This document shows positions 1-64,000 of a stretch of 64,000 bases of DNA, piece by piece. The notes beneath the pieces are model-generated. The model made no database searches and was not told the origin of the DNA. It worked only from the letters and a program-made list of their open reading frames with translations. The stretch spans positions 604,129-668,128 of the forward strand of contig CP129476.1 in NCBI GenBank assembly GCA_030583805.1. Reading direction: 5' to 3'. This DNA is from Patescibacteria group bacterium (GTDB lineage Bacteria > Patescibacteriota > Patescibacteriia > SG8-24 > DYFX01). How positions within the stretch are numbered: position 1 is the first letter of the stretch; every line of letters starts with the position of its first letter. The position numbers and the translations under genes are program-made.

Positions 1-344
1 TCAAGCTTATGATAACCGCCGAACGGCGTAATGGCGCCGGGGTTCAGCTTCATCTTTTTCAAGGTCTTCTCGACCGCCATCTCCACTTTTTTGGCCTTGA
101 GCTGCTTTTTGATCTTCTGGAAGTTCGCGCGATACGAAGCCGGAATCACCAAAATAAAGTGCTTCCCCTTCTTGTCGACTTTCGGCAGCTCGACCTTCAC
201 GAGCAGCGTCTTGGCGATACCGTCGAGCTTCTCGCCGAGGGTCTGCGCCAGGTCGTAGGCGGTATAGACCTTCTTGTGCGGCACGATCTCGTACTTGATC
301 TCGGCCTTGTCGAGATATTTGAGGAGGGGTTTGGCTACAGCCAT
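1..344 (-). CDS. YbaK/ProX-like aminoacyl-tRNA deacylase; ATG at 344, C-terminal end runs off the window
   Basis: Reverse translation from 344 gives MAVAKPLLKYLDKAEIKYEIVPHKKVYTAYDLAQTLGEKLDGIAKTLLVKV...KKVEMA...GAITPFGG. It resembles the YbaK/ProX deacylase fold (compare E. coli YbaK: KTLLV, KKVEMA, GxSPxG). It is absent from the ORF track because it has no in-window stop. Confidence 0.6.
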   Translation of the reverse strand, partial: MAVAKPLLKYLDKAEIKYEIVPHKKVYTAYDLAQTLGEKLDGIAKTLLVKVELPKVDKKGKHFILVIPASYRANFQKIKKQLKAKKVEMAVEKTLKKMKLNPGAITPFGGYHKL

Positions 345-379
345 AGCAAGGGGTTACCTGTTGAAAACTCCCTTCAATA

Positions 380-1786
380 TTAGCCCTTTTTCTCTTTCGG
401 GGCGAGGGCGAGAATATGCGCTTCCTGAAGCTGGACTTCCGGGAGCGGCGAGGGCGCGCCCATCATGGGATCGCGGGCGTCACCTGTCTTCGGGAACGTG
501 ATGACTTCACGAATATTCGGCTCGCCGGCAAGGATCATGGCGACGCGGTCGATGCCCGGAGCGATGCCGCCGTGCGGAGGCGCGCCGTATTCAAAGGCTT
601 CAAGCATGTGGCCGAAGCGCTCGACAATTTCATCGTCAGCCAAGCCGAGGATCTGGAAAATCTTGTTCTGCGTTTCCCGGTCGTGAATACGAATGGAGCC
701 GCCGCCGATTTCGTAACCGTTCAGGACGATGTCGTAAGCCTTGGCGATCACCTTCTCGGGCGCGGTCGCGAGCAGCTCCTTCTGATCGTCGCGCGGCGCG
801 GTGAACGGATGGTGCGCCGAAACCAGACGGCCTTCGGATTCCGACTTTTCGAACAGCGGGAAGTCCACGATCCAGCAGAATGCCAGCTCGTTCGGATCGT
901 CCTTGTTGACGCGCACGTCGGGCTTGTCGTTGCCGTACTTCTCCATCGCTTCGGCGTAGGACAGGCGCGGGAACGGCTTTTGCAGAATTTTCTTTTCGGG
1001 GGAAACCGTTTCGACGAGCTTGATCAGCATTTCTTCCACCAGCGAAATGACGTCCTCTTCGTCGACGAAGGACATCTCCATATCGAGCTGGGTGAATTCC
1101 GGCTGGCGGTCGCCGCGCTGGTCTTCGTCGCGGAAGCAGCGCGCCACCTGGAAGTAGCGCTCCATGCCGGCGACCATGAGAAGCTGCTTGAACTGCTGAG
1201 GCGATTGCGGCAGCACGTAGAACTTGCCGGCGTGCAAGCGCGAGGGCACAAGATACTCGCGCGAGCCTTCCGGCGTGCCCTTGGTGAGAATCGGCGTCTC
1301 GATTTCGAAGAAACCTTTCTGTTCCAGGAAGTCGCGGAAGAATTTCGTGACCTTGAAACGCAACTCCGTATTCTTGCGCATGCGCTCGGAGCGGAGGTCG
1401 AGGTAGCGGTATTTCAAACGAAGCTCTTCGTCGACCGCGCTGGTGTCGGCGTTGAGTTCAAACGGCGGCGTTTTGGCGGCGTTCAACACCGTAAGCTCGA
1501 GCGCTTCGAACTCGACCGTGCCGAGCGGCTGGTTGGCCTGCACTTGTTTCTCGGGACGCGCATTCACCTTGCCGCGAATGGCGACGACGTATTCTGAACG
1601 CAAGTCGGCCGCAGCCGCGAGCGCCTCGGGGTTGCCCGGGTGGAAAACGACTTGGATGATTCCGGTGCGGTCGCGCAATTCGATGAAAATCATCTTGCCC
1701 ATGTTGCGGCGCACGTGCACCCAGCCTTTCAGCAAGACTTCCTCTCCGATCCGGTTCAGGGTTTCTAAAACAAAAATGCGTTTCAT
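380..1786 (-). CDS. aspS: aspartyl-tRNA synthetase, short form lacking the GAD insertion
   Basis: 468 aa. N-terminal OB-fold anticodon-binding domain, class II core with FRDE and GGGSIRIHD-type motifs, no insertion domain. Confidence 0.9.
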
Positions 1787-1846
1787 ATGCAGTATTTCCT
1801 CCGAACTTTACCACGCGTTTCTCACTTCAGCAACCCCGGCCAAAGT

Positions 1847-1880
1847 ACGAAAAAATGGCTTAGGTAAGCCATTTATTTGA
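1847..1880. terminator. bidirectional hairpin AATGGCTTA-ggt-TAAGCCATT flanked by an A-run and a T-run
   Basis: Perfect 9-bp stem seen in the sequence. It separates the YecM-like gene from aspS. Confidence 0.45.
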
Positions 1881-1886
1881 TGTCGC

Positions 1887-2393
1887 TCAATGCATCTCGT
1901 CACGCTTGATCTTGTCGATCAAGGCCTCGGGCTCGATCCGAACCTTGAAGGTCGGGCTGATGAGGGCGTCGTACGTCACGTGATGCGGACGTTCGTGCTT
2001 CTCGAACACGACCTGCTTGCGCGCGAACGAGGCAACGAGCTCTTCGACCGAACCGCACGTGGGATAGATCTCGATGTGGTCGAACCCGCGCTTCTGACTG
2101 CCGTCCTTCTTCTGATCGGACAGCTCAAGGAACGAGATCGGGCCGAGGAACGTCGGCAGCGCGGGATCGAACTTGATCACGGCGATGCGACGACCTGAGA
2201 TCCAGGACTGGTAGAGGAACCCGTCCGGCCTCTCGAAGAACGACCGTACGCGTTCGAATTCGCCGTCATCTTGGCAGCGATAACACAGGTGATCTGCGGT
2301 CGCGAACGGATTGAGCCTGCCCGCCCACGCATCGAACAGTTCCGTGGCATGATTCGCCTCTCGCATGAACGTTTCCAGCGTCAGTCGTCGCAT
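1887..2393 (-). CDS. YecM-like protein (VOC/glyoxalase-fold family)
   Basis: ADHLCYRCQ and GFDHIEIYP..FKVRIEP align by eye with E. coli YecM (DHISLRCHQ, GWEHIEIVLP, TIKFHPW). Start taken at internal ATG MRRLTL (2393), which has an AGGAAAG-like RBS; the maximal ORF begins with TTG at 2453. Confidence 0.5.
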   Translation of the reverse strand: MRRLTLETFMREANHATELFDAWAGRLNPFATADHLCYRCQDDGEFERVRSFFERPDGFLYQSWISGRRIAVIKFDPALPTFLGPISFLELSDQKKDGSQKRGFDHIEIYPTCGSVEELVASFARKQVVFEKHERPHHVTYDALISPTFKVRIEPEALIDKIKRDEMH

Positions 2394-2453
2394 GCTCTTT
2401 CCTTTCAAAAAGGAGCCTCCGTCACTGTAGGACGAAGGCTCGTGCGGGGTCAA

Positions 2454-2890
2454 CTACCTCCGAGGAGCTCTGCGACTCATATCACGGCGTTCGCCGAGCG
2501 TTGCGAGGCTGAGATACCACTTCAGCATGAAGGCGGCGGTACCTGTCGCCCGCTTCAAGGAGCGACGCACGTTCCCCTCTCGGTCAAAGCAGTCGGGAAG
2601 CCGCTCTACCAGTAGAGCGACACGACGCGCCGATCCCTGCGAGCGATCCGGCCACGGATCCTTCCGACGCGCGCGCTTGACGAGGCGCCGCATTTCTTTT
2701 CCGATCTCGCGCAATGGGCGCAGTTCGCCGCGAAGCTTCTCGATCACCTCCGGCGTAGCATCCCTTCCCCTCTCCATACTCTCCAGGAGGGAATCACACG
2801 GATCCTTTCGAGGATGCATGAACGCATGGATCGCCATGTTATACAGCAGCGAGCCCGAGCCGGGCGCAAGAACGTTCGACGTACCCATGT
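2454..2890 (-). CDS. hypothetical protein, about 145 aa
   Basis: ORF between asnS and the YecM-like gene, MGTSNVLAPGSG...EVIEKLRGELRPLREIGKEMRRLV. The upstream part of the track ORF overlaps asnS and is R-rich, so only the distal part is called. Confidence 0.35.
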
Positions 2891-2947
2891 CGTGCCTCCA
2901 AAAAGAAAGACCACGCCCATCATAGGAGCGCGGTCTTGCTTCGTCAA

Positions 2948-4246
2948 TCACGGGTTCAGGCGGTTCAGGAGGCGTGCGAACGGGATCGTTTCGCGGACGT
3001 GCGGGAGTTTGCAGATCCAAGCGACCGTGCGCTCGAGGCCGATGCCGAAACCGGAGTGCGGCACGGAGCCGTAGCGGCGGATGTCGAGATACCATTCGAA
3101 GGCTTCCTTCGGCAGACCGTGCTGCGCGATGCGTTCCTCGAGGAGTTTCAAGTCGTCGATGCGCTGCGAACCGCCGATGATTTCGCCGTAGCCTTCCGGA
3201 GCGAGCATGTCGTTGTTCAAGACCTGCTTCGGATTCTCCGGGTCGGGCTTCATGTAAAACGCCTTCACTTCCACCGGATAGTGGTGGATGAAGATCGGCT
3301 TGTCGTATTGCTGGGTGAGAATCGTTTCGTCGTCGGCGCCGAGATCGTCGCCCCACTTCACGTCGCTGCCGAGCTTCTGGAGCTGCGCAATTGCTTCGTC
3401 GTAATGGACGCGCGGGAAACCGCCGGCGACGACCGCTTCGAGAGGCGCCGTGTCGCGTTCGAGCGTTTTCAGATCTTCGCGGCGGTTGGCCAGCACTTTT
3501 TTGACGATGTGCACGACCATATCTTCCTGAAGCTGCATGTTCTCCGCGTAATCCATGTAGGCCGCTTCGGCTTCAAGCATCCAAAACTCCGTGAGATGAC
3601 GGCGTGTCTTGGATTTTTCGGAGCGGAAGGTCGGGCCGAAGCAATACGTCTTGCCGAGCGCGGCGGACGTCGCTTCAAGATAGAGCTGGCCGGACTGCGA
3701 GAGGTACGCTTTATCGTCGAAGTATTTCACTTCAAAGAGATCGGTCGTGCCTTCGACGGCGTTCGGCGTGAAGATCGGCGAGTCGGTCAGGGTGAATCCC
3801 CTCTCGTGCATGAATTCGCGCATGGCGAACTCGATCTCGTCGCGGACGCGCAGGATTGCCTCCTGGCGCGAGGAACGCAGCCAGAGGTGGCGGATGTCCA
3901 TCAAGAATTCGACGCCGTGCTCTTTTTTGCCGATCGGAAATTCTTCGGTCGGCAGCGCGACGACGCGGACAGCCTTCGCCTGGATTTCGTAGCCCGACGG
4001 CGCACGCGGTTCAGCCTTCACCAGCCCCTCGACTTCGACCGAAGCCTCGATCGAAAGCGACTGGCAAGCGTTCCACGTTTCTTCAGAAACCTCTTTCTTG
4101 GAGATCACGGCCTGCAGGCGGCCGGAGCCGTCGCGGAACTGCAAAAAGAAGATCGATCCGGACGATCGGAAGTTATGGCACCAGCCTTTCAGCAGGACTT
4201 CCTGACCGTCATATTTCGCGATGTCGCGGACGAGCGTGTGTTGCAT
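2948..4246 (-). CDS. asnS: asparaginyl-tRNA synthetase
   Basis: 432 aa. Class IIb aaRS with N-terminal OB fold and motif 2/3 ([37 protein letters not shown]), typical of AsnRS. Confidence 0.9.
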
Positions 4247-4282
4247 ATCGGCCTTACCTTAGCCGGAAATGTCCGGAAAAAC

Positions 4283-4310
4283 AAGACCCGCCGGGAGGGC
4301 GGGTCTGTCG
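4283..4310 (-). terminator. hairpin GACCCGCC-ctcc-CGGCGGGTC followed by a T-rich tract on the minus strand
   Basis: 8-bp GC stem downstream of the 4323-4967 gene and upstream of asnS. Confidence 0.4.
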
Positions 4311-4322
4311 GTATGCGCGTTC

Positions 4323-4967
4323 CTATATTGGAAAATACAGGAGCGTATCGTAAATCTCGCGCATCACCTTCAGGACGTTCTGCTGGGGGTCTTGAGAGAC
4401 GATCACGCAGTTGAACCCCGTCTTGGCGAGCGATGGGCTGTCGGGTTGGATCAGGATGTAGCTCAACTCTTTCGCATCGCTTCCTGGGGTCGGCGTACCC
4501 TCCCCTAACACGACCCGGATGGATCCTCCAGGTCCCGAGATGTTCTTTTCCTTGTTTTTGAATTCCCATTCTTCGAATGCAAAGACGTCGGGGGCCGGGC
4601 ACGTGAACTGCGCAACCGCTTGTGCGCCGTTCATGAGCAAACCCGATGATCTGTCGTACCGATCCAACGTCAGCTCTGGATCGACCTCGAACATATATTC
4701 TCCGAGACGATGAACCCGAGCCGCGCCGGCGCCGATCTGACCCTCCTCCAAAAGACCGACCTTTTCTGAGACCTCGCCGACGACCTTTCGAGTCTGATCA
4801 GATGACGACCCCGCATCAAGGATCATTGCCTCAAGCTCGCCTCTCATATTGTCGACATACAACCAGCCGCCGATCACGGTGGCGATGAAAAGAATGACCG
4901 CCAGGCCGGCAATCGGCTTCGCTGGCACGGCTTTTCCGGACAAGGGATTCATTGGTTCCATAGGCAT
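4323..4967 (-). CDS. membrane-anchored hypothetical protein
   Basis: One N-terminal TM helix (AGLAVILFIATVIGGWLYV) followed by a soluble domain. No recognised motif. Confidence 0.55.
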   Translation of the reverse strand: MPMEPMNPLSGKAVPAKPIAGLAVILFIATVIGGWLYVDNMRGELEAMILDAGSSSDQTRKVVGEVSEKVGLLEEGQIGAGAARVHRLGEYMFEVDPELTLDRYDRSSGLLMNGAQAVAQFTCPAPDVFAFEEWEFKNKEKNISGPGGSIRVVLGEGTPTPGSDAKELSYILIQPDSPSLAKTGFNCVIVSQDPQQNVLKVMREIYDTLLYFPI

Positions 4968-5741
4968 TTAAAATGCGAGTCTTGCCTCCAGTGTAGCACG
5001 CGCGGGGGCGAGATGAACACGCACGAGCGGCAAGCACGTAAGCGGGCGGTCAAGCTGGGATTCGAGCAGCGCCAGGCTGGAACGGATCGTGGCGTGATGA
5101 AGCGGCATCTTTGCCGCGCCTTCCAAAACCGCGAGGATCTCCGCGTGGGCTTGGCCGTCGAGCGTTTCCGCTCCGGCGAGCGCGCGCTCGTCGAGCGGGC
5201 ACAGGCGGCAGGCGGCGGAACCGCGGGCGGGCAGGAAGCGCGAATGCTCGTAGCGCAAATCTTTTCCGCACTCGCAGCACGCTTCAAGCTTCGGATGGTA
5301 GCCGAGATGCGACAGGAGACGCCACACGAAAACGGAGAGACGCGGCATCAGGCGGTCTTCCGGCAGCACGGCCGCGTCGGCGTACCATGATTCGACGAGG
5401 CGCCACAGCTCCTCGTCGCGTTCGCCAAGTTTCACGAAATGATCGAGCGCCTCGGCGACAAACGAAGCGGCGACATAGCGGCGGTCGTCGGCGACGAGCG
5501 GCTCGGGCGAGCGCGCCATGATGGCGCCGCAGAGCGTGTCGAGCTTGCGCCCGCGCGCGAGATGCAAATCCACCAGCGTGAACGGTTCCAAATGCGGGCC
5601 GAGTTTCGAAAGCACTTTGCGCGTGCCGCGGCCGACAGCCAAAAGCTTGCCGCCTTCGCGGGTATAGAGCGTGTACAGGCGGGCGGCGTCGCGCCACGTT
5701 TCGCGGCGCAGCACGATGGCGCGGGCGTGGTAGGTCGACAT
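4968..5741 (-). CDS. recO: DNA repair protein RecO
   Basis: MSTYHARAIVLRR... N-terminal OB fold. C-terminal CxxC...CxxC zinc motif (CCECG...CRLC). Confidence 0.85.
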   Translation of the reverse strand: MSTYHARAIVLRRETWRDAARLYTLYTREGGKLLAVGRGTRKVLSKLGPHLEPFTLVDLHLARGRKLDTLCGAIMARSPEPLVADDRRYVAASFVAEALDHFVKLGERDEELWRLVESWYADAAVLPEDRLMPRLSVFVWRLLSHLGYHPKLEACCECGKDLRYEHSRFLPARGSAACRLCPLDERALAGAETLDGQAHAEILAVLEGAAKMPLHHATIRSSLALLESQLDRPLTCLPLVRVHLAPARATLEARLAF

Positions 5742-6163
5742 TATTCCGTTTTCATCCGATCCAGGAAGGACTGCAGGAACAGGGTCGCGGCGGCAGTATC
5801 ACGATCGAGTCCGGAGGCTTTCCAAGCTTTCTTGCCGCCCATCGCTTCCATATGCGCCTCGATTTCGCGGCTGGAGAGGCGTTCGTCTTCAAGAACGACC
5901 GGCACGTCGAGCGCCTCCTCAAGCTTGGCGGCAAAAGCGCGGGCGATCTCCGTCTGCTCGGTGGAACGGCCGTCTTTCGAAATCGGCAACCCGACGACGA
6001 CGTGGTCGACGCGCTCCGAAACGATGACAGCCTTGATATCTTCAATCAGCGCGGCTTCGCCGTGATGATCGAGCAGTTTGAGCGGCGCGGCAACTCCGGC
6101 GTCGGTCGAACCGATTGCGAGACCGACGCGCTTCGAGCCGTGATCGATGCCGAGCACGTTCAT
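5741..6163 (-). CDS. ruvX: Holliday-junction resolvase-like RuvX/YqgF
   Basis: LGIDHGSKRVGLAIG...GLP, RNase H-like YqgF signature. Its TAA overlaps the recO ATG (TAATG). Confidence 0.85.
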   Translation of the reverse strand: MNVLGIDHGSKRVGLAIGSTDAGVAAPLKLLDHHGEAALIEDIKAVIVSERVDHVVVGLPISKDGRSTEQTEIARAFAAKLEEALDVPVVLEDERLSSREIEAHMEAMGGKKAWKASGLDRDTAAATLFLQSFLDRMKTE

Positions 6164-6164
6164 A

Positions 6165-6941
6165 TCAGATCGGCAGCGGAGTCAAAATTTCGTAGCCGTC
6201 GTCCGTGACGGCGACGGTGACCTCCCAATGCGCGGCCGGCTTCTTGTCGATCGTTTTGATCGTCCATTGGTCGCGGGCGAGGAGCACGTCCCAGCTGCCC
6301 ATCGTGACCATCGGCTCGACGGCCAAGACCATCCCTTTTTTGATCGTGACGGCCGGCATGTCCGGATCGTCATAATTCGGCACGTTCGGCTCTTCATGCA
6401 CGTGGCGACCGACGCCGTGCCCGACCAGCGCGCGCACGACGCCGAAACCGGCCCGCTCGACGACCGGCTGAACGGCTCTTCCGACCTCCCGGATTTTGAC
6501 GCCCGGACGGATGACGTCGATGCCGGCAAGCAAGGATTCTTTCGTAACACGCACGAGTTTCTGCCACGATTCCGGCACTTCGCCGATCGGCAGCGTGACC
6601 GCCATGTCGGTGCAGAGGCCTTTGTAGCGCAGTCCGATATCAAGAGAAAGAAGCATTCCCTCTTCCAATGCGCGGCCGGGATGCGGCGGCGCGTGAACGA
6701 CCTCGTCATTAATCGACGTGCAGACCGTGCCGTTGAACGGCACCGCGCCTCCGGCCTTGTAGCCCTTGAAGGACGGCTCGCCGCCGGCATCGCGCATGCG
6801 TTTTTCGGCGTGCGCGTCGAGCTCGGCCGTCGTGACGCCGGGTTTGGCCATCCGCGCGAGTTCACCCAAAATCTCCGAGAGGAGGCGACCCCCTTCCCGG
6901 AGCTTGGCGATATCTTCGTCTGTGTAGTGCTGGATGGCCAT
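6165..6941 (-). CDS. map: methionine aminopeptidase type I
   Basis: 258 aa. FNGTVCTSINDEVVHAPP, VGHGVGRHVHEEP and other metal-ligand motifs of MetAP-1. Confidence 0.9.
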   Translation of the reverse strand: MAIQHYTDEDIAKLREGGRLLSEILGELARMAKPGVTTAELDAHAEKRMRDAGGEPSFKGYKAGGAVPFNGTVCTSINDEVVHAPPHPGRALEEGMLLSLDIGLRYKGLCTDMAVTLPIGEVPESWQKLVRVTKESLLAGIDVIRPGVKIREVGRAVQPVVERAGFGVVRALVGHGVGRHVHEEPNVPNYDDPDMPAVTIKKGMVLAVEPMVTMGSWDVLLARDQWTIKTIDKKPAAHWEVTVAVTDDGYEILTPLPI

Positions 6942-6948
6942 TGGATCT

Positions 6949-7698
6949 TTAGGAATTCAGAATATACCCGGTAATCGTCAATACCGCAAAGGTCACAACG
7001 GCCAAGGCGAGGAAAATCAGCCCCCACAACTTGAGCCGCCGCGCCCGCGCTTTTCGGTGAAACAGATCCTCCAATTTCAACTCGGCTTCATGGGCGACCT
7101 CGGCGATGCCCTTGCGCGCGTCGACCAGGACGAGCTTCCCTCTCGCGGCGAACCATTCCTTGAGCGGTTCGGTGACTTCGTGATAGTGCCGGAGGCGTTC
7201 TTCGACGAGTTCCGGGGTGTCGTCGCCGCGCCGCACGAGCTCTCCGCCGCACTTGTCGCACGTGCCGTTCGGGCTGTGCGGAGGCTGCGTGATCAGGTTG
7301 TAGTTCGTCTTGCATTTCGAGCAGAGGCGGCGGTACGAAATGCGCTTTTTGGAATCCTCGTCCGGCACTTCCAGATAGAGCACGGCGTCAGGCTTGAAAA
7401 AGCTTTCGCACTTCTTCGCCTGCTCGACCGAACGGGGAAATCCGTCGAGAATCCACCCCTCCGGATGCTTGGAGACCCAGTCCTTCACGAGCGGCATGAT
7501 GATGTCGTCATCAACGAACGCGCCCTTGGCCATTTCGATTTTCGCCGTGTGGCCGCGTTTGGAATCTTCGTTCTGCAACTCACGAAGCAATTCGCCGACC
7601 GAAGCGGTCTGCACGCCCATGATGACGCTCAGGATGTGCGACTGCGTGCCTTTACCGGAGGCCTGCGTTCCGAGCACGGCGACTTTCATCCGCTTCAT
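6949..7698 (-). CDS. adk: adenylate kinase with Zn-LID and an unusual C-terminal hydrophobic tail
   Basis: Start chosen at MKRMKVAVLG (ATG 7698); the upstream part of the track ORF is R-rich and overlaps the neighbouring gene. P-loop GTQASGKGTQ, LID CSKCK...CDKCGG. Last 30 aa RRLKLWGLIFLALAVVTFAVLTITGYILNS look like a TM helix. Confidence 0.85.
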   Translation of the reverse strand: MKRMKVAVLGTQASGKGTQSHILSVIMGVQTASVGELLRELQNEDSKRGHTAKIEMAKGAFVDDDIIMPLVKDWVSKHPEGWILDGFPRSVEQAKKCESFFKPDAVLYLEVPDEDSKKRISYRRLCSKCKTNYNLITQPPHSPNGTCDKCGGELVRRGDDTPELVEERLRHYHEVTEPLKEWFAARGKLVLVDARKGIAEVAHEAELKLEDLFHRKARARRLKLWGLIFLALAVVTFAVLTITGYILNS

Positions 7699-8546
7699 GA
7701 TGGAAAAATGAAGAATGAGACGATGTAGGCAAGGGAAGCGCCGAGCGCGATGGGTGGCAGCGCCGGAATCGGCCTGCGTCGCGGTTGGGCGAGAAACAAC
7801 ATGAACATGAGGGCGAAACCGAGCGAGGCGCCAGCCAGCGTCGCGACCGCGTGCACGGGTCCAGTACGAAGCGCCGCGATGGCGAGCATGACGGGCAGCG
7901 CGACGTCGCCCGTGCCGAGCAGCATGCCGCGCTGTTCCGAAGAAGGCGCGGAGAGCAGCGCTCGCGGCGTAAGCGGCGTGAGCACGAACGCGAAAACGAC
8001 GCCGTGCGAAGAAAGGTCGCGGAACATTTTGACCATGTGCTTCGTGCGGTACACGGCCACAATATCGTAGAAGGAAAGCACGGTCAAAAGCGCGAGCATG
8101 GCGACGGGAGACATCTCGAGCGCCAGGCTCGCGGCGATGCCGGCGATGCCGACGACCAAGACCGCGTTCGCCGCGCCCGCGGCTTTCCACAAGAAGCGCA
8201 GCAGGATCACCGCTGATCCGAGCAGCAGGGCGATTCCCGGAGTGAAAAAGATGTCGGCCAGGAACCAGGTGCCAGCCAGGACCGAGAGCACGAAGAGCGC
8301 TTCAAAGACGATCGGGTTCTTGAAGGCGCGGAGCGCCAAGATGAGCATCGCCGTCGCAAACAAGATCAGCATGAGCACGTACGGCACCGACACCGCCGCC
8401 GAGGGTACATACCCGCCCCGCACGATCGTTTTCGCTCCGGCGGCCAGCGCCAGTCCGCCCGTCACGAAAAAGATGAGTAGCCCGTGGGCAAGAATGCTCC
8501 ACTGCTCCCCCTTCGGCAGCGCGGCGACGGGATGATGGTCGGACAT
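7695..8546 (-). CDS. polytopic membrane protein with presenilin/signal-peptide-peptidase-like YD and GxGD motifs
   Basis: Start chosen at MSDHH (ATG 8546). About 8 predicted TM helices. LSFYDIVAVY (YD) and LLGTGDVALP (GxGD), then PPIALGA (possible PAL-like), in the order seen in A22/presenilin-like intramembrane aspartyl proteases. Stop is adjacent to the adk start. Confidence 0.5.
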   Translation of the reverse strand: MSDHHPVAALPKGEQWSILAHGLLIFFVTGGLALAAGAKTIVRGGYVPSAAVSVPYVLMLILFATAMLILALRAFKNPIVFEALFVLSVLAGTWFLADIFFTPGIALLLGSAVILLRFLWKAAGAANAVLVVGIAGIAASLALEMSPVAMLALLTVLSFYDIVAVYRTKHMVKMFRDLSSHGVVFAFVLTPLTPRALLSAPSSEQRGMLLGTGDVALPVMLAIAALRTGPVHAVATLAGASLGFALMFMLFLAQPRRRPIPALPPIALGASLAYIVSFFIFPS

Positions 8547-8566
8547 ACGCAGGCAGTGTACCAAAA

Positions 8567-8586
8567 ACCCGGCTATTAGGCCGGGT
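8567..8586. terminator. palindromic hairpin CCCGGC-tattag-GCCGGG
   Basis: Perfect 6-bp GC stem between the 8596-8940 gene and the presenilin-like gene. Confidence 0.35.
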
Positions 8587-8595
8587 TCGAGAGGA

Positions 8596-8940
8596 CTACC
8601 GCTTCGTCGATGAGGTCTTGCGGAAGGCGTACACATAGGTCGTTGTACCATCGCCGCCGCCCGACCCGCCGTCGAAGCCTTGATCGAGGAGATAGGTCTC
8701 GGTATCGCGAGCGTGCTGATCGTGACCAGCGTCGTTAAAAATCCACGCACCGTTCTCGGCCACGCCATGATCTTCGAACAGGCGCTTGCGCGGATTGGCA
8801 GCAATCCCGACGTACCAGTTTCCGAGCTCGCAGTCCACGCCGTCGCAGCGAGTGGCGTACTGTTTGATAGCCTCGACTATTTTCCAGTCAGTCATATCGG
8901 TCATTGGGTTATGCGGATAAAAATCGGACAAGGGTTTCAA
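8596..8940 (-). CDS. hypothetical small protein with weak GIY-YIG-like motif
   Basis: 114 aa. NWYVGIAANPRKRLFEDHGV resembles the YIG...RR..H half of GIY-YIG/UPF0213 proteins. Gly-rich tail. Sits in the inserted block beside XRE/ImmA. Confidence 0.4.
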   Translation of the reverse strand: MKPLSDFYPHNPMTDMTDWKIVEAIKQYATRCDGVDCELGNWYVGIAANPRKRLFEDHGVAENGAWIFNDAGHDQHARDTETYLLDQGFDGGSGGGDGTTTYVYAFRKTSSTKR

Positions 8941-9115
8941 ATCGGGCCAGGACGGGGCATAATAATAAAGGGACGCCCCTCGACCTTGTCGTGGCCGGAT
9001 GTTCTACCTGCGTTAGCCTCCTCCAGCCGCAAAACTTGGGGAGGCTTTCGCTATTTTTGAGGCTATCACGACGGGTCACTCCGTACAACCTCAAAAAATT
9101 GAGGTTTATCCACAG

Positions 9116-9144
9116 TTGACGATACCGCCGGCGTAGAGTATCTT
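9116..9144 (+). promoter_or_regulatory. sigma70-like promoter TTGACG-N17-TATCTT, about 7 nt before the XRE ATG (near-leaderless)
   Basis: Hexamers and spacing read directly. No SD between the -10 and the ATG at 9151. Confidence 0.45.
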
Positions 9145-9150
9145 TTCCAC

Positions 9151-9465
9151 ATGGACGAAATGCGCGCGTTCTATCGGCCTCTCGGGGAAGCTCTTCGAAA
9201 TACTCGAATCGAGCTAAATTTAACGCTGGAGGAGACTTTGATTCGAAGCGAGCTTGGTCTAAACAAGTCTTCCCTGGTCAACATAGAAAAGGGACGGCAA
9301 CAGATTTCAATTTTTCAACTTTATAGACTATGTAAAGCCTTGCGGATCTCCCCTACTCATTTTCTTGAACAAGTATTCGAAACCCCTGTTAATCTCGATT
9401 TAGGTATTTTCCTGAGTGACGGATCGGAAAGAAAGAAAATGATTGAACTGATCAACAAGTATTAG
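9151..9465 (+). CDS. XRE-family helix-turn-helix transcriptional regulator
   Basis: 104 aa. LRNTRIELNLTLEETLIRSELGLNKSSLVNIEKGRQQISIFQLYRLCKAL is a Cro/C1-type HTH. Local GC is far lower than the flanks. Confidence 0.75.
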   Translation: MDEMRAFYRPLGEALRNTRIELNLTLEETLIRSELGLNKSSLVNIEKGRQQISIFQLYRLCKALRISPTHFLEQVFETPVNLDLGIFLSDGSERKKMIELINKY

Positions 9466-9466
9466 C

Positions 9467-9994
9467 ATGTTCTACAATCAGACAAATGAGCTGCGAAGCA
9501 GGGCTAGTAAATTAATTGAACTTTTGCCTTTGGAAAAAAGGATACCCGTTGCGGTTGAAGATCTTCCGGGTCTTTTGGGAATCAATGTAGATTATTCTGA
9601 TAGTCTTCCAGACGAAATATCGGGCTTCTTTAAAAGGAACGGAAAGGGAAATACTCCTGTAATTGTGATCAATAGCGCACACCCAAAGGAGCGCGGACGT
9701 TTTACGCTCGCTCATGAGATTGGACATTACCTACTGCACGCGCAAAAGGCAGTCACTATTAATACACTGCATTTCCGGAAAAGAGATAGCAGCCTTTCAC
9801 TTGATCTTGAAGAAATTGAGGCGAATCAATTTGCTGCAGAGCTATTGATGCCCTACCATTTGATGATTTCAGAAATTACCGGTAGCGATTTATTAAATCA
9901 TGATTCCGTGAATAAACTTACAACTAAACTTTCAAAGAAGTTTCTGGTAAGCGAACAGGCGATGACTTTCCGTATTGCCAAGCTTTTTTTCTAA
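9467..9994 (+). CDS. ImmA/IrrE-family zinc metallopeptidase (COG2856-like)
   Basis: 175 aa. HEIGHYLLH HExxH motif plus downstream E...AAELLMP, characteristic of ImmA/IrrE. Its ATG lies 2 nt after the XRE stop. Low GC. Confidence 0.8.
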   Translation: MFYNQTNELRSRASKLIELLPLEKRIPVAVEDLPGLLGINVDYSDSLPDEISGFFKRNGKGNTPVIVINSAHPKERGRFTLAHEIGHYLLHAQKAVTINTLHFRKRDSSLSLDLEEIEANQFAAELLMPYHLMISEITGSDLLNHDSVNKLTTKLSKKFLVSEQAMTFRIAKLFF

Positions 9995-10010
9995 AAATTT
10001 GTACTAAAAG

Positions 10011-10040
10011 AACCGCCAAAGGGCGGCTCTTTTTTTCTTC
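10011..10040 (+). terminator. rho-independent terminator CCGCC-aaag-GGCGG followed by a T7 run
   Basis: Stem-loop plus T-run immediately after the ImmA stop. Confidence 0.55.
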
Positions 10041-10129
10041 ATCCTCGCGTACTGATTATGACATTCGACGCGGTGCGGGTACTGCCCTGGAAACCCGTTG
10101 TTTGGAGGGGTATTACTCGTGCTGCGTCA

Positions 10130-10170
10130 ATACCAAAAGAACCCCGACATGACGTCGGGGTTCTTTCTTG
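10130..10170. terminator. bidirectional hairpin AACCCCGAC-atgac-GTCGGGGTT downstream of secY
   Basis: 9-bp stem, A-rich before and T-rich after. Confidence 0.5.
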
Positions 10171-10174
10171 GATC

Positions 10175-11458
10175 TTATTTGATGCTGTCGTAGTCGTACT
10201 CGCGCATCGTCATCTGACTCTCGACCTGCCGGACGATTTCCAGCACGACCGAGACGATGATGAGGAGCGAGGAGCCGCCGACGACCAGGTTCTGCGAGCC
10301 CGTGAGGAACTGCTGAACCAGGAGCGGCAGGATGGCGATCGCGGCGATCGCGGCTGCGCCAGCCAGGGTGATGCGGTTGACCGTATACGTCAGGTAGTCG
10401 GCCGTCGGCTTGCCCGGGCGGATGCCCGGAACGTAGCCGCCCTGCTTCTGCAGGTTTTCCGCGATACGCTCCGGTTTGAAGACGATCGCGGTGTAGAAGT
10501 AGGTGAAGGCGAAGACCAGGACGAAGTACGAAATGCCGTACACGAGCTGGTTTTGCGAAGCGACGAGCACCCAGTTGGCGGCATCTGCGAGCCATGCCGT
10601 TTTGGCACGGACGAAGAACTGCGCGACCATCGGCGGGAACAGGACGATCGAGATCGCGAAGATGATCGGGATCACGCCGGCCATGTTCACGCGAAGCGGC
10701 AGGTGTGTGTTGGCGCCGCCCGCCGTGCCGTTTCCAACTACGCGCTTGGCGTAGGTTACCGGGACGTTGCGCTGGGCTTCCGAGATCACGACGACGCCGG
10801 CGACCGTCAGCACCGCGACCAAGAGGAACGCGATGTAGATCGGCAGCTTGGACGGATCATACGTGAGCAAGGCTTGCTGCGTGAGGCGCGGCAGGCTCGT
10901 GACGATGCCCGCGAAGATCAGGATCGAGATGCCGTTTCCGACTTTCTGCGCGTCGATCAGTTCGCCGAGCCAGACCAAGAACATCGTACCGGCCGTCATC
11001 GCGAGCAGCGTCGTCGCCAATTGAATGGCGTCGAGGCTCGTGATCACGCCCGAGGACTGCTTGAGCAGGCTGATCATGGCGTAGGCCTGAAGCACCGCGA
11101 GCGGCACCGTCAGGTAGCGGGTGTACTGGTTGATCTTGCGCTGGCCTTGTTCGCCTTCCTTTTGAAGGTCTTCAAGGGCGGGAACGATCATGCCCAGGAG
11201 CTGCAGGATGATGGAGGCGGTGATGTACGGACCGACGCCGAGCGACACGAGCGAGAAGTTGTCGAGCGTGCCGCCGGAGAAGACGTTCATCAGGCCGAGC
11301 AGCTGGTTCGACTGGAAGAACGCCCGCAGGTTCGCCAAATCGACACCCGGAATCGGGATGTGCGCGGCGATGCGGAAGACGACCAGAAGCAGCAGCACCT
11401 TAAGCAGACTGGCACGGAGATCCTTCTGTTTCCAGATTTGGGAGAATTTGGCCCACAT
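10175..11458 (-). CDS. secY: preprotein translocase subunit SecY
   Basis: 427 aa, 10 TM helices, conserved SecY N-terminus and plug region. Confidence 0.95.
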
Positions 11459-11489
11459 AGTAGTGGCAGTCTACCGTAATGACGAAGGC

Positions 11490-11927
11490 TTAGGCAATCG
11501 AACCGCCGGCTTTCTCGATCGCGGCTTTGGCGCCGGCCGAGACGTTGAGGCCCTTGAGCGTCAACTTGCGCGACAGCTCGGAGGAACCGACAACTTTGAG
11601 CGGCGCGCGGGTGTCGGTGATGACGCCGCGCTTCGCGAGTTCGGCGCGCGTGACGATGCCGCCCTGCGGAAACGCTTTCACGAGATCGTGAAGGGTGATC
11701 GTGCCGTCCTTGCCGTACTGGCTCTTGAAGCCGCGCAGCTTCGGAATGCGGCGGATGATCATCTTCATGCCCATGAGGCGCAGCTTGTTGCGGCCGCCCG
11801 TGCGAGCTTTCTGACCCTTGGTACCCTTACCGGCGGTTTTACCGCGGCCGGAACCAGGACCGCGGCCGAGCCGGCGGGTCGAGGTCTTTGCGCCTTTGGC
11901 AGGCTTGAGAGAGTGGAGTTTCAGCAT
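11490..11927 (-). CDS. rplO: 50S ribosomal protein L15
   Basis: Gly/Arg-rich N-terminus GRGPGSGRGKTAGKG, L15 fold. Confidence 0.9.
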   Translation of the reverse strand: MLKLHSLKPAKGAKTSTRRLGRGPGSGRGKTAGKGTKGQKARTGGRNKLRLMGMKMIIRRIPKLRGFKSQYGKDGTITLHDLVKAFPQGGIVTRAELAKRGVITDTRAPLKVVGSSELSRKLTLKGLNVSAGAKAAIEKAGGSIA

Positions 11928-11928
11928 A

Positions 11929-12516
11929 TTAGGCGTTGACGACCACTTTCTTCAGGCGAAGCTGCTGGAGCGCGTCCAGGGTCGCTTTCGTGTTGTTGAT
12001 CTTGTTCTTGCCGCCGAGAAGCTTGCCGATGATGTTCGGCACGCCGGCGAGTTCCATCACGACGCGCATGGCGCCGCCGGCTTTGACGCCGGTACCTTTC
12101 GGGGCGGGCTTCATCAGCACCTTGGAAGCGCCGAATTTGCTCTCGACCTGATGCGGGATGGTTTCGTTGACGAGCGGAATGGTCATGAGGCGCTTCTTGG
12201 CCTGCGTGACGGCTTTGTTGACCGCAGCCGAAACGTCGGCAGCCTTGGCGACACCGTAACCGACGCGGCCCTTGTGGTCGCCGATGATGACGGTGGCGCG
12301 GAAGCGCATGCGCTTGCCGCCCTTGGTGACGCGCGTGACGCGGTCAAGAGCGAGAATGCGCTGATCGAATTCCTTCGGCTCTTCCGGACGGCGGCCGCGC
12401 GGCGGACCGCGGCGGTCACCGCCACGGCCTCCACCGAAACCGCCACCGCGCGAGTCGCGGGACGGGGCGGCGCTGGTCGTCGCCGGAGCTGCGGATTTTG
12501 CGTTGGTGTTCTCCAT
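11929..12516 (-). CDS. rpsE: 30S ribosomal protein S5
   Basis: RVTKGGKRMRFRATVIIGD...VPNIIGK; directly follows rplO with no L30 ORF between. Confidence 0.9.
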   Translation of the reverse strand: MENTNAKSAAPATTSAAPSRDSRGGGFGGGRGGDRRGPPRGRRPEEPKEFDQRILALDRVTRVTKGGKRMRFRATVIIGDHKGRVGYGVAKAADVSAAVNKAVTQAKKRLMTIPLVNETIPHQVESKFGASKVLMKPAPKGTGVKAGGAMRVVMELAGVPNIIGKLLGGKNKINNTKATLDALQQLRLKKVVVNA

Positions 12517-12524
12517 AGTTCCGG

Positions 12525-12899
12525 TTAGAATTGCAGGCCTCCGGCGCGAGCGCCATCGGCGAGAGCCTTGATACGGCCGTGGTACGAGTAGCCTCCGCGA
12601 TCGAAGACGACGGCGGTGATGCCGGCCTTCTTGGCTTTCTCGGCGAGATCCTGTCCGACGGCGTGCGCCGAGGCGATCTTCGCTTCCATGCCTTCGACCT
12701 TGGCCGCCTTCTTGGACTTGGCGTCCGTGGCGGCGGCGAGCGTCTTGCCGGTCGCGTCGTCGATCAGCTGCGCGTAGATGTGCTTCGCGCTGCGGAAGAC
12801 CGCGAGGCGCGGGCGCTCCGCAGTACCGATGACGCGGGCGCGGATGCGCGCGCGGCGGCGGGTGCGGGTTTCGTTTTTCTTCTGGCTAAGAGATTTCAT
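12525..12899 (-). CDS. rplR: 50S ribosomal protein L18
   Basis: RLAVFRSAKHIYAQLIDD...VVFDRGGYSYHGRIKALADGAR. Confidence 0.9.
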   Translation of the reverse strand: MKSLSQKKNETRTRRRARIRARVIGTAERPRLAVFRSAKHIYAQLIDDATGKTLAAATDAKSKKAAKVEGMEAKIASAHAVGQDLAEKAKKAGITAVVFDRGGYSYHGRIKALADGARAGGLQF

Positions 12900-12908
12900 A
12901 GGCGTCGA

Positions 12909-13457
12909 TTACTTGGCGCCGGCCTTGGCCGACTTACCGGCCTTGCGGCGGATGACTTCGTCGACGTACTTGATGCCCTTGCCCTTGTACGGTTCCGGCT
13001 TGCGGATGCGGCGGATGCGCGCGGCGGTTTCGCCGACGAGCTGCTTGTCGATGCCGGAGAGCGTCAGCGTGTTCTTGTCGACTTTGGCTTCGATGCCGGC
13101 CGGGAGCGGGAAGTCGACTTCATGGGAGAAGCCCACGTCCATCTTCACGGTTTTTCCGGCAAGGCTCACCTTGTAGCCGACGCCGACGAACTCGAGACCC
13201 TTCTCGTACCCCTTGGTGACGCCGACGATCATGTTGGCGACCAAGCGGTTGAAGAGGCCCCAGAGGGCGCGGTCCTTCTTGTTTTCCTCGCTCTTGACGG
13301 CGACCGTCAACACGTCGCCCGCGCGCTCGAGGCGCACGTGCGGGTGCAGAGCGAGCTTCAGCTCCCCTTTCGGACCTTTGACGCGGACTTCCGTTTCGGA
13401 AATCGCGACGTCGACGCCCGCGGGGACCTGGATGAGTTTTTTACCGATACGAGACAT
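12909..13457 (-). CDS. rplF: 50S ribosomal protein L6
   Basis: MSRIGKKLIQVPAGVDVAI..., two L6 repeats. Confidence 0.9.
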   Translation of the reverse strand: MSRIGKKLIQVPAGVDVAISETEVRVKGPKGELKLALHPHVRLERAGDVLTVAVKSEENKKDRALWGLFNRLVANMIVGVTKGYEKGLEFVGVGYKVSLAGKTVKMDVGFSHEVDFPLPAGIEAKVDKNTLTLSGIDKQLVGETAARIRRIRKPEPYKGKGIKYVDEVIRRKAGKSAKAGAK

Positions 13458-13467
13458 AGTCGCGGGA

Positions 13468-13857
13468 TCAGTAGACTTCGCACACGACTTCGCCGCCCAG
13501 GCCGCGCTTGCGCGCTTCCTTGTTGGTCATAAGACCGGCGGAGGTCGAGACGATAGCGATGCCCTGGCCGTTCAAGACGCGGGGCAATTCGGTCTTCGTC
13601 GCATAGACGCGAAGTCCGGGTTTCGAAACGCGGCGGATGTCGCGGATAGCGGCTCCGTTCTCGTCGTAACGCACCTTGAGCTTGAGCTGCCCATGATGCT
13701 CGTCCGTTTTCTCGACATTCGAAAGGTAGCCCTCTTTCTCGAGGATCTTGGCGATCTCGAATTTCATCCGCGAGAGCGGGAGGACGACTTCCTGTTTGCG
13801 CACCATGGCGGCGTTGCGCAGCCGGGTGAGCATGTCAGCGATGGGGTCGGTCATCAT
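13468..13857 (-). CDS. rpsH: 30S ribosomal protein S8
   Basis: MMTDPIADMLTRLRNA...EVVCEVY. Confidence 0.9.
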   Translation of the reverse strand: MMTDPIADMLTRLRNAAMVRKQEVVLPLSRMKFEIAKILEKEGYLSNVEKTDEHHGQLKLKVRYDENGAAIRDIRRVSKPGLRVYATKTELPRVLNGQGIAIVSTSAGLMTNKEARKRGLGGEVVCEVY

Positions 13858-13860
13858 AAG

Positions 13861-14046
13861 TTACCAGCTAGCTTTCTTGATACCCGGGATCTCGCCACGG
13901 TTGGCGAGCTCACGGAAGCAGATGCGGCAGAGGTCGAAGTCGCGCATGAAACCATGGCGGCGACCGCAGCGCCAGCAGCGGCGGACGATGCGAGTCGTGA
14001 ACTTCGGCTTGCGGTTGGATTTGGCGATCTGATTTGCTGTTGCCAT
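13861..14046 (-). CDS. rpsN: 30S ribosomal protein S14, zinc-binding type Z
   Basis: 61 aa with [20 protein letters not shown]. Confidence 0.9.
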
Positions 14047-14058
14047 AGGGGTGCGGCC

Positions 14059-14595
14059 TTAGCCGTGGAAGGGAAAGCCGAGACGTTTGAACAATTCCAG
14101 GCCCTCTTCACGGGTTTTGGCCGTGGAGGAGACCGTCACCTGCACGCCGTGCAGGCGTTCGATCTCGTCGGAGCGGATCTCCGGGAATGCGATGTACTCT
14201 TTGAAGCCGATCGAGAGGTTGCCCTGCTTGTCGACCAGTTTCGGAGAGATGCCGCGGAAGTCGCGGATGCGGGGCATGGTCACGTGGATCAGCTTCTCGA
14301 GGAAGTGCCACATGCGGTCGCCGCGGAGCGTGACCTTCATGCCGATATGCTGGCCTTCGCGGATCTTGAAGCTCGCGATCGACTTCTTCGCCAGCGTCTT
14401 GACCGGCTTCTGGCCGGTGATGCGGGTGAGCGTCGACTCGACGGTCTCCGGGATCTTGGGATCCTTGAGGAGGTTGGTGGACATGCCGACGTTGACTGAA
14501 ACCAGCTTCAGCTTCGGAACCGCCATGCGGTTCTTATAGCCGAAGTGCTTCATCAGGTCGGGAGCCACTTGTTTTTCGTAGATTTCGCGAAGCAT
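14059..14595 (-). CDS. rplE: 50S ribosomal protein L5
   Basis: Start taken at MLREIYEKQVAPDLMKHFGYKN (ATG 14595), abutting the rplX stop. Confidence 0.9.
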   Translation of the reverse strand: MLREIYEKQVAPDLMKHFGYKNRMAVPKLKLVSVNVGMSTNLLKDPKIPETVESTLTRITGQKPVKTLAKKSIASFKIREGQHIGMKVTLRGDRMWHFLEKLIHVTMPRIRDFRGISPKLVDKQGNLSIGFKEYIAFPEIRSDEIERLHGVQVTVSSTAKTREEGLELFKRLGFPFHG

Positions 14596-14596
14596 A

Positions 14597-14905
14597 TCAT
14601 TCGATCGTTTCACCGCTCTTCTTCATCACGCGGACCTTGCGGCCGTCTTCCAAGACCTTGTAGCCGACGCGTGTCGGCTTGCCGGACTTGTCGACGAGCA
14701 TGACGTTGGAAGCGTTGATCGGGCCGTTGTATTCGATCTTCTGTCCCTTTTCTCCCTGCTTGCGGGTCTTGGCGTGTTTGACGGTGGCGTTGACGCCCTC
14801 GACCACGACCTTGCCCTCCACGGGGAAGACTTGGAGAACCTTGCCGGTCTTGCCGCGGTCTTTGCCGGCCATGACCATCACGTTGTCGCCTTTTTTGATC
14901 TTCAT
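14597..14905 (-). CDS. rplX: 50S ribosomal protein L24
   Basis: MKIKKGDNVMVMAGKDRGKTGKVLQV KOW motif. The upstream part of the track ORF is R-rich overlap with rplN. Confidence 0.9.
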   Translation of the reverse strand: MKIKKGDNVMVMAGKDRGKTGKVLQVFPVEGKVVVEGVNATVKHAKTRKQGEKGQKIEYNGPINASNVMLVDKSGKPTRVGYKVLEDGRKVRVMKKSGETIE

Positions 14906-14916
14906 ATGGATGGTGA

Positions 14917-15288
14917 TCAGACGACTTCGGGAGCCAAGGAGATGATCTTGCCGTAGCCCATCGAGCGGAGCTCGCGGGCGACGGGTCCGAAGATGCGAGT
15001 ACCCTTCGGTTCCTTGCTCTCTTTGTCGATGATGACGGCAGCGTTGTCGTCGAAGCGCACGTAGGAGCCGTCCTTGCGGCGGGTTTCCTTGTGGATGCGG
15101 GTCAGGACCGCGTGAACGACGTCGCCCTTTTTGACCATCCCGTGCGGGACAGCCTCTTTGACGGCGCACGTCACGATGTCACCGAGGACCGCGTAGCGCT
15201 TTTTATAGCCGCCGAGCACGCGAATGACCTGGAGCTTTTTGGCGCCGGTGTTGTCGGCGACCTTCAGCATTGCACGATGTTGAACCAT
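14917..15288 (-). CDS. rplN: 50S ribosomal protein L14
   Basis: [21 protein letters not shown]... Confidence 0.9.
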
Positions 15289-15298
15289 AGCGCGTGGG

Positions 15299-15550
15299 TT
15301 AAGCGGCTTTGCCGATCACGCGCCAGCGCTTATCGCGCGAGTACGGACGGCATTCTTCGAAGGCGACTTTGTCGCCGACCTTGAATTCGTTCTTTTCGTC
15401 GTGAACTTTAAAACGCTTCGACATGACGTACTGCTTGCCGTATTTGGCATGCGTCTTCACGGTGTCGACGTTGACGACGATCGTCTTCTGCATTTTGTCG
15501 GAGACGACGGTGCCGACGAGTTCGCGGCGGTTGTTCTGTTTCGTAGTCAT
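15299..15550 (-). CDS. rpsQ: 30S ribosomal protein S17
   Basis: [20 protein letters not shown]...[21 protein letters not shown]. Confidence 0.9.
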
Positions 15551-15555
15551 ACGGC

Positions 15556-15747
15556 TTACTTACTGACCTCCTTTTTGAGGAGGGTCAGGATCCGCGCGAT
15601 CGTCTTGCGAGCGTTGCGGACTTTGCGGACGTTGCTCTCTTGGGAGGCAGCGATCGCGAAGCGCGTGGCACGCAGGTGCTCGCGCTGTTCACGAAGCAGC
15701 TTTTCCAGCTCCGCGAGAGGCTTGTCCTTGAGTTCCTTCAGCTTCAT
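15556..15747 (-). CDS. rpmC: 50S ribosomal protein L29
   Basis: 63 aa, MKLKELKDKPLAELEKLLREQREHL. Confidence 0.85.
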   Translation of the reverse strand: MKLKELKDKPLAELEKLLREQREHLRATRFAIAASQESNVRKVRNARKTIARILTLLKKEVSK

Positions 15748-15756
15748 AGAGCGGAA

Positions 15757-16173
15757 TTAGTCGTGCTTGGTGATGAATCGCGAGCGGAACGGCATCTTGT
15801 GGGACGCGAGGCGCATGGCTTCGCGCGCCGCCTCGACGGCAACGCCGTCCATTTCGAAGACGATCGTGCCGGGGCGGACAATCGCGACGTAGTGGTCGAC
15901 GCCGCCTTTGCCGCCGCCCATCGGGACTTCGAGTCCTTTGGTGGTGACCGGCTTGTCCGGGAAGATGCGGATCCAGATCTTGCCGCCGCGCTTGATGTAG
16001 CGCGACATGGTGCGGCGAGCCGCTTCGATCTGGCGCGAGGTGACCCAGGCAGGCGTCAGGGCCTTGAGGCCGAATTCGCCGAAGCTGAGCGAGAGCTTGG
16101 TGGTCGCCTTCTGGAGACCGGAGCTCTTCAGCTTGTGCCACTTGCGATGTTTGACTTTTTTCGGAATCAGCAT
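15757..16173 (-). CDS. rplP: 50S ribosomal protein L16
   Basis: [16 protein letters not shown]...[22 protein letters not shown]. Confidence 0.9.
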
Positions 16174-16182
16174 AGCGGTGGG

Positions 16183-16953
16183 TTACGCGGCTGCCTTTTT
16201 AGGAGCAGCGGCGCGAGGAGCCGGGCGGCGGTCGCCGCCTCCGCGCGGGCGGTCGCGATAGGCGCGTTCCGCGGCGGAGAGAGGCGCTTTGAGCGCCGGA
16301 GCGATGCCGTCCTTGTCGAAGATTTCGCCGCGGTAGATCCAGACTTTGACGCCGATGGCGCCGAAGATGGTGCGGGCGAAGTCAGCGGCGTAGTCGATGT
16401 CCGCGCGAAGGTTCTGCAGCGGGACGGAGCCCCACGAGAGCATTTCGCGGCGGGCGATTTCAGCGCCGTTCAAGCGGCCGGAGACCATGACCTTCACGCC
16501 GAGCGCGCCGGCCTTCTGGGCGCGGTCGATCGTCGTTTTGAGGACGCGGCGGAACGGCATGCGCTTTTCGAGGTCGGCGATCATGTTCTGCACCGTGATC
16601 GCGGCCGAGAGGCTCGGGCGCGCGACTTCGACGATGTTGAGCTGGACCTTCGACTTCTTGCTGCCAGAGAAGAATTTGTCGGCGAGCTTCTTCTTGAGGT
16701 CTTCGATGCCGGTGCCTCCGCGACCGATGACGAAACCCGGCTTGCCCGAGTGGATCGTGATCGTGATCTGGTTGCGTCCGCGGTCGATTTCAATTTTGTC
16801 GACGGCCGCTTCGCGCAGCGCGGTGCGGAGGAATTCGCGGATCTCGACGTCCTGGCGCAGATTGGCCTTGTAGTCGCCGCGGCTGAACCATTTCGAATCC
16901 CAGCTGTAAATGGTGCCGATGCGGAAGACTTTCGGATTGACTTTGTGTCCCAT
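16183..16953 (-). CDS. rpsC: 30S ribosomal protein S3
   Basis: MGHKVNPKVFRIGTIYSWDSKWF, KH domain, Arg/Pro/Ala-rich C-terminal tail. Confidence 0.9.
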   Translation of the reverse strand: MGHKVNPKVFRIGTIYSWDSKWFSRGDYKANLRQDVEIREFLRTALREAAVDKIEIDRGRNQITITIHSGKPGFVIGRGGTGIEDLKKKLADKFFSGSKKSKVQLNIVEVARPSLSAAITVQNMIADLEKRMPFRRVLKTTIDRAQKAGALGVKVMVSGRLNGAEIARREMLSWGSVPLQNLRADIDYAADFARTIFGAIGVKVWIYRGEIFDKDGIAPALKAPLSAAERAYRDRPRGGGDRRPAPRAAAPKKAAA

Positions 16954-16954
16954 A

Positions 16955-17404
16955 TTACTTCTTCTTCGCGGCAGCTTTCTTAGCGGCGGGCTTCTTCACG
17001 GCTTTCTTCGGCTTCTCTTCGTGCGCGTGGTCGTGACCGGCGTGGTCGTGAGCGTCTTCCTTCTTCAGGCCCGTCTTCGAAGCGAGGACGAGCGAGATGT
17101 GGCAGGTGCGCTTCAGGATCGGCGCGGCCGAGCCCATGGCGCGCGGGCGCCAGCGCTTCAAGGTCGGTCCTTGGTTGACCAGCGCCGACTTGATGAACAA
17201 GCCGCTGCGGTCGAGTTTGAAGTTGTGCGTGGCGTTGGCCACGGCGGACTCGAGGAGTTTCTTGACCGGACGGGCGGCCGCGCGCGACATGAAGGTCAGC
17301 TGCGCGAGCGCCGGGTCGACGGCCATCCCGCGGACAGCATCAACCACGAGCCGCACCTTGCGGGGCGACATGCGGAGATAGCGGGTGTGAGCTTTGACTT
17401 CCAT
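16955..17404 (-). CDS. rplV: 50S ribosomal protein L22 with His-rich, lysine-rich C-terminal extension
   Basis: MEVKAHTRYLRMSPRKVRLV... core, then KEDAHDHAGHDHAHEEKPKKAVKKPAAKK. Confidence 0.9.
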   Translation of the reverse strand: MEVKAHTRYLRMSPRKVRLVVDAVRGMAVDPALAQLTFMSRAAARPVKKLLESAVANATHNFKLDRSGLFIKSALVNQGPTLKRWRPRAMGSAAPILKRTCHISLVLASKTGLKKEDAHDHAGHDHAHEEKPKKAVKKPAAKKAAAKKK

Positions 17405-17409
17405 AGACG

Positions 17410-17736
17410 TTATTTCTTGGCAGCGGATGCGGCGGCCGGAGCGGCAGTCGCAGCCTTGGCGGCCTCGATTTCCTTGGTGAGTTTACCGCCATGGCGCTGG
17501 AACTTGCGCGTCGGAGCGAATTCGCCCAGACGGTGTCCGACCATGTTTTCTACGACGGTGACCGGCGTGTGCTGGCGTCCGTTATGAACGCCAATCGTGT
17601 AGCCGACCATCTCCGGCGTAATGACGGAAGAGCGCGACCACGTTTTCACGATGGTCTTGTCGCCCGGCTTCACCTTGGAGAGTTTTTTGAGGAGTTTGGG
17701 TTCCGTGAACGGACCCTTCTTCAGTGATCGGCTCAT
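17410..17736 (-). CDS. rpsS: 30S ribosomal protein S19
   Basis: [19 protein letters not shown]...[13 protein letters not shown]. Confidence 0.9.
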
Positions 17737-17737
17737 A

Positions 17738-18568
17738 TTACTTGCGGCGCTTCACGATGAATTTGGACGACTGCTTCTTGTGCTTCCTGGTCTTCACGCC
17801 GAGCGCGGGCTTGCCCCACGGAGTCTTCGGATGCTTGAGACCAATCGCGTTCTTGCCTTCACCACCGCCGTGCGGGTGGTCCACCGGGTTCATGACCTTA
17901 CCGCGGACGCGCGGGCGGAAGCCCTTGTGGCGCATGCGGCCAGCCTTGCCGAGACGGACGAGCCAGTGGTCGGGGTTCGAGACGACGCCGATCGTGGCTG
18001 CGCATTCCTTCGAGACCATGCGGTACTCGCCGGACGGGAGCTTGAGCTGCGCCATGTCGCCTTCGATGGCCATGAGCTGCGCGCCGTTGCCGGCGCCGCG
18101 AACCATTTTGCCGCCGGAGCCGACGTAGAGCTCGATGTCGTGGACCATGAGACCGATCGGGACGTGCTTGAGCGGCATGCGGTTGCCGTTCTTGCTTTCA
18201 ATCTTGTTCTGGGAGGAAACGATCGTCTCGCCGACTTTGAGGTTGGCGGGAGCCAGGATGTAGCTCTTCACGCCGTCGACGTAGTTGAGGAGCGCGAGGC
18301 GTCCGCCGCGGCCCGGATCGTATTCGATCGCGGCAACCTTGGCCGGAATGTCATAACGGCTGCGCATGAAATCGACCACGCGCACCATGCGCTTGGCGCC
18401 GCCGCCACGATGGCGAACGGTGATCTTGCCCTGGGAGTTGCGGCCGTCGATGCGCTTTTTGTGCACCAAGAGCGACTTCTCGGGAGCTTTTTTGGTCACG
18501 TCTTCGAACGAATCGACGCTCGCGCCGCGGCGTCCGAAGGTGATGGGTCGGTAGGATTTGATCGGCAT
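17738..18568 (-). CDS. rplB: 50S ribosomal protein L2
   Basis: 276 aa, [29 protein letters not shown]. Confidence 0.95.
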
Positions 18569-18577
18569 ACGCGGGAA

Positions 18578-19000
18578 TTAAGCGTTGGCGTACAAGTCGA
18601 TGCGATCGCCCTTCTTCAGGGTCACGATCGCCTTGCGCCAAGCGCTGCGGCGGCTCTTGCCGGCGCGGGTGCGCACGGGCTTGCCGGCGATGCGCATGAC
18701 GCGGACGTCCGTCGGCGTCACGCCGTAGACAGCCTTCACGGCCTTGCGGATCTCGAGCTTATTGGCGTCGGTCGCGACTTCGAAAGCGTACTGATTGTCC
18801 TTGCCAAGCAAGGTGCTCTTTTCGGTGACGATGGCGCGAACGAGCACGCGATAGGCGGCGCCGGTCTCGCGCGGAGCGCTGACGGCGACGGCCTTCTTCG
18901 GCTCTTCGGCTTTCGCCTCGGCCTTCGGCTTGTCAGCCTTGGTGGCCTTGGCGGGCGCTTTCTGGCCTTCCTCGTTTTTCTTGCGGTTGAAGAATCCCAT
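18578..19000 (-). CDS. rplW: 50S ribosomal protein L23 with Lys/Ala-rich N-terminal extension
   Basis: Core ...VLVRAIVTEKSTLLGKDNQYAFEV...KVKAV... preceded by about 45 aa KAPAKATKADKPKAEAKAEEPKK. Confidence 0.85.
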   Translation of the reverse strand: MGFFNRKKNEEGQKAPAKATKADKPKAEAKAEEPKKAVAVSAPRETGAAYRVLVRAIVTEKSTLLGKDNQYAFEVATDANKLEIRKAVKAVYGVTPTDVRVMRIAGKPVRTRAGKSRRSAWRKAIVTLKKGDRIDLYANA

Positions 19001-19001
19001 A

Positions 19002-19631
19002 TCAGTTGCTGTAACCCTTTTCGATAAGGGCGATCGTCTCGAGCGGAGCGACGACCGTGGAGGCCTTGAGCACGTCGACGAGGTTGAGGTCGCCGGCGGT
19101 CACGGTCCAGATGTTCTGGAGGTTGCGGGAAGCGCGGATCGCCATCTTGTCGGCCTTCGGGAGGACGAGCAGGACGTTGCGGCCGACCGGGAGCTTCTTC
19201 AGCATGCCGGCCATGAGCTTCGTCTTGCCTTCTTCCATCTTGAAGGCGTCGAGACCGATGAACGATTCGCCGCGGACCTTGTCGGCGAGCACCATGGCGA
19301 GCGCGGCCTTCTTGGTCTTGCGGTTGATCTTCTTGGAGAAGTTGCGGTTGGAGCGCGGACCGAAGGTGATACCACCGCCGACCCAGATCGGAGAGCGGGT
19401 GGAACCGTGGCGAGCGCGGCCGGTGCCTTTCTGCTTCCACGGCTTCTTGCCGCCGCCGCGAACTTCGCCGCGGGTTTTGGTGTGCGCGGAAGCGGTGCGG
19501 CTGTTGGCCATCTGCGCTTCAGCGGCGAGGTGGACGAGGCCTTCGTTGACCTTCACGTCGAACGGCTTCGGAGCCATTTCGCGCTCGGACACGACCTTGC
19601 CCTCCATGTTGTAGACTTTGATCTTCGACAT
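19002..19631 (-). CDS. rplD: 50S ribosomal protein L4
   Basis: 209 aa, L4 fold with extended loop RGGGKKPWKQKGTGRARHGS. Confidence 0.9.
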   Translation of the reverse strand: MSKIKVYNMEGKVVSEREMAPKPFDVKVNEGLVHLAAEAQMANSRTASAHTKTRGEVRGGGKKPWKQKGTGRARHGSTRSPIWVGGGITFGPRSNRNFSKKINRKTKKAALAMVLADKVRGESFIGLDAFKMEEGKTKLMAGMLKKLPVGRNVLLVLPKADKMAIRASRNLQNIWTVTAGDLNLVDVLKASTVVAPLETIALIEKGYSN

Positions 19632-19635
19632 ATGT

Positions 19636-20349
19636 TTATTCGGTCACGGCTGCAGCTTCCGTAGCGGGAGCCGCTTCCTGCGCGACCGGCGCCTCTTCGG
19701 CCGGCTTCTTCGCGGAGATGTATTTCATCGCGCCTTCCGGAGCGACGACGAGGAGGGTCGTGCCGCGCGCGCCCGGAACCGCGCCTTTGACGGCGATGAG
19801 TCCCTGTTCAGCGTTCACGTCAACGATCTCGAGATTCTTCACCGTCACGCGGTCGCCGCCCATGCGTCCGGCCATGCGCTGGCCCGGATGCACGTGCTGG
19901 TGGCCGCCCGCGCCGATCGAACCCGGCATGCGGAGGTTGTCCTTGTGACCGTGGGTCGCAGGACCGCCGCCGAAACCGTGGCGCTTCACGACGCCCTGGA
20001 AGCCCTTACCCTTCGAAAGGCCCGTAACGTCGATGACGTCGCCGGAAACGAAGGATTCAGGATCGCAGACCGCACCGACTTCGATCCCTTCGACGGAATC
20101 GAGGCGGAATTCGCGGAGCGTGGCGAGGTCGCCATGCTCGGCAACGGGCTTCAAATGCCCGACCTGCGGCTTGGCGAGGTGCTTCTTAGAGCCCGTGCCG
20201 ACCTGGACCGCGACATAGCCGTCCGTGTCGGAAGTCTTGACCTGCGTAATGACGCAGGGCTCGACCTTCACGAGCGTCACCGGCACCACTTCGCCCGAAG
20301 GGCGGTAGCGCTGGGACATTTCGAGTTTTCGTCCGATGATGAATTTCAT
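19636..20349 (-). CDS. rplC: 50S ribosomal protein L3
   Basis: 237 aa, ...TQVKT...GKGFQGVVKRHGFGGGPATHG. Confidence 0.9.
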   Translation of the reverse strand: MKFIIGRKLEMSQRYRPSGEVVPVTLVKVEPCVITQVKTSDTDGYVAVQVGTGSKKHLAKPQVGHLKPVAEHGDLATLREFRLDSVEGIEVGAVCDPESFVSGDVIDVTGLSKGKGFQGVVKRHGFGGGPATHGHKDNLRMPGSIGAGGHQHVHPGQRMAGRMGGDRVTVKNLEIVDVNAEQGLIAVKGAVPGARGTTLLVVAPEGAMKYISAKKPAEEAPVAQEAAPATEAAAVTE

Positions 20350-20677
20350 AGTTCTCTTAGGCAGAGGAACACTTAGTTATGTTCGATGCCTGTCTCCGTT
20401 TCGCTTGGGATCCTCCCCCGTCCTGCGCAATAACAGAAACAAGAAGTTCCGGCGCCGATCCTTCCGAACATGTTCGGGGGATATCAGCGAAGAAACTTCT
20501 TGCATCTGTCACGTACGCGTGGCTTGGCGTTGTCGAGACAAGTCAGGTTGTAGCGGGAACTCTCACTCTCGCGAAGGATGCATCCAGAGGTTTTGGCGCA
20601 GTAGCCACCAGGAAATCATGCCATCTTTCTCTGCCGTTCCATGCGAGGTTGAGTTGTCACTCGGGCTCGGACCGATC
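20350..20677 (-). other. 328-nt noncoding spacer between rpsJ and rplC inside the ribosomal operon; candidate structured leader or ncRNA
   Basis: No ORF of 60 aa or more on the operon strand even with alternative start codons. Contains perfect palindromes CCGAACATGTTCGG and GGATGCATCC, and C5/G5 tracts able to pair over long range. Confidence 0.3.
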
Positions 20678-21016
20678 TTACATTTTGATCTCGACGTCGA
20701 CGCCGGCCGGGAGGTTCAGGGACATCAGCGATTCGACCGTTTTCGGAGTCGGATCGACGATATCGATGAGCCGCTTGTGCACGCGCATCTCGTACTGCTC
20801 GCGGGCGTTCTTGTGAACGAAGGTCGAGCGGTTGACGGTGTACTTGTGCTTTTCGGTCGGAAGCGGGACGGGACCTTTGACGGAAGCGCCGGTGCGCTGC
20901 GCCGTATCGATGATCGTGCGCGTGGACTGGTCGATGACCTTGTGGTCGTAGGCGCGGATCTTGATGCGGACGCGGCTGGCCGCCGTCGTTTCGTCAGTCT
21001 TGGTTTTCTTCTCCAT
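20678..21016 (-). CDS. rpsJ: 30S ribosomal protein S10
   Basis: [39 protein letters not shown]. Confidence 0.9.
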
Positions 21017-21076
21017 AAAGATCGTTTTCAGCAGGCAACCCCGGCCCCCTTAATGGGGGTCGGGGTCGGTGCATTG

Positions 21077-22270
<1,194 letters not shown>

Positions 22271-22309
22271 ACGTATACTAATAAAAAAGTTGACGTGTGT
22301 CGGTGGGGA

Positions 22310-22337
22310 GTGTAGCAGAGGCTCAAAAAGCGGTCAA
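22310..22337 (-). promoter_or_regulatory. sigma70-like promoter TTGACC-N17-TACACT upstream of tuf
   Basis: On the minus strand CTTGACCgctttttgagcctctgcTACACT, about 45 nt upstream of the tuf ATG. Confidence 0.4.
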
Positions 22338-22429
22338 GTGGTCCTTTTTGGCCTTATCTCAGGCTTAAGCGGGGCGTAGCGAAGCGCAGTACAGAGGATG
22401 ACCTAACCTCTCGCTCAAGCCCGCAGGGC

Positions 22430-22891
22430 TTATTCCAGGGGCTCTAAGTAGAACTGTTCCTCCCCCTCTTGGTCCTGTGCCGCATTTTGCGGGGTGGGAG
22501 GCGGTTGGAGGGGGTTCGGGCGGGGTTCCGGCGCCAGTTTCGGGCGCGGTTCCGGAGGTTTTAAAGCTTCCGGAGCTGGCCGTTCATCGATCCGGGGCCG
22601 GTCCTGAGCCAGGCGTGGGCCGGGTGGCGGAGGCTGCGGCGGAGCTTTCCAAAGCGGGATTTCGCGTTTTGGAGGCTTATTATCGGGGAAACTCGTGGAA
22701 ATCGGCAGGGTTTGCGGCGGCGCCGGGTCGCGTTTCATGACCTCAGGCTTCCACTCGCCGACGACCAGTTTTTCGTAATGGTCGAGCCCCATGAGCACGA
22801 AGGGGTTCTCTCCCGCCGGGTCGGTGATGACCAAGCGATCCCCCGTTTTTTCAATCAGGGAGAGAAGGCGTTTGAGTGTTTCTTCCTTCAT
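22430..22891 (-). CDS. hypothetical protein: Phd/YefM-like N-terminal fold followed by a proline-rich tail
   Basis: Start MKEETLKRLLSLIEKTGDRLVITDPAGENPFVLMGLDHYEKL (ATG 22891), then PxxP-rich low-complexity APPQPPPPGP...PEPRPKLAPEPRPNP. Confidence 0.45.
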   Translation of the reverse strand: MKEETLKRLLSLIEKTGDRLVITDPAGENPFVLMGLDHYEKLVVGEWKPEVMKRDPAPPQTLPISTSFPDNKPPKREIPLWKAPPQPPPPGPRLAQDRPRIDERPAPEALKPPEPRPKLAPEPRPNPLQPPPTPQNAAQDQEGEEQFYLEPLE

Positions 22892-22959
22892 AGGCAAGGC
22901 CGTTAAGTGGCCACACTGTAGCGCGTCCGGGCCGGGTGTCAACCCATAGAAAAAACCCG

Positions 22960-23172
22960 TCACCGCGAGGCGGAACGGGGTGGCCGATACACGGTTCGCG
23001 CCTTGGGGAGCGGCGCGCGAGCGGGCGGTCGAACTTCGAGAGCGTCGCGCTTGGCGAACACGTGCTGCAGCACGACGGCCAGGGCAATCAACATCACGAC
23101 GGCCGCGAGAATGATGAACGCGGACACGAAGAGCACCAAGAGGGCAGCAGCCAGGAGAGCGAAGAACAGCAT
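22960..23172 (-). CDS. small single-TM hypothetical protein
   Basis: MLFFALLAAALLVLFVSAFIILAAVVMLIALAVVLQHVF, about 70 aa. A longer N-terminus is possible (track ORF 22960-23238). Confidence 0.3.
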   Translation of the reverse strand: MLFFALLAAALLVLFVSAFIILAAVVMLIALAVVLQHVFAKRDALEVRPPARAPLPKARTVYRPPRSASR

Positions 23173-23260
23173 CGGTGTCTCCTTGCGCACGGACGGCGAC
23201 AATGGGGATATCGTAGCAGCAAAATACGAAGAGGTCACGCCAGAAAGAAAAAAGAAGGCG

Positions 23261-23869
23261 TTAGGAAGCCTTCTCTGCGCTCGTCGACTCTGCTGGATAC
23301 AGATCGTCGATCGTCGCGTTTGCCAAGATCAGCAGGAGTTCGAGCTGGCCGTCCGCGAGCATTGCGGCCTGGCCATTCTCTCCCCCGCGTATCGCCCTGC
23401 GACGCGCGCGGGCTCGAGCGATCAGGGCCTGGTAGTGCAGATCACGCAGCTCGACCCAAGTCGTGCCGATCGCTTTCCAGTCATATGCGTGATTCGCTTT
23501 TCGCAGGTGCTCGGTGAGCTCCGGGATGCACGTGAGCGGTTCGTGATTGTTCCGACGCAGATCCTCAAGGAGCTTCATGGCCGCGTTCAGATGCGCATTC
23601 CATCGAAACTTCTCGAGCTCGTCAGGATGTGTGCCGATATCTTCGTACTCCAGGCCGTGCTCGCTGCACGCGTTCTTGAGGTACTGCAGGTCGTGAAGCG
23701 TCTCGTTCCCGCGCATGGCATGCACGCGCCTGCGGAGCAAATCGCGTTCCGTGATCCGCTTTCTGCTTTGTTTCTCACGAGCCTTCTTCCGACCGACGAG
23801 AAACCAAAGGGGTACGACGACGACGCAAAGCGCGGCAAAAATGATTGCAGAGAGAACGAGCGGATGCAT
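23261..23869 (-). CDS. membrane-anchored hypothetical protein, about 200 aa
   Basis: Start MHPLVLSAIIFAALCVVVVPLWFLVGRKK (ATG 23869), then a charged helical domain. No recognised motif. Confidence 0.45.
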   Translation of the reverse strand: MHPLVLSAIIFAALCVVVVPLWFLVGRKKAREKQSRKRITERDLLRRRVHAMRGNETLHDLQYLKNACSEHGLEYEDIGTHPDELEKFRWNAHLNAAMKLLEDLRRNNHEPLTCIPELTEHLRKANHAYDWKAIGTTWVELRDLHYQALIARARARRRAIRGGENGQAAMLADGQLELLLILANATIDDLYPAESTSAEKAS

Positions 23870-23948
23870 GAAATCCTCCTCCGATGGCGGAAGAATCGCA
23901 TGGTGTATGCGCCGTGTCAATATAAAAACGCCCCGGACAGCAGGGCGC

Positions 23949-24206
23949 TTACTCGAAGATTGCGGACAGGCGGCGCGCCGCGCGGCACGCACGCCAGGAA
24001 CGTATCCAGTCCCCGACGAGCGTATGGCATATCGCTCCGCCACTCAGCGGCAGCAGGCTGAAGATCGGAAGGAACGTCGCTTTGGAAGCGAGGGAGATCC
24101 TCGGATCCGACGCGAGCGCGTACATCCCGTTTGCGCCGAAGCCGATGTAGAACAGGCCGACGAGCACAAGAAGAACCTCTCCCAAAATGCGCGTGTGCAT
24201 CGGCAT
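23949..24206 (-). CDS. small two-TM hypothetical protein
   Basis: MPMHTRILGEVLLVLVGLFYIGFGANG...LPIFSLLPLSGGAICHTLV. Confidence 0.3.
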   Translation of the reverse strand: MPMHTRILGEVLLVLVGLFYIGFGANGMYALASDPRISLASKATFLPIFSLLPLSGGAICHTLVGDWIRSWRACRAARRLSAIFE

Positions 24207-24272
24207 GCGTGCCTCCGTATGGAAACGGTCGCATGATCGCATACGTGCGTCAACAGAAGAAAAAAGCCGACA

Positions 24273-25043
24273 CTAGGCCGGCTGCAAGGCGTTTTTTCGA
24301 TAGAGATCATGGGCTTCGCGCCACATCCGCAACGTCTGGTCCCAACGAAGGGGTTCGATCGAGTAGAGATGACAGCGCGCGCCGTTCCGGCCGAGGAGCA
24401 AATCGTACTTCAACGCGTGGTACGTGCCGACGATGACGACGTCCGGCCGTTCGCGATCAAGCACGTCGAGACTGTGTCTTTCGCGACGAATCGAGGTATA
24501 GGCCGGCTGAAGATCGTTCCATTCCAGGCTCTCAGCCCACTGACTTTCCTCGACGAGAGGGCTCGCCCTGTCTTGCATGACCCACGCCTGGAAGTCCGGA
24601 TGCTCGAGCGGCAGGATTTCCATGCCCGCGTCGATGCAATGAAGCATCCCCTTGTGGCTGCCGGACAATGAACGCTGGTAGCTCCTCAGATCGTCGACCA
24701 ATTCGTCCGACGGCTTTTCGCCTCGGATCGTCTTGTTCGCCGCATACTCCTTGGCACACCGCAGGAAGTCGCTGAGCCACTCAAGCTGCTGCGGCATCAT
24801 TTCCGCACCGATCCGCAAACGCCGTTCCGGCAGGACTCCGCCGAACGATTCAGCGATCACTTTCGGGAAGTCCCATGGGACGTCGTGGCTGTTGCCGATA
24901 ATGAGCGGATCGTACCCTTCCCGCTTCATGCGCTCGACGGCCGGCGGATAGATGCCTTCGGTGATGCGAGAGAACTCTTCCTCCAGATGCGCCGGCGCGG
25001 CGTCGCCGAACTCCTCGAAACAGAACTTCGGTGCGTACGGCAT
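24273..25043 (-). CDS. hypothetical protein, about 256 aa
   Basis: Start MPYAPKFCFEEF (ATG 25043). No motif recognised by eye. Directly downstream of fusA on the same strand. Confidence 0.5.
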   Translation of the reverse strand: MPYAPKFCFEEFGDAAPAHLEEEFSRITEGIYPPAVERMKREGYDPLIIGNSHDVPWDFPKVIAESFGGVLPERRLRIGAEMMPQQLEWLSDFLRCAKEYAANKTIRGEKPSDELVDDLRSYQRSLSGSHKGMLHCIDAGMEILPLEHPDFQAWVMQDRASPLVEESQWAESLEWNDLQPAYTSIRRERHSLDVLDRERPDVVIVGTYHALKYDLLLGRNGARCHLYSIEPLRWDQTLRMWREAHDLYRKNALQPA

Positions 25044-25138
25044 AGCTCCTCCTTTTGCCGACTGAAAAAGATACCTGGTTGAAGCTCGCATGTCAATGCA
25101 AAAACGCCCCGCGGATGCGGAGCGTTTTCGGGAAAGGC

Positions 25139-27220
25139 TTAGCCTTTCTTCTTTCCTTCGAGAATCGCCATTTCGACGTTCTTCGGCACTTCTTCGTAGT
25201 GGTCGAAGGTCATCGAGTAGGAGGCGCGTCCCTGGGAGATCGAGCGGAGCTGGGTCGCATAGCCGAACATTTCGGAGAGCGGAACCATCGCGTCGACGAC
25301 TTTCACGGCGCCGCGATCGCGCATTTCCTGCACTTGTCCACGCTTCGAGTTGATGTCGCCGACGACGTCGCCCATGGCGGACTCCGGCATCAGGACTTCG
25401 ACTTTCATGATCGGTTCGAGAAGGACGAGGCCCGCTTTCTTACAAGCGTCCACGAACGCCATCGAGCCGGCGATTTTGAAGGCGATTTCCGACGAGTCGA
25501 CGTCATGGTACGAACCGTCGTAGACGGTCGCGACGACGTCGAGCAGCGGATAGCCGGCGAGCACGCCCTTCTGGGCGGTTTCGACGACGCCTTTTTCGAT
25601 CGGCTTGATGAATTCCTTCGGAATCGAGCCGCCTTTGATTTCTTCGACGAACTCGACGCCCTTGCCGCGCTCGTTCGGCTTCACGCGCAGCCAGCAGTGG
25701 CCGTATTGGCCGCGACCGCCGGACTGCTTGATGTACTTGCCTTCGGCTTCGGCTTCGCCGCGAATGGCTTCCTTGTAGGCAACCTGCGGCTGACCGACGT
25801 TGGCTTCGACTTTGAACTCGCGCTTCATGCGGTCGACGATGATGTCGAGATGCAGCTCGCCCATGCCGGCGATGATCGTCTGCGCGGTTTCTTCGTCGGA
25901 GCGGACGCGGAAGGTCGGATCTTCTTCGGCGAGCTTGGAGAGCGCGACGCCCATCTTTTCCTGGTCGGCCTTCGTCTTCGGCTCGATCGCGAGCGAGATG
26001 ACGGGCTCGGGGAACGTGATGGACTCGAGCAGTACGGGGCGCTTCTCGTCGCAGAGCGTGTGGCCGGTGAAGGTGGACTTCAAACCGACGCCCGCGGCGA
26101 TGTCGCCGGCGTAGACCTGATCGACCTCTTCACGCTCGTTGGCGTGGAGGCGGACGATGCGGCCGAGGCGTTCGCGCTCGCCCGTCGAGGTGTTCACGAC
26201 GTACGAACCGGCCTTGATGGTTCCGGAGTACACGCGGAAGAAGCAGAGCTTGCCGACGAACGGGTCGGACGCGACCTTGAAGGCCAGCGCCGTGAAGGGT
26301 TCGGCGTCGTCCGTCTTGACCAAGACTTCCTTCGACGGATCGTCGACGTCATGCGCCTTGAGCGGCGGAACGTCGAGCGGGTTCGGGAGATAGTCGACGA
26401 CGGCGTCGAGCATCATCTGCACGCCCTTGTTCTTGAGCGCCGAGCCGCAAAGCACCGGAACGATCTTGAACTCGATGACAGCCTGGCGCAGCACGCGCTT
26501 CAAATCCGCGACGGAAATTTCTTCTCCGGCGAGGTATTTGTTCAGAAGCTCCTCGTCGTTCTCGCAGATAGCTTCGACGAGCTTGGAGCGCCATTCCGCG
26601 GCCTGGGCGGCGTACTCGTCCGGAATGTCGGTTACGTCGACTTTCTGACCGAGGTCGTCGCGGAAGAAGTGCGCCTTGCGCTCGAGCAGGTCGATGATGC
26701 CGTTGAAGCCATCTTCGACGCCGATCGGCAGCTGGATCGGGTGCGCGTTCTTCGTGAGGCGGTCGTGGATCGACTGCAAGTCCTTGTAGAAGTCGGCACC
26801 CGTACGGTCGAGCTTGTTGATGAAGCAGAGGCGCGGGACTTTGTAGTCGTCCGCGTAGTGCCAGTTGGTTTCCGACTGCGGTTCGACGCCGGCGACGCCG
26901 TCAAAAATGACGCACGCGCCGTCGAGCACGCGAAGCGAGCGCTTCACTTCGACCGTGAAGTCGATGTGCCCGGGAGTGTCGATCAGGTTGATGCGGTGAT
27001 CCTTCCAGAAGCAGGTCGTGGCGGCAGCCGTAATCGTGATGCCGCGTTCCTGTTCCTGTTCCATCCAGTCCATCGTGGCGGCGCCTTCGTGCACTTCGCC
27101 GATCTTGTGCTTCTTGCCGGTGTAGAAGAGCACGCGCTCGGAGACGGTGGTCTTGCCGGCGTCGATATGGGCGATGATGCCGATGTTGCGTGTCCGTTCA
27201 AGGGAATATTCGCGGGGCAT
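25139..27220 (-). CDS. fusA: elongation factor G
   Basis: 693 aa, [17 protein letters not shown], full five-domain EF-G. Confidence 0.95.
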
Positions 27221-27248
27221 AAAGAAGAGCTAAAAGGGAGACTCGCGA

Positions 27249-27716
27249 TTAGCGAGCGAAGTGGGCGAAGGCGCGGTTCGCCTCGGCCATGCGGTGGACA
27301 TCCAGCTTCTTCTTGACCGCGTTGCCTTCGCCGGCGGCGGCGGAGACGATCTCGTTGCCGAGCTTCTCGGACATCGAGCGGCCCTTCACGGCGTTGGCGG
27401 CATCAATAATCCAGCGGAACCCGAGCATGATGCGGCGTTCGCCGCGCACCGGGATCGGAATCTGGTAGTTGGCGCCACCGACGCGGCGAGATTTGACCTC
27501 GACCTGCGGCATGACGTTCTTGAGGGCTTCGTCGAAGACTTCGATCGGATCCTTTTTCGTCTTTTCGGAGATGAGTTCGAGCGCGCCGTAGACGATTTTC
27601 TGGGCCGTCGACTTCTTGCCGTCGCGCATCACGTAGTTCGTGAGCTTGGCGACGGTTTCGGAGCTGTACTTGGCGTCCGGCTTGATCAGACGCTTGGGGG
27701 CTTGTTTGCCTCGCAT
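27249..27716 (-). CDS. rpsG: 30S ribosomal protein S7
   Basis: 155 aa, ...[16 protein letters not shown]... Confidence 0.9.
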
Positions 27717-27740
27717 AGGAATTCTATTTCAACGTCTGAT

Positions 27741-28166
27741 TTAGGACTTGACCTTCGGACGCTTGTTGCCGTAGAGCGAGCGGCCGCGGCGGCGGTCGGC
27801 GACGCCCTGCGTGTCGTAGACGCCACGGACGATGTGGTAGCGGACACCCGGAAGGTCCTTCACGCGACCGCCGCGGATCATGACGATCGAGTGTTCCTGG
27901 AGGTTGTGGCCGACGCCCGGGATGTAAGCGGTGACTTCCATACCGTTCGAAAGGCGGACACGGGCGATCTTACGAAGAGCCGAGTTCGGCTTCTTCGGGG
28001 TCATGGTGGTGACCTTCACGCAGACGCCGCGCTTGAACGGAGAGCCTTTCGGCATGAACTTCTTCCGGCGCTTGATCGTGTTGTTCACGGTCTGCATTGC
28101 CGGGGACTTGGACTTGACCTTCACCGGACGGCGAGGGTTCTTGATCAATTGATGAATGGTAGGCAT
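27741..28166 (-). CDS. rpsL: 30S ribosomal protein S12
   Basis: Start [14 protein letters not shown] (ATG 28166), [32 protein letters not shown]. Confidence 0.9.
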
Positions 28167-28289
28167 GAGAATGGTTACAAAACGCAACTCACGAAACCAT
28201 GAGGGGTTTCGTGCTTCGTATCGCTTCCTCCGCAGCTATGCAGGATCGGCGACCATATTCACTACATCGCCGGGACAGCCTTTCCCTAA

Positions 28290-28335
28290 AGAAAAACCGT
28301 TCCGGTCGAGTAATTCGACAAGCGGAACGGTATCA
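28290..28335 (-). terminator. long imperfect hairpin (CCGTTCCG...CGGAACGG) followed by T-rich tract on the minus strand
   Basis: Read from the sequence, downstream of the 28358-29506 gene and upstream of rpsL. Confidence 0.45.
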
Positions 28336-28357
28336 TTTGAGGGTAAAGGCGTCAAGC

Positions 28358-29506
28358 TCAGCCGACGGTGAACTCGCGAATGAGCTCCGGGTCGCCGTAC
28401 CGGACGGGCTTGAAGATCGTGAGGGCGATGCGCGGACAATTGCGCCAAACCGCCTCATCCGCAGACGCGCTCCGAGCCGTAAGCCAGGCTTGCACCTGGT
28501 CGTGCAGATCGTGCGCGATCCGATGAAAATCGTTCACGTCTTCGCCGGTTGCCGACCAGCTCTTGCTCGCGCCGATCTTCAGATCGACGCGGGGCGGCTG
28601 CGACCAGTACGACGGTTCGAAGCTGTGGATTTGTCCGGCGGGAAGCTTCAGCGCGCTGCGCAGGTCGCACATCGCGTCGTGCAGACCACGATACGCTTTC
28701 GCGTCACGCGCCAGCGCTTGGATCAGCGGATCGGCGTCGAGGTCGCGCGAACTTGAAACCCCAAGATTGCTGAGCGGTACGTGTTGCATGATCGCGCCGA
28801 GCGCCTGGATCTCCCGGCGCTCGAATTGCCGCGCGAGCCCTTTCCACATCGTTGGAACGGCATCCACGCCTCCGAAGTATTGCATCGACGGCGTCTTTTC
28901 GATGAGGAGCAAGATGCCGCGCATGGTGCGATCGCGATGCGCATGGTGTTCCTTGGTCGCGCGAAAGGCCTTCTTCAGAAGATCGTTGCCGCCTTCGTCT
29001 TTCCGCACCGATGCGTCAACAATCGCCGTGAAAAGCGCTTCCGCCTCCTCTTCCGAATTCGTCTCCCGCCAGCGCTGCACGATGATCTCGAGCAATCGCT
29101 GCTTGTACACAAGGAGCGTCGGATCCTTGATTTTCCAACTTTCGTACGTGTCCCGGTCATGCGCCGTGCCGTCGCGGTACTCAGGCGACGCGCGCCAGAG
29201 CTCCATGGCCGCCTGCGCCTGAGCGGCTTTGACCGCCTCTTCATGACGGCGCTGGCGTGCACCCGCATTGGCTTCCGCAACCGACACGCTCTCCTTTCGG
29301 AACGCCTCCGCGTGAACGTCGTCGATCGCAAGCAACAGGAGCTCAAACAGCGCCAGCGCGCGCTCGTCATCATGCCGCTTCACGGCATGGTTGGTGAGTG
29401 GGGCCCTGAGGAGATCCGGGCGCTCCCCAACCGCATGACGCTTGAACAGATCGATCTCCATCCAACGCTTCTCGCCTTCCAGTTTCTTCAAGAGCTTCTC
29501 GTGCAT
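28358..29506 (-). CDS. hypothetical protein, 382 aa
   Basis: Long ORF with ordinary composition. No recognised domain. Confidence 0.55.
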   Translation of the reverse strand: MHEKLLKKLEGEKRWMEIDLFKRHAVGERPDLLRAPLTNHAVKRHDDERALALFELLLLAIDDVHAEAFRKESVSVAEANAGARQRRHEEAVKAAQAQAAMELWRASPEYRDGTAHDRDTYESWKIKDPTLLVYKQRLLEIIVQRWRETNSEEEAEALFTAIVDASVRKDEGGNDLLKKAFRATKEHHAHRDRTMRGILLLIEKTPSMQYFGGVDAVPTMWKGLARQFERREIQALGAIMQHVPLSNLGVSSSRDLDADPLIQALARDAKAYRGLHDAMCDLRSALKLPAGQIHSFEPSYWSQPPRVDLKIGASKSWSATGEDVNDFHRIAHDLHDQVQAWLTARSASADEAVWRNCPRIALTIFKPVRYGDPELIREFTVG

Positions 29507-29555
29507 TGATCTCTCCTTGCGGCCTTGGCCGCCGACTTCTCCCTCGGGAGAATGA

Positions 29556-29590
29556 AAGAAACGCGAGCCTTGGCCCGCGTTTCTCTCTTA
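29556..29590 (-). terminator. hairpin GAAACGCG...CGCGTTTC followed by a T-rich tract on the minus strand
   Basis: Stem read from the sequence, downstream of the M50 protease gene. Confidence 0.35.
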
Positions 29591-29614
29591 GCAGATTGCG
29601 ATGATGTGTTCAAC

Positions 29615-30259
29615 TCAAAACCCCAGCACGCGGAAGGCGAGGCTGGAGAGCCCGTGGATGATCGTGCCGAAGAACATGCTGTTCAAAAGCAGCGCGTCGA
29701 TCAGGATCGCGAAGAGGAGAGCGGTCGGACCGCGCGTTTCGAGCCAGACGCGGGCATGCAGGTATTTCGGATGCTGGAGGAAGAGCAGTAATAATTTCGA
29801 TCCGTCGAGCGGCGGCAGCGGGATCAGGTTGAAGGCGAAGAGGACGACGTTGACCGCCATGAGCGCGCCGAGGAATCCGGCCAAGGCGCTGTTGACCGAC
29901 ATGACGCCGGCCGTGGCCAGGGCGCGGTACGTAAGTCCCACGACGAAGAACAGGAAAAGATTGGAAAGCGGCCCGGCGATAGCGACCCAGACGGGGCCCC
30001 ATTTTTGATCACGGAGGTTGTAAGGGTTGTACGGAACCGGGCGCGCCCAGCCGAAACCGGCGAGCAGCGCGGCGAGCAGACCGATCGGGTCGATGTGCGG
30101 AACCGGATTCAGCGTGAGGCGCCCCAAGCGCTCGGCCGTGTCGTCGCCTTGCATCTTGGCGACCAAGCCGTGACAAAATTCATGAAACGTAAGCGCGGTG
30201 ATGAAGGCGAAGACCCAGGCAAAGGCTTGCAGCGGATCGTTGAGGAGGTTGAACAGCAT
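29615..30259 (-). CDS. site-2 protease family (M50) zinc metalloprotease
   Basis: 214 aa polytopic. HEFCHGLVA HExxH within a TM helix, [13 protein letters not shown] (LDG motif). Confidence 0.8.
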
Positions 30260-30303
30260 ACGGTTGCAGGATAGCCCAGAAAAAAGAAAAAGAGTAGCTG
30301 GGG

Positions 30304-30600
30304 CTACTCAATATCCTCCATTGACCGCACGTGCAGGATCAGCCGATCCCCTTCCCCGCGGTACTCGCCAGGGGCGTCGACGACTTCTGCCCAGATCGGG
30401 GAACTTCCAGGAACATCCGGAACGATCAGCACTTCTTCGGCGAAGATTTTCCGAGGGTGGAGCGCACCGGAGCCGTCATCGATCATTAAGATGAACGCGC
30501 CCGCATCCAACATGCGCACGGAGCGCACGTTCGTGATGCGCGTCTCGGTCGGGCGGACGCAGCCGAAATACAAGAAAGAGCAAAGAATGATTTTCTTCAT
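30304..30600 (-). CDS. small secreted protein or lipoprotein
   Basis: Start MKKIILCSFLYFGCVRP (ATG 30600), signal peptide with Cys. 98 aa. Confidence 0.45.
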   Translation of the reverse strand: MKKIILCSFLYFGCVRPTETRITNVRSVRMLDAGAFILMIDDGSGALHPRKIFAEEVLIVPDVPGSSPIWAEVVDAPGEYRGEGDRLILHVRSMEDIE

Positions 30601-30656
30601 GAATTCCTCCTGGCCGCGGCCTACCAAACCCCGCACCGCGATGTCAACAAGCACCC

Positions 30657-30685
30657 TTGTCAATCTTTCCGCCCTGTGTTACAGT
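30657..30685 (+). promoter_or_regulatory. sigma70-like promoter TTGTCA-N17-TACAGT for rpmB
   Basis: Hexamers and 17-nt spacing read directly, about 30 nt upstream of the rpmB ATG. Confidence 0.4.
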
Positions 30686-30714
30686 CCCGGCACACTAAAA
30701 AGAACCCGATCGCT

Positions 30715-30900
30715 ATGGCACGTCGCTGTGACGCCTGCGAGCGCGGCCCCCTCACCGGGAACACCCGCTCCCACTCCAAAATCGCGAGCAAGACCCGCCG
30801 CCTGGTAAACCTCCAGACGAAGACGATCTCCGGCGTGAAGATGAAAGTCTGCACCCGCTGCATCCGGACCCTGGCTCCGAAAGAAAAAACCGCCGCCTAA
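30715..30900 (+). CDS. rpmB: 50S ribosomal protein L28
   Basis: MARRCDACERGPLTGNTRSHSKIASKTRRLVNLQ...VCTRCIRTL, 61 aa. The track ORF starts at an upstream alternative codon. Confidence 0.85.
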   Translation: MARRCDACERGPLTGNTRSHSKIASKTRRLVNLQTKTISGVKMKVCTRCIRTLAPKEKTAA

Positions 30901-30920
30901 CGGGCGACGGTTTTTCTTTT
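30886..30920. terminator. bidirectional terminator ACCGCCGCC-taa-CGGGCGACGGT, A6 upstream and T-run downstream
   Basis: Serves rpmB on the plus strand and the methyltransferase on the minus strand. Confidence 0.5.
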
Positions 30921-30921
30921 G

Positions 30922-31509
30922 CTAGGCGGCCGGGCGTTTTGCGACCAGGTGGATGCGGTGCTGGAAAATCTCCTCGCCGCTCACGAGCGGCCACGGGCCT
31001 TTGTATTCGTTCATCGCGAGCACCTCCCAGCCGGACCAGAGCAGCTTGAACTCTTCGAGCATCCAGAAGCTCATGTCCTTGCGGTTGGCCCAAGCGTGCT
31101 CGAGGCCGTAGACGGAAAGCACGACCGCGCCGCCGGGCTTGAGCGCAACCTTGATGCGTTCAAGCAACGATTGGCATTCCTCTTTTTTCAAAAATGGCAG
31201 CGAGTTGATGGCGACGGCGAGCGTGTAGTAGCCGGGGCGCAGTTCGAACTCGCGGAAGTCGCCCTGGATCGCGTCGACCGTCAGGCCTTGGCAGCGCTCG
31301 GTCGTATAGGCGATGGCGGCTTGGCTCTTGTCGATGGCGTCGACCATCATCCCGTTCTTGGCGAGGTATTCCGCTTCGGCGCCGGAACCGCACCCGAGGT
31401 CGAGGGCGATCCCGCCGTGAATATCGAGACGCGGAAACCAGTCCGTCAAAAGGCGGGCGGCGGGGCGCTGCAGGATGCGCTGCTTCAAATCGGCGATGGG
31501 GTCGCTCAT
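30922..31509 (-). CDS. class I SAM-dependent methyltransferase
   Basis: Start MSDPIADLKQR (ATG 31509). LDLGCGSGAEAEYLAKNG motif I. The upstream track ORF extension runs through the tRNA and is rejected. Confidence 0.7.
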   Translation of the reverse strand: MSDPIADLKQRILQRPAARLLTDWFPRLDIHGGIALDLGCGSGAEAEYLAKNGMMVDAIDKSQAAIAYTTERCQGLTVDAIQGDFREFELRPGYYTLAVAINSLPFLKKEECQSLLERIKVALKPGGAVVLSVYGLEHAWANRKDMSFWMLEEFKLLWSGWEVLAMNEYKGPWPLVSGEEIFQHRIHLVAKRPAA

Positions 31510-31538
31510 GCAGGCAGTATAGCAAAACGGCAAGGGAA

Positions 31539-31567
31539 AAAGAAAAACGACCGTCTTGAACGGTCGT
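31539..31567 (-). terminator. hairpin AACGACCG-ttcaaga-CGGTCGTT with T-run on the minus strand, downstream of tRNA-Pro
   Basis: 8-bp stem read from the sequence. Confidence 0.45.
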
Positions 31568-31573
31568 TTTCCA

Positions 31574-31648
31574 TGGTCGGGCTGACAGGAATTGAACCTG
31601 CTGCCTTTCCCACCCCAAGGGAACGCGCTGCCGATGCGCCACAGCCCG
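31574..31648 (-). tRNA. tRNA-Pro, anticodon GGG, CCA encoded
   Basis: Reverse complement CGGGCUGUGGCGCAUCGGCAGCGCGUUCCCUUGGGGUGGGAAAGGCAGCAGGUUCAAUUCCUGUCAGCCCGACCA folds by hand as a cloverleaf. 7-bp acceptor stem, anticodon loop UUGGGGU, T-loop UUCAAUU. Confidence 0.85.
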
Positions 31649-31649
31649 G

Positions 31650-31990
31650 TCTTTGTCGGCACGGGGAACTCTAGATGTTTTTGAGTGATCCGGCAAGGGT
31701 CTTTGGAAACGCAAAGGCTCCGCGGCGGAAGGCATGATTTGGCGAGTGAAGTCATGTGGGCTCCCCGGCGGGTGCCGGGGCGGCATCGGAAGACGGGCTC
31801 TTGAGAATCCCTGACGGGCTGCCCAAGAGGCGTCTTCTTCCGCTCTTACCGCTGAAGCCGTCGGCCTAGTCGCCACAGCGACAGGTCTCTTCGGCCACTC
31901 TGCCAAATGATTGTCCCAAAACATGTTCTTCCGGGCACGGAGCCAACTCCAGTATACCGCCCGCCACATACCCTTTCAAGACAGAAAAGA
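31650..31990. ncRNA. about 340-nt noncoding, highly structured region between the ndk terminator and tRNA-Pro; candidate ncRNA with RNase P-like motif fragments, strand unresolved
   Basis: No ORF on either strand (frequent stops on plus; the minus track ORF is R-rich and crosses the tRNA). On the minus strand CUUC-AGCGGUAAGAGCG-GAAG, a 12-nt match to the conserved GGUAAGAGCG segment of bacterial RNase P RNA closed by a helix, sits mid-region. On the plus strand GAAGUC...GGGCUCC(n5)GGGUGCC resembles the P4/CR-I region. Many nested perfect GC stems. Confidence 0.3.
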
Positions 31991-32016
31991 ACCGGGAAAA
32001 ACCCGGCTCTTTTCGG
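31990..32016. terminator. bidirectional terminator CCGGG-aaaaa-CCCGG with flanking T-runs, downstream of ndk
   Basis: Read from the sequence. Confidence 0.5.
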
Positions 32017-32025
32017 AAATCGCGT

Positions 32026-32535
32026 CTACTTTTTGATCGTGAACTTGGTGTAGGACGGGTCGTGCGCGACGAGTTCTTCCGGTTTGAACCAGACGCCGAG
32101 CTCGACTTCCGCTTCTTCCGGCGAACCGGAAGCGTGGATGAGGTTGAAGACGCCGATCTGCTTGTCGTCGGCGTACTTGAACGAAACGTGCGCGTAGTCG
32201 CCGCGGATCGTGCCGGGTGCGGCGCTCTTCGGTTCGGTCGCGCCGATCATCTTGCGGACGACTTCGACCATCTCGATGCCTTCGAGCGCGATCGCGAGGA
32301 TCGGGCCGGAGGTGAGCATCTCGACCATCAGCTGGCGGACCTTTTCGCCGCGGCGCTGCGCGAGGTCGTCGGTGTAGTGCTTCATGGCCGTGTCCTTTTC
32401 GGAGACGAGCAGCTTCATGCCGACGAGCTTGGCGCCGACGCGCTCGAAGCGCGTGACGATTTCGCCGACGATGCCGCGGTCGAGCGCATCGGGCTTGAGG
32501 AGGACGAGGGAGCGTTGGATCATAATCGTATTCAA
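32026..32535 (-). CDS. ndk: nucleoside diphosphate kinase
   Basis: 169 aa, ...RSLVLLKPDALDRGIVGEI...NLIHASGSPEEAE. Confidence 0.9.
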   Translation of the reverse strand: MNTIMIQRSLVLLKPDALDRGIVGEIVTRFERVGAKLVGMKLLVSEKDTAMKHYTDDLAQRRGEKVRQLMVEMLTSGPILAIALEGIEMVEVVRKMIGATEPKSAAPGTIRGDYAHVSFKYADDKQIGVFNLIHASGSPEEAEVELGVWFKPEELVAHDPSYTKFTIKK

Positions 32536-32565
32536 ATTGATGCCGGCAGCATAACGGAGCGGCCT

Positions 32566-33468
32566 TCACTTTGCAAGATGCAGGCGTCCGCCCGCGCAGG
32601 CGTAGCGGATCGTTCCTTCGCGATCGGTGCGATGGATGGAAATGCCGCGTTCAAGCAGCGCCGAGAGGACGCGCGGCGTGGGGTGGCCGTAGCGGTTGCC
32701 CGCGCCGGAAGAAATGACGGCCTCCTTGGGACGCACGGCATCGAGAAAGGCTTCCGACGTGGAGTAGGCTGAACCGTGATGCGCCACCTTGAGAAGTTCG
32801 GCACGCAGGGCGGACGCATCATCGAGCAGCGCGGCTTCGACGTGCGCGGAAATGTCGCCCGTGAAAAGCGCGCGCGACGCGCCGCACGAAAACGTCCCGA
32901 CGATTCCGAAATCGTTGGTACCGCCGCCTTTGGCGCTCGAAGTCGCCGGCGGCACGATCCTTCCCCGCATCTCTTCGCGCGGCCAGAGCACTTGGAACGA
33001 CGTTCCGTCGGCGAGGTCGGCGCGCTCCCCCGCCTGCACGAAACGCTGCGCGATTCCCTTCGCTTCGACCGCCGCGACGAACCGTCGCGCCGTATCGGTT
33101 GTTGGTGCCGCGCCGTTCCACCAAATTTCTCCTATCTTATATTTCTGCAGGACGCCGAAGAGTCCGACGTAATGATCGGCGTCGAGGTGCGTCACAAGCA
33201 CGACGTCGATCGTGCGGTCCCAAAAGGGCATGGCGTCGGACAAGCCTTCGAGCACGTCGGCGCCCGGCCCGCCGTCGATCAGAACATCTTTTCCTTCCCT
33301 GTCGCGAATGAGCACCGCGTCGCCTTGGCCGACATCGAAAAACCAGAGCTGCGCCGAAGCCGTCACGGCCAGGCGGCGCTGCTCGATGATGCCCGCGAGC
33401 GAGAAGGCTCCGGCGAGCGCCAGGACGATGAGAAGGATGTGGTGGCGTTTCAGAAACGTTTTATTCAT
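32566..33468 (-). CDS. comEC: ComEC/Rec2 C-terminal part: TM anchor plus metallo-beta-lactamase domain
   Basis: MNKTFLKRHHILLIVLAL TM, then VLVTHLDADHYVGL and ...VAHHGS MBL motifs. Its ATG overlaps the stop of the upstream ComEC membrane ORF (ATGAATAA, 8-nt overlap). Confidence 0.7.
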   Translation of the reverse strand: MNKTFLKRHHILLIVLALAGAFSLAGIIEQRRLAVTASAQLWFFDVGQGDAVLIRDREGKDVLIDGGPGADVLEGLSDAMPFWDRTIDVVLVTHLDADHYVGLFGVLQKYKIGEIWWNGAAPTTDTARRFVAAVEAKGIAQRFVQAGERADLADGTSFQVLWPREEMRGRIVPPATSSAKGGGTNDFGIVGTFSCGASRALFTGDISAHVEAALLDDASALRAELLKVAHHGSAYSTSEAFLDAVRPKEAVISSGAGNRYGHPTPRVLSALLERGISIHRTDREGTIRYACAGGRLHLAK

Positions 33469-34501
33469 AGACAGCATAGCGGAGCGAGGCGCGGCGGCGC
33501 CAACGCCATAAGAGAAATATCGAGGCGAACTCGACAAGCACCAAGAGCGCGAAGGCGGTCAGACCCGAAACCGAAGCGGCGCGCCACGTGGCCATCTCGC
33601 GAATCAGCGCGAGAGGCAGCATGAACAAACCGCGCGAGACGAGCGCGAGCGCGAAAGCGAACGGTATTGAAATGAAGCTGACGAATACAAGCAGCGCTCC
33701 GCCCGCCATGAGCGTCGGAATGAAGGCGGCGACGGCGACGTTGGCCGGAAGGCTGACGAGCGAGTACGCGCCCGACATCCAGGCGATGAGCGGCGCCGTG
33801 GCGATCGAGGCCGCGAGCGTTTGGCTGATCCACTCGACGGGCGCCCGCGGCCAAGCGCGTGGGAACGAAGCTTCAAATGCCGGCGCGATCGTCGCAAGGC
33901 CGAACGCCGCCATGAACGAGAGTTGGAATCCCCGATCGGCCACGAGACTCCTCGGCGAAAAAAGTCCGATCAGCGTCGCTGCGAGCAAAAGCGCGCGCAA
34001 CGGTTTCACCGGGCGTCCAAGGTAGCGTCCGGCCTCGACAGCACCGATCATGACAGCCGCGCGGACGACCGATCCTGGCGCCCCGGTCAGCAACACGAAA
34101 GCGACGATCGATCCGGCGGCCAGAAGCAATCGCGCGCCGCGTCGAAACGGCAGGCGCAGCAAAAATGTTTGCGTCGCCATGATCACGAGCCCGACGTTAT
34201 ATCCGGAAACCGCCGTGAGATGACTCGTCCCCGTGCGACGAAACGCGTCTTTCCATTTTTGAGAGAAGCCATCATCTGCGCCAAGCAGAAGCCCCGCCAC
34301 CCACGCCGACACGGGCGGATCGAACACGTCGTCGATTTGGCGGACGATCATACTGCGCCAACGATCAAAAATCCCGTTCGTCTTTTGCGGACGCGGAAGA
34401 AACGCGCCGTAGATACACAAGAGCGCGAGCAGCACGCCAACGCACGCCTCGAAGACGAGCGAACGCTTCGGAAGATCGTTCTTGAACCCTTGAAAACGCA
34501 T
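33461..34501 (-). CDS. comEC: ComEC/Rec2 N-terminal competence (membrane channel) domain
   Basis: 346 aa polytopic, ...FRRTGTSHLTAVSGYNVGLV... characteristic of the competence domain. Confidence 0.7.
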   Translation of the reverse strand: MRFQGFKNDLPKRSLVFEACVGVLLALLCIYGAFLPRPQKTNGIFDRWRSMIVRQIDDVFDPPVSAWVAGLLLGADDGFSQKWKDAFRRTGTSHLTAVSGYNVGLVIMATQTFLLRLPFRRGARLLLAAGSIVAFVLLTGAPGSVVRAAVMIGAVEAGRYLGRPVKPLRALLLAATLIGLFSPRSLVADRGFQLSFMAAFGLATIAPAFEASFPRAWPRAPVEWISQTLAASIATAPLIAWMSGAYSLVSLPANVAVAAFIPTLMAGGALLVFVSFISIPFAFALALVSRGLFMLPLALIREMATWRAASVSGLTAFALLVLVEFASIFLLWRWRRRASLRYAVYE

Positions 34502-34544
34502 AACGCCGTCGTCCTAACGGAGACGGCGTTCTTGTGTCAACGGG

Positions 34545-37367
34545 TTAAACGGCAACGATGTTGACGAGGCGTTTCTTCACCACAATCACCTGCTTCACCG
34601 TCTTCCCTTCAAGCGCGGCTTTCACTTTTTCATTCTCCATCGCGAGGCGCTCGAGCTCTTTGTCGTCGGCGTCGACCGGGACGGTAATGCGATCTTTCAC
34701 TTTACCGGTGACCTGGAGCGCGATTTCGACTTCGCTGTCGACGGTGAGCGCGGCGTCGTAGGCCGGCCACGGGGCGAGGGCGATGAGCTCTTTCTGGCCG
34801 GACGCTTCCCAGAGCTCCTCGGTGATGTGCGGCGCGAAGGGCGAGAGGATTTTCAGGAAGGCTTCGTAGTCCGCGTTCGAAAGCTGGGCGCCTTCGTTTT
34901 CGTTCACGAAAATCATCATCGTGCTGATGGCGGTGTTGAACTTGAAGGCTTCAATGTCTTCCGTGACTTTCTTGATCGTCTTGTGGAGCAGCGAGCGGAG
35001 CTTGGCCGGAGTTTCGGCGGCGCCGGACTGCATCTTCCAAACGCGCTCGAGGAAACGGCGCTGGCCGATGATGCCGGAGGTGCTCCACGGTTTCACCTGC
35101 TCGAAGTCGCCCATGAACATTTCATAGAGACGGAAAGCGTCGGCGCCGTGCTCGGCGATGACGTCGTCGGGGTTCACCACGTTGCCGCGCGACTTGGACA
35201 TTTTTTCGCCGTCCTCACCGAGGATAAGGCCCTGGTTCTTGAGACGCGTGAAGGGTTCTTTGAATTTCACGAAACCGGCGTCGAAGAGCACCTTCGTGAA
35301 GAAGCGCGCGTAGAGAAGGTGCAGCACGGCGTGCTCGGCGCCGCCGACGTAGGTGTCGACGGGGCACCAGTAATCGACTTTGGCTTTGTCGGCGAAAGCG
35401 CTTTCGTTCTTCGGATCGCAGTAGCGCAGGAAGTACCACGAAGAATCCACGAACGTATCCATCGTGTCGGATTCGCGCTTCGCGGGCTTGCCGCATTTCG
35501 GGCACGCCACGTCGTGGAATTTTTTCGAGCGGGCGAGCGGCGACTCCCCCGTCGGGCGGAAGTCGACGTCGTCGGGCAGCGTGACGGGGAGCTGTTCCTC
35601 GGGCACCGGCTGTTCGCCGTGCTCGTCGCAATAGACGATCGGAATCGGCGCGCCCCAATAGCGCTGGCGGGAAACGAGCCAGTCGCGAAGATGATAATTC
35701 ACCTGCTTGCGGCCTTTCTTTTCGGCTTCGAGCGCAGCGGTGATTTTTTTCCTGGCGTCCGCCGAAGCGAGACCGTCGAAGGCGCCGGAACCCGTCAGGA
35801 TGCCGTCGTCGGTGTAGGGACGGTCGAACGCGAACTTCTGGAGCACGTAGGCGTGCAGCGGGTCGGACACTTTCGTGGCGGCGTCTTCGAACGACAGCCA
35901 CTCGACCGTGAACTTTCCTTCTTCGTTCGCTTCAAGCGCCGTCGATGCACGGCGATCGCTCTTCAAGCGGAAGTGGAGGCCGATCGCGTCGATGGCGCGG
36001 GCGACGTTTTTGGAGTGCGCGAAATAGTTGTGGTGGATCGTTTCGGACATGCCGACGAGTTCGAGATCGGCATACCCCGTCTCTTCGAGAATCTCGCGGC
36101 GCGCGCAGGCTTCCGGATCTTCGTTTTCGTCGCGTCCGCCGCCCACGAGCAAATGTCCGCCCATCGAAGAGCCCCAGTTGATGGAGAGCACTTTTTTGCT
36201 CGAAGGATCTTCAACAAGCGCCACGATGCTGCGGCGGTATTCCGGATTTTCCTGCGGCGTGCCGGTGACCGGCTCGACGACCGTCGTGATGCGAAGGCCG
36301 TACGTTTTCGCAAAGGCGTGATCGCGCTCGTCGTGCGCGGGGACGACCATGACGGCGCCTGTGCCGTATTGCGGCAGGACGTAGTCGGCGACATAGACGG
36401 GAACGTCTTCGCCCGTGAACGGATGCTTTGCGTAGGCGCCGGTGAAGACGCCCGTCTTGGCTTGGTCGGTGCCGGTGCGCTCGATTTCCGATTTGCGCTT
36501 GGTCGCTTCGATGTAGGCCGCGACCGCGCCGCGTTCCGCTTCCGCGGTCAGACGCTCGACGATCGGGTGTTCCGGAGCGACGACGACGGCTGAAACGCCG
36601 AAGAGCGTGTCGGGGCGCGTCGTGAAAACGGTCAGGTCGAATTCTCCCCCGTCCGGCGTGTGGCCGCGGAAGTCGATCTCGGCGCCTTCGCTGCGCCCGA
36701 TCCAGTTGCGCTGCATCGCCTTGATCTTCTCCGGCCATTCGAGGCTGTCGAGATCTTCAAGCAAGCGGTCGGCGAAGTCGGTGATCTTGAAGAACCACTG
36801 CGAAAGATTTTTCTGGACGACCGGGTTCTTGCAGCGTTCGCACTTTCCGTCGACAACCTGCTCGTTGGCCAGCACGGTGTGATCGAATTCGCACCAATTG
36901 ACCGGCGCCTGTTTCTTGTAGGCCAAACCGTTCTTATAGAGGAGCAGGAACATCCACTGCGTCCACTTGTAATAGGAAGGCAGGCTCGTGTTGATTTCGC
37001 GTTCCCAGTCGTACGAAAAACCGATCAGCTTGAGCTGGCGGATGTAATTGGCGACGCTTTGCTGCGTGATGTCGTGCGGATGGCCGCCGATCTTGATGGC
37101 GTAGTTTTCGGCGGGCAGGCCGAAGGCGTCCCAGCCCATCGGATGCAGCACGCACTTGCCGTCCATGCGGCGCTTGCGCGAAAGGATGTCGGTCGCGATG
37201 TAGCCGATCGGGTGCCCCACATGGAGACCGTTCGAGGACGGATACGGGAACATGTCGAGGATGTAGCACTTCTCTTTGGAAGCGTCCTCCTTTGCCGCAA
37301 ACACGCGCTCAGCATCCCAGCGCGCTTGCCACTTCTTTTCGAGTTCCCGGGGTTCGTATTTCGGCAT
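34545..37367 (-). CDS. leuS: leucyl-tRNA synthetase carrying an inserted Nudix-box domain (about residues 368-519)
   Basis: 940 aa. HVGH and KMSKS (GEKMSKSRGN), CP1 editing domain (TRPDT...AVMVVPAHDERDHAFAKTYGL). Between editing-domain end and VNYHLRDWLVSRQRYWGAPIP lies about 150 aa containing GGGRDENEDPEACARREILEETGY, a match to the Nudix box G-x5-E-x7-REUxEExGU. Confidence 0.9.
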   Translation of the reverse strand: MPKYEPRELEKKWQARWDAERVFAAKEDASKEKCYILDMFPYPSSNGLHVGHPIGYIATDILSRKRRMDGKCVLHPMGWDAFGLPAENYAIKIGGHPHDITQQSVANYIRQLKLIGFSYDWEREINTSLPSYYKWTQWMFLLLYKNGLAYKKQAPVNWCEFDHTVLANEQVVDGKCERCKNPVVQKNLSQWFFKITDFADRLLEDLDSLEWPEKIKAMQRNWIGRSEGAEIDFRGHTPDGGEFDLTVFTTRPDTLFGVSAVVVAPEHPIVERLTAEAERGAVAAYIEATKRKSEIERTGTDQAKTGVFTGAYAKHPFTGEDVPVYVADYVLPQYGTGAVMVVPAHDERDHAFAKTYGLRITTVVEPVTGTPQENPEYRRSIVALVEDPSSKKVLSINWGSSMGGHLLVGGGRDENEDPEACARREILEETGYADLELVGMSETIHHNYFAHSKNVARAIDAIGLHFRLKSDRRASTALEANEEGKFTVEWLSFEDAATKVSDPLHAYVLQKFAFDRPYTDDGILTGSGAFDGLASADARKKITAALEAEKKGRKQVNYHLRDWLVSRQRYWGAPIPIVYCDEHGEQPVPEEQLPVTLPDDVDFRPTGESPLARSKKFHDVACPKCGKPAKRESDTMDTFVDSSWYFLRYCDPKNESAFADKAKVDYWCPVDTYVGGAEHAVLHLLYARFFTKVLFDAGFVKFKEPFTRLKNQGLILGEDGEKMSKSRGNVVNPDDVIAEHGADAFRLYEMFMGDFEQVKPWSTSGIIGQRRFLERVWKMQSGAAETPAKLRSLLHKTIKKVTEDIEAFKFNTAISTMMIFVNENEGAQLSNADYEAFLKILSPFAPHITEELWEASGQKELIALAPWPAYDAALTVDSEVEIALQVTGKVKDRITVPVDADDKELERLAMENEKVKAALEGKTVKQVIVVKKRLVNIVAV
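35811..36266 (-). other. Nudix-hydrolase-like domain embedded in leuS (box at 36072-36143)
   Basis: Segment RRSIVALVEDPSSKKVLSINWGSSMGGHLLVGGGRDENEDPEACARREILEETGYADLELVGM... replaces the about 55-aa linker found at this position in E. coli LeuRS. Confidence 0.6.
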
Positions 37368-37411
37368 AGCAAAACGACGTTAGCACGGACGCGAACGTCC
37401 GGCAACGCCGG

Positions 37412-37837
37412 TTATTCCATCAACTTATTGTAGGCGTAGCGGCCGAGTTCCACGACGACGCCCAGGCCGAAACAGGTGACGTAGAGCTGCATGAACGCGA
37501 CAAACGGCAGGAGGTTCATGACGCGGCCGAATTTGGCGAGCACGAGGAACAGGTAGGCGGCCTCGGCCAGGAAAAACCCGACCAGACCGAACCAAAACAG
37601 GAGACGCAACTGCAGGCGCCCGGCGACGAACGGCAAGAAGGCAGCGGTGAAGAAGCACGTGTAGACGAGCGATGATTGCGTGAGGAGCAATCCCCAATCG
37701 AGATCCGGCTGCCAGCGGTATGCCAAGGCCAACCACAAGCCGAGCTTGGCGATCGCGAGCGTCAGGCCGTATTTCCACCAAACGCCTTCAAGAAATTTCG
37801 CTTCGAGCACGAGCACCATATAACGGCAGTATACCAT
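37412..37837 (-). CDS. polytopic membrane hypothetical protein
   Basis: 4-5 predicted TM helices (LGLWLALAYRW, VYTCFFTAAFLPFVAG, LLFWFGLVGFFLAEAAYLFLVL). Start ambiguous between 37819 and 37906. Confidence 0.4.
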   Translation of the reverse strand: MVYCRYMVLVLEAKFLEGVWWKYGLTLAIAKLGLWLALAYRWQPDLDWGLLLTQSSLVYTCFFTAAFLPFVAGRLQLRLLFWFGLVGFFLAEAAYLFLVLAKFGRVMNLLPFVAFMQLYVTCFGLGVVVELGRYAYNKLME

Positions 37838-37923
37838 AGGATTGACGCGTGAAGTCTCCCATGTAATGCTGGGCGTAGTCCTGTACCAACAGACCAGATA
37901 TCCCAAAACCGGGGGGTTCAGCC

Positions 37924-38964
37924 ATGCGCACGTTGTTGTCCGTTGTTTTCGTCGCGCTTAGCTTGATGCTCTGTGCTCGAACCGTCCGCGCTGACACGTT
38001 CCACCTGCCTTGCGACCCGACTGCGGCCATCTCGGTCGGCGGCGGCTTCTTCAAGGGCAAGACCACGGCGGACGGCGTCGGTGATATCACGTTCGACCGC
38101 TGGATGATCGGTATGCCCCGCCTCGAGCTCACGTTGCTCGAGAACTGCGGTCGCGACAGCGAGGATCACCCCACGGTGACGCGCTGGTGGCTCGGCCGGC
38201 TGAACGTCTTCGGTTCCATCATCCCGGAGCAGAACTCGCTCACGCTGCGCAACACGCCGAAGACGATCGTCGTCACCGACGAGAACGGGGAGCCGCTTCT
38301 GGATACGCTCGGCAACCCGGTTACCACGACCGAGAACACGCTGGTGGAGGCCGGCCTCAACGGAGGCACGTCGTACTCGTACACGCTCGGCGCGCGCGCT
38401 TCGCTGCTCGATGCGACGCACTTCCACGTCGAAAGCTACGTCGAGTACACCTCGACGTTCGGCTGGAACGGAAGCGACGCCGGCACGGTGATCGCTCACG
38501 TGAACGGCAACGACATCGACGTCTCTCCTTGGATCGACGAGTTCGCCGACGTCATGTACCGCTACAAGATGTTGTCCTACGGCGTGACGATCGGCGTGCC
38601 GCTTCGGCGCAACACGCTCCCGAACTGGCGCTTCACGCCGTTCGCCACGGCCGGACGGACGCACTTCAGTGCCGACGTCGAGGCGCGCGTCGATCGCACC
38701 CTGCTCACGACGCTCGAAGCGTTCGGCGTCGAGCCGGAGACGATCACGCGTCGCCGGAGCGTCACCAAGAAGTCCTGGTCGGGATTGGGAGGCGTGCGCG
38801 CGGACATCCGCCGCAACTTCTCGATCGAAGGTTCGTTCTCCTACGGAGAAACGGAAAAGACCACGATCAAGGTCTTCATGATCATGACCACGGTACGCTT
38901 CGACATCGGGAACCTCTGGGAGATGAGCAGGCACCCGATCGCCGTCGACAACTATCCCTTCTGA
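37924..38964 (+). CDS. secreted beta-rich protein, possibly outer-membrane beta-barrel-like
   Basis: Signal peptide MRTLLSVVFVALSLMLCARTVRA. Alternating hydrophobic/polar beta-strand pattern rich in T/S/G/Y. C-terminal ...VDNYPF with terminal aromatic Phe. Confidence 0.55.
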   Translation: MRTLLSVVFVALSLMLCARTVRADTFHLPCDPTAAISVGGGFFKGKTTADGVGDITFDRWMIGMPRLELTLLENCGRDSEDHPTVTRWWLGRLNVFGSIIPEQNSLTLRNTPKTIVVTDENGEPLLDTLGNPVTTTENTLVEAGLNGGTSYSYTLGARASLLDATHFHVESYVEYTSTFGWNGSDAGTVIAHVNGNDIDVSPWIDEFADVMYRYKMLSYGVTIGVPLRRNTLPNWRFTPFATAGRTHFSADVEARVDRTLLTTLEAFGVEPETITRRRSVTKKSWSGLGGVRADIRRNFSIEGSFSYGETEKTTIKVFMIMTTVRFDIGNLWEMSRHPIAVDNYPF

Positions 38965-38973
38965 CCGTACGCC

Positions 38974-38998
38974 CGTCGCGCAGCGACGGCGTTTTTTT
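38974..38998 (+). terminator. rho-independent terminator CCGTCGC-gca-GCGACGG followed by T7
   Basis: Immediately after the 38964 stop. Confidence 0.55.
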
Positions 38999-39230
38999 AT
39001 GGCCGCATCGAGCCTCCCGGCTTGCCCTGCAGGTCGATGCAAAAACCGGCCGGGTCTTCGAAAAATCCTTCAGGGCAGTCGCAGGCATTGTCGCCAACGG
39101 CGCCTCCGGACTTCACGCAATTCTCTTCGTTCACGCCGGGCGTGGCGTCCTCGGGAATCACCGGTTCAGACGACGCGCATCCGGCACCCAGCAAGAGACC
39201 GACCGCCATGATCAAAAAAAGTTTTTTCAT
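38997..39230 (-). CDS. small Cys-rich lipoprotein
   Basis: MKKLFLIMAVGLLLGAGCASS lipobox. 77 aa with 6 further Cys. Confidence 0.5.
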   Translation of the reverse strand: MKKLFLIMAVGLLLGAGCASSEPVIPEDATPGVNEENCVKSGGAVGDNACDCPEGFFEDPAGFCIDLQGKPGGSMRP

Positions 39231-40427
39231 AGTGTTCCGCGATGACGCATCGCTTCGGATATTTTTTGAATCGCGCTGATGAACGCCGCGGTGCGGAGCG
39301 TGCCGCCGTACTTCCCCCGCGACTTCAGCACGTCATCCCACGCGCGCAGCATTTTCTCTTTCAGCTTGTCGTTCACGGCTTCTTCCGTCCACTCCTCGCG
39401 CGTCAGGTTCTGCACCCATTCGAAGCACGAGACGGTGACGCCGCCGGCGTTCGCCAGCACGTCCGGCACGACGGTGACGCCGCGACGCTCCAGGACCTCG
39501 TCGGCCTCCGGCGTCGTCGGCCCGTTGGCGAGTTCGAGCACGAGCTTGGCTTGCACGCGCTCCGCGACGTCGGCGGTGATTTGGTTCTCGAGCGCGGCGG
39601 GCACGAGCACGTCCCAATCGCACGTCAGCAATTCCTCCTGCGTCAGCGTCTTCGGTAATTCCTTGAACCGCGCGAGATCGATGCCGTTCGGATCATAGAC
39701 ACCGCCTTTGGAATCGGAAACGGCCACGACGCTCCATCCGGCTTCGGCCGCGAGCTTCGCGAACCAGAAACCGACATTGCCGAACCCCTGAATCGCGATG
39801 CGGCGCTGCGACGATCCGAGTCCTGCTGCAGCAGCAGCGGCATCGAGCAGGAAAAAACCTCCGCGCCCCGTCGCGGCCTCGCGGCCGAGCGAACCGCCGA
39901 GCGAGAGCGGTTTTCCCGTCACGACGCCGGGGGGCGGAACGACCGATCGTCTTTTCATATTCGTCGAGAAACCAAGCCATCTCGCGGCCGGACGTGTTCA
40001 TGTCCGGCGCGGGAATATCGAGATCGGGACCGACATGCGGCGCGAGCGCGCGGGCGAAAGCGCGGGTCAGGCGCTCGAGCTCCGCCGCCGAGAGCGCTTT
40101 CGGATCGACGACGATCCCGCCCTTGCCGCCGCCGAGCGGGACGCCGACCACAGCCGTTTTGACCGTCATCCAAAACGAAAGCGCTTTGACTTCATCAAGA
40201 TCGACGGCGGGCGCGTAACGGATGCCGCCCTTATACGGGCCGCGCGCGCGGTTCCATTGCACGCGATAGGCGGGAAACGTTTTCTTCTCGCCGGAATCCA
40301 TTTGCACCTCGAGTTCGAAATGCAAAACACGGTCGGGCGTTTTTAGTTTTTCAAGCACGGCCGCGTCGAGCCCCATCTTCGCGGCAGCCGTGTCGAGCTG
40401 CGCCATGGCATTCTGAAAGGCATTCAT
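39227..40427 (-). pseudogene. gdh: glutamate dehydrogenase (Glu/Leu/Phe/Val dehydrogenase family) interrupted by a +1 frameshift in a G6/C6 homopolymer
   Basis: N-terminal ORF has GGGKGG and ends ...[11 protein letters not shown], then runs into R-rich nonsense. Second ORF frame gives [24 protein letters not shown]...GFGNVG. The frames switch inside CCCCCC (plus-strand GGGGGG at 39928-39933). One fewer G would restore a continuous about 399-aa GDH. Confidence 0.7.
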
Positions 40428-40450
40428 ATGCCTCCATCCTACGCTTTCCG

Positions 40451-40482
40451 AAAAAAAGAAAAAGCCCCGCGAAGCGGAGCTA
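40451..40482 (-). repeat. copy 1 of a terminator-like hairpin repeat (AGAAAAAG-CCCCGCGArGCGGAG-CTA)
   Basis: Compare copies at 41161-41196 and 41471-41505. Each lies just downstream (minus strand) of a gene and is followed by a T-run. Confidence 0.45.
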
Positions 40483-41109
40483 CTTGACGAGAATGGCGAT
40501 GACCCCCGGCTCGGCGAGCACGGCGCCAACGGGCATGCAGCGCGAGAACCAGCGCAGGATCGGCTGGAAGCGCTTCAGCATCACGTCGTCATCGACGGCT
40601 GCGGCCATGATGGCCATGCCCTGGAGCTGGAGGTAGGCCAGCATCGGATCGGTGAGCACTTCCTTGCGCACGGGATCATCGTCCGACGGTTCGGGAAGGG
40701 CGGCGTCGAAGGCTTCGAGCAGCGCCTGGGACAGGCCGTCGGAAACGCGCCAGGCGCTCCAAGTCTCGAGATCCCGAAGGAGAAGATCGAGATCGATCAG
40801 GCTCCCGTCGAGCGAACCGAGCTCCGAGGCGACGCGCTCGGCATACGCCTCGTCGGCTTCGTCCGGCAAGCGCGCGAGGAGCGCTTCGAGCGACAGCGGG
40901 CGAACGGCGGTGACCGCGAAGCCGAACAGCGTTTCGAGGGCCACGCGGATTTCTTCGAGGTCGCCGTCGACGAGCGGACGGAACGTGTAGTCGCGATTCG
41001 CGAACGAGGTGAGAACGGGCAGCACGGCCTCGCGGGCCTCAATGCGGCGCCAGTCGTTCTTCACATGAGCGGACAAGAAGTCGAGGATCGGTTGCGGATC
41101 GAACGGCAT
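40480..41109 (-). CDS. hypothetical protein, 209 aa, acidic
   Basis: Ordinary ORF, no motif recognised. Confidence 0.5.
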   Translation of the reverse strand: MPFDPQPILDFLSAHVKNDWRRIEAREAVLPVLTSFANRDYTFRPLVDGDLEEIRVALETLFGFAVTAVRPLSLEALLARLPDEADEAYAERVASELGSLDGSLIDLDLLLRDLETWSAWRVSDGLSQALLEAFDAALPEPSDDDPVRKEVLTDPMLAYLQLQGMAIMAAAVDDDVMLKRFQPILRWFSRCMPVGAVLAEPGVIAILVK

Positions 41110-41160
41110 CGAATCTCCTTTGTTGAACGCGCTTCATTCCAACAGGAAACATCATGCGCG

Positions 41161-41196
41161 TCAAGACAAAAGAAAAAGCCCCGCGAGGCGGAGCTA
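41161..41196 (-). repeat. copy 2 of the hairpin repeat (TCAAGACAAAAGAAAAAG-CCCCGCGAGGCGGAG-CTA)
   Basis: Shares 18 of 18 nt of the TCAAGACAAAAGAAAAAG leader with copy 3. Stem is GC-rich. Confidence 0.45.
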
Positions 41197-41418
41197 GAGA
41201 ACGAAAATGTCTCGCTTGATGCACATGAGGCCCGTGAGGCCGACGAGTCCGCTGAGCAGCGCCGCGAAACACGCGCCGAGCGCGACGGCCTTGGAGGTCG
41301 TCGCGAAGGCGAGTGCAGCCGCGATGCAGCCGAAGAAGCCGCCGAGAACGAGCCCGCCCATGACCATGGCGATCATCACGAGAGCAAAGAGCTGAGCGAT
41401 CCACCTCAATACGTTCAT
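41194..41418 (-). CDS. small two-TM hydrophobic protein, 74 aa
   Basis: MNVLRWIAQLFALVMIAMVMGGLVLGGFFGCIAAALAF..., followed by repeat copy 2. Confidence 0.4.
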   Translation of the reverse strand: MNVLRWIAQLFALVMIAMVMGGLVLGGFFGCIAAALAFATTSKAVALGACFAALLSGLVGLTGLMCIKRDIFVL

Positions 41419-41470
41419 GATTCCCCCTGAAAAATGGATGGAGATGTTCTATCAGAAATGCGGCTGTCGG

Positions 41471-41505
41471 TCAAGACAAAAGAAAAAGTCTCGCGGAGGC
41501 GAGAC
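41471..41505 (-). repeat. copy 3 of the hairpin repeat, stem changed to GTCTCGC/GCGAGAC with compensatory substitutions
   Basis: TCAAGACAAAAGAAAAAG-TCTCGCGGAGGCGAGAC. Stem sequence differs from copy 2 but pairing is preserved. Confidence 0.45.
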
Positions 41506-41521
41506 AGCTTGCCGTCGTGCT

Positions 41522-41710
41522 TCATGAGCGAGGCTTGCCGAGATCGATCGCGCGATCCACGGTGATGACGCCGACGATGACACTGCCGACGAACCCGGCG
41601 AGGACGTCGAGACCGTCGCGACGGCCCGTGTGGCCGGTCATGTAGAGCAGGATGACGGCAAGGGCCGACAGGAACGCCAGGACAGCAACGAACGAGAGAA
41701 CGACGCGCAT
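41522..41710 (-). CDS. small two-TM hydrophobic protein, 62 aa
   Basis: MRVVLSFVAVLAFLSALAVILLYMTGH...VLAGFVGSVIVGVITV, followed by repeat copy 3. Confidence 0.35.
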   Translation of the reverse strand: MRVVLSFVAVLAFLSALAVILLYMTGHTGRRDGLDVLAGFVGSVIVGVITVDRAIDLGKPRS

Positions 41711-41782
41711 GCTTCCTCCAAAGGTGGGCGGTTGGCAACTTCATATACGTAAAACGCCTCCCTGTCAAGGGGAGGCGTATCC

Positions 41783-42736
41783 TTATTTGCCGTTGTTCTC
41801 GGAAGCGCCGAAGCCTCGATGCGTGAGCAGTCGTTCCGCTTCGAGCGCGGCCATGCAGCCGGTGCCGGCGGCGGTGACGGCTTGGCGGTATTTCTTGTCC
41901 ATGACGTCGCCGCAAGCGAAGACGCCTTCGATTTTCGTTTTGACGTCGCCCGGGCCCGTCGTCACGAGATAGCCGAGCTGATCGAGATCGAGCTGGCCTT
42001 TGAACAAGTCGGTGTTCGGCACGTGGCCGATCGCGGCGAAGAGGCCGTCGATCTTCATTTCGGATTCCTCGTTCGTGGCGACATTCTTGATTTTGATGCC
42101 GGTCACGTGTCCAGCGTCGACGCCGAGTACTTCGGTGACGACGACGTTTTCCATGAACGCGATCTTCGGGTTGTTCTTGGCACGATCGAGCAGCGGTTTC
42201 GAAGCCTTGAATTTGTCGGAGCGGTTCAGGATCGTGACCTTGTTCGCGAACTTGGTGAGGAACGTCGCCTCTTCCATCGCGGAGTCTCCCCCGCCGACGA
42301 CCACGACGTCTTTTCCTCTGAAGAAGAAGCCGTCGCACGTGGCGCAGGCGGAAACGCCCTTGCCGAAGAGCGCCGTTTCCGAAGCGAGGCCGAGGCGGCG
42401 CGCCGAAGCGCCCGTGGCGATAATGGCCGTTTCCGCTTCGTAGGATTGCTTGTTGGTCGTGATCTTGAGCGGTTTCGAGGAGAAGTCGACGGACGTGACG
42501 GTTTCATCCGAGACGCGCGTGCCGAATTTTTCGGCTTGCGCCTTGAGCTTGATCATCAAATCCGGACCCATGACGCCGTCTTCGGCGCCCGGCCAGTTTT
42601 CGACCTCCGTCGTGGTGGTGAGCTGTCCGCCGGGTTGCGGTCCGGCGAAAAGCAGCGGCTTGAGATCGGCGCGTCCGGCGTAGATGCCGGCGGTGTAACC
42701 GGCCGGACCGGCGCCGATGATAACAAGGCGTTCCAT
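41783..42736 (-). CDS. trxB: thioredoxin-disulfide reductase
   Basis: GAGPAGYTAG FAD motif, CATCDG redox-active site, VVGGGDSAMEEA NADPH motif. Confidence 0.9.
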   Translation of the reverse strand: MERLVIIGAGPAGYTAGIYAGRADLKPLLFAGPQPGGQLTTTTEVENWPGAEDGVMGPDLMIKLKAQAEKFGTRVSDETVTSVDFSSKPLKITTNKQSYEAETAIIATGASARRLGLASETALFGKGVSACATCDGFFFRGKDVVVVGGGDSAMEEATFLTKFANKVTILNRSDKFKASKPLLDRAKNNPKIAFMENVVVTEVLGVDAGHVTGIKIKNVATNEESEMKIDGLFAAIGHVPNTDLFKGQLDLDQLGYLVTTGPGDVKTKIEGVFACGDVMDKKYRQAVTAAGTGCMAALEAERLLTHRGFGASENNGK

Positions 42737-42744
42737 GTGTGGAA

Positions 42745-43065
42745 TTACATCCGCGCCGTCAGTTTCTCAATCAGCGCGTCTTTGGCCGTGACACCGACCA
42801 TCTGATCGACCGGTTCGCCACCCTTGAAGATCATGAGCGTCGGAATGCTCATGATGCCGTACTTGGGCGCGATGTCCGTGCTCTCGTCGACGTTCATCTT
42901 GGCGACTTTGACCGGCTTGCCTTCCATTTCTTTGGCAACTTCTTCGACGATCGGGCCCATGATCTTGCACGGACCGCACCAGGGCGCCCAGAAATCGACG
43001 AGCACCGGCACGTCGGATCGCAGGACTTCCGCTTCGAAATTCTGATCGTTCAAAATGACTTCCAT
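42745..43065 (-). CDS. trxA: thioredoxin
   Basis: 106 aa, WAPWCGPCK. Confidence 0.9.
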   Translation of the reverse strand: MEVILNDQNFEAEVLRSDVPVLVDFWAPWCGPCKIMGPIVEEVAKEMEGKPVKVAKMNVDESTDIAPKYGIMSIPTLMIFKGGEPVDQMVGVTAKDALIEKLTARM

Positions 43066-43203
43066 AAAAATTGAGGGTAGGAATAGGCGGGATTCGCGCC
43101 GTTCCGGAGCCGGACGCGCCGCCAGGCGGTCGGACTCGTACTCGCGCGAAGCGTTTCCACTGTAGACGAAAGCGGCTCACCTGTGAAGGCAAGCCGCTTT
43201 GTC

Positions 43204-45222
43204 TTAGAACCCGAGTTGTTTCTCGCGCTTCTCTTCAGAAAAGACTTCGAGCACGTCGCCGAGGGCGATCGTTTGGCCCTTGCCTTCGAAGCGGATACCG
43301 CACTCTTGGCCGCCGAAGACTTCTTTGACCGACTGCTTCTGGCTCTGGAGGTCGGAGATTTTTCCGGACGCGATCGGTTCGCCGGCGCGGAAGACCTGCG
43401 CCATGGCGCCGCGTTCGATCTTGCCGTCGGTGACGATGCCGCCGACGATCTGGCCGTCCTTGCCGCTCTTGAAGACGCCGCGGATCTCGAGCTTGCCGAG
43501 ATCGGTGCGGATGACTTCAGCCTTCAGATTCTTCTTCAGCTCTTCTTTGACGTCGTTCAGCAGGTCGTAAATGACTTTGTACTGGCGAATCGGAATATCT
43601 TTGGTGTTGGCGAGGCTTGCGGCCGACGTCGTCGGCGCGACGTGGAAACCGAGCAGCATGGCGCCGGTGGCTTCCGCGCTCAGGACGTCGGCGTCAGTGA
43701 TGTTGCCGAGGCCTTTGCCGACGACCTTCACGCCGACTTCGGGATGCGTCATGCGTTCGAGCGAACCCATGATCGCTTCGAGCGAGCCGAGCACGTCGGC
43801 GCGGATGATGACGTTCGTCCACTGCTTGTCGGCGCTTCCCTCTTCGGACGACGACGATTGCGACGAGGTCGAGACGGTCGACTGCGTGGTGCTCTGGGCG
43901 TGCTTGACCGCTTTCCAATCTTTCAAATCCTTGGCGCGTTCCGGCACTTCCAAGACGTCGCCGACCGTCGGCGCGAGCTTGAAGCCGAGAATCTTGACCG
44001 GCATGCCCGGCGGCGCTTCGTCGACATTCTCGCCGGTGAAATCTTTCATGGCGCGCACGCGGCCGTAATTCACGCCGCCGATGCCGGCGACGTCGTTCTT
44101 CTTCAACGTGCCGCCCTGGATCAAGACCGTCGCGACAGGGCCTTCGCCCTTGTCGACGTGCGACTCGATGATCGTGCCGATGGCGCGGCGTTCGGGGTTC
44201 GCGCGGATCTTGTCCTTTTCCAAATCAGCCACGAGCAAAATCGTCTCGAGGAGGTTGTCGATGCCTTGTTTGGACTTTGCGGAAATCGGGACCATGACGG
44301 TCTTGCCGCCCCAGTCCTCCGGCACCATGCCGAGATCGGAGAGCTGGCGCTTGACCTGGTCCGGGTTGGCGTCGGCTTTGTCCATCTTGTTGATGGCGAC
44401 GACGTACGGCAATTTCGCCGCTTCGATGATGCGGACGACTTCGACGGTCTGCGGCTGGACGCCGTCGTCGGCGGCCACGACCAAAATCGCGACGTCGGCC
44501 ACGCGGGCGCCGCGCGAGCGCATCATGGTGAAGGCTTCGTGGCCCGGCGTGTCGATGAAGGTGATCTTGCGGCCGTTCTTTTCCGCCTGGTAAGCGCCGA
44601 TGTGCTGGGTGATGCCGCCGGACTCGTCCTTGGCGACGGCCGAAGTGCGGATCGTGTCGAGCAGCGTCGTCTTGCCGTGGTCGACGTGGCCCATGACGAC
44701 GACGACCGGAGGGCGCGGCTTCAAATTGCCGTCGTCTTCATTCAGCACGGACTCCTTGAGCGTCTCGAGCGCGTTCGTGACCGTCTCTTCTTTTTGCGTT
44801 TCGGATTCCTTTACGGCCTGATAGCCCAAATCCTCCGCCGTCACGGCGGCGGTGTCGAAGTCGATACGCTCGTTGATGGACGCCAGGATGCCGCCCTTCA
44901 TGAGCTCGCGGATGACGTCGGTAGCGGGGCGCTGGAGCTTGTCGGCCAGCTCGCGGATCGTGATGGACGGCGGCAGCGAGATCTTGCGATCCGCCGTGAC
45001 TTCACCGGCCTGAATCTTGCGGCGCAGCTCCATCTTGGCCTTCTCGTCGGAGAGCTGTTTTTGGCGCCAAGCGAACTCCTGCCAGCGGCGGATGATGCGC
45101 TCGCCCTCGCGCTGGTCGACCTTAATAGCCTTGCGGCCGATGTCGAAGCCGAGCACAGGGAGCTTTTGGCGGAGTTCTTCGGGGGTGACGCGCAAGCGGC
45201 GCGCAAGTTCGGTGATGTTCAT
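43204..45222 (-). CDS. infB: translation initiation factor IF-2
   Basis: 672 aa, [25 protein letters not shown]-terminal beta-barrel domains. Confidence 0.95.
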
Positions 45223-45288
45223 GGTAGGGGCAGCGTACGCTTAAAACATCGGCCTGTCAATAAAAATGCCCCGATCTGCATCGGGGCG

Positions 45289-46524
45289 TCAGTGTTCGGT
45301 CGGCGGATCGTTCTCGGCGAGCAGCTCGGCGACGGCGTGCTTGGCCGTCCGTTCGGTCTCCTCGCGCTCCATTCGTGCGAACTCGGCCTCGAGGTCGACG
45401 CCCCTTTCGACGGCGTCGCCTTCGATAAAGTCCATGTCTTTCTCGAATTGTTCGGGCAGCTCGGCCTGAGGGAGCTCGCCGCCGGGGATCGGGAACCAGT
45501 GCAGTCTCGGCGCGTTCGTCCGGCGGTCGCCGAAGATATCGCGCGCCATGAGCGCGGCATTGTGTTCCGCAAGCACCCGGGTCGTGCTGAGCCGGCTTTG
45601 CGCGTCTGCCAGCAGGCTCTGAATGCGCAGGATCCGCGTGCGGTATCCGATAAGCATCCCGCCCATGCGGCTCGCAATGATCCGCTCTTCGAGATCCGAC
45701 GTCTCGTCTTTCGCAACGCCGTTTACGGCCACGGCCCTGGCATTGTAGCCCTGCATGATGTGCACGAGCCGCCAACAACTGAGCATCCAGACGTTCTGGA
45801 ACTCGGCAATCTGCGGAAGCGCGTCCGACCTGGCGCCGGAGCGCTTGGAGGCGACCGTCCAGGTTTGGTTCAAGTTAGCGATGTACTGAAGGAGCTGCTG
45901 CGTCGCCTCGTTGTTCGCGGTAACGACGCGCATCGTCGCGATGTCGCGACGACCCTTTCGGCGCACGCGGCGCGTGTCACGCACGCGTCTGACCACGGCC
46001 GTCGCGAGTCCAAGCAGGACGCCGAGGGCCGGGTGACCGGCCGCAGCGATCGCGGCGCCTGCGGTCGCGGCCGCGGCAAGATCAGGCGCATGCGCTTTCG
46101 CGCCGTGGCGCATGGCGTTGTGAATGAAAGCGGAAACAACGTTGCTCTTCCGCTCCTTCAGGATACCTTCGAGCGTTTCGAAGGGCACGAGGAGCAGGTC
46201 ATCGATCTCGAGCTGGGCGATGTCGCCGTTGCAGTCGATCGCTTCTTGCTTCCGTGCAACCCTCTCCTGACGCTGCGCTTCGAACGCTTCGGGATCGTGC
46301 AGCCAGAGCGGGCCGGGACGCTGATAACGCGGCCTCGGAACTTTTTCCTCTTCCTCAGCCTCGTCGTCCCCCTCTTCATCATCGATCGTCTCGATCGGTA
46401 TGCCCGACACGTTGCCGGCCGCGTCCGTCACCACGACGGTGACTTCCGCTTCGTCTTCGGCACCATCAGACGGCGCCACGTTCCCCTCGTTGAGGGGCTT
46501 TTCTTCATCCCCTTGGGAACCCAT
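45289..46524 (-). CDS. hypothetical protein with acidic N-terminus, 411 aa
   Basis: N-terminal 60 aa D/E-rich, remainder of ordinary composition. No recognised motif. Divergent from truB. Confidence 0.5.
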   Translation of the reverse strand: MGSQGDEEKPLNEGNVAPSDGAEDEAEVTVVVTDAAGNVSGIPIETIDDEEGDDEAEEEEKVPRPRYQRPGPLWLHDPEAFEAQRQERVARKQEAIDCNGDIAQLEIDDLLLVPFETLEGILKERKSNVVSAFIHNAMRHGAKAHAPDLAAAATAGAAIAAAGHPALGVLLGLATAVVRRVRDTRRVRRKGRRDIATMRVVTANNEATQQLLQYIANLNQTWTVASKRSGARSDALPQIAEFQNVWMLSCWRLVHIMQGYNARAVAVNGVAKDETSDLEERIIASRMGGMLIGYRTRILRIQSLLADAQSRLSTTRVLAEHNAALMARDIFGDRRTNAPRLHWFPIPGGELPQAELPEQFEKDMDFIEGDAVERGVDLEAEFARMEREETERTAKHAVAELLAENDPPTEH

Positions 46525-46598
46525 GGTCGTCCTCCTTGGTTGTCGGAAGCGCCTTTTCAGGCTAGGCTCACCGTAGCATTTCTCGCCAACGTGTCAAT

Positions 46599-47273
46599 AT
46601 GGAAGCCATCTCCTCTCCTTCAGGATTTCTCCTGATCGACAAACCCGTCGGACCAACCTCGCACGATATCGTCGATATCGCGCGCCGGGCTTTGCGTACG
46701 CGGAAAGTCGGGCACGCCGGCACGCTCGATCCGTTCGCGTCGGGGCTCTTGATCCTCGCGGTCGGCTCCAAAACGAAAGAGCTTTCGAAATTCGTCGGTC
46801 TCGATAAGGCGTATGAAGCGACCGTTCGTTTCGGCGCGACCAGCGACACGATGGACCGCACCGGCAAGATCGAGCAAAAAGACTGTTCGCCGGTTTCCCA
46901 GGCGGAACTTGAAACTGCCTTGGAAAAATTCCGCGGCGAGATCGATCAGACGCCTCCGATGTATTCGGCGAAGAAAATTGGCGGCAAGAAACTCTATGAA
47001 CTCGCGCGTGAAGGAAAAGAGATCGAACGGAAACCCGTGCGCGTGACGATTCACGAATTGGAACTCGTTTCGTTCGCTTGGCCGACGGCCGTCATCCGCA
47101 CGCGCGTTTCTTCCGGCACCTACATCCGCGCACTCGCCGATGACATCGGAAAAGCTCTAGGATGCGGCGCGTATCTTGAAGAGCTGCGGCGCACGAGGAT
47201 TGGAACCTACGCGGTTGAGGAAGCGGTGAAACCCGAAGCCATTGACGCGATGCGTCTCACAAGCTTAGAGTAG
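46599..47273 (+). CDS. truB: tRNA pseudouridine(55) synthase
   Basis: GFLLIDKPVGPTSHDIV...GHAGTLDPFASGLLIL. Confidence 0.9.
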   Translation: MEAISSPSGFLLIDKPVGPTSHDIVDIARRALRTRKVGHAGTLDPFASGLLILAVGSKTKELSKFVGLDKAYEATVRFGATSDTMDRTGKIEQKDCSPVSQAELETALEKFRGEIDQTPPMYSAKKIGGKKLYELAREGKEIERKPVRVTIHELELVSFAWPTAVIRTRVSSGTYIRALADDIGKALGCGAYLEELRRTRIGTYAVEEAVKPEAIDAMRLTSLE

Positions 47274-47297
47274 GCGCACCGCGAGGAGGAATCGCAC

Positions 47298-47678
47298 ATG
47301 AGACAAACATCCGACGCGCAAAAACGCCAAGCGCGCGCCAAGAAGATGCTGTCCGCGAAGTCGGCTGCCACGCAGCGTGAGATTGACGCGGCTGATCTGC
47401 GCCGGAAAGTCGCGGAAGCAACGCCTGCAGCCCGAAAGGCCTATCAGCGCTGGTTGAAAGCCGCGCTGCAGGAGCAACGGCGCACAAAGAAGCGAGCGCT
47501 GCTTATCGCTTCCGAGATCGTGACATTCGAGAAAGTGCCTGCGTGGTGTTGGGAAGCGGCCGCGTTGCTCCAGCATGCAACGCACGGAAACTGTTCCGTG
47601 AGTGTCGAGGTCGTAGAGTCGGAGCATTCGAACATACTCTATGTCCATCTTGATGGCCGCGTCCGCGCCGCGGCCTGA
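47298..47678 (+). CDS. hypothetical protein, 126 aa, basic
   Basis: ORF with ATG start just downstream of truB. Confidence 0.45.
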   Translation: MRQTSDAQKRQARAKKMLSAKSAATQREIDAADLRRKVAEATPAARKAYQRWLKAALQEQRRTKKRALLIASEIVTFEKVPAWCWEAAALLQHATHGNCSVSVEVVESEHSNILYVHLDGRVRAAA

Positions 47679-47709
47679 TCACGCCGTCACCGCTTTGATC
47701 GATGAGGCC

Positions 47710-47738
47710 CGTGAACATCGGGTCTTTTTTTATTGACG
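47710..47738 (+). terminator. hairpin GGCCCG-tgaacat-CGGGTC followed by T7
   Basis: After the 47678 stop. Confidence 0.5.
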
Positions 47739-47766
47739 CGCTGGCCTCGCGCTGCTACGGTCTGGC
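47738..47766 (+). promoter_or_regulatory. sigma70-like promoter TTGACG-N17-TACGGT
   Basis: Precedes AAGGAG RBS and GTG start at 47790. Confidence 0.35.
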
Positions 47767-47789
47767 CAACGCCAAACAAGGAGTTATCC

Positions 47790-48152
47790 GTGAAGAAGCC
47801 GCCGTTTACCGCAAGGGAGCTGATCGAGCGCAAGAAGACTGCGGCCGAAAAGCTGCGGCGAGAGACCGAGGAGGCCCTGGGCGCAGCGAAGCCTCGGGTG
47901 CGCAGCGAGTACCAGCGCTGCACCAAGAAGATCAAGGCCGTGCCGAAACACCCCTTGAACACGCATGGCGTGTCCTGCGAGACCGTGATCTACAAGTCGC
48001 TGAACGGACGTCTCACGCGCACGGAGATCACGCTCATCCACGACCTGCTCCAGAAGCAGGGCTGGGACGTGCGCCTCGCGACGACGCTCGACAAGAAGAA
48101 GGGGCCGAAGCCGATCGAGCTGATCTACCACCATCATCATGGCCGCGCATGA
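47790..48152 (+). CDS. hypothetical protein with His-rich C-terminus (HHHHG), GTG start
   Basis: AAGGAG 7 nt upstream of GTG 47790, then VKKPPFTARELIERKK.... Its own promoter and terminator. Confidence 0.5.
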   Translation: MKKPPFTARELIERKKTAAEKLRRETEEALGAAKPRVRSEYQRCTKKIKAVPKHPLNTHGVSCETVIYKSLNGRLTRTEITLIHDLLQKQGWDVRLATTLDKKKGPKPIELIYHHHHGRA

Positions 48153-48178
48153 CCCGTCCTCGCACGGGTCTTTTTCTT
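48152..48178 (+). terminator. hairpin GACCCGT-cctcgc-ACGGGTC followed by TTTTTCTT
   Basis: Read from the sequence. Confidence 0.5.
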
Positions 48179-48200
48179 GACCTGTTCGCCAGGACGTGCT
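48172..48200 (+). promoter_or_regulatory. sigma70-like promoter TTGACC-N17-TATCTT
   Basis: Precedes AAAGGAG RBS and ATG 48235. Confidence 0.4.
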
Positions 48201-48234
48201 ATCTTCGGCAGTCCGTAACCCGAAAGGAGCTTCG

Positions 48235-48633
48235 ATGCAAGGTTCAGATCTCACGTTCGCCCGTTCCACGCTCAGCAACATCCACAGAGCCAGCAAGTCG
48301 ACCCGCGAGAAGCGTGCCGAGCTGGTCCGGCACCAACTCGTGCCGCTCCGCGCCAAGGTGGAGGCCCGCCTCCGCGAGTCCGAGAACGCGTTCGCGATCC
48401 CCTACCTCGACGAGGTCTTCGACGGGCTGCGCGATGCCGTCGTCGACGGCAAGGACGCCCGGATCGCGCTCGTCGACGTGCTCGAGCACGACATCAGCCA
48501 GGAGGAGGCCGACCGCGTTTCGGACGCGATCGTGAACGGCTTGTCGGCGATCGAATGCGCCGCCTCCGCTCACTGGGCGCGCGAGCCCGGCGGACGCGCG
48601 CCGCGCACCAAGATGCTCGTCATCGCGCTGTGA
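48235..48633 (+). CDS. hypothetical protein, 132 aa
   Basis: AAAGGAG-n6-ATG, then MQGSDLTFARSTLSNIHRASKS.... The upstream track extension lacks an RBS. Confidence 0.5.
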   Translation: MQGSDLTFARSTLSNIHRASKSTREKRAELVRHQLVPLRAKVEARLRESENAFAIPYLDEVFDGLRDAVVDGKDARIALVDVLEHDISQEEADRVSDAIVNGLSAIECAASAHWAREPGGRAPRTKMLVIAL

Positions 48634-50125
48634 TCTTCCACACCTCCGCTTCCGCATCCGCGTAGACCCGTTCAAAAGACGGGTCGTTTTTTATTGTCGT
48701 AAGAAACTTGTCGCGCTTCGGATCCACGAAGACGTACTGCGCTTCGAAATGGCTCTTGATCAGCGCGGCAGGTTCGCGGCGCCGTCCGTCGCCGATGTCG
48801 CGCCAGAGCCAGTAGTGCGACGGGTCGTTGCGATACAGGAACAGCGGATCCATGCCCGCGATGTACCGGTGCGCCGGATCGCGGTAGAACAAGAATGGAA
48901 AATCGTCCCACGAAGCGTGGAAGACGATCTCTCCCGGCGGCACGTGCGCTTGCATCCACGCACCCGCGCGCTCGAAACGTACGAACGGCACACGGCGCGC
49001 ATAGAGTTGATGCGCGTACCAAACGCCATGGATCGCCACGAACGCGAAGCACGCGAGGATGGCCGCAAGCAGCAGGTTGAACCGACGCCCCCACCAAGCG
49101 CGCAGGCGCGCAAACGCCTGTCGCGTATCGAGTTGCAACGCGTCGCCCAGAAGCGCGCCCGCAAAGAGCGCGAGCGGCAGGAAATATTCCTTGTGGCGCG
49201 CCTGTCTGAGCGCCATGAGCAGGAAAACGCAGGCGAGCGACGCCGCAAAGACGATGCTGCGACGCCGATCTTCCGGCACGGCGGGCGCCGGTTCCTTGCG
49301 CCAGATCATGAGCGACAGGTACGCGAATGAAGCAGCGAGAGCGAAAAAGACCGGAACGTTTTCGACAAGGAGCTGACTGATCTCCACAGGACTCCATTCG
49401 TTACCGACCTGCACGCCCGCATCACGGCTGCCAAGAACGGCGATCTGCACGATCTGTTCCCAATTGAATAAAAAGTTTTCCGGGAAGAACGGATTGAGCA
49501 CGAAGCCCGCCGCCAGGCCGCCCATGACGACAAAAAACGTCTTCGGATCTTTCCGTACGATCGCGTGCGCGAGAGCCGCGATTCCGAGGATCGGCCAGCT
49601 CCCGTGCAGCCACGCGTACGCGAAGGCGACGAAAAACAGCGCGAAGCGTTTCTTCATTTTCAAGAAACCGAGTCCGAGAAAAAATGCGACGAGCGCGAGC
49701 GCGGTCGCTTTGGTCAGAAGGAGACGGAAGAGGAACCCGGTCGAGACGAGAAGCGGCAGCGTCCAAAGCCACGGCCTCCGCACGCCGTAGGCGCCGAGCA
49801 TCCAGGCGAAGGCGGTCATCGCGAGCGCCGCAAAGACGATCGTGGCGATCTTCAAGCCGTAAAAATCTCCAAGGACGCTCAAAAATGGCATGAGCGCGAC
49901 GTGATACAAAAAATGTTGGTCGGCAAAGTGGCCGGAAAGCGTCGTGAACGGCAGCCACGTAAAATCGCGCACCGGACCGGACGCGATCATCTGCTTGGCA
50001 ATGGCCAGGTGATAGTAGGCGTCGGGGTCGCCGAAGCCCGGTACCGCATGAATCGCGGAGAAAACCGCCAAGGCCAGCAAGAATATCGCAAAAACGGGGT
50101 ATGTACGCATGGGCACAGTATACAT
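48620..50125 (-). CDS. polytopic membrane protein, GT-C-fold glycosyltransferase-like (PMT/ArnT-like)
   Basis: 501 aa, about 12 TM helices, N-terminal DPDAYYHLAIAKQM loop typical of GT-C family 39/83-like enzymes, C-terminal soluble domain. Confidence 0.55.
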   Translation of the reverse strand: MYTVPMRTYPVFAIFLLALAVFSAIHAVPGFGDPDAYYHLAIAKQMIASGPVRDFTWLPFTTLSGHFADQHFLYHVALMPFLSVLGDFYGLKIATIVFAALAMTAFAWMLGAYGVRRPWLWTLPLLVSTGFLFRLLLTKATALALVAFFLGLGFLKMKKRFALFFVAFAYAWLHGSWPILGIAALAHAIVRKDPKTFFVVMGGLAAGFVLNPFFPENFLFNWEQIVQIAVLGSRDAGVQVGNEWSPVEISQLLVENVPVFFALAASFAYLSLMIWRKEPAPAVPEDRRRSIVFAASLACVFLLMALRQARHKEYFLPLALFAGALLGDALQLDTRQAFARLRAWWGRRFNLLLAAILACFAFVAIHGVWYAHQLYARRVPFVRFERAGAWMQAHVPPGEIVFHASWDDFPFLFYRDPAHRYIAGMDPLFLYRNDPSHYWLWRDIGDGRRREPAALIKSHFEAQYVFVDPKRDKFLTTIKNDPSFERVYADAEAEVWKITAR

Positions 50126-50344
50126 CTTGCTTAGGGCGGTACCGCATGATATGGTCGAAGCAGCTCAACATTATCCGCCCGACCCTCCTGAACCGGTTGA
50201 GTACGAACGTTGCGCCCACCTATGCCACTTTGGTCCGCCATTCCGGTTGAAACGTCAGAATCCGCGCGCACACCAAGGAAAGCCTAAGCTTTCCCGTTTT
50301 TCGTACGCACAACAGAACGGTTCAGTAGGGCGGCATTTCATCGT

Positions 50345-51874
50345 ATGATCGCCACCTTTATTCTGCTCGGCCTGCTCGCGCTCGCCGTCGGCCTCGTGGC
50401 CGGCACCTTCGTCCAGAAGAAGCTCTCGGCCGATAAAATCGCGTCCGCCAACGCCCGCGCCGAAGAGACCGTGAACAACGCCCGCGCCAAAGCGCAGGAG
50501 ATCGAACTCCAGGCCAAGAAGAAGTCCGTCCAGATGCTCGACGAGGCCAAGCGCGACGAAGCGGAGCGCCGCAAGGAGTTGAACGCCTTCCAGCAACGCC
50601 TCGAGAAGCGCGAATCCTTGTTCGACAAGCAGCTGCTCGAACTTCAGGAAAAGAACAAGAAGAGCGACGACCGCGCCAAGGAACTCGAGGCTGCCAAGCT
50701 CGACATCGACCAACTCAAGGCCGACATCCGCACGCGTCTCGAAAAAGTCGCCGAACTCCCGCGCGAAGCCGCGAAGGAGCAGCTCTTCAAGGCGGTTGAA
50801 GAGGAAGCGCAGGACGAAATCCTTTCCCGCATCCGCAAAATCGAGCGCGCCGGCACCGAGGAGTACGAAGTGAAAGCGCGCAACATCCTGTCGACCGTCA
50901 TTTCGCGCGTCGCCTCTTCGCACTGCGCCGAAACCACGACGACCCAGGTCCAGCTCCCGAGCGACGACATGAAGGGCCGCATCATCGGCAAAGAAGGCCG
51001 CAACATCAAATCGCTTGAAACCCTGACGGGCACCGAAATCATCGTCGACGACACGCCGAACGTCATTACCGTCTCAGGCTTCTCCCCCATCCGCCGCCAG
51101 GTCGCGCGCCTCGCGCTCGAGTCGCTCATCAAGGACGGCCGCATCCAGCCGACCAAGATCGAAGAAGCGATCGAGGAAGCCAAGCGCACGCTCGCGCTCG
51201 ACATCAAGAAGGCCGGCGAAGACGCGATGATCGAATGCGGCATCCCGCTCGGTTCCGTCGATCCGAAGCTGATCTCGATTCTCGGCCGCCTGAAGTACCG
51301 CACCTCCTACGGCCAGAACGTGCTGCGCCACTCGATCGAAGTCGCCTTGATCGGCAACTACCTCGGCAAGGAACTCGGCGCCAACGCGCAGGAACTCTTG
51401 AAGGGCGGCCTCTTCCACGACATCGGCAAGGCCGTCGACCACGACGTCCCCGGCGCGCACCCGGAGATCGGCTACAACATCATGAAGAAGTTCGGCTTCC
51501 CCGAAGAAGTCGCCTACCACTCGCTCTCGCACCACGAGGACAAGCCGCGCAACGTCGAAGGCTACATCTGCAAAGCCGCCGACGCGATCTCGGGTTCCCG
51601 CCCGGGCGCGCGCAAGGACACGCTTGAGAACTACGTCCGCCGCCTCGAGGACCTCGAGAAGGTCGCGACCTCCTTCCCCGCCGTCGAGCACGCCTACGCC
51701 ATCCAAGCCGGCCGCGAAATGCGCGTGTTCGTTTCGCCGCAAAAAATCGACGACTTGGGCGCTTGGCAGCTCGCCAAGGACATCGCCAAAAAGTGCGAGC
51801 AAGAACTCCAGTACCCCGGCGAAATCAAGATCAACGTCATCCGCGAAATGCGGGCGATCGAATACGCACGCTGA
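50345..51874 (+). CDS. rny: ribonuclease Y
   Basis: N-terminal TM, coiled-coil, KH domain (IIGKEGRNIKSLE), HD domain (HSIEVALIGNYL...HDIGK). Confidence 0.9.
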   Translation: MIATFILLGLLALAVGLVAGTFVQKKLSADKIASANARAEETVNNARAKAQEIELQAKKKSVQMLDEAKRDEAERRKELNAFQQRLEKRESLFDKQLLELQEKNKKSDDRAKELEAAKLDIDQLKADIRTRLEKVAELPREAAKEQLFKAVEEEAQDEILSRIRKIERAGTEEYEVKARNILSTVISRVASSHCAETTTTQVQLPSDDMKGRIIGKEGRNIKSLETLTGTEIIVDDTPNVITVSGFSPIRRQVARLALESLIKDGRIQPTKIEEAIEEAKRTLALDIKKAGEDAMIECGIPLGSVDPKLISILGRLKYRTSYGQNVLRHSIEVALIGNYLGKELGANAQELLKGGLFHDIGKAVDHDVPGAHPEIGYNIMKKFGFPEEVAYHSLSHHEDKPRNVEGYICKAADAISGSRPGARKDTLENYVRRLEDLEKVATSFPAVEHAYAIQAGREMRVFVSPQKIDDLGAWQLAKDIAKKCEQELQYPGEIKINVIREMRAIEYAR

Positions 51875-52674
51875 TGCTTACCGTACTTCTCTTCGGCGAC
51901 GTCGTCGGCAAAATCGGCCGAACGGCGCTTCTCAAAGCACTCCCGAGCTTGAAAGCCGAGTACAAGCCTGACCTCACCATCGTCAACGCCGAAAACCTCG
52001 CGCACGGCAAAGGCGTCACCAAGTCGATCATCGCGGAACTCAAGGACGGCGGCGTCGACTTCTTCACGTCCGGCAACCACATCTTCGCCAACCCGAAAGG
52101 CGTGCACGACGTGTGGGACGACCCGGAGCTCGGCAATCTTCTCATTCGGCCCGCCAACTTTCCCGATGGCACGGCCGGCGTCGGCGAAAGCGTGCTCGAT
52201 CTTGGCGGCAAAAAAGTGCTGGTGGTAAACTTGATCTGCCAGGTCTTCATGCGCGAGCCGTACGGCAACGCGTTCGAAGCGATGGAAGCGATTCTCGAGC
52301 GGCACAAAGGCGAGAAGCTCGACGCGATCATCGTCGACCTGCACGGCGAAGCCAGCTCGGAGCGCATTGCCTTCGGCTTCCACTTCGACGGCCGCGTTTC
52401 CTCGGTCACCGGCACGCACACCCACGTCCCGACCGCCGACGCGCGAATCCTTCCCAAGAAGACGGCGTATCTCACCGACATCGGCATGACCGGCGCGCGC
52501 GTCTCCGTTCTCGGCGTGAAACCCGAAGGCCCGATCAGCCGGTTTGTTCCGGGCGAAGCGATCCCCTTCGAGATTCCCGAGGAAGGCGCCGTCGACCTGA
52601 ACGCTGTCCTGATCACGATCAACGACGACGGCACGGCCGAACGCATCCAACAGATTCAAAAGATCATCGAGTAA
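51874..52674 (+). CDS. ymdB: YmdB-like metallophosphoesterase (2',3'-cyclic-nucleotide phosphodiesterase)
   Basis: MLTVLLFGDVVGKIGR...NAENLAHGKG...GNHIF. ATG overlaps the rny TGA (TGATG). Conserved rny-ymdB pairing. Confidence 0.8.
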   Translation: MLTVLLFGDVVGKIGRTALLKALPSLKAEYKPDLTIVNAENLAHGKGVTKSIIAELKDGGVDFFTSGNHIFANPKGVHDVWDDPELGNLLIRPANFPDGTAGVGESVLDLGGKKVLVVNLICQVFMREPYGNAFEAMEAILERHKGEKLDAIIVDLHGEASSERIAFGFHFDGRVSSVTGTHTHVPTADARILPKKTAYLTDIGMTGARVSVLGVKPEGPISRFVPGEAIPFEIPEEGAVDLNAVLITINDDGTAERIQQIQKIIE

Positions 52675-52678
52675 CCAT

Positions 52679-52963
52679 ATGAACAAAGCAGAACTGGCGG
52701 TGAAGCTCGCGGAGAGAATGGAACTTCCGAAAAAGCGCGGCGAGGAAGTCATCGAAGCCCTGACCGACCTGATCATCCAAGAACTCAAGAACGGCGGCGA
52801 AGTCACGATCGCGGGCTTCGGAGCCTTCTCCGCCCGCACCCGCGCCTCGCGCATGGGCGTGAACCCGCAGAAGCCGACGGAAAAAATCACGATTCCCGAA
52901 GTGAAGGTGCCGAAGTTCAAAGCCGGCAAGACGCTCAAGGATTCGTTGAAAGGAAAGGCGTAA
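52679..52963 (+). CDS. hup: DNA-binding protein HU/IHF family
   Basis: 94 aa, MNKAELAVKLAE...GFGAFSARTRASRMGVNPQKPTEKITIPE. Confidence 0.85.
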   Translation: MNKAELAVKLAERMELPKKRGEEVIEALTDLIIQELKNGGEVTIAGFGAFSARTRASRMGVNPQKPTEKITIPEVKVPKFKAGKTLKDSLKGKA

Positions 52964-52966
52964 AAG

Positions 52967-53030
52967 AAAAGCGACGGCGAGAGCCGTCGTTTGCGTTTCC
53001 GGACTCCCCGCTCTCAAGAGCGGGGTTTAC
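52967..53030 (+). terminator. two tandem hairpins (GCGACGGC-gaga-GCCGTCG ; CCCCGCTCT-caag-AGCGGGG) after hup
   Basis: Read from the sequence, followed by T-rich tracts. Confidence 0.5.
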
Positions 53031-53331
53031 GTTCCTGTGCGGCGGCGTCTTCCGCGCGCTTGGCTTCGAGCCGCATGCGCCAGAAGGCGGTGTTGCGCTT
53101 GCGGCGCGCACGCGTCGCCAAGCGGCGCGCCTCGCGTTCCGTTTCCGTGACGCGCTCGTTGCGATCGATCACCTTGAGGAAGCAGAACAGGGTCAGGCTC
53201 ATCATGCCGAAACAGGCGGCCCAGCCCTGGCTGACGTGCGTCCACAAAAGCTGAAAAACGACCAGGAGCGACAGGAGAAACAGCGCCGGACGCGCCCAAC
53301 CCGTGAAAATCCAAACAGCGAATCGTTGCAC
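53014..53331 (-). CDS. possible small membrane protein
   Basis: Two hydrophobic segments. The 3' end overlaps the hup terminator hairpins, so it may be spurious. Confidence 0.25.
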   Translation of the reverse strand: MQRFAVWIFTGWARPALFLLSLLVVFQLLWTHVSQGWAACFGMMSLTLFCFLKVIDRNERVTETEREARRLATRARRKRNTAFWRMRLEAKRAEDAAAQERKPRS

Positions 53332-53358
53332 GGTTGACCTCCTCCGAACGGTTTGGGC

Positions 53359-54627
53359 TTACGCCTTCAGCCACTCCACCACGAGAGCGGCCAAGCGATC
53401 AAGGGGAACGGATTCCGCGTCGGCTGTGCCGCGCTCCTTCCATTCGACGGCATTGGCCGCGAGGGTCTTTTCGGAAATGACGAGGCGGAGCGGAATGCCG
53501 ATCAAATCGGCGTCGGCGAACTTCTCGCCCGCGCCCTTGTCGCGATCGTCGACCAGCACTTCAACGCGCTGCGCCGCGAGGTCGCGTTCGATCGTCGAAA
53601 CGGCGGCGTCGATCAGCTTCTGGGTTTCTTCGTCTTTCGATTTGAGCGCCACGACATGCACGTCGAACGGCGCCACGCTCTTCGGCCAGACGATGCCCTT
53701 GGCGTCGTTGTAGGCTTCAACGATCGCGCCGACGAGACGCGAGGTGCCGATGCCGTAGCAGCCCATGAGGACGCGCTCCTGCTTGCCTTCGTCGTTCATG
53801 AAGTTGAAATCGAAGGCGTCGGTGTATTTGGTGCCGAGGTCGAAGATGTTGCCGACCTCGATTCCCTTCATCTTCTTCAGCGTGCCGCCGCAGGACGGGC
53901 AGGCGTCGCCTTCCTTCAAGGTAGCGATCTCGCTGTTCTGGCCGAACGAGCACTTCTCGCAAGCGATCAGCGCGTCTTCGCCCGACTCGGTCAAAGCCTG
54001 GAACTCATGCGAAACTTTGCTCGTGAAAATGCCACCCGAAGCCTGCACGACTTTCACGTCGAGGCCGCAGCGCGCAAAGACTTTGACGTAGGCTTCCAAG
54101 GCGCGGGCGTAGAACGCCTCGAGATCGGCCTGGTTCGTGTGGAAGCTGTACATGTCCTTCATGCGGAACTCGCGGCCGCGCAGGACGCCCGACTTGGCGC
54201 GCAGCTCGTCGCGGAACTTGGTGTTGATCTGGTAGACGGCAAACGGCAACTCTTTGTACGAACGCGTGAACTTCTGCGCGAGCGGCGTGACGACTTCCTC
54301 GTGCGTGCAACCGAGCGCGTATTCCTTTTCCGTCTGCGATTTCAATTTGAAAAGCACGTCGACGCCTTCCCAGCGCCCGGTCGTTTCCCAGTATTCCTTC
54401 GGCTGGAGCGACGGCATGAAAACTTCCTGGGCGCCGAGCGCGTTCATTTCCTCGCGCACGATCTGCTCGACTTTGCGCAGCACCGAAAGCCCGAGCGGCA
54501 GCCACGAATAGACGCCGGCCATGACGTGCTCGACGAAGCCGCCCTGTTCGAGCAGGCGGGCGTTCGGCGAATCGGCATCCGACGGGGCGTTTTTGGAAGT
54601 TTTTCCGAAGAGTTGGCTGTAGCGCAT
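53359..54627 (-). CDS. proS: prolyl-tRNA synthetase, bacterial-like, lacking the INS editing domain
   Basis: 422 aa, class II motifs (FRDELRAKSGVLRGREF, GCYGIGTSRLV), C-terminal anticodon-binding domain. No insertion between motifs 2 and 3. Confidence 0.9.
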   Translation of the reverse strand: MRYSQLFGKTSKNAPSDADSPNARLLEQGGFVEHVMAGVYSWLPLGLSVLRKVEQIVREEMNALGAQEVFMPSLQPKEYWETTGRWEGVDVLFKLKSQTEKEYALGCTHEEVVTPLAQKFTRSYKELPFAVYQINTKFRDELRAKSGVLRGREFRMKDMYSFHTNQADLEAFYARALEAYVKVFARCGLDVKVVQASGGIFTSKVSHEFQALTESGEDALIACEKCSFGQNSEIATLKEGDACPSCGGTLKKMKGIEVGNIFDLGTKYTDAFDFNFMNDEGKQERVLMGCYGIGTSRLVGAIVEAYNDAKGIVWPKSVAPFDVHVVALKSKDEETQKLIDAAVSTIERDLAAQRVEVLVDDRDKGAGEKFADADLIGIPLRLVISEKTLAANAVEWKERGTADAESVPLDRLAALVVEWLKA

Positions 54628-54639
54628 AGTAGGCTCAGC

Positions 54640-54668
54640 TTAGCCTTGGAGAACGGTCAGGTCAAGAA
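54640..54668 (-). promoter_or_regulatory. sigma70-like promoter TTGACC-N17-TAAGCT upstream of proS
   Basis: On the minus strand, just after a GACCCCG...CGGGGTC terminator hairpin (54668-54690). Confidence 0.35.
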
Positions 54669-54690
54669 AAAAGACCCCGGCGAGACGGGG

Positions 54691-55272
54691 TCAGGAAACG
54701 CGATCCGCGATGTCGGGCGTAAACGTGATCTTGGGCTGGTACCGTTCGAGCCTGTCGCCCATCCACCAGCCGGCCATCCGGTAGCCTTCGCCGAAGCAGG
54801 GGCCGCGCAGGCAGCCGAGAAACCCACCGTCGACGGCGGACTTCCAGCGCTGAGGATACGTGTCAACCTCCGGTCCGTCCGCGCAGACCTTCACCATCTG
54901 TCCGGGCACGATCGCGTGACCGCAGTCGCAGCAACGCCTCGTGACTTCGAGAAGTTTCGCGAGTATGCAGGAGCCGCATGCCTCCCCTGCCCGCCAGCCG
55001 CGCTTGTCGTACAAGGTCCGGCCCCACAGATTGATCCTGAAGCGCACGTGATCAACGTGGCCGCAGCGATGCCGCGCGCGACGCCCTCTCAGGTCATAGA
55101 CCCGGCAGGATTCCGTCGCCAGTACCGCGTCCTCTTCCTCGGCCCTCTGTTCCTGCGCCGCTTCCTGCCAGGAAGGCCAGACGAGGAAACGGAACGCGAG
55201 CGCGGCGACAACGAAAGCGACGAGCGCCACCGTGAGCGTGATAACGGGATCGAACATGCGTACCTCCTGCAC
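54691..55272 (-). CDS. TM-anchored Cys-rich hypothetical protein (paralog of the 60143-60820 product)
   Basis: N-terminal TM, then CGSCILAKLLEVTRRCCDCGHAIVPG and other Cys pairs. Start at 55272 or 55257. Confidence 0.5.
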   Translation of the reverse strand: MQEVRMFDPVITLTVALVAFVVAALAFRFLVWPSWQEAAQEQRAEEEDAVLATESCRVYDLRGRRARHRCGHVDHVRFRINLWGRTLYDKRGWRAGEACGSCILAKLLEVTRRCCDCGHAIVPGQMVKVCADGPEVDTYPQRWKSAVDGGFLGCLRGPCFGEGYRMAGWWMGDRLERYQPKITFTPDIADRVS

Positions 55273-55316
55273 ACAGGAGAAACGAAAACGGCGCCCGTGT
55301 CAAGGCGCCGTCTTCG

Positions 55317-57122
55317 TTATTTTCCCGCCGCGCGCTTTCGGACGTTGGAGTCCAAAATCGTTTTGCGGATGCGGATGTTTTTCGGGGTGATTTCGACGAG
55401 CTCGTCGTCGCCGATGTATTCGATGGCGTCTTCGAGACCCATGATGTGCGGCACATCGAGCGCCTCGGCCACGCCGTCGCCCTTCGAACGCATGTTCGAG
55501 AGCTGCTTCAGCTTGCAGACGTTGACCTCGAGATCTTCCGGTTTGGCCGTCTCGCCGACGACCATGCCGGCGTAGACCTCGACGGACGGGCCGATGAACA
55601 TCTGGCCGCGTTCCTGGGCGCCGAGCAGACCGTAGTTGGTGGTCGTGCCCGTTTCGAAGGCGATGAGCGAGCCGTGCGGCATGTTCGAGAACTCGCCGCG
55701 ATATTCCTCGTAACCCTTAAGCAGGCTGTTCATGAGGCCGAGACCGCGCGTGTCCGTCATGAACTCGCTGCGGTAACCGATGAGGCCGCGCGTCGGAATT
55801 TCGAACTCGAGGAAGGCGGTCGGACCTTCGACTTTCATGTCTTTCATTTCGCCGCGGCGCTGACCGAGCTTCTGAATGACGGCGCCGGAGTGCTCTTCAG
55901 GGCACTCGATGGCGAGCTGCTCGATCGGTTCGAGCTTCTTGCCGCCCTCTTCCTTGAAAATGACTTGCGGGCGGGAGACTTCGAGCTCATACCCTTCGCG
56001 ACGCATTTTTTCGATGAGGATCGCGAGGTGGAGTTCGCCGCGGCCGGAAACGACCCAGCGGCTTTCGACGTCGGTGGAAGCGACTTTCAACGCGACGTCC
56101 GTTTCGAGCTCGCGGTCGAGGCGTTCCTTGATTTGGCGCGAGGTCGTGAATTGGCCTTCCTGGCCGGCGAAGGGCGACGTGTTCACGCCGAACGTCATTT
56201 TGACGGTCGGTTCTTCGATGTCGATGGTCGGGAGCGGGCGCGGGTCGTTCAGATCGGTGATCGTTTCGCCGATCGAAACGCCGTCGATACCGGAGACAGC
56301 GCAAATGTCGCCGGCTTCGGCGCTTTCAATGTCGACGCGGTTCATGCCGACGTAGCCCATGAGGCTCACGATCTTCGCTTTCTTGCGAGCGCCCGTGCGG
56401 TCGATGTGCAGCACGTCCATGTTCTTCTTGAGCGTGCCGGAATACAAACGGCCGACAGCGATCTTGCCCTTGAAGTTGTCGTAGGCGAGGTTGACCGTCA
56501 GGAACTGGAGCGGCGCGTCCGCGTCGATCTTCGGAGCCGGGATGATTTCGAGAATCTTCTCAAAAAGCGGCTCGATGTCTTTCATCTCTTCGAGCTTCTC
56601 CGTCATGCCGGCCTTGCCCTGCACGCCGGAGGCGTAGACGATCGGGAAATCCAGCTGCTGGTCGTTGGCGCCGAGCTCGACGAACAAATCGAACGTCTTG
56701 TTGACCGTCCATTCGGTGCGGGCGCCGGGCTTGTCGATTTTATTGATGACGACGATCGCCTTGTGGCCGGCCTGGATGGCTTTGCGCAGCACGAACTTCG
56801 TCTGCGGCATCGGGCCTTCCTTGGCGTCGACGACCAAAAGCACGCCGTCGACCATGCGCATGATGCGCTCCACTTCGCCGCCGAAGTCGGCGTGCCCGGG
56901 GGTGTCGATGATGTTGATTTTCGCATCCTTGTACTGGACCGAGGCGTTCTTCGAGAAAATGGTGATGCCGCGCTCGCGTTCCAAGTCGTTCGAGTCCATC
57001 ATGAGCTCCGTGACGGCGTCGGATTTCTGCTTGAAATTGAAAGACTGCTTCAGCAAAGCGTCCACGAGCGTGGTTTTGCCGTGGTCGACGTGGGCGATGA
57101 TGGCGATGTTGCGGATGTCCAT
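55317..57122 (-). CDS. typA: translational GTPase TypA/BipA
   Basis: 601 aa, [27 protein letters not shown]-like domains without domain IV. Confidence 0.9.
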   Translation of the reverse strand: MDIRNIAIIAHVDHGKTTLVDALLKQSFNFKQKSDAVTELMMDSNDLERERGITIFSKNASVQYKDAKINIIDTPGHADFGGEVERIMRMVDGVLLVVDAKEGPMPQTKFVLRKAIQAGHKAIVVINKIDKPGARTEWTVNKTFDLFVELGANDQQLDFPIVYASGVQGKAGMTEKLEEMKDIEPLFEKILEIIPAPKIDADAPLQFLTVNLAYDNFKGKIAVGRLYSGTLKKNMDVLHIDRTGARKKAKIVSLMGYVGMNRVDIESAEAGDICAVSGIDGVSIGETITDLNDPRPLPTIDIEEPTVKMTFGVNTSPFAGQEGQFTTSRQIKERLDRELETDVALKVASTDVESRWVVSGRGELHLAILIEKMRREGYELEVSRPQVIFKEEGGKKLEPIEQLAIECPEEHSGAVIQKLGQRRGEMKDMKVEGPTAFLEFEIPTRGLIGYRSEFMTDTRGLGLMNSLLKGYEEYRGEFSNMPHGSLIAFETGTTTNYGLLGAQERGQMFIGPSVEVYAGMVVGETAKPEDLEVNVCKLKQLSNMRSKGDGVAEALDVPHIMGLEDAIEYIGDDELVEITPKNIRIRKTILDSNVRKRAAGK

Positions 57123-57161
57123 AAAAAATAACCGACGGAGTCGGAGTTCAATCGTGGGCAG

Positions 57162-57190
57162 ATCCTACCTTTTTTTGCCCGTACTGTCAA
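57162..57190 (-). promoter_or_regulatory. sigma70-like promoter TTGACA-N17-TAGGAT upstream of typA
   Basis: On the minus strand, just after the dut terminator hairpin. Confidence 0.4.
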
Positions 57191-57220
57191 GAAAAAACCG
57201 GAAAGGGTCACTTTCCGGTG
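57191..57220 (-). terminator. hairpin CCGGAAAG-tgaccc-TTTCCGG plus T6 on the minus strand
   Basis: Overlaps the last codons of dut. Confidence 0.5.
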
Positions 57221-57681
57221 GAGCCGTAGCGGTCGGCGCCGCGGGCGGTCTCGGGCAGGGCGTCGACGTCGGAGGTCTCGGGGACGATGAGTCGGTAGAG
57301 CACGAGCTGCACCAGGGACTCCCCCGCCGGAACGACGACCTTCCGGCGGCCGCGGTTGCGGAAGCGCGGGTCGAGCGGGCCGGTGTAGCCGTTGTCGATC
57401 GGTGCCGAGCAGAGCTCGAGCGTCGGGTAGCGCAGGTAGAGACTGCTGCGCGGCTCGATCCGGGCGAAGCAGCCCTTCGGCAGTTTCACGCGGATGCCGG
57501 TCGGCAGATCGACGGGCGGGCGCAGGCCGGGCGGAATGACGGTCTCTTCGATGCAGTAGAGGTTGTATCCGGCGTCCCCATCCTTTGAAGGACGGAACTC
57601 CGGCTGCAGCGCCTTGGCGCGCGGATCGCGGAGAATCTGGAGCAGCTCCTCCAGATCCGAAGGCGTCTCGGATGCGGACAT
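57208..57681 (-). CDS. dut: dUTP diphosphatase
   Basis: dUTPase motifs in order: DAGYNL (AGYDL), EPRSSL (PRSGL), IDNGYTG (ID.DYRG), RGADRYGSTG (RG..GFGSTG). Confidence 0.75.
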   Translation of the reverse strand: MSASETPSDLEELLQILRDPRAKALQPEFRPSKDGDAGYNLYCIEETVIPPGLRPPVDLPTGIRVKLPKGCFARIEPRSSLYLRYPTLELCSAPIDNGYTGPLDPRFRNRGRRKVVVPAGESLVQLVLYRLIVPETSDVDALPETARGADRYGSTGK

Positions 57682-57758
57682 GGGCTCCTCCTAGTAAGAA
57701 CCGGCACAATCTTAGCACAAGGAAAAAGGGTGATATCCACAGATAAAAAACACCGCTC

Positions 57759-58379
57759 TCAGGCGGTGAAAACGAAGTCGATGCCGATCAGGTCGCGGAG
57801 CAGCTGGAAGAGCGCGGATTCGGAAGCGTAGCTCTCGCGGAGGGTGCTCATGGCGGCGCGAAAATTGCGGGGATCGAGAATCGTCTCGCACAGGAACGGC
57901 TCGATGTCCTCGTCGCGGATGCAGAATGCCAGGAGATCGGAGCCGAGCGGCGACGGAAAGGAGCAGTTCTCATGTCCGGGGTAGGACGTGTGCAAGCCGA
58001 TCAGATACGTCAGTGCGCCGAGCGCGATGCGCGTCGTCGTCACGACGTGGTGATGCACGATGAAGACTTCCCGCAACCCGCGTTCCGGCACGTAGGACGG
58101 ATCGATGACGCGACCGGCTTCGATCTGGGCGAGCGCTTGCGCATAGCGATCGTGATCCGCCTGCGTGTACACGCCCCATTCATGCCGACCGCCCCCTTCG
58201 TCATACGTGACGTTCGGGCTGCCGATCGGCCCCGGCTCATGCAACTTGCTGGGATCGCCCGGAGCGCGCACGCCGGCACGCACGAGCGGCGCTAGGATCG
58301 CTTCCATGATCGGACGAAGCTTCGCTTCGAGCATCCGTTGCGCCTCGAGCGCGCGCGTGAGGTCTTGCGTGTCGGGCAT
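57759..58379 (-). CDS. hypothetical protein, about 206 aa
   Basis: Start MPDTQDLTRALEAQRM (ATG 58379). No motif recognised. Confidence 0.45.
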   Translation of the reverse strand: MPDTQDLTRALEAQRMLEAKLRPIMEAILAPLVRAGVRAPGDPSKLHEPGPIGSPNVTYDEGGGRHEWGVYTQADHDRYAQALAQIEAGRVIDPSYVPERGLREVFIVHHHVVTTTRIALGALTYLIGLHTSYPGHENCSFPSPLGSDLLAFCIRDEDIEPFLCETILDPRNFRAAMSTLRESYASESALFQLLRDLIGIDFVFTA

Positions 58380-58420
58380 GGCGATCTCCAAGGAACGTGT
58401 TTGGCCAGTAAAGCACGCGC

Positions 58421-58452
58421 AACAAAAAATCTCCACATCCGTGGAGATTTTT
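58421..58452. terminator. bidirectional hairpin ATCTCCAC-atcc-GTGGAGAT with A6 before and T7 after
   Basis: Between the 57759 gene start region and tRNA-Lys. Confidence 0.5.
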
Positions 58453-58528
58453 TGGTGCGTCGGCTGGGGGTCGAACCCAGGACCTTAGGCTTAAGAGGCC
58501 TCTGCTCTACCGGCTGAGCTACCGACGC
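58453..58528 (-). tRNA. tRNA-Lys, anticodon CUU, CCA encoded
   Basis: Reverse complement GCGUCGGUAGCUCAGCCGGUAGAGCAGAGGCCUCUUAAGCCUAAGGUCCUGGGUUCGACCCCCAGCCGACGCACCA, cloverleaf folded by hand. Confidence 0.85.
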
Positions 58529-58583
58529 GCGGACTTTTCTACAGACAGGATGCTACACGGATCTCTTCAGGAAATCAAGACCC

Positions 58584-58658
58584 TGGTGCGGGCGAAGGGA
58601 ATCGAACCCCTATCACTGGTTCCGAAGACCAGCGCTCTATCCGTTGAGCTACGCCCGC
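58584..58658 (-). tRNA. tRNA-Arg, anticodon UCG, CCA encoded
   Basis: Reverse complement GCGGGCGUAGCUCAACGGAUAGAGCGCUGGUCUUCGGAACCAGUGAUAGGGGUUCGAUUCCCUUCGCCCGCACCA, anticodon loop CUUCGGA. Confidence 0.85.
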
Positions 58659-58725
58659 GAGCCCTGCCAGCGTAGTCGAAACGGCCTTTTTTTTCAAGCA
58701 TAAAAGAAAATCCCCGCGACCAAGG

Positions 58726-60018
58726 TCACGGGGCGAGCGGGCCGAGCGTACCGCAGGGCGGCAGGCAGGCGGACGTCGGCGAAAGCCGGGGCGAGGAAGG
58801 AGCATCGTGCGCCGTGAGATCCCAGGCGAGATCAGGGTAGTAACGCGAGACGCCGTCGACCGTGAGGCGGTAGGAGCACCAGCCGTCGTCGGTTTCGAAG
58901 GGCAGCGCGCCGAGATTCTCCACGTCGTAGGCGAGGAGATAGTGCACTTCCGGCGGATCGACGCGTCCTTCGAAGGACGCAATCAATCCCTCGGCCTCCG
59001 AACCGTCCTTGGCGTAGGCGCGACCTTCCGACCAATTGACGAACCAGTCGCCGTAGCGGTCGCGGATTTCGACCAGCGTTTCCGACTGGGCGATCACCGT
59101 GATCGGCGTTTCGTGGGTTTCCTCGGTGCCTTCGCACTCACTCCAGAAATGCTGCTGGGCACGGTAGTCGCCGGAGACGGCATCGAGACTCGCGACGCGT
59201 TTCTTGCCTTCAATCGTGTACGCATGATGGCAGTTCGTCGATTCGCCCAGCGGGGTCAAGCTCATCGTCAACGCATCGAGATCCGCCCGGAAGACGCCCT
59301 TGAGGCGCATCGTGAACATGTCGATGCCTTCCCACGAGACGGTGAACCCGATGCCGGACCAGTCCAGAACGCCTTGCGCCGGAAGGTCGGTAATCGCGTA
59401 GATCATGCCGTCGAGGTTGAGTCTCAGTTCCGTCGTCGTCGGAACGACGTTGAGAAGGAAGACTTGCGAACCAAGCGGCTCCGCGGGAAGCGGCTCGTCG
59501 CCGCAAACCTCTCCGTAGTACGAGAGGCGCGTCTGGTGAATACCTTCGAGCGCCGTCGCGTCGTGAAACGCGCGTGCCGGACCGCGAACCCGGACTGTTC
59601 TGGCGCAATCGACCCTCTCGTTGCCTTCGTAGCGATACCACGCTTGGTTGAACGTCAGGTCGACGGCCTCCATCGTGAGCGTGCCGTCGATCTCGTAGTT
59701 GAACGAACGCTCGGCCAGCTTGGAATCGCGGGTGGCACGGTATGCGACCGCGCCGCCTTCGGCAACGCGCAGATCGGGATAGCTGTACGGCTCCGGAATC
59801 CAGCCGCCGTCATGGCGGAGTTCGACGCGGCCGTCCGCATGCAAGAGCGCATCGAGCTTGGGGAGGTTGTCGGCCGGCGGCACGCTCTCGTCGCAGGTGT
59901 CCACGATCTCATCGACCTGCACGAGGTAGGTCATATCGACGGCATCTGGCGGCGCGAGGTTGTCGCCGCAAGCGGCGAGCGTTGTCCACGCAAAAATGGT
60001 GATGAACACGGCTCTCAT
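58726..60018 (-). CDS. lipoprotein, about 430 aa, hypothetical
   Basis: Start MRAVFITIFAWTTLAACGD (lipobox LAAC, ATG 60018). Beta-rich with many Cys. No recognised motif. Confidence 0.55.
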   Translation of the reverse strand: MRAVFITIFAWTTLAACGDNLAPPDAVDMTYLVQVDEIVDTCDESVPPADNLPKLDALLHADGRVELRHDGGWIPEPYSYPDLRVAEGGAVAYRATRDSKLAERSFNYEIDGTLTMEAVDLTFNQAWYRYEGNERVDCARTVRVRGPARAFHDATALEGIHQTRLSYYGEVCGDEPLPAEPLGSQVFLLNVVPTTTELRLNLDGMIYAITDLPAQGVLDWSGIGFTVSWEGIDMFTMRLKGVFRADLDALTMSLTPLGESTNCHHAYTIEGKKRVASLDAVSGDYRAQQHFWSECEGTEETHETPITVIAQSETLVEIRDRYGDWFVNWSEGRAYAKDGSEAEGLIASFEGRVDPPEVHYLLAYDVENLGALPFETDDGWCSYRLTVDGVSRYYPDLAWDLTAHDAPSSPRLSPTSACLPPCGTLGPLAP

Positions 60019-60142
60019 CGACGGCCTCCTTGGGTAGTGTTGGCCGGATCCACCGTAGCAAAGTCGTGCCAAGGCGGAAAGTCCGGCTTGACGCTCGGGC
60101 ACACACTATGGAAAATAGCCCCATCGCTCCTTGGAGGTTCCC

Positions 60143-60820
60143 ATGAACACGTGGTTTTGGATCGTATTCGCGATCTTCGGGATTTTCTGCGTCCTGCTCC
60201 TGCTGCGACGCCGCGCGCCTCGACGCGCGCACGCGAACGAAGCGCCGGCACGCCAGCCGCCTCCCTCCTTGCCCCGCAAGCTCTACAACGTCAACGCGTT
60301 GCCGCCCTTGCGGCCGATGCCCGACGACGATGCGCTCGGGATCGTGCGAGGAAGCGGCGGCCGCTGCATGGTGCTGCCGTGCGAGCACCACGAACGGCCC
60401 CGTGCCGTGCGCTACCGCGTCTTCGGACAAGAGTTCATCTTCCCCGTCCCCTCTCGGTGTCCGGAGTGCATGCAGGGACTGCTCGAAGTTCTCAGCGAGC
60501 ACTGCGCCGTGTGCGGCCTCGGCATTCCTCCGTCGTGCAACGTCGCGATCGCCTGGGTCGGCGCTCCGCACCCGTTCACCCACATCGAATGCGCCGAAGC
60601 GCGGACGCTCTTGTGCGGCATGTGGGGCTGGGGCCAGCTCATGCCGCTCAGCACGCTCGATGCGAGGTTCAATGTCGGCGCCACGACTGCCATCGAAGAC
60701 GCGCTCATCGATGAAGCGCGGGAGCGCGAAAACGCGTCGAACCCGAGCGAAGCGGCGCCCGACGAAGAGTCCGAGGAAACGACGGATCCGTCCGTCGTGC
60801 CGAAGCCCGGAGCCAACTAG
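60143..60820 (+). CDS. TM-anchored Cys-rich hypothetical protein
   Basis: CCTTGGAGGTTCCC-ATG RBS. N-terminal TM. CPECMQGLLEVLSEHCAVCGLGIPP shares the C-x2-C-x3-LLEV-x4-C-x2-CG-x-I-P pattern with the 54691 product. Confidence 0.55.
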   Translation: MNTWFWIVFAIFGIFCVLLLLRRRAPRRAHANEAPARQPPPSLPRKLYNVNALPPLRPMPDDDALGIVRGSGGRCMVLPCEHHERPRAVRYRVFGQEFIFPVPSRCPECMQGLLEVLSEHCAVCGLGIPPSCNVAIAWVGAPHPFTHIECAEARTLLCGMWGWGQLMPLSTLDARFNVGATTAIEDALIDEARERENASNPSEAAPDEESEETTDPSVVPKPGAN

Positions 60821-60868
60821 CAGCTCGTTGAGCTGCCTTTTTTTATACAAAAGACCCGCCGGAGCGGG
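60821..60868. terminator. two convergent terminators (CAGCTC-gttg-AGCTG + T7 for the plus gene; GACCCGC-cgga-GCGGGT + T-run for pilT)
   Basis: Read from the sequence. Confidence 0.5.
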
Positions 60869-61912
60869 TTACTTTTGCGCGTCGCTTGAAGCGAGCAGAT
60901 AATTCTCGGCGACCTCTTCGGCCAGAAGGCCGTCTTTGACGAGGCGTTTCAGGTCTTGGGCGTAGGAAGTCATGCCGATCGCGGCGCCGGTCTGGATGAC
61001 GTTCTTGATCTGTTCGACTTTGTTCTCGCGGATCAAGTTGGCGCACGCCGGCGTATTGACCAGGATTTCGCGCGTCGCGACCAAGCCGCCGCCGAGCCGC
61101 GGCAAGAGCTGCTGCGAGATGACGCCGCGCAGCGTCATGGCGAGCTGCAGACGGATCTGCGTCTGTTGGTGCGGCGGGAAAACGTCGATGATACGCGAGA
61201 CGGTTTGCGGCGCGCTGAAGGTGTGGAGCGTGGCGAACACGAGGTGGCCCGTTTCGGCCAGGGTGAGCGTGGTCGCGATCGTGTCGAGGTCGCGCATTTC
61301 GCCGACCATGACGACGTCCGGGTCTTGGCGCAGCACGTGCTTCAAGCCTTCGGCGAACGAGACCATGTCCGACTCGAGCTGGCGCTGGCGGATGATGCTC
61401 TGCTTGGCGTCGAACAGGAATTCGACCGGGTCTTCAAGCGTGATGATGTTGAGGCGGCGCTTGGCATTGATGTCGTCGATCATGGCCGCGAGCGTCGTCG
61501 ATTTACCGGCGCTGGTCGGACCGGTCACGAGAATCAGGCCGTGCGACAACTCGGTGAAGCCTTGCACGACGGGCGGCAACTCGAGCTGGTCCATCGTCGG
61601 GATGATCTGCGGAATGGTACGAGCAGCCAGGCTGATGTGGCCGCGCTCCCACGACAAGTTCACGCGGAAACGGACGCCTTCGTTGGCATAAGCCAAGTCG
61701 AGTTCCTTCTCGATGCGGAAGCGCTCCATCTGCTGCGGCGTCACGATCTGGCTCAGGATCTTCTCCATCGAAGCCTCCGTGAGAACCTCCTCTTTGTCGA
61801 GATCGTACAATTCGCCAGAAATACGCAAAACGGGCCGGTGACCGACGATCAGGTGCAAGTCGGACGCGTTTTTTTCGGCGGCGGCGCCGAAGAGCGACTG
61901 GGCGGTGAGCAT
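60869..61912 (-). CDS. pilT: type IV pilus retraction ATPase PilT
   Basis: 347 aa, Walker A GPTSAGKST, Asp box, Walker B, His box (FATLHT), typical PilT. Confidence 0.9.
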   Translation of the reverse strand: MLTAQSLFGAAAEKNASDLHLIVGHRPVLRISGELYDLDKEEVLTEASMEKILSQIVTPQQMERFRIEKELDLAYANEGVRFRVNLSWERGHISLAARTIPQIIPTMDQLELPPVVQGFTELSHGLILVTGPTSAGKSTTLAAMIDDINAKRRLNIITLEDPVEFLFDAKQSIIRQRQLESDMVSFAEGLKHVLRQDPDVVMVGEMRDLDTIATTLTLAETGHLVFATLHTFSAPQTVSRIIDVFPPHQQTQIRLQLAMTLRGVISQQLLPRLGGGLVATREILVNTPACANLIRENKVEQIKNVIQTGAAIGMTSYAQDLKRLVKDGLLAEEVAENYLLASSDAQK

Positions 61913-61928
61913 ATGCGACTAGTATACA

Positions 61929-61958
61929 CCAAAACGAAAAGAGCCGGGATATCCGGCT
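61929..61958 (-). terminator. hairpin AGAGCCGG-gata-TCCGGCTCT with T-rich tract on the minus strand
   Basis: Immediately downstream of rnc. Confidence 0.5.
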
Positions 61959-62651
61959 CTACCACCCCTTCGTTTCCAACGCCTTCCGGGCGGCTTCGAT
62001 TTGCGCGTCTTGCTTGGAAGAACCCTTGCCCGTTGCGACGAGCTCGGACCCGAGAAAAACGCCGACTTCGAATTCTTTGGCGTGATCGGGGCCGACTTCG
62101 GAAAGCACTTTGTAGTTCGGCGTGACGCCCGCCGTCTCCTGCGCCGCTTCTTGGAAACGGCTTTTCGGATCGACGTACAATTTATGCTCGAGAATGTGAT
62201 CGAGTTTCGAAAGGACGAAACGCTCGATGAAAGCGCTGACGACCTCCCACCCGCGATCGAGATAGATCGAGCCGATCAGGGCTTCGATGGCATTCGCGAG
62301 GATGTACTGACGGGCTTTTGAACCGGAGTCTTTCGCTTCGCCGCGCGACAGGTACAGGTACTCGTCCATCCCAAGATCCTCCGACGCGATGGCCGAAAGC
62401 GTGTTGGCGTTGACGAGCGAGGCGCGCCAGTTGGTGAGCTCGCCTTCCGGATTTTCGTACCGCTTATAAAGATACTCCGTAACGACGAGTTCGATGACGG
62501 CGTCGCCGAGAAATTCCAAACGCTCGTTGTGGCCGAGGCGGAAATCGGGATGCTCGTTCAGATACGAACGGTGCACGAACGCTTGGACGAGAAGATCCTT
62601 GTTTTCGAACTGTACTCCGATCTTCTCCTCGAATTTCGAGAAGTCTTTCAT
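61959..62651 (-). CDS. rnc: ribonuclease III
   Basis: ERLEFLGDAV signature, C-terminal dsRBD. Confidence 0.9.
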   Translation of the reverse strand: MKDFSKFEEKIGVQFENKDLLVQAFVHRSYLNEHPDFRLGHNERLEFLGDAVIELVVTEYLYKRYENPEGELTNWRASLVNANTLSAIASEDLGMDEYLYLSRGEAKDSGSKARQYILANAIEALIGSIYLDRGWEVVSAFIERFVLSKLDHILEHKLYVDPKSRFQEAAQETAGVTPNYKVLSEVGPDHAKEFEVGVFLGSELVATGKGSSKQDAQIEAARKALETKGW

Positions 62652-62746
62652 GGTGCGCTTTTGCGCCTTTCAGTCGCGGCACATGCCGTACGTCTCCGTA
62701 GCACGGAGGGCGGCAGGTATCGCGGCTGAAACGCTAGACAGATGAA

Positions 62747-63256
62747 TTATGTTTCCTCTGGCGGTGAAGATTTTTTCTCTTCGCCATCCTCCCCTTCTTT
62801 CTTTTTCGGTTCCTGCTTGTCGACCTCCTTGATGCTGCCCGCAGCGATCATGTCTTTGAAGATCGCGCCGAGAACGCCGTTCACGAACTTGCCGGACGAC
62901 TCGCCGCCGTACGTCTTGGCGAGCTCGATCGCTTCGTTAATGGCCACCTTGGAGGGAACGCTGTCCGAATGCTTGAGTTCAAAAACGCCGATCCGAAGAA
63001 TATTCCGATCGACGATCGTGATCTGCGGCAGCGGCCACGCAGGCGCGTACTTGGTGATGACCGCGTCGATGTCCTTTTGATGCTTCAGCACGCCGTCGAC
63101 GAGTTCCTTGGCGAAACCCTTGTCGTCGAGACCGGGCGCGAACTCTTCCAAGTTGCGATCGGTCAGGGCGGTCATATCCTCGACCTTGCCATCATGAAAA
63201 TCGCGCTCGTACAGCGATTGCATGGCAACGGTGCGGGCAAGATGGCGGTTCGACAT
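62747..63256 (-). CDS. nusB: transcription antitermination factor NusB with K/E-rich C-terminal tail
   Basis: Start [20 protein letters not shown] (ATG 63256). The upstream track extension overlaps rpmF. Confidence 0.8.
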
Positions 63257-63291
63257 AAAAGGACGGGCTACCTTCTTCCTCCTAAAGAAAG

Positions 63292-63477
63292 TTATTTCGA
63301 GGCTTTGGCCTTGGTCACCTGGCGGCCCTTGTAGGTGCCGCAGAAGGCGCAGGCTTTGTGAGGCTGGACGGGCTTTTTGCACTTGGCGCACTCCGTGAGC
63401 TGCTTCTTGCCGAGGGCAAAATGCGCGGCGCGGCGGCGTTTATGCGAGCTGGTCCGGCGATGTCCGGGAAGACCCAT
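63292..63477 (-). CDS. rpmF: 50S ribosomal protein L32
   Basis: [22 protein letters not shown]...[25 protein letters not shown], 61 aa. Confidence 0.8.
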
Positions 63478-63609
63478 ATCTAGAATATCACTTAAAGGTA
63501 GGGACAGTATAGCGAAGCAAGCCATTCTTGGCAAGGGGCACGCGGCGCCCCGTCTTGACAATGAGGCCTTTTTGTCTCACAGTATTCCAATCGCACCTTG
63601 GAGGTTCCA

Positions 63610-64000
63610 TGTTGAACGCAAAGCAGCGCCGCCTTTCGCTCATCTTCGGTCTCGGCGCCTTCGCCGTCCTGATGTGCCTGTGCGCCTACTTCAACTTCGC
63701 CGAAGCACCGGCGGATCCGGAAGCTCCGCTCGCCTGGATTGCGCTCGCGCTCCTCTGCACCGTCACGGTCGGCATCGGAGCCTGGGTGGCAACGCTCCCC
63801 ATCTTCCCCGGGAGCGAGTCGCAGAGCATGGTCTTCCTGACCGCCATCGGCGCGCTCATACTCTTCATGGCGGTGATGGCGCGTATCGAGACGGGGGTGC
63901 AAATCCTCTTCGCCTTCCTGACCGGACGGCAGGCGTTCATCCTTCTCTGTGCGCACCTGCAAGAACGCGCGCCGCGCGTCGTCCTCCCCTCCGCGCGCCT
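63610..64000 (+). CDS. polytopic membrane protein, partial (runs off window end)
   Basis: CCTTGGAGGTTCC-ATG, identical RBS context to the 60143 gene. MLNAKQRRLSLIFGLGAFAVLMCLCAYF... with at least 3 TM helices. Not in the ORF track because no stop lies in the window. Confidence 0.4.

Follow-up and report, generated by a model that had tools for sequence, protein, structure and literature searches.

Presenilin-type proteases are usually regarded as eukaryotic and archaeal, and the usual prokaryotic GxGD proteases are the A24 enzymes. The locus described here raises the question of whether a bacterial open reading frame (ORF) next to adk encodes a true member of the presenilin family and, if so, what such an enzyme would do there. 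The gene lies on the minus strand of a 64,000-nt stretch of DNA (the window; all coordinates are positions in it) from a Patescibacteria bacterium (candidate phyla radiation, CPR; phylum Minisyncoccota, Paceibacter-like). A sequence-only reading had proposed a presenilin- or signal-peptide-peptidase (SPP)-like protease, inserted directly into the secY-adk-map block and translationally coupled to adk. From sequence comparison and modeling, we consider it likely that the gene encodes a stand-alone MEROPS A22 di-aspartyl intramembrane protease resembling the archaeal enzyme PSH, oriented with its N terminus inside (N-in), fixed between secY and adk and placed at the head of a leaderless operon. 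Table 1 lists the features of the locus.

Table 1. Features of the protease locus and the evidence for each
Feature	Position	Strand	Basis
secY, upstream anchor of the conserved block	10175..11458	-	PF00344, 348 bits
Window-specific variable stretch in the secY-protease interval	8596..10100	.	Pfam, GC content, comparison of ORF114 with related loci
ImmA/IrrE M78 gene in the low-GC island	9467-9994	+	Pfam
Helix-turn-helix (HTH) gene in the low-GC island	9151-9465	+	Pfam
ORF114, in the variable region	8596-8940	-	No match in 79 related loci
Terminator-like hairpin, GC-rich and with a U-run after it, at the end of the upstream variable gene	8565..8588	-	RNA fold, -18 kcal/mol, z = -3.2
TGGTACACT, extended -10-like promoter element, candidate leaderless start	8555..8563	-	Conservation, motif enrichment
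Presenilin-family (PF06550) protease gene	7695..8546	-	ORF, Pfam, PSH alignment, AlphaFold, Foldseek, dN/dS
YD, first catalytic Asp motif (Y160-D161), helix 6	8064..8069	-	Invariance, alignment to PSH YD, model helix 147-168
GTGD, GxGD second catalytic Asp motif (G211-T-G-D214), start of helix 7	7905..7916	-	Invariance, alignment to PSH GMGD, model strand 208-211 and helix 212-225
PALP motif (P261-A-L-P264), just before helix 9	7755..7766	-	Invariance, model helix 9 at 263-280
ATGA, protease TGA (7695-7697) over adk ATG (7696-7698)	7695..7698	-	Sequence, conservation
adk, adenylate kinase with zinc-finger lid, 249 aa	6949..7698	-	PF00406, 109 bits; TIGR01351, 179.7 bits (cut-off, 168 bits)
Adk C-terminal extension with a basic stretch and a single hydrophobic membrane helix (predicted tail anchor)	6952..7056	-	Hydropathy
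map, methionine aminopeptidase, 7 nt downstream of adk	6165..6941	-	PF00557, 159 bits
ruvX (5741-6163) and recO (4968-5741), tightly packed downstream genes	4968..6163	-	ORFs, shared order

The protease ORF starts with an ATG at 8546, and its product has 283 amino acids, with SFYDIVAVY at residues 158-166, LLGTGDVALP at 209-218 and PIAL at 265-268 of the translation. We searched the product against Pfam, where it matched PF06550, formerly DUF1119, over profile positions 35-280 of 283 with 46.3 bits (gathering score, 23.9 bits). The same domain was present in all 91 homologues. No match at E <= 1 was obtained to PF04258 (eukaryotic SPP/SPPL, A22B), PF01080 (eukaryotic presenilin) or PF01478 (A24, type IV prepilin peptidase and FlaK), and Foldseek gave no structural match to the last of these. 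A known transporter family had been named as the alternative assignment, and no transporter family matched the protein. Residues Y160, D161, G211, G213, D214, P218, A262, L263 and P264 were invariant among 35 homologues with identities down to 22%, and P261 was nearly so; the motifs are therefore not chance occurrences. The PIAL segment that had been read as following GxGD is present, but the PAL motif of the family is PALP at 261-264, four residues earlier, which that reading did not cite. Selection on the gene is strongly purifying, with dN/dS values of 0.11 to 0.13 against three relatives.

An AlphaFold model of the protein (pLDDT 88.5, pTM 0.87) has nine predicted membrane helices; besides these, its 6-7 loop holds one short helix and two strands. 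The helix carrying YD (147-168) and the helix carrying GTGD (212-225) are consecutive and antiparallel in the model, with a 43-residue loop between them, as expected if the two motifs sit in adjacent helices of opposite orientation. When the model was compared with the PDB using Foldseek, the best matches were PSH structures (4y6k, 4hyg and 4hyc) with E values of about 1e-6 and TM scores of 0.6 to 0.7, followed by PSEN1 and SPPL2a, with nothing else significant. Ranks 1 to 23 were exclusively PSH, PSEN1 or SPPL2a, 17 of them at E <= 0.001. Sequence comparison with PSH (4hyc) gave an E value of 1.6e-5 and aligned the YD, GxGD and PAL regions. By homology and modeling, these results confirm the gene as a genuine member of the A22 presenilin family (PF06550), and the A22-type arrangement of catalytic aspartates proposed from the motifs held up in the profile search, the PSH alignment and the model. 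The assignment is not new, since annotation pipelines already recognize the family in Patescibacteria. NCBI and JGI already name relatives presenilin-family proteases (public names on homologues include 'presenilin family intramembrane aspartyl protease [Patescibacteria group bacterium]'), and the window gene is a further member of a named family.

The closest known enzyme, PSH (MCMJR1 of Methanoculleus marisnigri; 4HYG, 4HYC and 4Y6K), is likewise a stand-alone PF06550 protein of about 290 amino acids with nine helices. It differs from the window protease, which has a bacterial (CPR) host, shares about 20% identity with it, has a canonical PALP where PSH has a variant, and belongs to a lineage to which the secY-adk setting is specific. 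Against NF041679, the NCBIfam equivalog model for archaeal PSH, the window protease scored 51.9 bits (E 7.6e-14), below the equivalog cut-off of 125 bits, and it is therefore not a close orthologue or equivalog of archaeal PSH. Archaeal PSH is the one family member with assayed activity (PMC2947513); in vitro it needs no partners to cut type I helices, that of APP among them (PMC2947513, PMC7248309). [quoted passage not shown] However, the window protease does not match PF01080, has a much shorter 6-7 loop, shows no sign of autoproteolytic maturation and is not expected to have the partners nicastrin, APH-1 and PEN-2. Eukaryotic SPP/SPPL (A22B; SPPL2a, PDB 9K93) are partner-independent GxGD proteases of similar fold, but the window protease lacks a PF04258 match and its predicted topology is reversed, so that substrate orientation would be expected to differ as well. 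The A24 enzymes (type IV prepilin peptidase and FlaK) are also polytopic aspartyl proteases with GxGD but lack a PAL motif and differ in fold and in number of helices. Bacteria usually clear membrane helices and signal peptides with RseP/S2P (M50) and SppA (S49), which are of unrelated catalytic types and may overlap functionally with the window protease in removing leftover membrane helices. An M50 site-2-protease homologue is also encoded in the window, at 29615-30259.

The proposed orientation comes from charge bias. Counts of lysine plus arginine were 14 versus 3 in the protease and averaged 16.0 versus 2.6, and the bias had one and the same sign in all 35 sequences. By the positive-inside rule, the predicted topology is N-in and of the presenilin/PSH type rather than the SPP type; the "presenilin/SPP-type" label given earlier thus stands for the A22 assignment and not for an SPP-like topology. 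In eukaryotic presenilin and SPP, orientation is known to go with substrate type, and the predicted N-in topology argues against a role in signal-peptide clearance. In the mechanism suggested by homology and modeling, the nine membrane helices would form the presenilin fold, with D161 in helix 6 and D214 in helix 7 facing each other near the cytoplasmic leaflet. The two aspartates would activate a water molecule and so cut the membrane helix of a substrate, in an active site shaped by PALP. The N terminus, the helix 6-7 loop and PALP would be cytoplasmic by the charge bias. With the presenilin/PSH orientation, the expected substrates would be single-pass helices with the N terminus outside (type I stubs) and not signal peptides.

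We compared the locus with related loci, and the order L15-secY-protease-adk-map-ruvX-recO was found in 21 from Patescibacteria, with ruvX and recO in the same order in 20 related loci. The proteases of the secY-adk loci formed one clade in a crude neighbor-joining tree. This survey showed that the secY-adk insertion is conserved within one Patescibacteria lineage and has a single origin there; the gene would have been fixed between secY and adk in one ancestor of that lineage. Most other CPR and DPANN genomes surveyed have the protease gene elsewhere, away from secY. About 24 Yanofskybacteria-like loci show the order membrane protein, protease, metallo-beta-lactamase-type gene, with Mur-ligase-like, LOG-like and Lon-like genes nearby (these names come from reading the sequences and not from HMM searches), and in the DPANN loci a large gene precedes the protease. 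Outside the secY-adk clade, the conserved neighbors in the Yanofskybacteria-like and DPANN arrangements gave no hint of a substrate. The crude neighbor-joining tree hints at transfers of the gene between CPR and DPANN. A 415-aa homologue (P0076) with PF06550 and ADK domains was considered as a natural protease-Adk fusion and rejected: its frame is lost after GTGDVAL, which makes it a frameshift or assembly artifact.

The junction with secY is looser than had been proposed. Between the end of secY and the protease gene there are 1.6 kb, three further ORFs and a terminator hairpin, and part of this interval is a low-GC island (GC of 0.38 to 0.45 versus about 0.62 around it). The secY-protease gaps of the 79 related loci, in which ORF114 had no match, hold other small ORFs. 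The TGGTACACT element precedes the protease ATG by 8 nt, and the window shares the pattern TTTG[GC]TACACTG-N7-ATG with 10 related loci. Matches to TGSTAYACT in the window, every one of them on the coding strand, numbered 5 versus 0.20 expected; those to TAnACTGCC numbered 4 versus 0.35 expected, each 6 to 9 nt ahead of an ATG. A hairpin with a T-run, of different sequence, occupies the same place in seven related loci (L001-L005, L007 and L011). A generic terminator and promoter scan detected neither the window hairpin nor the -10-like element, both of which were instead recognized from RNA folding, alignment across loci and enrichment of the motif. The protease gene thus lies between secY and adk, with a promoter of its own probable from these signals, but the claim of direct insertion was overstated because the variable region, the terminator and the probable promoter separate it from secY.

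At the other end of the gene, the protease stop does adjoin the adk start, and the ATGA overlap is kept in 13 of 13 close relatives (L001-L012 among the loci aligned). The last sense codon before it in L001-L012 is TCA, CCA, GCA or GTA, so that the amino acid varies and the third-position A is fixed. The proposed coupling to adk is consistent with this conservation, but the overlap is not special to the protease-adk junction, because tight or overlapping junctions and an absent Shine-Dalgarno sequence are the rule in this genome. The lack of a Shine-Dalgarno sequence before adk was likewise set aside as evidence for coupling, since nearly all window genes checked, adk included, are without one. 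From these signals we infer a leaderless start, a promoter and coupling to adk, with adk started by termination-reinitiation at ATGA. The protease gene would probably come first on a leaderless transcript running from the extended -10 element through adk, map, ruvX and recO, and the outcome would be constitutive, housekeeping-level expression of the protease.

The position of the gene invites another reading, that the protease is the cell's signal-peptide peptidase, encoded next to the Sec translocon gene and clearing leftover signal peptides after signal peptidase has acted. The Pfam name of PF06550 is 'Signal-peptide peptidase', 21 loci have the gene downstream of secY, and a haloarchaeal annotation review names the family as a candidate for this role in archaea (PMC8305020). 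We regard this role as unlikely, given the predicted N-in topology, the terminator and separate promoter-like element that uncouple the gene from secY and the location of the gene away from secY in most other CPR and DPANN genomes. Eukaryotic SPP is inverted relative to presenilin, matching N-in signal peptides. The presence of an M50 homologue in the same window also counts against such a role; RseP, the Escherichia coli member of that family, degrades signal peptides. Presenilins have also been proposed as ion-leak channels, and the presenilin fold contains a pore. PMC4918416 notes a resemblance between presenilin and ClC transporters. That the protein is a membrane channel or scaffold, its protease function lost or never present, seems scarcely credible here, as the invariance of YD, GxGD and PAL down to 22% identity, together with strongly purifying selection, is the pattern predicted by a working active site.

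The most curious side observation is the conserved membrane-anchor tail on the coupled Adk. The hydropathy segment was found in 12 of 12 close relatives and in 0 of 8 distant syntenic relatives. The tail anchor and the strict ATGA overlap coincide exactly in one Paceibacter-like sub-clade (13/13 versus 0/8), as they might if protease and tail-anchored Adk were a functional pair, a module in which the protease cuts the Adk tail or otherwise controls the tethering or release of Adk. We think this very improbable. Being N-in, the tail is the wrong way round for an enzyme of the presenilin type, and the distant syntenic relatives have a normal Adk next to the protease, so that the adjacency is older than the tail. 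Overlapping junctions are generic in the genome, and the co-occurrence may merely reflect the common ancestry of one sub-clade. If true, such a module would be a nucleotide-economy switch in bacteria obliged to scavenge nucleotides and would supply the first physiological substrate for any prokaryotic presenilin homologue.

The reading we favor, a PSH-like protease with an N-in orientation, is a sound but fairly ordinary find, since the family is already named in public databases. Our searches of the literature for PF06550, or for presenilin in CPR bacteria (Patescibacteria, Parcubacteria) and DPANN, returned only gut-microbiome/Alzheimer papers or nothing; their coverage did not extend to Raut, Glass and Lieberman 2021 (Proteins 89:232), reportedly the one phylogenetic study of prokaryotic members. 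In the literature searched, the secY-adk position, the predicted presenilin-like orientation and the membrane-anchored Adk next door appear undescribed, and these three points are modest but testable. A conserved, vertically inherited bacterial clade with probable housekeeping expression could provide small, partner-free enzymes for mechanistic work, and the protease is another gene family common to CPR bacteria and DPANN archaea. An exact-sequence look-up of public assemblies found no sequence identical to the window protease, and the closest public sequence cluster is 90 to 91% identical to it.

The sequence-only reading had taken the gene between secY and adk for an A22 presenilin/signal peptide peptidase (SPP)-type protease, and this is supported, with corrections, by a profile match, an alignment with an archaeal presenilin homologue (PSH), and a modeled presenilin fold. 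The motifs it had named were all located in the translation: SFYDIVAVY at residues 158 to 166, LLGTGDVALP at residues 209 to 218, and PIAL at residues 265 to 268. PIAL is present, but the family-defining motif is PALP, four residues before it (residues 261 to 264). Y160, D161, G211, G213, D214, P218, A262, L263, and P264 are fixed in all of 35 aligned homologues, which extend down to 22% identity, and dN/dS against three relatives was 0.11 to 0.13. A 369-aa reading from TTG 8804 was rejected because homologues start with M-[ST/P]-D; where a few database entries (homologues P0002 and P0004) are longer, a conserved upstream DNA motif has been translated as GFLVHCLRM.

Coordinates of the protease gene and associated features in the window
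Feature	Position	Strand	Remarks
Protease ORF	ATG 8546 to TGA 7695-7697	minus	283 aa
ATGA, protease TGA overlapping first ATG of adk	7695-7698	minus	from sequence
Adk C-terminal extension	6952-7056	minus	within adk (6949-7698); sequence …RRLKLWGLIFLALAVVTFAVLTITGYILNS
GC hairpin with U-run	8565-8588		directly upstream of protease ATG; -18 kcal/mol, z = -3.2
ORF114	8596-8940	minus	no confident family; sub-threshold GIY-YIG match
XRE-type HTH gene	9151-9465	plus	in low-GC island
ImmA/IrrE M78 metallopeptidase gene	9467-9994	plus	in low-GC island
S5 gene	11929-12516		identity from sequence and position; S5/L15 junction at 11927-11929
TAnACTGCC copies	8552-8560, 11465-11473, 31513-31521, 37825-37833	minus (all)	before protease, secY, two others
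Peptidase_M50 gene	29615-30259	minus	214 aa; site-2-protease-like, HEFCH motif
Gene starts lacking Shine-Dalgarno (examples)	11458, 11927, 12899, 13457, 22270, 27220

The profile search suggested with the original reading returned one Pfam match, PF06550 (Signal-peptide peptidase, presenilin aspartyl protease; formerly DUF1119), which passed with 46.3 bits (gathering score, 23.9) over profile positions 35 to 280 of 283. PF01080, PF04258, and the prepilin peptidase family gave no match at an E value of ≤1 in the Pfam search. Because the NCBIfam equivalog model for archaeal PSH scored only 51.9 bits, far under its 125-bit cutoff, we regard the protein as a relative of the characterized archaeal enzyme and not an orthologue. 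By sequence, PSH of Methanoculleus marisnigri was the only match with a solved structure (E value, 1.6e-5), and the alignment pairs YD with YD, GMGD with GTGD, and the corresponding PSH segment with PALPP. An AlphaFold model built on the 35-homologue alignment was confident (pLDDT, 88.5; pTM, 0.87) and has nine membrane helices (residues 12-42, 54-73, 78-100, 103-119, 123-142, 147-168, 212-225, 230-253, and 263-280). Its 6-7 loop contains a short helix (170-180) and two short strands (186-189 and 208-211), presumably resembling elements of substrate-bound presenilin in gamma-secretase-substrate structures. A Foldseek search of the PDB placed PSH on top (E value, about 1e-6; TM, 0.6 to 0.7), followed by presenilin-1 in gamma-secretase and SPPL2a; ranks 1 to 23 held these families exclusively, and the first unrelated protein appeared at rank 24 with an E value of 0.11. 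The profile, sequence, alignment, model, Foldseek, and dN/dS results show that this is a real, selected gene of the presenilin family, a membership that we hold to be highly probable.

We counted Lys and Arg residues on each side of the membrane, with loops as defined by the AlphaFold model. The side with the N terminus and loops 2-3, 4-5, 6-7, and 8-9 carries 14 and the opposite side 3; across the alignment, the means were 16.0 versus 2.6, and all 35 sequences showed the same sign. The positive-inside rule predicts that the N terminus, the 6-7 loop, and PALP are cytoplasmic and the C terminus outside. This predicted orientation is that of presenilin, whereas eukaryotic SPP has the opposite one. 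Presenilin acts on type I substrates, while SPP acts on type II ones, signal peptides among them. Since the protease appears to be oriented like presenilin, its predicted substrates are helices with the N terminus outside.

The gene had also been described as inserted directly into the secY-adk block. It does lie between the two, but it is separated from secY, in the window by 1.6 kb that holds other genes. At 9100 to 10100, this gap holds a low-GC island (GC, 0.38 to 0.45 versus ~0.62 in the surroundings) that seems to have been inserted recently. The secY-protease gap itself appears to be a variable-gene hot spot, because ORF114, the small gene preceding the protease, had no counterpart among 79 related loci, and the shorter gaps of related loci hold other small ORFs, in several loci one of 70 to 93 aa. 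The small ORF that several relatives have there (MEPMLTQDDLKAIG…) differs from ORF114. The hairpin upstream of the protease is followed by TTTGGTACACTGCCTGCGT-ATG, ending in the protease start codon. The motif TTTG[GC]TACACTG-N7-ATG is kept in the window and ten related loci and persists where the hairpin varies in sequence or is lacking. Within the window, 5 copies of TGSTAYACT were found (0.20 expected), all of them on the coding strand and one 38 nt before tuf (22309-22317); TAnACTGCC was found 4 times (0.35 expected), each 6 to 9 nt before the ATG of a long ORF, a pattern suggestive of a repeatedly used leaderless-type promoter/start architecture. Read as an extended -10 promoter, the motif before the protease would give a leaderless or near-leaderless mRNA, with the protease opening a transcript of its own instead of forming the tail of the secY message.

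A survey of related genomes, also suggested at the outset, placed the protease between secY and adk in both close and distant relatives. By tblastn with window proteins, the order L15-secY-protease-adk-map-ruvX-recO was found in loci L001 to L012 (protease 55 to 86% identical) and, as far as contigs reach, in the distant loci L014, L020, L022, L024, L026, L028, L031, L041, and L078 (33 to 42% identical). In a neighbor-joining tree, crude and without support values, the proteases of secY-adk loci form one clade, which suggests that the gene was inserted there once and then inherited. Beyond this clade, it adjoins neither secY nor adk. About 24 Yanofskybacteria-like loci (L030 to L066, near position 6001) have, in this order, a ~200-aa membrane protein, the protease, and a metallo-beta-lactamase-type gene, with Mur-ligase-like, LOG-like, and Lon-like genes nearby; all these neighbors are named from sequence reading. 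DPANN loci have a large gene upstream of the protease, and in the same crude tree the Woesearchaeota and Pacearchaeota proteases nest among CPR clades, consistent with inter-domain transfer.

The window covers a ribosomal-protein/secY region, and the genome is high in GC; L15 comes straight after S5 here, with no L30 gene between them. Such an S5-L15 order without uL30 is typical of CPR bacteria and reported for many of them (PMC9297842). Downstream of map, ruvX-recO takes the place of the usual infA-rpmJ-rpsM-rpsK-rpoA. The closest loci are MAGs labeled Patescibacteria group, Minisyncoccota, or Candidatus Paceibacter, and several TPA MAGs labeled Gammaproteobacteria or Binatia are probably mislabeled or misbinned, since they have the same CPR gene order. 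A pattern-seeded scan with one genome per species confirmed 119 relatives, the best 79 of which belong to CPR bacteria and DPANN archaea (Woesearchaeota, Pacearchaeota, Micrarchaeota, Diapherotrites, and Iainarchaeum). The family is small: phmmer, run exhaustively against 1.84 billion cluster representatives, gave 705 matches at an E value of ≤1e-3, 323 at ≤1e-10, and 23 at ≤1e-30. The exact protein is a new sequence (nearest cluster, 90 to 91% identical), but the family assignment is not new, as public annotation already names homologues [quoted passage not shown] (NCBI) and "presenilin-like A22 family membrane protease" (JGI). A literature search, with one dedicated phylogenetic study outside its reach, found no paper on presenilin homologues in CPR bacteria.

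The protease stop had been reported as adjacent to the adk start, and the two indeed overlap as ATGA in the window and 12 of 12 close relatives. The final sense codon is TCA, CCA, GCA, or GTA; the amino acid varies while the A of the ATG is kept, which argues for use of the overlapping adk ATG. The two genes are 5 to 95 nt apart in the distant syntenic clade. Termination-reinitiation coupling is plausible and marks no special protease-adk link, because L15, ruvX, recO, and other window genes are equally tight or overlapping. Window gene junctions are commonly 0 to 10 nt or overlapping, and nearly all genes checked, among them tuf, fusA, and those for ribosomal proteins, lack an upstream Shine-Dalgarno sequence.

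The best-supported reading as a whole, which we consider likely, is that the protein would be a partner-independent di-aspartyl intramembrane protease in presenilin orientation, constitutively coexpressed with adk and map and cutting type I membrane helices. That it lacks catalytic activity is very unlikely given the invariant catalytic motifs. The Pfam family name and the nearby secY would fit a signal peptide peptidase, but the predicted orientation is contrary, the upstream sequence suggests transcription separate from secY, and other lineages lack the secY linkage, so we think this role improbable. That role is further weakened by the presence of an M50 site-2-protease homologue in the window; RseP of Escherichia coli, an M50 protein, processes signal peptides and type II helices. 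This M50 gene is a second intramembrane protease gene of the same genome.

Adk itself (TIGR01351, 179.7 bits) carries a ~35-aa C-terminal extension that comprises a basic stretch and a single hydrophobic helix and closes with a conserved ...TGYILNS; with it, Adk would be a tail-anchored membrane protein. The window and 12 of 12 close relatives have the extension, as against 0 of 8 distant syntenic relatives, whose Adk proteins are ordinary (211 to 219 aa). A functional pair of protease and tailed Adk is conceivable, as the tail and the strict ATGA overlap co-occur, yet we think it highly improbable: the N-in orientation of the tail is opposite to what a presenilin-type enzyme would require, and the protease-adk adjacency is older than the tail. 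The database homologue P0076 (415 aa) was rejected as a protease-Adk fusion, because it is a gene call that crosses the ATGA junction in a frameshifted sequence. The Adk tail is a side observation of some novelty.

Follow-up and report, generated by a model that had tools for sequence, protein, structure and literature searches.

A candidate XRE-ImmA switch beside a gene of the unannotated p99 family in a variable slot downstream of secY in a Patescibacteria genome

Switches made of an XRE-family repressor and an ImmA/IrrE-type (M78) metallopeptidase are well known, so that such a regulatory pair alone is ordinary. In the ImmR/ImmA systems of the Bacillus element ICEBs1 and of phages, an XRE repressor and a stand-alone M78 protease of ~170 aa without a GAF domain are encoded by tightly coupled genes next to a divergent neighbour gene (10.64898/2026.05.16.725639; PMC10440598). 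CapH/CapP pairs are placed divergently from immune operons (PMC10557695; 10.1101/2022.04.27.489752). CapP consists of a peptidase, a central HTH and a C-terminal GAF domain and binds ssDNA in the inter-domain groove (10.1101/2022.04.27.489752; 10.64898/2026.05.16.725639), and about one third of CapP proteins possess a cysteine-switch loop (10.1101/2022.04.27.489752). ImmA protease and Panacea domains are, moreover, hub antitoxin or sensor domains that occur with many unrelated small toxins (PMC10440598), as in the RosmerTA, Xre-COG2856 and PanAT systems; in RmrA of RosmerTA, HTH and M78 are fused into one protein of ~380 aa, which is co-transcribed with its toxin. In the DdrO/IrrE (PprI) system of Deinococcus, an M78 protease with additional HTH and GAF domains cleaves an XRE repressor, and the target genes of a chromosomal regulon are induced. 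Repressors of the S24 (LexA/CI-like) class differ in protease chemistry and activation, since they cleave themselves on stimulation by RecA filaments, whereas in the M78 systems protease and repressor are two proteins.

The window analysed here, a 64-kb stretch of a Patescibacteria genome, contains such a pair downstream of secY. The first gene (9151-9465, plus strand) encodes a candidate XRE-family HTH repressor of 104 aa that matches HTH_19 (5e-8) and HTH_3 (8e-7) of Pfam and, as its best PADLOC model, CapH (6.6e-7); the HTH spans approximately residues 11-74 and is followed by a C-terminal tail of 30 aa. This gene ends 1 nt upstream of the ATG of the second (9467-9994, plus strand) and not 2 nt, as had been stated in the preliminary description. 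The second gene encodes an ImmA/IrrE-family Zn metallopeptidase of 175 aa (hereafter ImmA), which matches PF06114 (Peptidase_M78) at 4.4e-22 with 78.6 bits (cut-off 22) over profile positions 4-122 of 123. The earlier assignment of an XRE and HExxH protease pair is thereby borne out: in the translation, HEIGH lies at residues 83-87 and E118 in EANQFAAELLMP (118-129) serves as the downstream Glu ligand, as defined by the segment E-x-N-x-F-A-x-x-L-L-M-P, and the catalytic motif is intact. The best PADLOC model for ImmA is CapP (8e-27), of which only positions 2-153 of 242 are covered. ImmA also matches spr1629-type antitoxin models and RmrA models (down to 1.5e-15), the latter through the peptidase part only. 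Its nearest homologues are 43-45% identical and are CapH/CapP-type regulators, divergent from Bub, Bil or unknown operons; an XRE gene lies directly upstream in 8/8 of these homologue loci.

With its stand-alone protease, tight gene coupling and divergent neighbour, the locus resembles ImmR/ImmA. It differs from these systems in that the whole unit comprises 1.5 kb and lacks an integrase, an excisionase and other mobile-element genes; the order is repressor then protease, and the temperate-phage homologues of ImmA, annotated as metalloprotease or antirepressor, are only 30-38% identical. ImmA contains no cysteine and, unlike CapP and IrrE, neither an HTH nor a GAF domain, the parts with which those two proteins bind ssDNA. 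Furthermore, the cargo of CapH/CapP is an immune operon, whereas the candidate cargo here is a single gene for a 99-aa protein, designated p99, without a PADLOC match. The logic of DdrO/IrrE may be shared by analogy, although in the window a minimal protease in a foreign cassette would act on one adjacent target. The likeness to the RosmerTA group lies in the RmrA matches of ImmA and in HTH-Panacea proteins found beside p99 homologues; however, HTH and protease are separate ORFs here, and the divergent position of the candidate toxin p99 suggests that control is exerted on transcription and not by protein-protein contact. The layout is the same as that of S24 repressors with a divergent target, but with a putatively cleavable repressor system of two proteins.

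The three genes occupy a variable cassette of 1536 bp (8590-10125), which was delimited by alignment to the two closest relatives (L004 and L005) and by tblastn against ten relatives (L004-L013). The gene order L15-secY-slot-presenilin-like protease-adk-map-ruvX-recO is kept in 10/10 relatives (SecY 77-93% identical), and the contents of the slot vary across nearly all of them. In blastn and pairwise alignments, homology to L004 and L005 stops at 10126 and restarts at 8589, so that the cassette stands in place of ~330 bp, which in these two genomes carry a small coiled-coil ORF. No homologue of this coiled-coil gene was found in the window, and the XRE, ImmA and p99 genes were detected by tblastn in none of the ten relatives. 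The insertion between secY and adk proposed in the preliminary description thus holds for the position downstream of secY; it is a replacement, though, and the next gene is not adk but encodes a presenilin/SPP-family intramembrane protease (7695-8546, minus strand). This gene is found at the same place, secY on one side and adk on the other, in the relatives, and its stop codon overlaps the adk start (ATGA, 7698-7695). All three cassette genes are missing at the corresponding junction of the relatives, the contents of which vary.

Both breakpoints of the cassette adjoin conserved hairpins. The left edge of the slot is the secY terminator (10136-10166, minus strand; 13-bp perfect stem and T-run, -24.7 kcal/mol, z -4.7), which is kept in the relatives; a TTGAC that is likewise conserved comes next, at 10130-10126. 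The right edge is a unit at 8555-8587 (minus strand, z -3.0), in which a hairpin with a T-run (8566-8587) overlaps TGGTACACT (8563-8555). This unit is identical in L004 and L005, lies 8 nt upstream of the ATG of the presenilin-like gene and would combine the terminator of the slot gene with an extended -10 promoter of the downstream operon. The best explanation for these observations is a hypervariable slot that is insulated on one side by the secY terminator and on the other by the conserved terminator/promoter unit from which the presenilin-like protease-adk-map operon would be transcribed. Even the most conserved cluster of a streamlined Patescibacteria genome would thus have a slot in which accessory genes are exchanged while essential neighbours remain undisturbed, and the bracketing of this slot, a terminator at one end and a terminator-promoter unit at the other, is of use when considering where small genomes keep their flexible genes.

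The composition of the cassette is not uniform. The GC content of the 1-kb bin 9001-10000 is 0.422, while all other bins of the window range from 0.557 to 0.658. The XRE gene (GC 0.419, GC3 0.438) and the ImmA gene (GC 0.405, GC3 0.386) fall far below the means of 74 ORFs of the window that were treated as host genes (GC 0.612 +/- 0.038, GC3 0.781 +/- 0.083), and their synonymous codon usage is the lowest-scoring among 72 window genes (z = -4.6 and -5.0). This agrees with the AT-rich plus-strand block at 9151-9994 that had been noticed earlier (GC 0.41-0.42 against 0.61 for the window). For XRE and ImmA, atypical composition coincides with absence from 10/10 syntenic relatives, the two marks of a horizontally acquired island, which supports the earlier view that the pair is foreign and horizontally acquired; the acquisition is recent. 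In contrast, p99 is absent from the relatives without being atypical (GC 0.587, GC3 0.71, z about -1). The cassette is therefore mosaic, with DNA of two or more origins, and the strong difference in composition argues against a joint arrival from one donor. A terminator-like hairpin (AGCCTCC...GGAGGCT with a T-rich tail; 9015-9058, plus strand, -23.5 kcal/mol, z -3.0) lies where the composition changes from that of the p99 part (GC ~0.57) to that of the low-GC XRE-ImmA part. At the other end, the ImmA gene is followed by a terminator (CCGCC-AAAG-GGCGG then a T-run; 10013-10036 with the hairpin at 10013-10026, plus strand, z -3.4), which looks bidirectional since it is flanked by an A-run and a T-run. 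Both this hairpin and that of secY are strong.

The small gene on the minus strand (8596-8895) most likely encodes 99 aa and not 114 aa as first proposed, judging from the database entry and from all homologues, which have ~95-103 aa; the longer version requires a TTG start at 8940. The p99 family, which falls into ~1,400 clusters when grouped at 50% identity, has the core motif NWYVGI..P..RLF..H...W....AR..E...GGSGGGD...YVYA, and it has no assignment in Pfam, NCBIfam, PHROGs or PADLOC. The cluster names of the relatives give neither taxonomy nor function. Among 150 diverse members, W27, Y28, G30, R38, H43, R63, E66, G80 and G81 show little or no variation, and the window p99 retains the conserved residues of the family except for a conservative Tyr-to-Phe exchange at position 91. 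The AF2 model is confident (pLDDT 89.8). From this model, the conserved residues and weak matches to the GIY-YIG profile, p99 looks like an enzyme.

Of the partial GIY-YIG-like motif that had been reported for this protein, the YIG-like strand stands, but the profile score of 14.3-14.7 bits (E 0.04-0.05) remains below the cut-off of 22.6. Weak matches to PF01541 at E <= 0.1 were obtained for 80/150 family members (best 2e-5), and one of ten members scanned singly reaches 22.7 bits. The segment WYVGI-x7-R-x4-H resembles the YIG strand and the catalytic Arg/His helix of the superfamily (I-TevI, UvrC), and an invariant Glu follows further along. However, only the YIG-like strand (W27-Y28-V29-G30) of the GIY...YIG beta-hairpin is present in p99, residues 4-21 being predicted as helical. 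In hhalign comparisons of the family with I-TevI and YhbQ, for which the comparison sequences were approximate, only a local YVGI..R..H match over 15-24 columns was found at low probability; a possible equivalence of R38, H43 and E66 to the catalytic Arg and metal-binding Glu positions stems from this match. A profile search of solved structures gave nothing below E 0.35, and structural similarity to solved GIY-YIG domains was not found. Thus p99 shows a partial, sub-threshold resemblance and is possibly a stripped-down GIY-YIG-type nuclease. A GIY-YIG nuclease under LexA control is known in Cho.

The genes next to p99 homologues lend comparative support to the earlier suggestion that the small gene is regulated cargo, as do the divergent operons regulated by ImmA homologues. 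S24 repressors pair with p99 homologues in four diverged lineages, between which both partners are merely 35-52% identical; the arrangement is head-to-head in three (L093/L096-L100, L095 and L002) and on the same strand in L101. The window p99 is nearest (61-62%) to the S24-paired L093 group. HTH-Panacea fusions are divergent from p99 homologues in L109 and L125, and an M78-like gene lies 40 nt upstream of the homologue in L105. Overall, an adjacent sensor repressor was found in approximately a quarter of the independent p99 neighbourhoods, others being type I R-M or housekeeping contexts. The recruitment of several unrelated classes of cleavable or sensor repressors beside p99 genes is what characterises an effector that is dangerous or of use only under some conditions, and it makes the family a candidate new toxin or defence protein. 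The two homologues closest to the window p99 (P0002 and P0004) lie on 1.1-kb contigs, where the context is uninformative.

The p99 and XRE genes are divergent and share 255 bp between them. The sigma-70-like promoter TTGACG-N17-TATCTT of the preliminary description was read from the sequence at 9116-9144 (plus strand); only 6 nt separate its end from the ATG of XRE, which points to a leaderless mRNA. For p99, the search for a sigma-70 promoter yielded nothing convincing. A perfect palindrome, AACCTCAA-AAAA-TTGAGGTT (9087-9106), lies 10 nt upstream of the -35 element and is a candidate operator for a dimeric HTH repressor; AACCTCAA occurs nowhere else in the window. In addition, three of the four DnaA-box-like 9-mers in the 64-kb window (pattern TTWTCCRCA with one mismatch allowed, a consensus that may not be that of this phylum) sit here, one perfect and two with one mismatch. 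The perfect one, TTATCCACA (9106-9114, plus strand), abuts the -35 element, TTTTCCACA (9143-9151, plus strand) overlaps the end of the -10 element and the A of the XRE ATG, and TTATCCGCA (8912-8920, minus strand) precedes the p99 ATG (8895) by 16 nt. The 9-mers are thus located on both the p99 and the XRE side and span both compositional parts. The cluster is non-random, with 0/20,000 local shuffles giving at least three sites, and favours a control region shared by the two genes. A 12-nt match, GTTTATCCACAG, between the window and the S24-p99 loci had drawn attention to these boxes; no other intergenic sequence is shared with those loci.

With moderate confidence, we read 8590-10125 as a horizontally acquired mosaic module of three genes in a hypervariable slot, in which an XRE-ImmA switch gates p99. 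The XRE protein would bind the divergent region at the palindrome, the three 9-mers or both, and would repress its own leaderless transcript as well as p99. Upon a trigger that, by analogy to ImmR/ImmA, DdrO/IrrE and CapH/CapP, may be DNA damage or phage or mobile-element activity, the co-translated ImmA would cleave XRE, and p99 would be de-repressed. The product would be a small enzyme-like effector that elsewhere appears to be under LexA/CI-type S24 repressors or HTH-Panacea proteins. In the window, the low-GC XRE-ImmA pair would have displaced an S24-type regulator; one damage-responsive repressor system would thus have given way to a non-orthologous one, with the join visible in the base composition. 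On comparative grounds, a familiar type of regulatory switch is thus paired with an unstudied cargo family, which it probably controls.

Several observations count against this module: the difference in composition between p99 and XRE-ImmA, the lack of a convincing p99 promoter, the absence from ImmA of the domains that bind ssDNA in CapP and IrrE, the occurrence of an adjacent sensor repressor in only about a quarter of the p99 neighbourhoods, and the hairpin at 9015-9058 between p99 and the promoter of XRE, which may separate two units that are independent of each other. The cassette might hold two unrelated passengers, XRE-ImmA being an orphan pair or a self-regulating Xre-COG2856 toxin-antitoxin-like pair and p99 having been acquired independently. 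The low-GC block looks self-contained, with its own promoter and a hairpin on each side (9015-9058 and 10013-10036), and its GC3 of 0.39-0.44 differs from the 0.71 of p99. The matches of ImmA to RmrA and spr1629-type models are in line with the role of ImmA-domain proteins as hub antitoxins (PMC10440598). However, the closest ImmA homologues all regulate divergent cargo, p99 homologues repeatedly lie head-to-head with analogous repressors, and the DnaA-box-like motif is found on both intergenic sides, so that we regard independent passengers as rather unlikely.

The preliminary description had viewed the locus as a remnant, and it could be the decayed lysogeny-switch region of a prophage or ICE, with XRE and ImmA as repressor and anti-repressor, p99 as the first early gene, the rest lost and no present function. 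Temperate phages do encode ImmA homologues at 30-38% identity, and p99 homologues occur in phage-like gene sets in L002 (S24 repressor, ParB-methylase), L003 (MazG, small ORFs) and L092 (an IMG/VR contig). An integrase is missing as well, since three ORFs are the entire content of the cassette and both flanks are syntenic with the relatives, in agreement with the absence of an integrase or recombinase noted before. Yet the three ORFs are intact and have retained catalytic and family-invariant residues, and the repressor-p99 layout recurs as a stand-alone two-gene unit without phage genes, beside pheT or type I R-M genes. Neither integrase or excisionase, other element genes, att repeats nor a nearby tRNA gene, as expected for an immunity region of a prophage or ICE, were found at the cassette; when the window was scanned for tRNA genes and, at gathering thresholds, for Rfam families, nothing turned up in the cassette or close to it. 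The search for flanking direct repeats or att-like sequences at its ends, which had been suggested, gave none, nor were there pseudogene fragments or, by tblastn with S24 proteins, a leftover S24 fragment. The only near-repeat (10002-10025 and 10131-10154, 75%) reflects two terminators that resemble each other. Furthermore, p99 had no match by tblastn in 50,697 phage and 72,556 plasmid records, and the whole cassette had none by blastn in plasmids. A decayed element is thus improbable, and the word remnant appears doubtful.

Equally improbable is that the TTWTCCRCA sites are true DnaA boxes through which DnaA, instead of or besides XRE, controls both promoters and couples them to replication status. 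The placement of three of the four sites at the XRE -35, at the XRE -10/ATG and just upstream of p99 would fit such control, as would the significance of the cluster. Perfect boxes also lie close to the p99 start in L094, L095 and L117, and asymmetric 9-mers suit the monomeric DnaA better than an HTH dimer. However, upstream of all p99 homologues the enrichment is unconvincing (0.45 versus 0.29 sites per kb with one mismatch), the consensus may be another one in this phylum, and the perfect palindrome at 9087-9106 is the more conventional operator.

An assembly chimera or contamination as the origin of the low-GC block might be suggested by an abrupt 20-point GC drop in a metagenome-assembled genome, the lack of an ImmA relative above 45% identity in public data, and an XRE word-index search empty at E<=1e-5 (which did not recover the query itself either). 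An exact look-up of ImmA in assemblies gave no record that could confirm the junctions independently. Such an origin is nevertheless scarcely credible, because the block lies inside a 1.17-Mb contig and is bordered left and right by host DNA, its transitions fall at terminator hairpins in a slot that varies independently among the relatives, and the repeated 9-mer spans both compositional parts.

Beyond the module reading, we propose only tentatively that p99 proteins are a widespread family of effectors or toxins of ~100 aa gated by interchangeable S24, XRE-M78 and HTH-Panacea regulators, with a recent swap in the window and DnaA-box-like operators. If this proposal is true, the window captures a swap from S24 to XRE-ImmA in a reduced Patescibacteria genome, in a slot of its ribosomal-protein/secY/adk cluster, and the DnaA-box-like operators add a link to replication status.

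A SecY scan of species-representative genomes retrieved ten close relatives (SecY identity 77-93%), none of which encodes the XRE-family protein, the ImmA/IrrE metallopeptidase or the small protein p99 found in the window (in two of them, the contig stops at secY or immediately behind it). The sequence continues past secY in the other eight, all of which show the order L15-secY-gap-presenilin-like gene-adk-map-ruvX-recO. The same minus-strand order is found in the window, which derives from a Patescibacteria metagenome-assembled genome, with L15 at 11490-11927, secY at 10175-11458, the cassette region, a gene for a presenilin/signal-peptide-peptidase-family membrane protease at 7695-8546 (Pfam SPP 3.4e-12, NCBIfam PSH 7.6e-14), adk, map, ruvX and recO. 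Homology to the two closest relatives, L004 and L005, spans the secY terminator hairpin and a conserved TTGAC, stops at 10126, and restarts at 8589, six bases past the p99 stop, at a second conserved hairpin (8566-8587). Therefore, 1536 bp (8590-10125) replace ~330 bp of these relatives.

The replaced stretch contains a short coiled-coil ORF in plus orientation (MxMLTQDDLKAIG...VTKSYLDDKLAHYV) with weak, coiled-coil-type Pfam matches. This ORF has conserved ends and a variable middle in L004:9382-9660, L005:9380-9661, L009:9608-10039, L011:9281-9616 and L012:9379-9624, and no counterpart was found in the window. The slot also holds a TehB-like methyltransferase (L006:4395-4976), a DUF3467 protein (L011:9650-9949), an apparent P-loop protein with a P-loop-like start (L007:9282-9512) and unassigned ORFs (L008:1714-2337 and L013), and L010:6711-7392 is among the regions of differing content. 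The cargo after secY differs in nearly all relatives, and the secY-presenilin gap measures 361-1084 bp in the relatives versus 1628 bp in the window, which argues for a hypervariable slot rather than a one-off insertion. The two relative contigs that end in the slot are compatible with strain-level variability. The insertion between secY and adk proposed in the preliminary description is borne out by its absence from all ten relatives, while its nature has to be revised to a replacement in a hypervariable slot before the conserved presenilin-like gene. Since the sole ORFs of the cassette are its three genes, no integrase or recombinase is present, as had been stated; a check for flanking direct repeats revealed none at the cassette, and no tRNA accompanies the slot. 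Formerly described as a remnant, the cassette looks like a complete mini-module. The original observation was confirmed and its interpretation was largely right, with five corrections.

The XRE-family HTH protein (9151-9465, plus strand, 104 aa; HTH_19 5e-8) is followed on the same strand by the ImmA/IrrE metallopeptidase (9467-9994, 175 aa; Peptidase_M78 4.4e-22), which has an intact HEIGH site and a EANQFAAELLMP segment, in agreement with the pair as first recognized; the spacing is 1 nt instead of 2 nt. The low GC content noticed at 9151-9994 was also verified. The bin 9001-10000 has a GC of 0.422, with all remaining 1-kb window bins at or above 0.557, and GC3 is 0.44 for XRE and 0.39 for ImmA versus 0.78 ± 0.08 for those window ORFs that were treated as belonging to the host. 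The two genes also rank lowest of 72 in a synonymous-codon likelihood score (z -4.6 and -5.0, respectively). The minus-strand p99 gene lies inside the host range (GC 0.587, GC3 0.71, codon score z = -1.2). Because the database entry and all homologues have 95-103 aa, its most probable start codon is the ATG at 8895, giving 99 aa, rather than the TTG at 8940 of the 114-aa version. The compositional break was located near 9050 (50-nt resolution), directly past a plus-strand terminator-like hairpin (9015-9047; -23.5 kcal/mol, z -3.0) with a T-rich tail to 9058. Taken together, the host-like p99, the low-GC pair and the position of the break argue that the cassette is a mosaic of a normal-GC p99 part and a self-contained low-GC part comprising a candidate operator, promoter, XRE, ImmA and terminator.

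The best PADLOC models were CapH for XRE (6.6e-7) and CapP for ImmA (8e-27), and models of RmrA, the RosmerTA antitoxin, matched ImmA via the peptidase part. CapP and IrrE each combine a peptidase, an HTH and a GAF domain, and ssDNA is sensed in the groove between domains (10.1101/2022.04.27.489752; 10.64898/2026.05.16.725639). The window ImmA spans just positions 2-153 of the 242 in the CapP model and contains no cysteine. Judged by its sequence, it would be a minimal ImmA-type protease in structure that does not have the CapP architecture, and it is predicted to work like its family. ImmA and p99 are identical to database entries with QY323_ locus tags on a 1.17-Mb contig. The closest relatives of ImmA among 5.8 billion proteins share only 43-45% identity, and homologues in cultured temperate phages share 30-38%. 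A word-indexed search of the same 5.8 billion proteins, in which ImmA and p99 are on record, returned no relatives of XRE and not even XRE itself, which may reflect a different annotated start or a protein missing from the collection. An XRE gene lies directly upstream in all three ImmA-homologue contexts examined, and the pair is divergent from another operon, namely a Bub-type ubiquitin-like system (Multi_ubiq, Prok-E2, ThiF/JAB, BubE), a Bil system (YukD-like, BilD/ThiF) or a set of unassigned genes. The loci of the nearest homologues (L084:573-3089 and 4601-8442; L090:1815-4502) are defence islands, one with a Bub-type operon adjoining a Hachiman-like HamA and helicase pair and another with a Bil-type operon. 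The GC of the homologue loci is 0.57-0.60, and the low-GC donor is therefore not among them.

An initial search recovered only six relatives of p99; a full HMMER profile search raised this to 1,415 cluster representatives at E ≤ 1e-3, of which 773 passed E ≤ 1e-10. Stand-alone proteins of roughly 100 aa make up nearly all of them, and none carries a Pfam domain or an informative name. In a set of 150 diverse members, G30 and H43 never vary, and W27, Y28, R38, L39, F40, V45, A62, R63, E66, G76, G80, G81, V88 and Y89 are nearly invariant, a conservation pattern that suggests an enzyme. Calling the motif partially GIY-YIG-like, as had been done, is a fair description, but membership is unproven. 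The p99 protein itself scores 14.3-14.7 bits against PF01541, below the cut-off of 22.6. The model is matched at E ≤ 0.1 by 80 of 150 relatives (best 2e-5), and one of ten individually scanned members reached 22.7 bits; the matches span about positions 5-42 of 78. When the family was aligned by hhalign with provisional I-TevI and YhbQ sequences, the YVGI..R..H segment alone aligned.

We analyzed the neighbourhoods of p99 homologues at 44 loci encoding 35 distinct p99 proteins. The most frequent neighbour families were Peptidase_S24, type I restriction-modification subunits, HTH_3, SocA/Panacea, Peptidase_M78 and HNH. An S24 (LexA/CI-like) gene and p99 stand head-to-head, separated by 185-284 bp, both in L093 and L096-L100, where type I hsdR is adjacent, and in L095, where pheT is. 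In L002 a DUF2188 gene intervenes between the two, and in L101 both are on the same strand. The two genes form a stand-alone insert at L093:3952-5159 and in L096-L100 (one lineage, beside type I restriction hsdR/DUF2130 genes) and at L095:3025-4343 (beside pheT). Comparison between the four S24-paired lineages gave identities of 44-52% for p99 and 35-52% for S24; the pairing is therefore old and has been maintained. HTH-Panacea fusions are head-to-head with p99 in L109 and L125. L105 carries a weak M78-like gene 40 nt upstream of its p99 gene, and L106 has an ImmA-like gene at a distance of 2.3 kb. Panacea and ImmA are promiscuous "hub" antitoxin/sensor domains in the NetFlax network (PMC10440598). 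At L108:1913-4285 and L110:5438-7810, the p99 homologue belongs to an apparent type I restriction-modification string, in which it immediately follows an HsdS-like gene and precedes a gene of 504 aa, a context different from the repressor-paired ones. A regulator of the S24, Panacea or M78 type is present in about a quarter of the independent contexts and absent from the rest; the association is therefore suggestive rather than universal. The window p99 is closest (61-62%) to the S24-paired L093 group, and no remnant of an S24 gene was found in the cassette. The simplest history would be that a module of cleavable repressor and p99 swapped its S24 regulator for the XRE and ImmA pair derived from a low-GC source.

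The p99-XRE intergenic region comprises 255 bp. The near-leaderless plus-strand promoter TTGACG-N17-TATCTT, recognized in the preliminary description, ends 6 nt before the XRE ATG, and a perfect 8+4+8 palindrome (AACCTCAAAAAATTGAGGTT, 9087-9106) lies 10 nt upstream of its -35 element. Three DnaA-box-like 9-mers (TTWTCCRCA, a consensus that may not be that of the host phylum) were identified: TTATCCACA (9106-9114) abuts the -35, TTTTCCACA (9143-9151) overlaps the end of the -10 and the XRE ATG, and TTATCCGCA (8920-8912, other strand) is placed 16 nt ahead of the p99 start codon. The entire 64 kb has just four sites that differ from TTATCCACA at no more than one position, and local dinucleotide shuffles gave a mean of 0.05 sites, with three reached in none of 20,000. 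The boxes could be XRE operators that resemble DnaA boxes by chance, or true DnaA boxes. L094, L095 and L117 likewise have perfect boxes close to the start of p99; overall enrichment is weak. The presence of the motif in both compositional halves argues for a functional link between them and against an assembly artefact. A convincing sigma-70 promoter for p99 was not found. On the plus strand, a promoter-like TTCAAA-16-CATAAT (8936-8963) precedes the terminator-like hairpin, and 8936-9058 could yield an RNA of about 90 nt, without an Rfam match, that would be antisense to the p99 leader if that were long.

In the likeliest mechanism, a small effector is gated by a switch built on a protease-cleavable repressor: the ImmA-type protease would cleave the XRE repressor and thereby release p99 from control. 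We give this chain as a whole an even chance; we are much more confident of horizontal acquisition and of the identity of the switch, and less so of the activity of p99. The regulatory pair is of a known kind, and the p99 cargo family and the pattern of regulator swapping are the part of interest.

At the right edge of the slot, the tail of the hairpin ends only 16 nt from the presenilin-like ATG, and an extended -10 motif (TGGTACACT, 8563-8555, minus strand) is located 8 nt before it. The block containing both (8555-8587) is identical in L004 and L005 and is likely a terminator for the slot gene combined with a promoter for a leaderless transcript of the presenilin-like/adk operon. So read, it would leave the slot transcriptionally insulated on both sides and the essential neighbours undisturbed. 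The XRE gene also looks leaderless, as does the slot ORF of the relatives (TATACT 8 nt before the ATG). The presenilin/SPP-family gene between secY and adk is conserved in this Patescibacteria clade (window, L004-L014), where it forms an unusual part of the ribosomal-protein/secY/adk/map cluster. In the window, its stop codon and the adk start codon (7698) overlap in an ATGA. The adenylate kinase (6949-7698, minus strand) has 249 aa, and its hydrophobic, transmembrane-like C-terminal tail (RRLKLWGLIFLALAVVTFAVLTITGYILNS) suggests that Adk is membrane-anchored.

Follow-up and report, generated by a model that had tools for sequence, protein, structure and literature searches.

The rpsJ-rplC spacer

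The window, by which we mean the whole 64,000-nucleotide stretch of DNA analyzed here, derives from a Patescibacteria group bacterium and carries a cluster of ribosomal genes on its minus strand. The order of genes along this strand is fusA, three unassigned ORFs, tuf, rpsJ, a gap, and then rplC, rplD, rplW, rplB, and onward. Pfam matches support the assignments of S10, L3, L4, L23, and EF-Tu. The gap between rpsJ and rplC spans 328 nucleotides, and its boundaries (Table 1) are exactly those given in the original prediction that drew attention to this locus. The spacer between tuf and rpsJ measures only 60 nucleotides. GC content drops from ~0.63 in the genes flanking the gap to 0.51 to 0.55 within it.

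Fold prediction, which had been proposed as a check on the gap, favors the operon strand. RNA from this strand folds more stably than shuffled versions of itself (z = -3.86), and exceeds in this respect RNA from the opposite strand (z = -1.47).

Table 1. Features of the rpsJ-rplC junction, in window positions, listed from tuf toward rplC
Feature	Positions	Strand	Basis or remarks
tuf (EF-Tu)	21077-22270	-	ORF and Pfam
rpsJ (S10), gene 5' of the gap	20678-21016	-	ORF; Pfam PF00338, E = 5.8e-38
S10-L3 gap	20350-20677	-	328 nucleotides
Variable linker after S10 stop codon	20635-20677	-	Poorly conserved, indels
Motif 1 (internal-loop hairpin)	20584-20634	-	Covariance model R1 and covariation
Motif 1 P1, CAGAG with CUCUG	20629-20633 with 20585-20589	-	
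Motif 1 5' loop, AAAGA	20624-20628	-	
Motif 1 P2, UGGC...GCCA	20620-20623 with 20594-20597	-	
Motif 1 3' loop, AAAC	20590-20593	-	
Palindrome GGATGCATCC	20576-20585		Within gap
Middle region	20513-20583	-	Nearly invariant among 15 close relatives
UACAAC	within 20546-20553		Middle region
CUUGUCUC	20535-20542		Middle region
Hairpin ACGC..GCGU	20515-20530		Middle region
51-amino-acid frame (GTG)	20357-20512		
42-amino-acid frame (ATG)	20377-20505		
32-amino-acid frame	20373-20471		
Terminator-like (candidate attenuator) hairpin	20430-20512	-	Folding, covariation, U tract
Lower stem, CAAGAAG with CUUCUUG	20496-20502 with 20440-20446	-	
C5 tract	~20477-20481		Within gap
Palindrome CCGAACATGTTCGG	20464-20477		Within gap
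U-rich tract UUUCUGUUAUU	20429-20439	-	
Post-terminator segment	20360-20428	-	Window subgroup only (15 sequences)
G5 tract	~20415-20419		Within gap
Hairpin GGG-GAGGAU-CCC	20407-20418		Post-terminator segment
GGAGACAG	20390-20397		Post-terminator segment
RBS-proximal stem-loop	20360-20390		GGCA..UGCC enclosing GAACAU/GUGUUC
Last 10 nucleotides of spacer, UAAGAGAACU	20350-20359	-	Weak SD-like
rplC (L3)	19636-20349	-	ORF and Pfam; start of the operon presumed to be regulated (rplC-rplD-rplW-rplB and onward)

Conservation among relatives

Searches with L3 in collections of genomes and metagenomes place the window in Patescibacteria/CPR and yielded relatives labelled, for example, Uhrbacteria, Magasanikbacteria, and "Patescibacteria group." The S10-L3 spacer was measured in 140 loci, which were split according to S10 identity. 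Where S10 is at least 69% identical (42 loci), the median spacer is 290 nucleotides, and 35 of these loci have spacers of 192 to 512 nucleotides. The median is 91 nucleotides for the other 98 loci, and the same junction in E. coli measures 32 nucleotides. Thus, the gap is unusually long, as had been claimed, and its length is shared by close relatives. Twelve further close relatives, with L3 proteins 68 to 96% identical, have spacers of 296 to 417 nucleotides.

From motif 1 onward, the spacer of the window is 80 to 82% identical to those of the related loci L001 and L081. The corresponding values are 81 to 83% for the L3 coding sequence and 78 to 79% for third codon positions of S10. Global MAFFT alignment of distant spacers was too noisy to be useful, and a motif-anchored analysis was used instead. 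Comparison of the same junction in relatives, which the original prediction had put forward as a check, reveals both nucleotide conservation and covariation on the operon strand.

The spacer is conserved, folded, and noncoding, and comprises two modules, a small internal-loop hairpin and, 3' of it, a hairpin resembling a terminator. From these sequence comparisons, we judge it likely that the gap is a cis-acting regulatory RNA that forms the 5' leader of the rplC operon in one clade of Patescibacteria.

Coding potential

The operon strand of the gap has no ORF of 60 or more amino acids, in agreement with the initial reading of the sequence. The 42-amino-acid frame noted at that time is present, but it is not the sole frame, as frames of 51 amino acids (with a GTG start) and 32 amino acids had been overlooked. 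The window shares the 42- and 51-codon frames with its closest relatives (L163, L165, and L166). In L164 (91% identity in L3), L001, L081, L167 to L174, and all distant relatives, the frames are interrupted or out of register. Among the 15 relatives compared, the disruptions consist of stop codons, frameshifts, and indels other than multiples of three.

A tblastx search with the spacer retrieved near relatives only, in all six frames, and gave no match to more distant spacers. Moreover, none of the gene calls on 12 public contigs of close relatives falls in the spacer, where a small protein gene would have pointed away from an RNA. Because the frames are inconsistent among relatives and tblastx has no frame preference, both a small protein and a decayed gene, the latter among the options first offered, were rejected.

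Motif 1

Motif 1 was first recognized by eye, and a pattern search followed. Its sequence in the window is GCAGAG AAAGA UGGC...GCCA AAAC CUCUGG. In the general layout, helix P1 (4 to 7 base pairs) is followed by AAAGA, a P2 hairpin closed by a U:A pair, AAAC, and the 3' strand of P1. The P2 element ranges from 10 to 80 nucleotides across relatives, the smallest being UCC-GCGA-GGA. One subclade has the form AAAU-AAGAUC...GAAAAC-AUUU, and L082, L084, and L101 have the form GGAG-AAAGAUCC-loop-GGAAAAC-CUCC, which occupies ~31 nucleotides.

Within the seed alignment of 15 sequences, 93% of cells are paired, compared with 45 to 61% when the 3' partner is slid. Pairing of P1 was part of the filter used to select seed sequences. 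Pairing of P2 was not, and P2 is 96 to 97% paired in the seed, with three of its four pairs changing on both sides. A larger alignment of 23 sequences has 90% of cells paired, against 45 to 61% in slid controls, and changes on both sides in 7 of 10 pairs, although this alignment is model-derived and thus biased toward the modelled structure.

The resulting covariance model, R1, has a single match in the 64-kb window (E = 6e-9). At E < 0.01, it matches 34 related loci (22 and 12 more) once per locus, including sequences absent from the seed. Below E = 1e-3, matches are found in the window and in 33 of 172 related loci (~0.85 to 0.9 Mb), all of them on the operon strand and upstream of rplC. The match falls inside the S10-L3 spacer in every locus that contains rpsJ; L107 ends before this gene. 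The covariance check suggested for the gap has therefore produced a covarying element with 35 instances upstream of rplC, counting the window and 34 loci.

The loop nucleotides of motif 1 are almost invariant across spacers whose GC content ranges from 20 to 58%. Such strict conservation of unpaired bases suggests that motif 1 has a specific binding partner. We looked for an rRNA mimic of motif 1 in E. coli 16S, 23S, and 5S rRNA by running R1 on rrnB with filters off and by using a strand-pattern regular expression with flanking helices, and found none. Likenesses to H43/H44, H65, H66, h41, and h21 that were seen by eye were put down to chance or considered too loose.

The terminator-like hairpin

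Nearly every member of the clade has a strong hairpin 3' of motif 1. The distance between the two elements is 82 nucleotides in the window and about 60 to 210 nucleotides in the relatives measured. In the window, the hairpin has a predicted free energy of about -32 kcal/mol, and its lower stem is extended by GUGACAGAUG, which pairs with the U-rich tail. The sequence of this stem is conserved as GG-CUAGAAG...CUUCURG (CUAGAAG/CUUCUAG), and the subgroup to which the window belongs has CAAGAAG...CUUCUUG in its place. Nineteen relatives retain 10 or more contiguous pairs, the lower seven with conserved sequence and the upper ones with up to six pair types. In each of two independent sequence sets, RNAalifold predicts the hairpin and detects covariation in it.

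As in intrinsic terminators, the stable stem-loop of the window has a U-rich tract directly 3' of it on the transcribed strand; this tract is interrupted. In relatives, U accounts for 5 to 8 of the first 10 bases 3' of the stem, with a mean of 7. A simple terminator scanner missed the window hairpin because of its long loop and branches. A search for the sequence pattern of the terminator gave a single match in the window (20437-20502) and 16 matches on the operon strand within S10-L3 spacers. Another 12 matches lie elsewhere in 0.8 Mb, and some of these are the same hairpins on the other strand or lie in spacers from loci without S10.

The distance from the end of the terminator to the L3 start codon is 17 to 147 nucleotides across relatives, and is only 17 to 28 nucleotides in L090, L009, L088, and L101. 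Unlike in cases with ~20 nucleotides, the window terminator ends 90 nucleotides before the rplC ATG. The arrangement of stem and U tract indicates that the hairpin is probably an intrinsic terminator that acts as an attenuator, with termination presumably conditional.

The two palindromes and the C5 and G5 tracts, which had been singled out, do lie in the gap as described, but they are variable, unconserved, or deleted in relatives and fall outside the functional core. The palindrome CCGAACATGTTCGG is part of the variable apical region of the terminator hairpin. The apex CCGAACAUGUUCGG of the window is replaced through compensatory changes by CCAGGAUCCCUGG in L001, and the apical part is deleted in L171, leaving GCAAGAAGUUU-UUG-AAACUUCUUGU. 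This palindrome is thus a dispensable tip of the hairpin. Long apical insertions are present in L164 and L169. The palindrome GGATGCATCC is not conserved among relatives, nor is pairing of C5 with G5, as L001 has no C5.

Promoters

A consensus scan detected no recognizable sigma-70 promoter in the spacer of the window or of GC-rich relatives, and the sole promoter-like site in the locus of the window is upstream of tuf. The leader in the window is therefore probably reached by read-through from tuf-rpsJ. Seven AT-rich relatives (L105, L091, L086, L104, L102, L012, and L010) have near-consensus sigma-70 promoters in the spacer that match 11 or 12 of 12 positions, and the -10 element of each ends 26 to 30 nucleotides upstream of motif 1. 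Given this constant spacing, motif 1 should lie ~20 nucleotides into a transcript that starts after rpsJ, and both motif 1 and the terminator should lie in its 5' leader. In L090, L009, L088, and L101, the gap between terminator and L3 is too small for a promoter, so rplC must be transcribed through the terminator. Promoters 5' of motif 1 and terminators close to the L3 start together place the predicted attenuator inside the rplC leader.

Comparison with known RNAs

The gap was scanned for known ribosomal protein leaders and small RNAs, as had been proposed, and belongs to no known family. None of the 4227 models of Rfam 15, which include r-leaders, riboswitches, 6S RNA, SRP RNA, RNase P RNA, and tmRNA, matches the gap at gathering level. 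At E values up to 10, the only match is a spurious snoRNA (10 bits) on the opposite strand. ARAGORN detected no tRNA or tmRNA in the gap. No Rfam 15 model matches even the E. coli S10 leader. In our literature search, neither an rpsJ-rplC leader nor any ribosomal protein leader of Patescibacteria came to light.

The element resembles known ribosomal protein leaders in that a covarying RNA structure lies upstream of ribosomal protein genes on the coding strand. A hairpin with a U tract precedes rplC and would provide an expression platform, presumably a conditional one.

In E. coli, uL4 binds upstream elements of the S10 leader and, with NusA, stabilizes a paused complex at the attenuator hairpin and enhances termination there (PMC3616713, PMC10931766). 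According to Fu et al. 2013, this L4/S10-operon control element is confined to Gammaproteobacteria (PMC3616713). The patescibacterial leader precedes the same genes (L3, L4, L23, L2, and others) and likewise has one or more structured hairpins, then a U-tract terminator, and no obvious antiterminator. However, the E. coli leader is situated in the 5' UTR of rpsJ and the patescibacterial leader between rpsJ and rplC. S10 would therefore escape control in this clade, because the leader lies downstream of its gene. Helices homologous to HD to HG were not seen by eye in the patescibacterial spacer. Conversely, nothing like motif 1 was seen by eye in the E. coli leader (R1 itself was applied to the E. 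coli rRNA operon), and neither HD nor HE has an equivalent of the AAAGA/AAAC internal loop. Another difference from E. coli is that the lower terminator stem of the patescibacterial leader has a conserved sequence. The absence of detectable similarity suggests an independent invention. Thus, the original proposal of an internal regulatory leader with an autoregulatory element is upheld as to the leader by conservation, covariation, strand, and the attenuator, but the idea that the element was relocated is not, as it has no similarity to the E. coli S10 leader.

A candidate L4 r-leader of Archaeoglobi is located directly upstream of rplC-rplD-rplW-rplB (Eckert and Weinberg 2020, PMC7247131). 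It has the same position as the patescibacterial leader, with S10 outside the unit, and it was also predicted comparatively, its ligand being assigned by precedent (PMC7247131). It differs in being archaeal and in that no terminator platform has been described for it. If Rfam release 15 includes the Archaeoglobi motif, it has no match in the window at E up to 10.

Two other arrangements are comparable in part. In the long 5' leader of infC-rpmI-rplT in B. subtilis, transcription is attenuated in an L20-dependent manner at an intrinsic terminator (PMC1865079, PMC3616713). Unlike the patescibacterial leader as analyzed, this leader contains a terminator/antiterminator pair, mimics the L20 site of 23S rRNA, and controls a different operon. 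Intercistronic operators are known for S7 (rpsL/rpsG) and S8 (rplX/rplE) in E. coli (PMC2704228). As in the present case, the regulatory RNA is found between two co-directional ribosomal protein genes and not at the start of a cluster. However, the S7 and S8 sites act on translation, span ~30 to 100 nucleotides, and have no terminator. The A-rich internal loop of the S8 site (16S h21), UAAGU/GAUAC, is loosely like the AAGAU/GAAAAC of motif 1. This likeness is only a lead, because motif 1 has one extra base per strand and no A596-U644-type pair.

The leader is best filed as a new, unrelated addition to ribosomal protein leaders and attenuators, and as a functional analogue, not a homologue, of the E. 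coli L4 leader. It is a candidate from comparative genomics and does not represent a new kind of system.

A candidate feedback mechanism

The architecture of the leader matches that of the E. coli S10 leader, and we therefore favor ribosomal protein feedback, with L4 as the default candidate ligand. Transcription would enter the leader by read-through from tuf-rpsJ and, in several relatives, would also start at a dedicated promoter just 3' of rpsJ. Motif 1, with its A-rich AAAGA/AAAC internal loop, would form first in the nascent RNA, followed by the putative attenuator hairpin with its conserved lower stem and U-rich tract. When ribosomal proteins are in excess over free rRNA, one of the proteins encoded downstream would bind motif 1, and might also contact the conserved foot of the terminator hairpin. 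By precedent this protein could be L4, although L3, S8, or a different protein might serve instead. Binding would increase termination at the attenuator and reduce synthesis of the whole operon. Autogenous feedback of this kind is the most likely mode of action, although binding, the identity of the ligand, and the regulatory outcome are all deduced by analogy.

Two computational tests addressed coupling between motif 1 and the terminator. Forcing or blocking P1 caused no consistent change in the pairing probability of the 5' arm of the terminator (p = 0.89). Duplex energies between the middle region and the foot of the terminator, compared with dinucleotide shuffles, gave a marginal result (mean z = -0.46, p = 0.06). 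The only consistently best partner was the AAGCCAUUCU box of one subclade, which is complementary to AGAAGGCU. A classical antiterminator switch was rejected, as neither test provided a convincing alternative pairing. With no evident antiterminator, the mode of action may resemble that of E. coli L4, in which a complex pauses at a leaky terminator, and not a switch between two structures.

Alternative explanations

The failure to detect coupling (p = 0.89 and p = 0.06) is also what would be expected if the junction were a plain operon boundary. Under this explanation, the hairpin is a constitutive, partly leaky terminator of tuf-rpsJ, and motif 1 serves to stabilize or process the RNA, for instance as an RNase site or as a structure protecting a 3' UTR or a 5' end. 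Read-through or an unrecognized promoter would then set a fixed ratio of EF-Tu and S10 to the downstream proteins. Other Patescibacteria clearly use the S10-L3 junction as a unit boundary: the spacer is either short, with a hairpin resembling a terminator immediately 5' of rplC, or interrupted by unrelated ORFs. A GC-rich hairpin is also found 3' of tuf. We nevertheless consider a plain boundary unlikely. A generic terminator would not be expected to keep the lower stem CUAGAAG/CUUCUAG across spacers of 20 to 58% GC. Moreover, a strong promoter 5' of a terminator that lies 17 to 60 nucleotides before the first gene is sensible only if termination is conditional or partial, and the strictly conserved unpaired loop bases of motif 1 suggest a specific partner.

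A leader that answers to a regulator other than a ribosomal protein is a more doubtful prospect. Such a leader could contain a boxA-type site for Nus factors (NusB/S10), or it could be a riboswitch for a small molecule or ion, with motif 1 as the aptamer and the terminator as the platform. The order of a candidate aptamer and then a terminator is riboswitch-like. With regard to Nus factors, which can regulate mRNAs through boxA (PMC10931766), the NusE gene, rpsJ, is immediately upstream, and several relatives have a boxA-like A-rich stretch (CUUAACAAC, UACAAC, AUCUUAACA) between motif 1 and the terminator. However, this stretch is weakly conserved, and matches to the boxA consensus (about GCUCUUUAACAA) are partial, were found by eye (CUUAACAAC, UACAAC), and occur in some relatives. 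Motif 1 is tiny, a two-helix internal loop with ~9 conserved unpaired bases, and is simpler than most aptamers. The gap has no match to an Rfam riboswitch at E values up to 10. The gene context is exclusively one of ribosomal proteins, which in known cases points to ribosomal protein ligands (PMC7247131). It is equally doubtful that motif 1, as a riboswitch-like aptamer or a boxA-type loading site for NusB/S10, gates the whole fused S10-spc-alpha cluster of a major patescibacterial clade through read-through of the attenuator.

The promoters of the seven AT-rich relatives, together with the terminator, bracket a unit that starts ~20 nucleotides before motif 1. This layout could indicate a free-standing gene for a trans-acting small RNA of ~200 to 250 nucleotides with its own promoter and terminator, and attenuated leader transcripts would accumulate as just such an RNA. 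There is little to recommend this explanation otherwise. The position and strand of the element, directly upstream of rplC, are invariant, and several genomes have no room for another rplC promoter. Within the subgroup of the window, conserved structure continues past the terminator to the ribosome-binding region of rplC, and known small RNA families, including 6S, SRP, RNase P, and tmRNA, give no match.

The least probable explanation is that the 42- or 51-codon frame encodes a small protein, or that the gap holds the remnant of a decayed gene. The window shares these frames with L163, L165, and L166, but they are disrupted in L164 and beyond, and indels in the spacer are not multiples of three. 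In addition, tblastx matches are equal in six frames and absent past near relatives, and the 12 public contigs have no called gene in the spacer.

Implications of a patescibacterial leader

Feedback leaders of ribosomal protein operons are known in detail for E. coli and a small number of phyla. To our knowledge, how other bacteria balance the largest of these operons is largely unknown. Patescibacteria (CPR) are uncultured and have tiny genomes and unusual ribosomes. The leader that we favor probably lets this group throttle its main ribosomal protein operon. If so, it would be a first handle on the regulation of ribosomal proteins in Patescibacteria, and motif 1 would be a compact new module for RNA-protein recognition. 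The leader would also explain the recurrent "empty" gap of 200 to 500 nucleotides in hundreds of metagenome-assembled genomes. In this clade, as in archaea, S10 (NusE) would share its expression with EF-Tu and be independent of the L3 operon. Should motif 1 sense another signal, the leader might serve as a growth-rate-dependent or Nus-dependent master valve specific to organisms with reduced genomes.

Remaining spacer segments

The variable linker that follows the S10 stop codon has a 55-nucleotide insertion in L001 and L081. The middle region, between motif 1 and the terminator, contains a purine box, GAGAGUGAGAG, as well as UACAAC, CUUGUCUC, and a small hairpin (Table 1). Distant relatives have analogous AGGAG and AAAGCC boxes in this region. 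A leader peptide after the AGGAG box was considered and rejected, as inspection by eye revealed no consistent start codon or frame.

RNAalifold pairs CUUGUCUC, which is 5' of the terminator, with GGAGACAG, which is 3' of it. Another long-range pairing, GGCAGAG:CUCUGCC, had been predicted from three sequences and was discarded because it is not conserved in L001, L167, or L174. With 15 sequences, a local GGCA/UGCC stem replaces it. Likewise, motif 3, a GUUCC..GAAC pairing at the start codon or ribosome-binding site, was dismissed as a general feature because only eight sequences have it.

The post-terminator segment contains a GGG-GAGGAU-CCC hairpin, GGAGACAG, and an RBS-proximal stem-loop. It has invariant runs of ~60 nucleotides among close relatives, and its elements are absent or different in distant relatives. 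These elements are best viewed as lineage-specific additions, with a possible role in translation. In L167, the first post-terminator block is deleted, and the RBS-proximal stem-loop is kept through the compensatory changes CAAUC/GAUUG.

The S10-L3 junction in other Patescibacteria

Other Patescibacteria have gaps of 600-1460 nt between rpsJ (S10) and rplC (L3) (L042, L044, L048, L063, L047/L144, L036, L114 and L127). In these gaps sit unrelated ORFs, 80-215 aa in length and frequently encoded on the opposite strand. Such acquisitions indicate that, throughout the phylum, the S10-L3 junction marks a boundary between transcription units and is tolerant of insertions.

Short-spacer relatives that lack motif 1, the conserved internal-loop hairpin of the spacer, nevertheless have a terminator-like hairpin and U run within the 60 nt that precede rplC; this element stops 10-25 nt short of the L3 start codon (L089, L097, L111, L130, L128, L047 and L138). 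Compared with motif 1, attenuation or partial termination ahead of rplC may have an earlier origin and a broader distribution.

Sequence features surrounding motif 1

Among close relatives, large indels are restricted to hairpin tips and inter-helix linkers, a pattern typical of structured RNA. Locus L164 has 28 nt inserted 3' of the GGGGGAGGAUCCC hairpin, one hairpin is swapped for another in L169, and L171 has lost the apex of the terminator, the hairpin with a U-rich tract that precedes rplC.

Near-consensus sigma-70 promoters (TTGACA-17-TATAAT, 11-12 of 12 positions) are found in the spacers of seven relatives (L105, L091, L086, L104, L102, L012 and L010) at a fixed distance of 26-30 nt upstream of motif 1. 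Nothing comparable lies upstream of motif 1 in the spacers of the GC-rich members, including the window. Between motif 1 and the terminator lies an A-rich stretch, with the variants UACAAC, CUUAACAAC, AUCUUAACA and AAAACAAC, that bears a faint likeness to boxA, the NusB/S10 binding site. In many relatives it is preceded by an AGGAG purine box.

Locations of features in the window and in related loci
Feature	Position	Strand	Remarks
L23 gene (N-terminal extension)	18578-19000	minus	Extension ~45-50 aa, Lys/Ala/Glu-rich; Pfam domain from residue 52 on
L3 gene (C-terminal tail)	19636-20349	minus	Tail ~35 aa, Ala/Glu/Pro-rich; common to window and L001
A-rich stretch	~20546-20553		Equivalents in L101, L012, L010, L008, L009, L098, L106
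GC-rich hairpin	~21038-21067	minus	~12 bp, ACCCCGACCCCC-AUUAA-GGGGGCCGGGGUU; inside 60-nt tuf-rpsJ spacer 21017-21076
fusA-tuf ORF, 177 aa	22430-22963	minus
fusA-tuf ORF, 260 aa	23261-24043	minus
fusA-tuf ORF, 272 aa	24273-25091	minus
Large-indel region, L164	1123-1500
Large-indel region, L169	196-612
Large-indel region, L171	491-902

Upstream genes and spacers

The hairpin in the tuf-rpsJ spacer has no U tract 3' of its stem. Placed between EF-Tu and S10, it could be a site of processing or pausing, or a stabilizer.

Three ORFs break the usual adjacency of fusA and tuf in the window. None of the three matched Pfam, and the first (177 aa) has a very high proline content. Given the 60% GC content of the DNA, these ORFs may be partly spurious.
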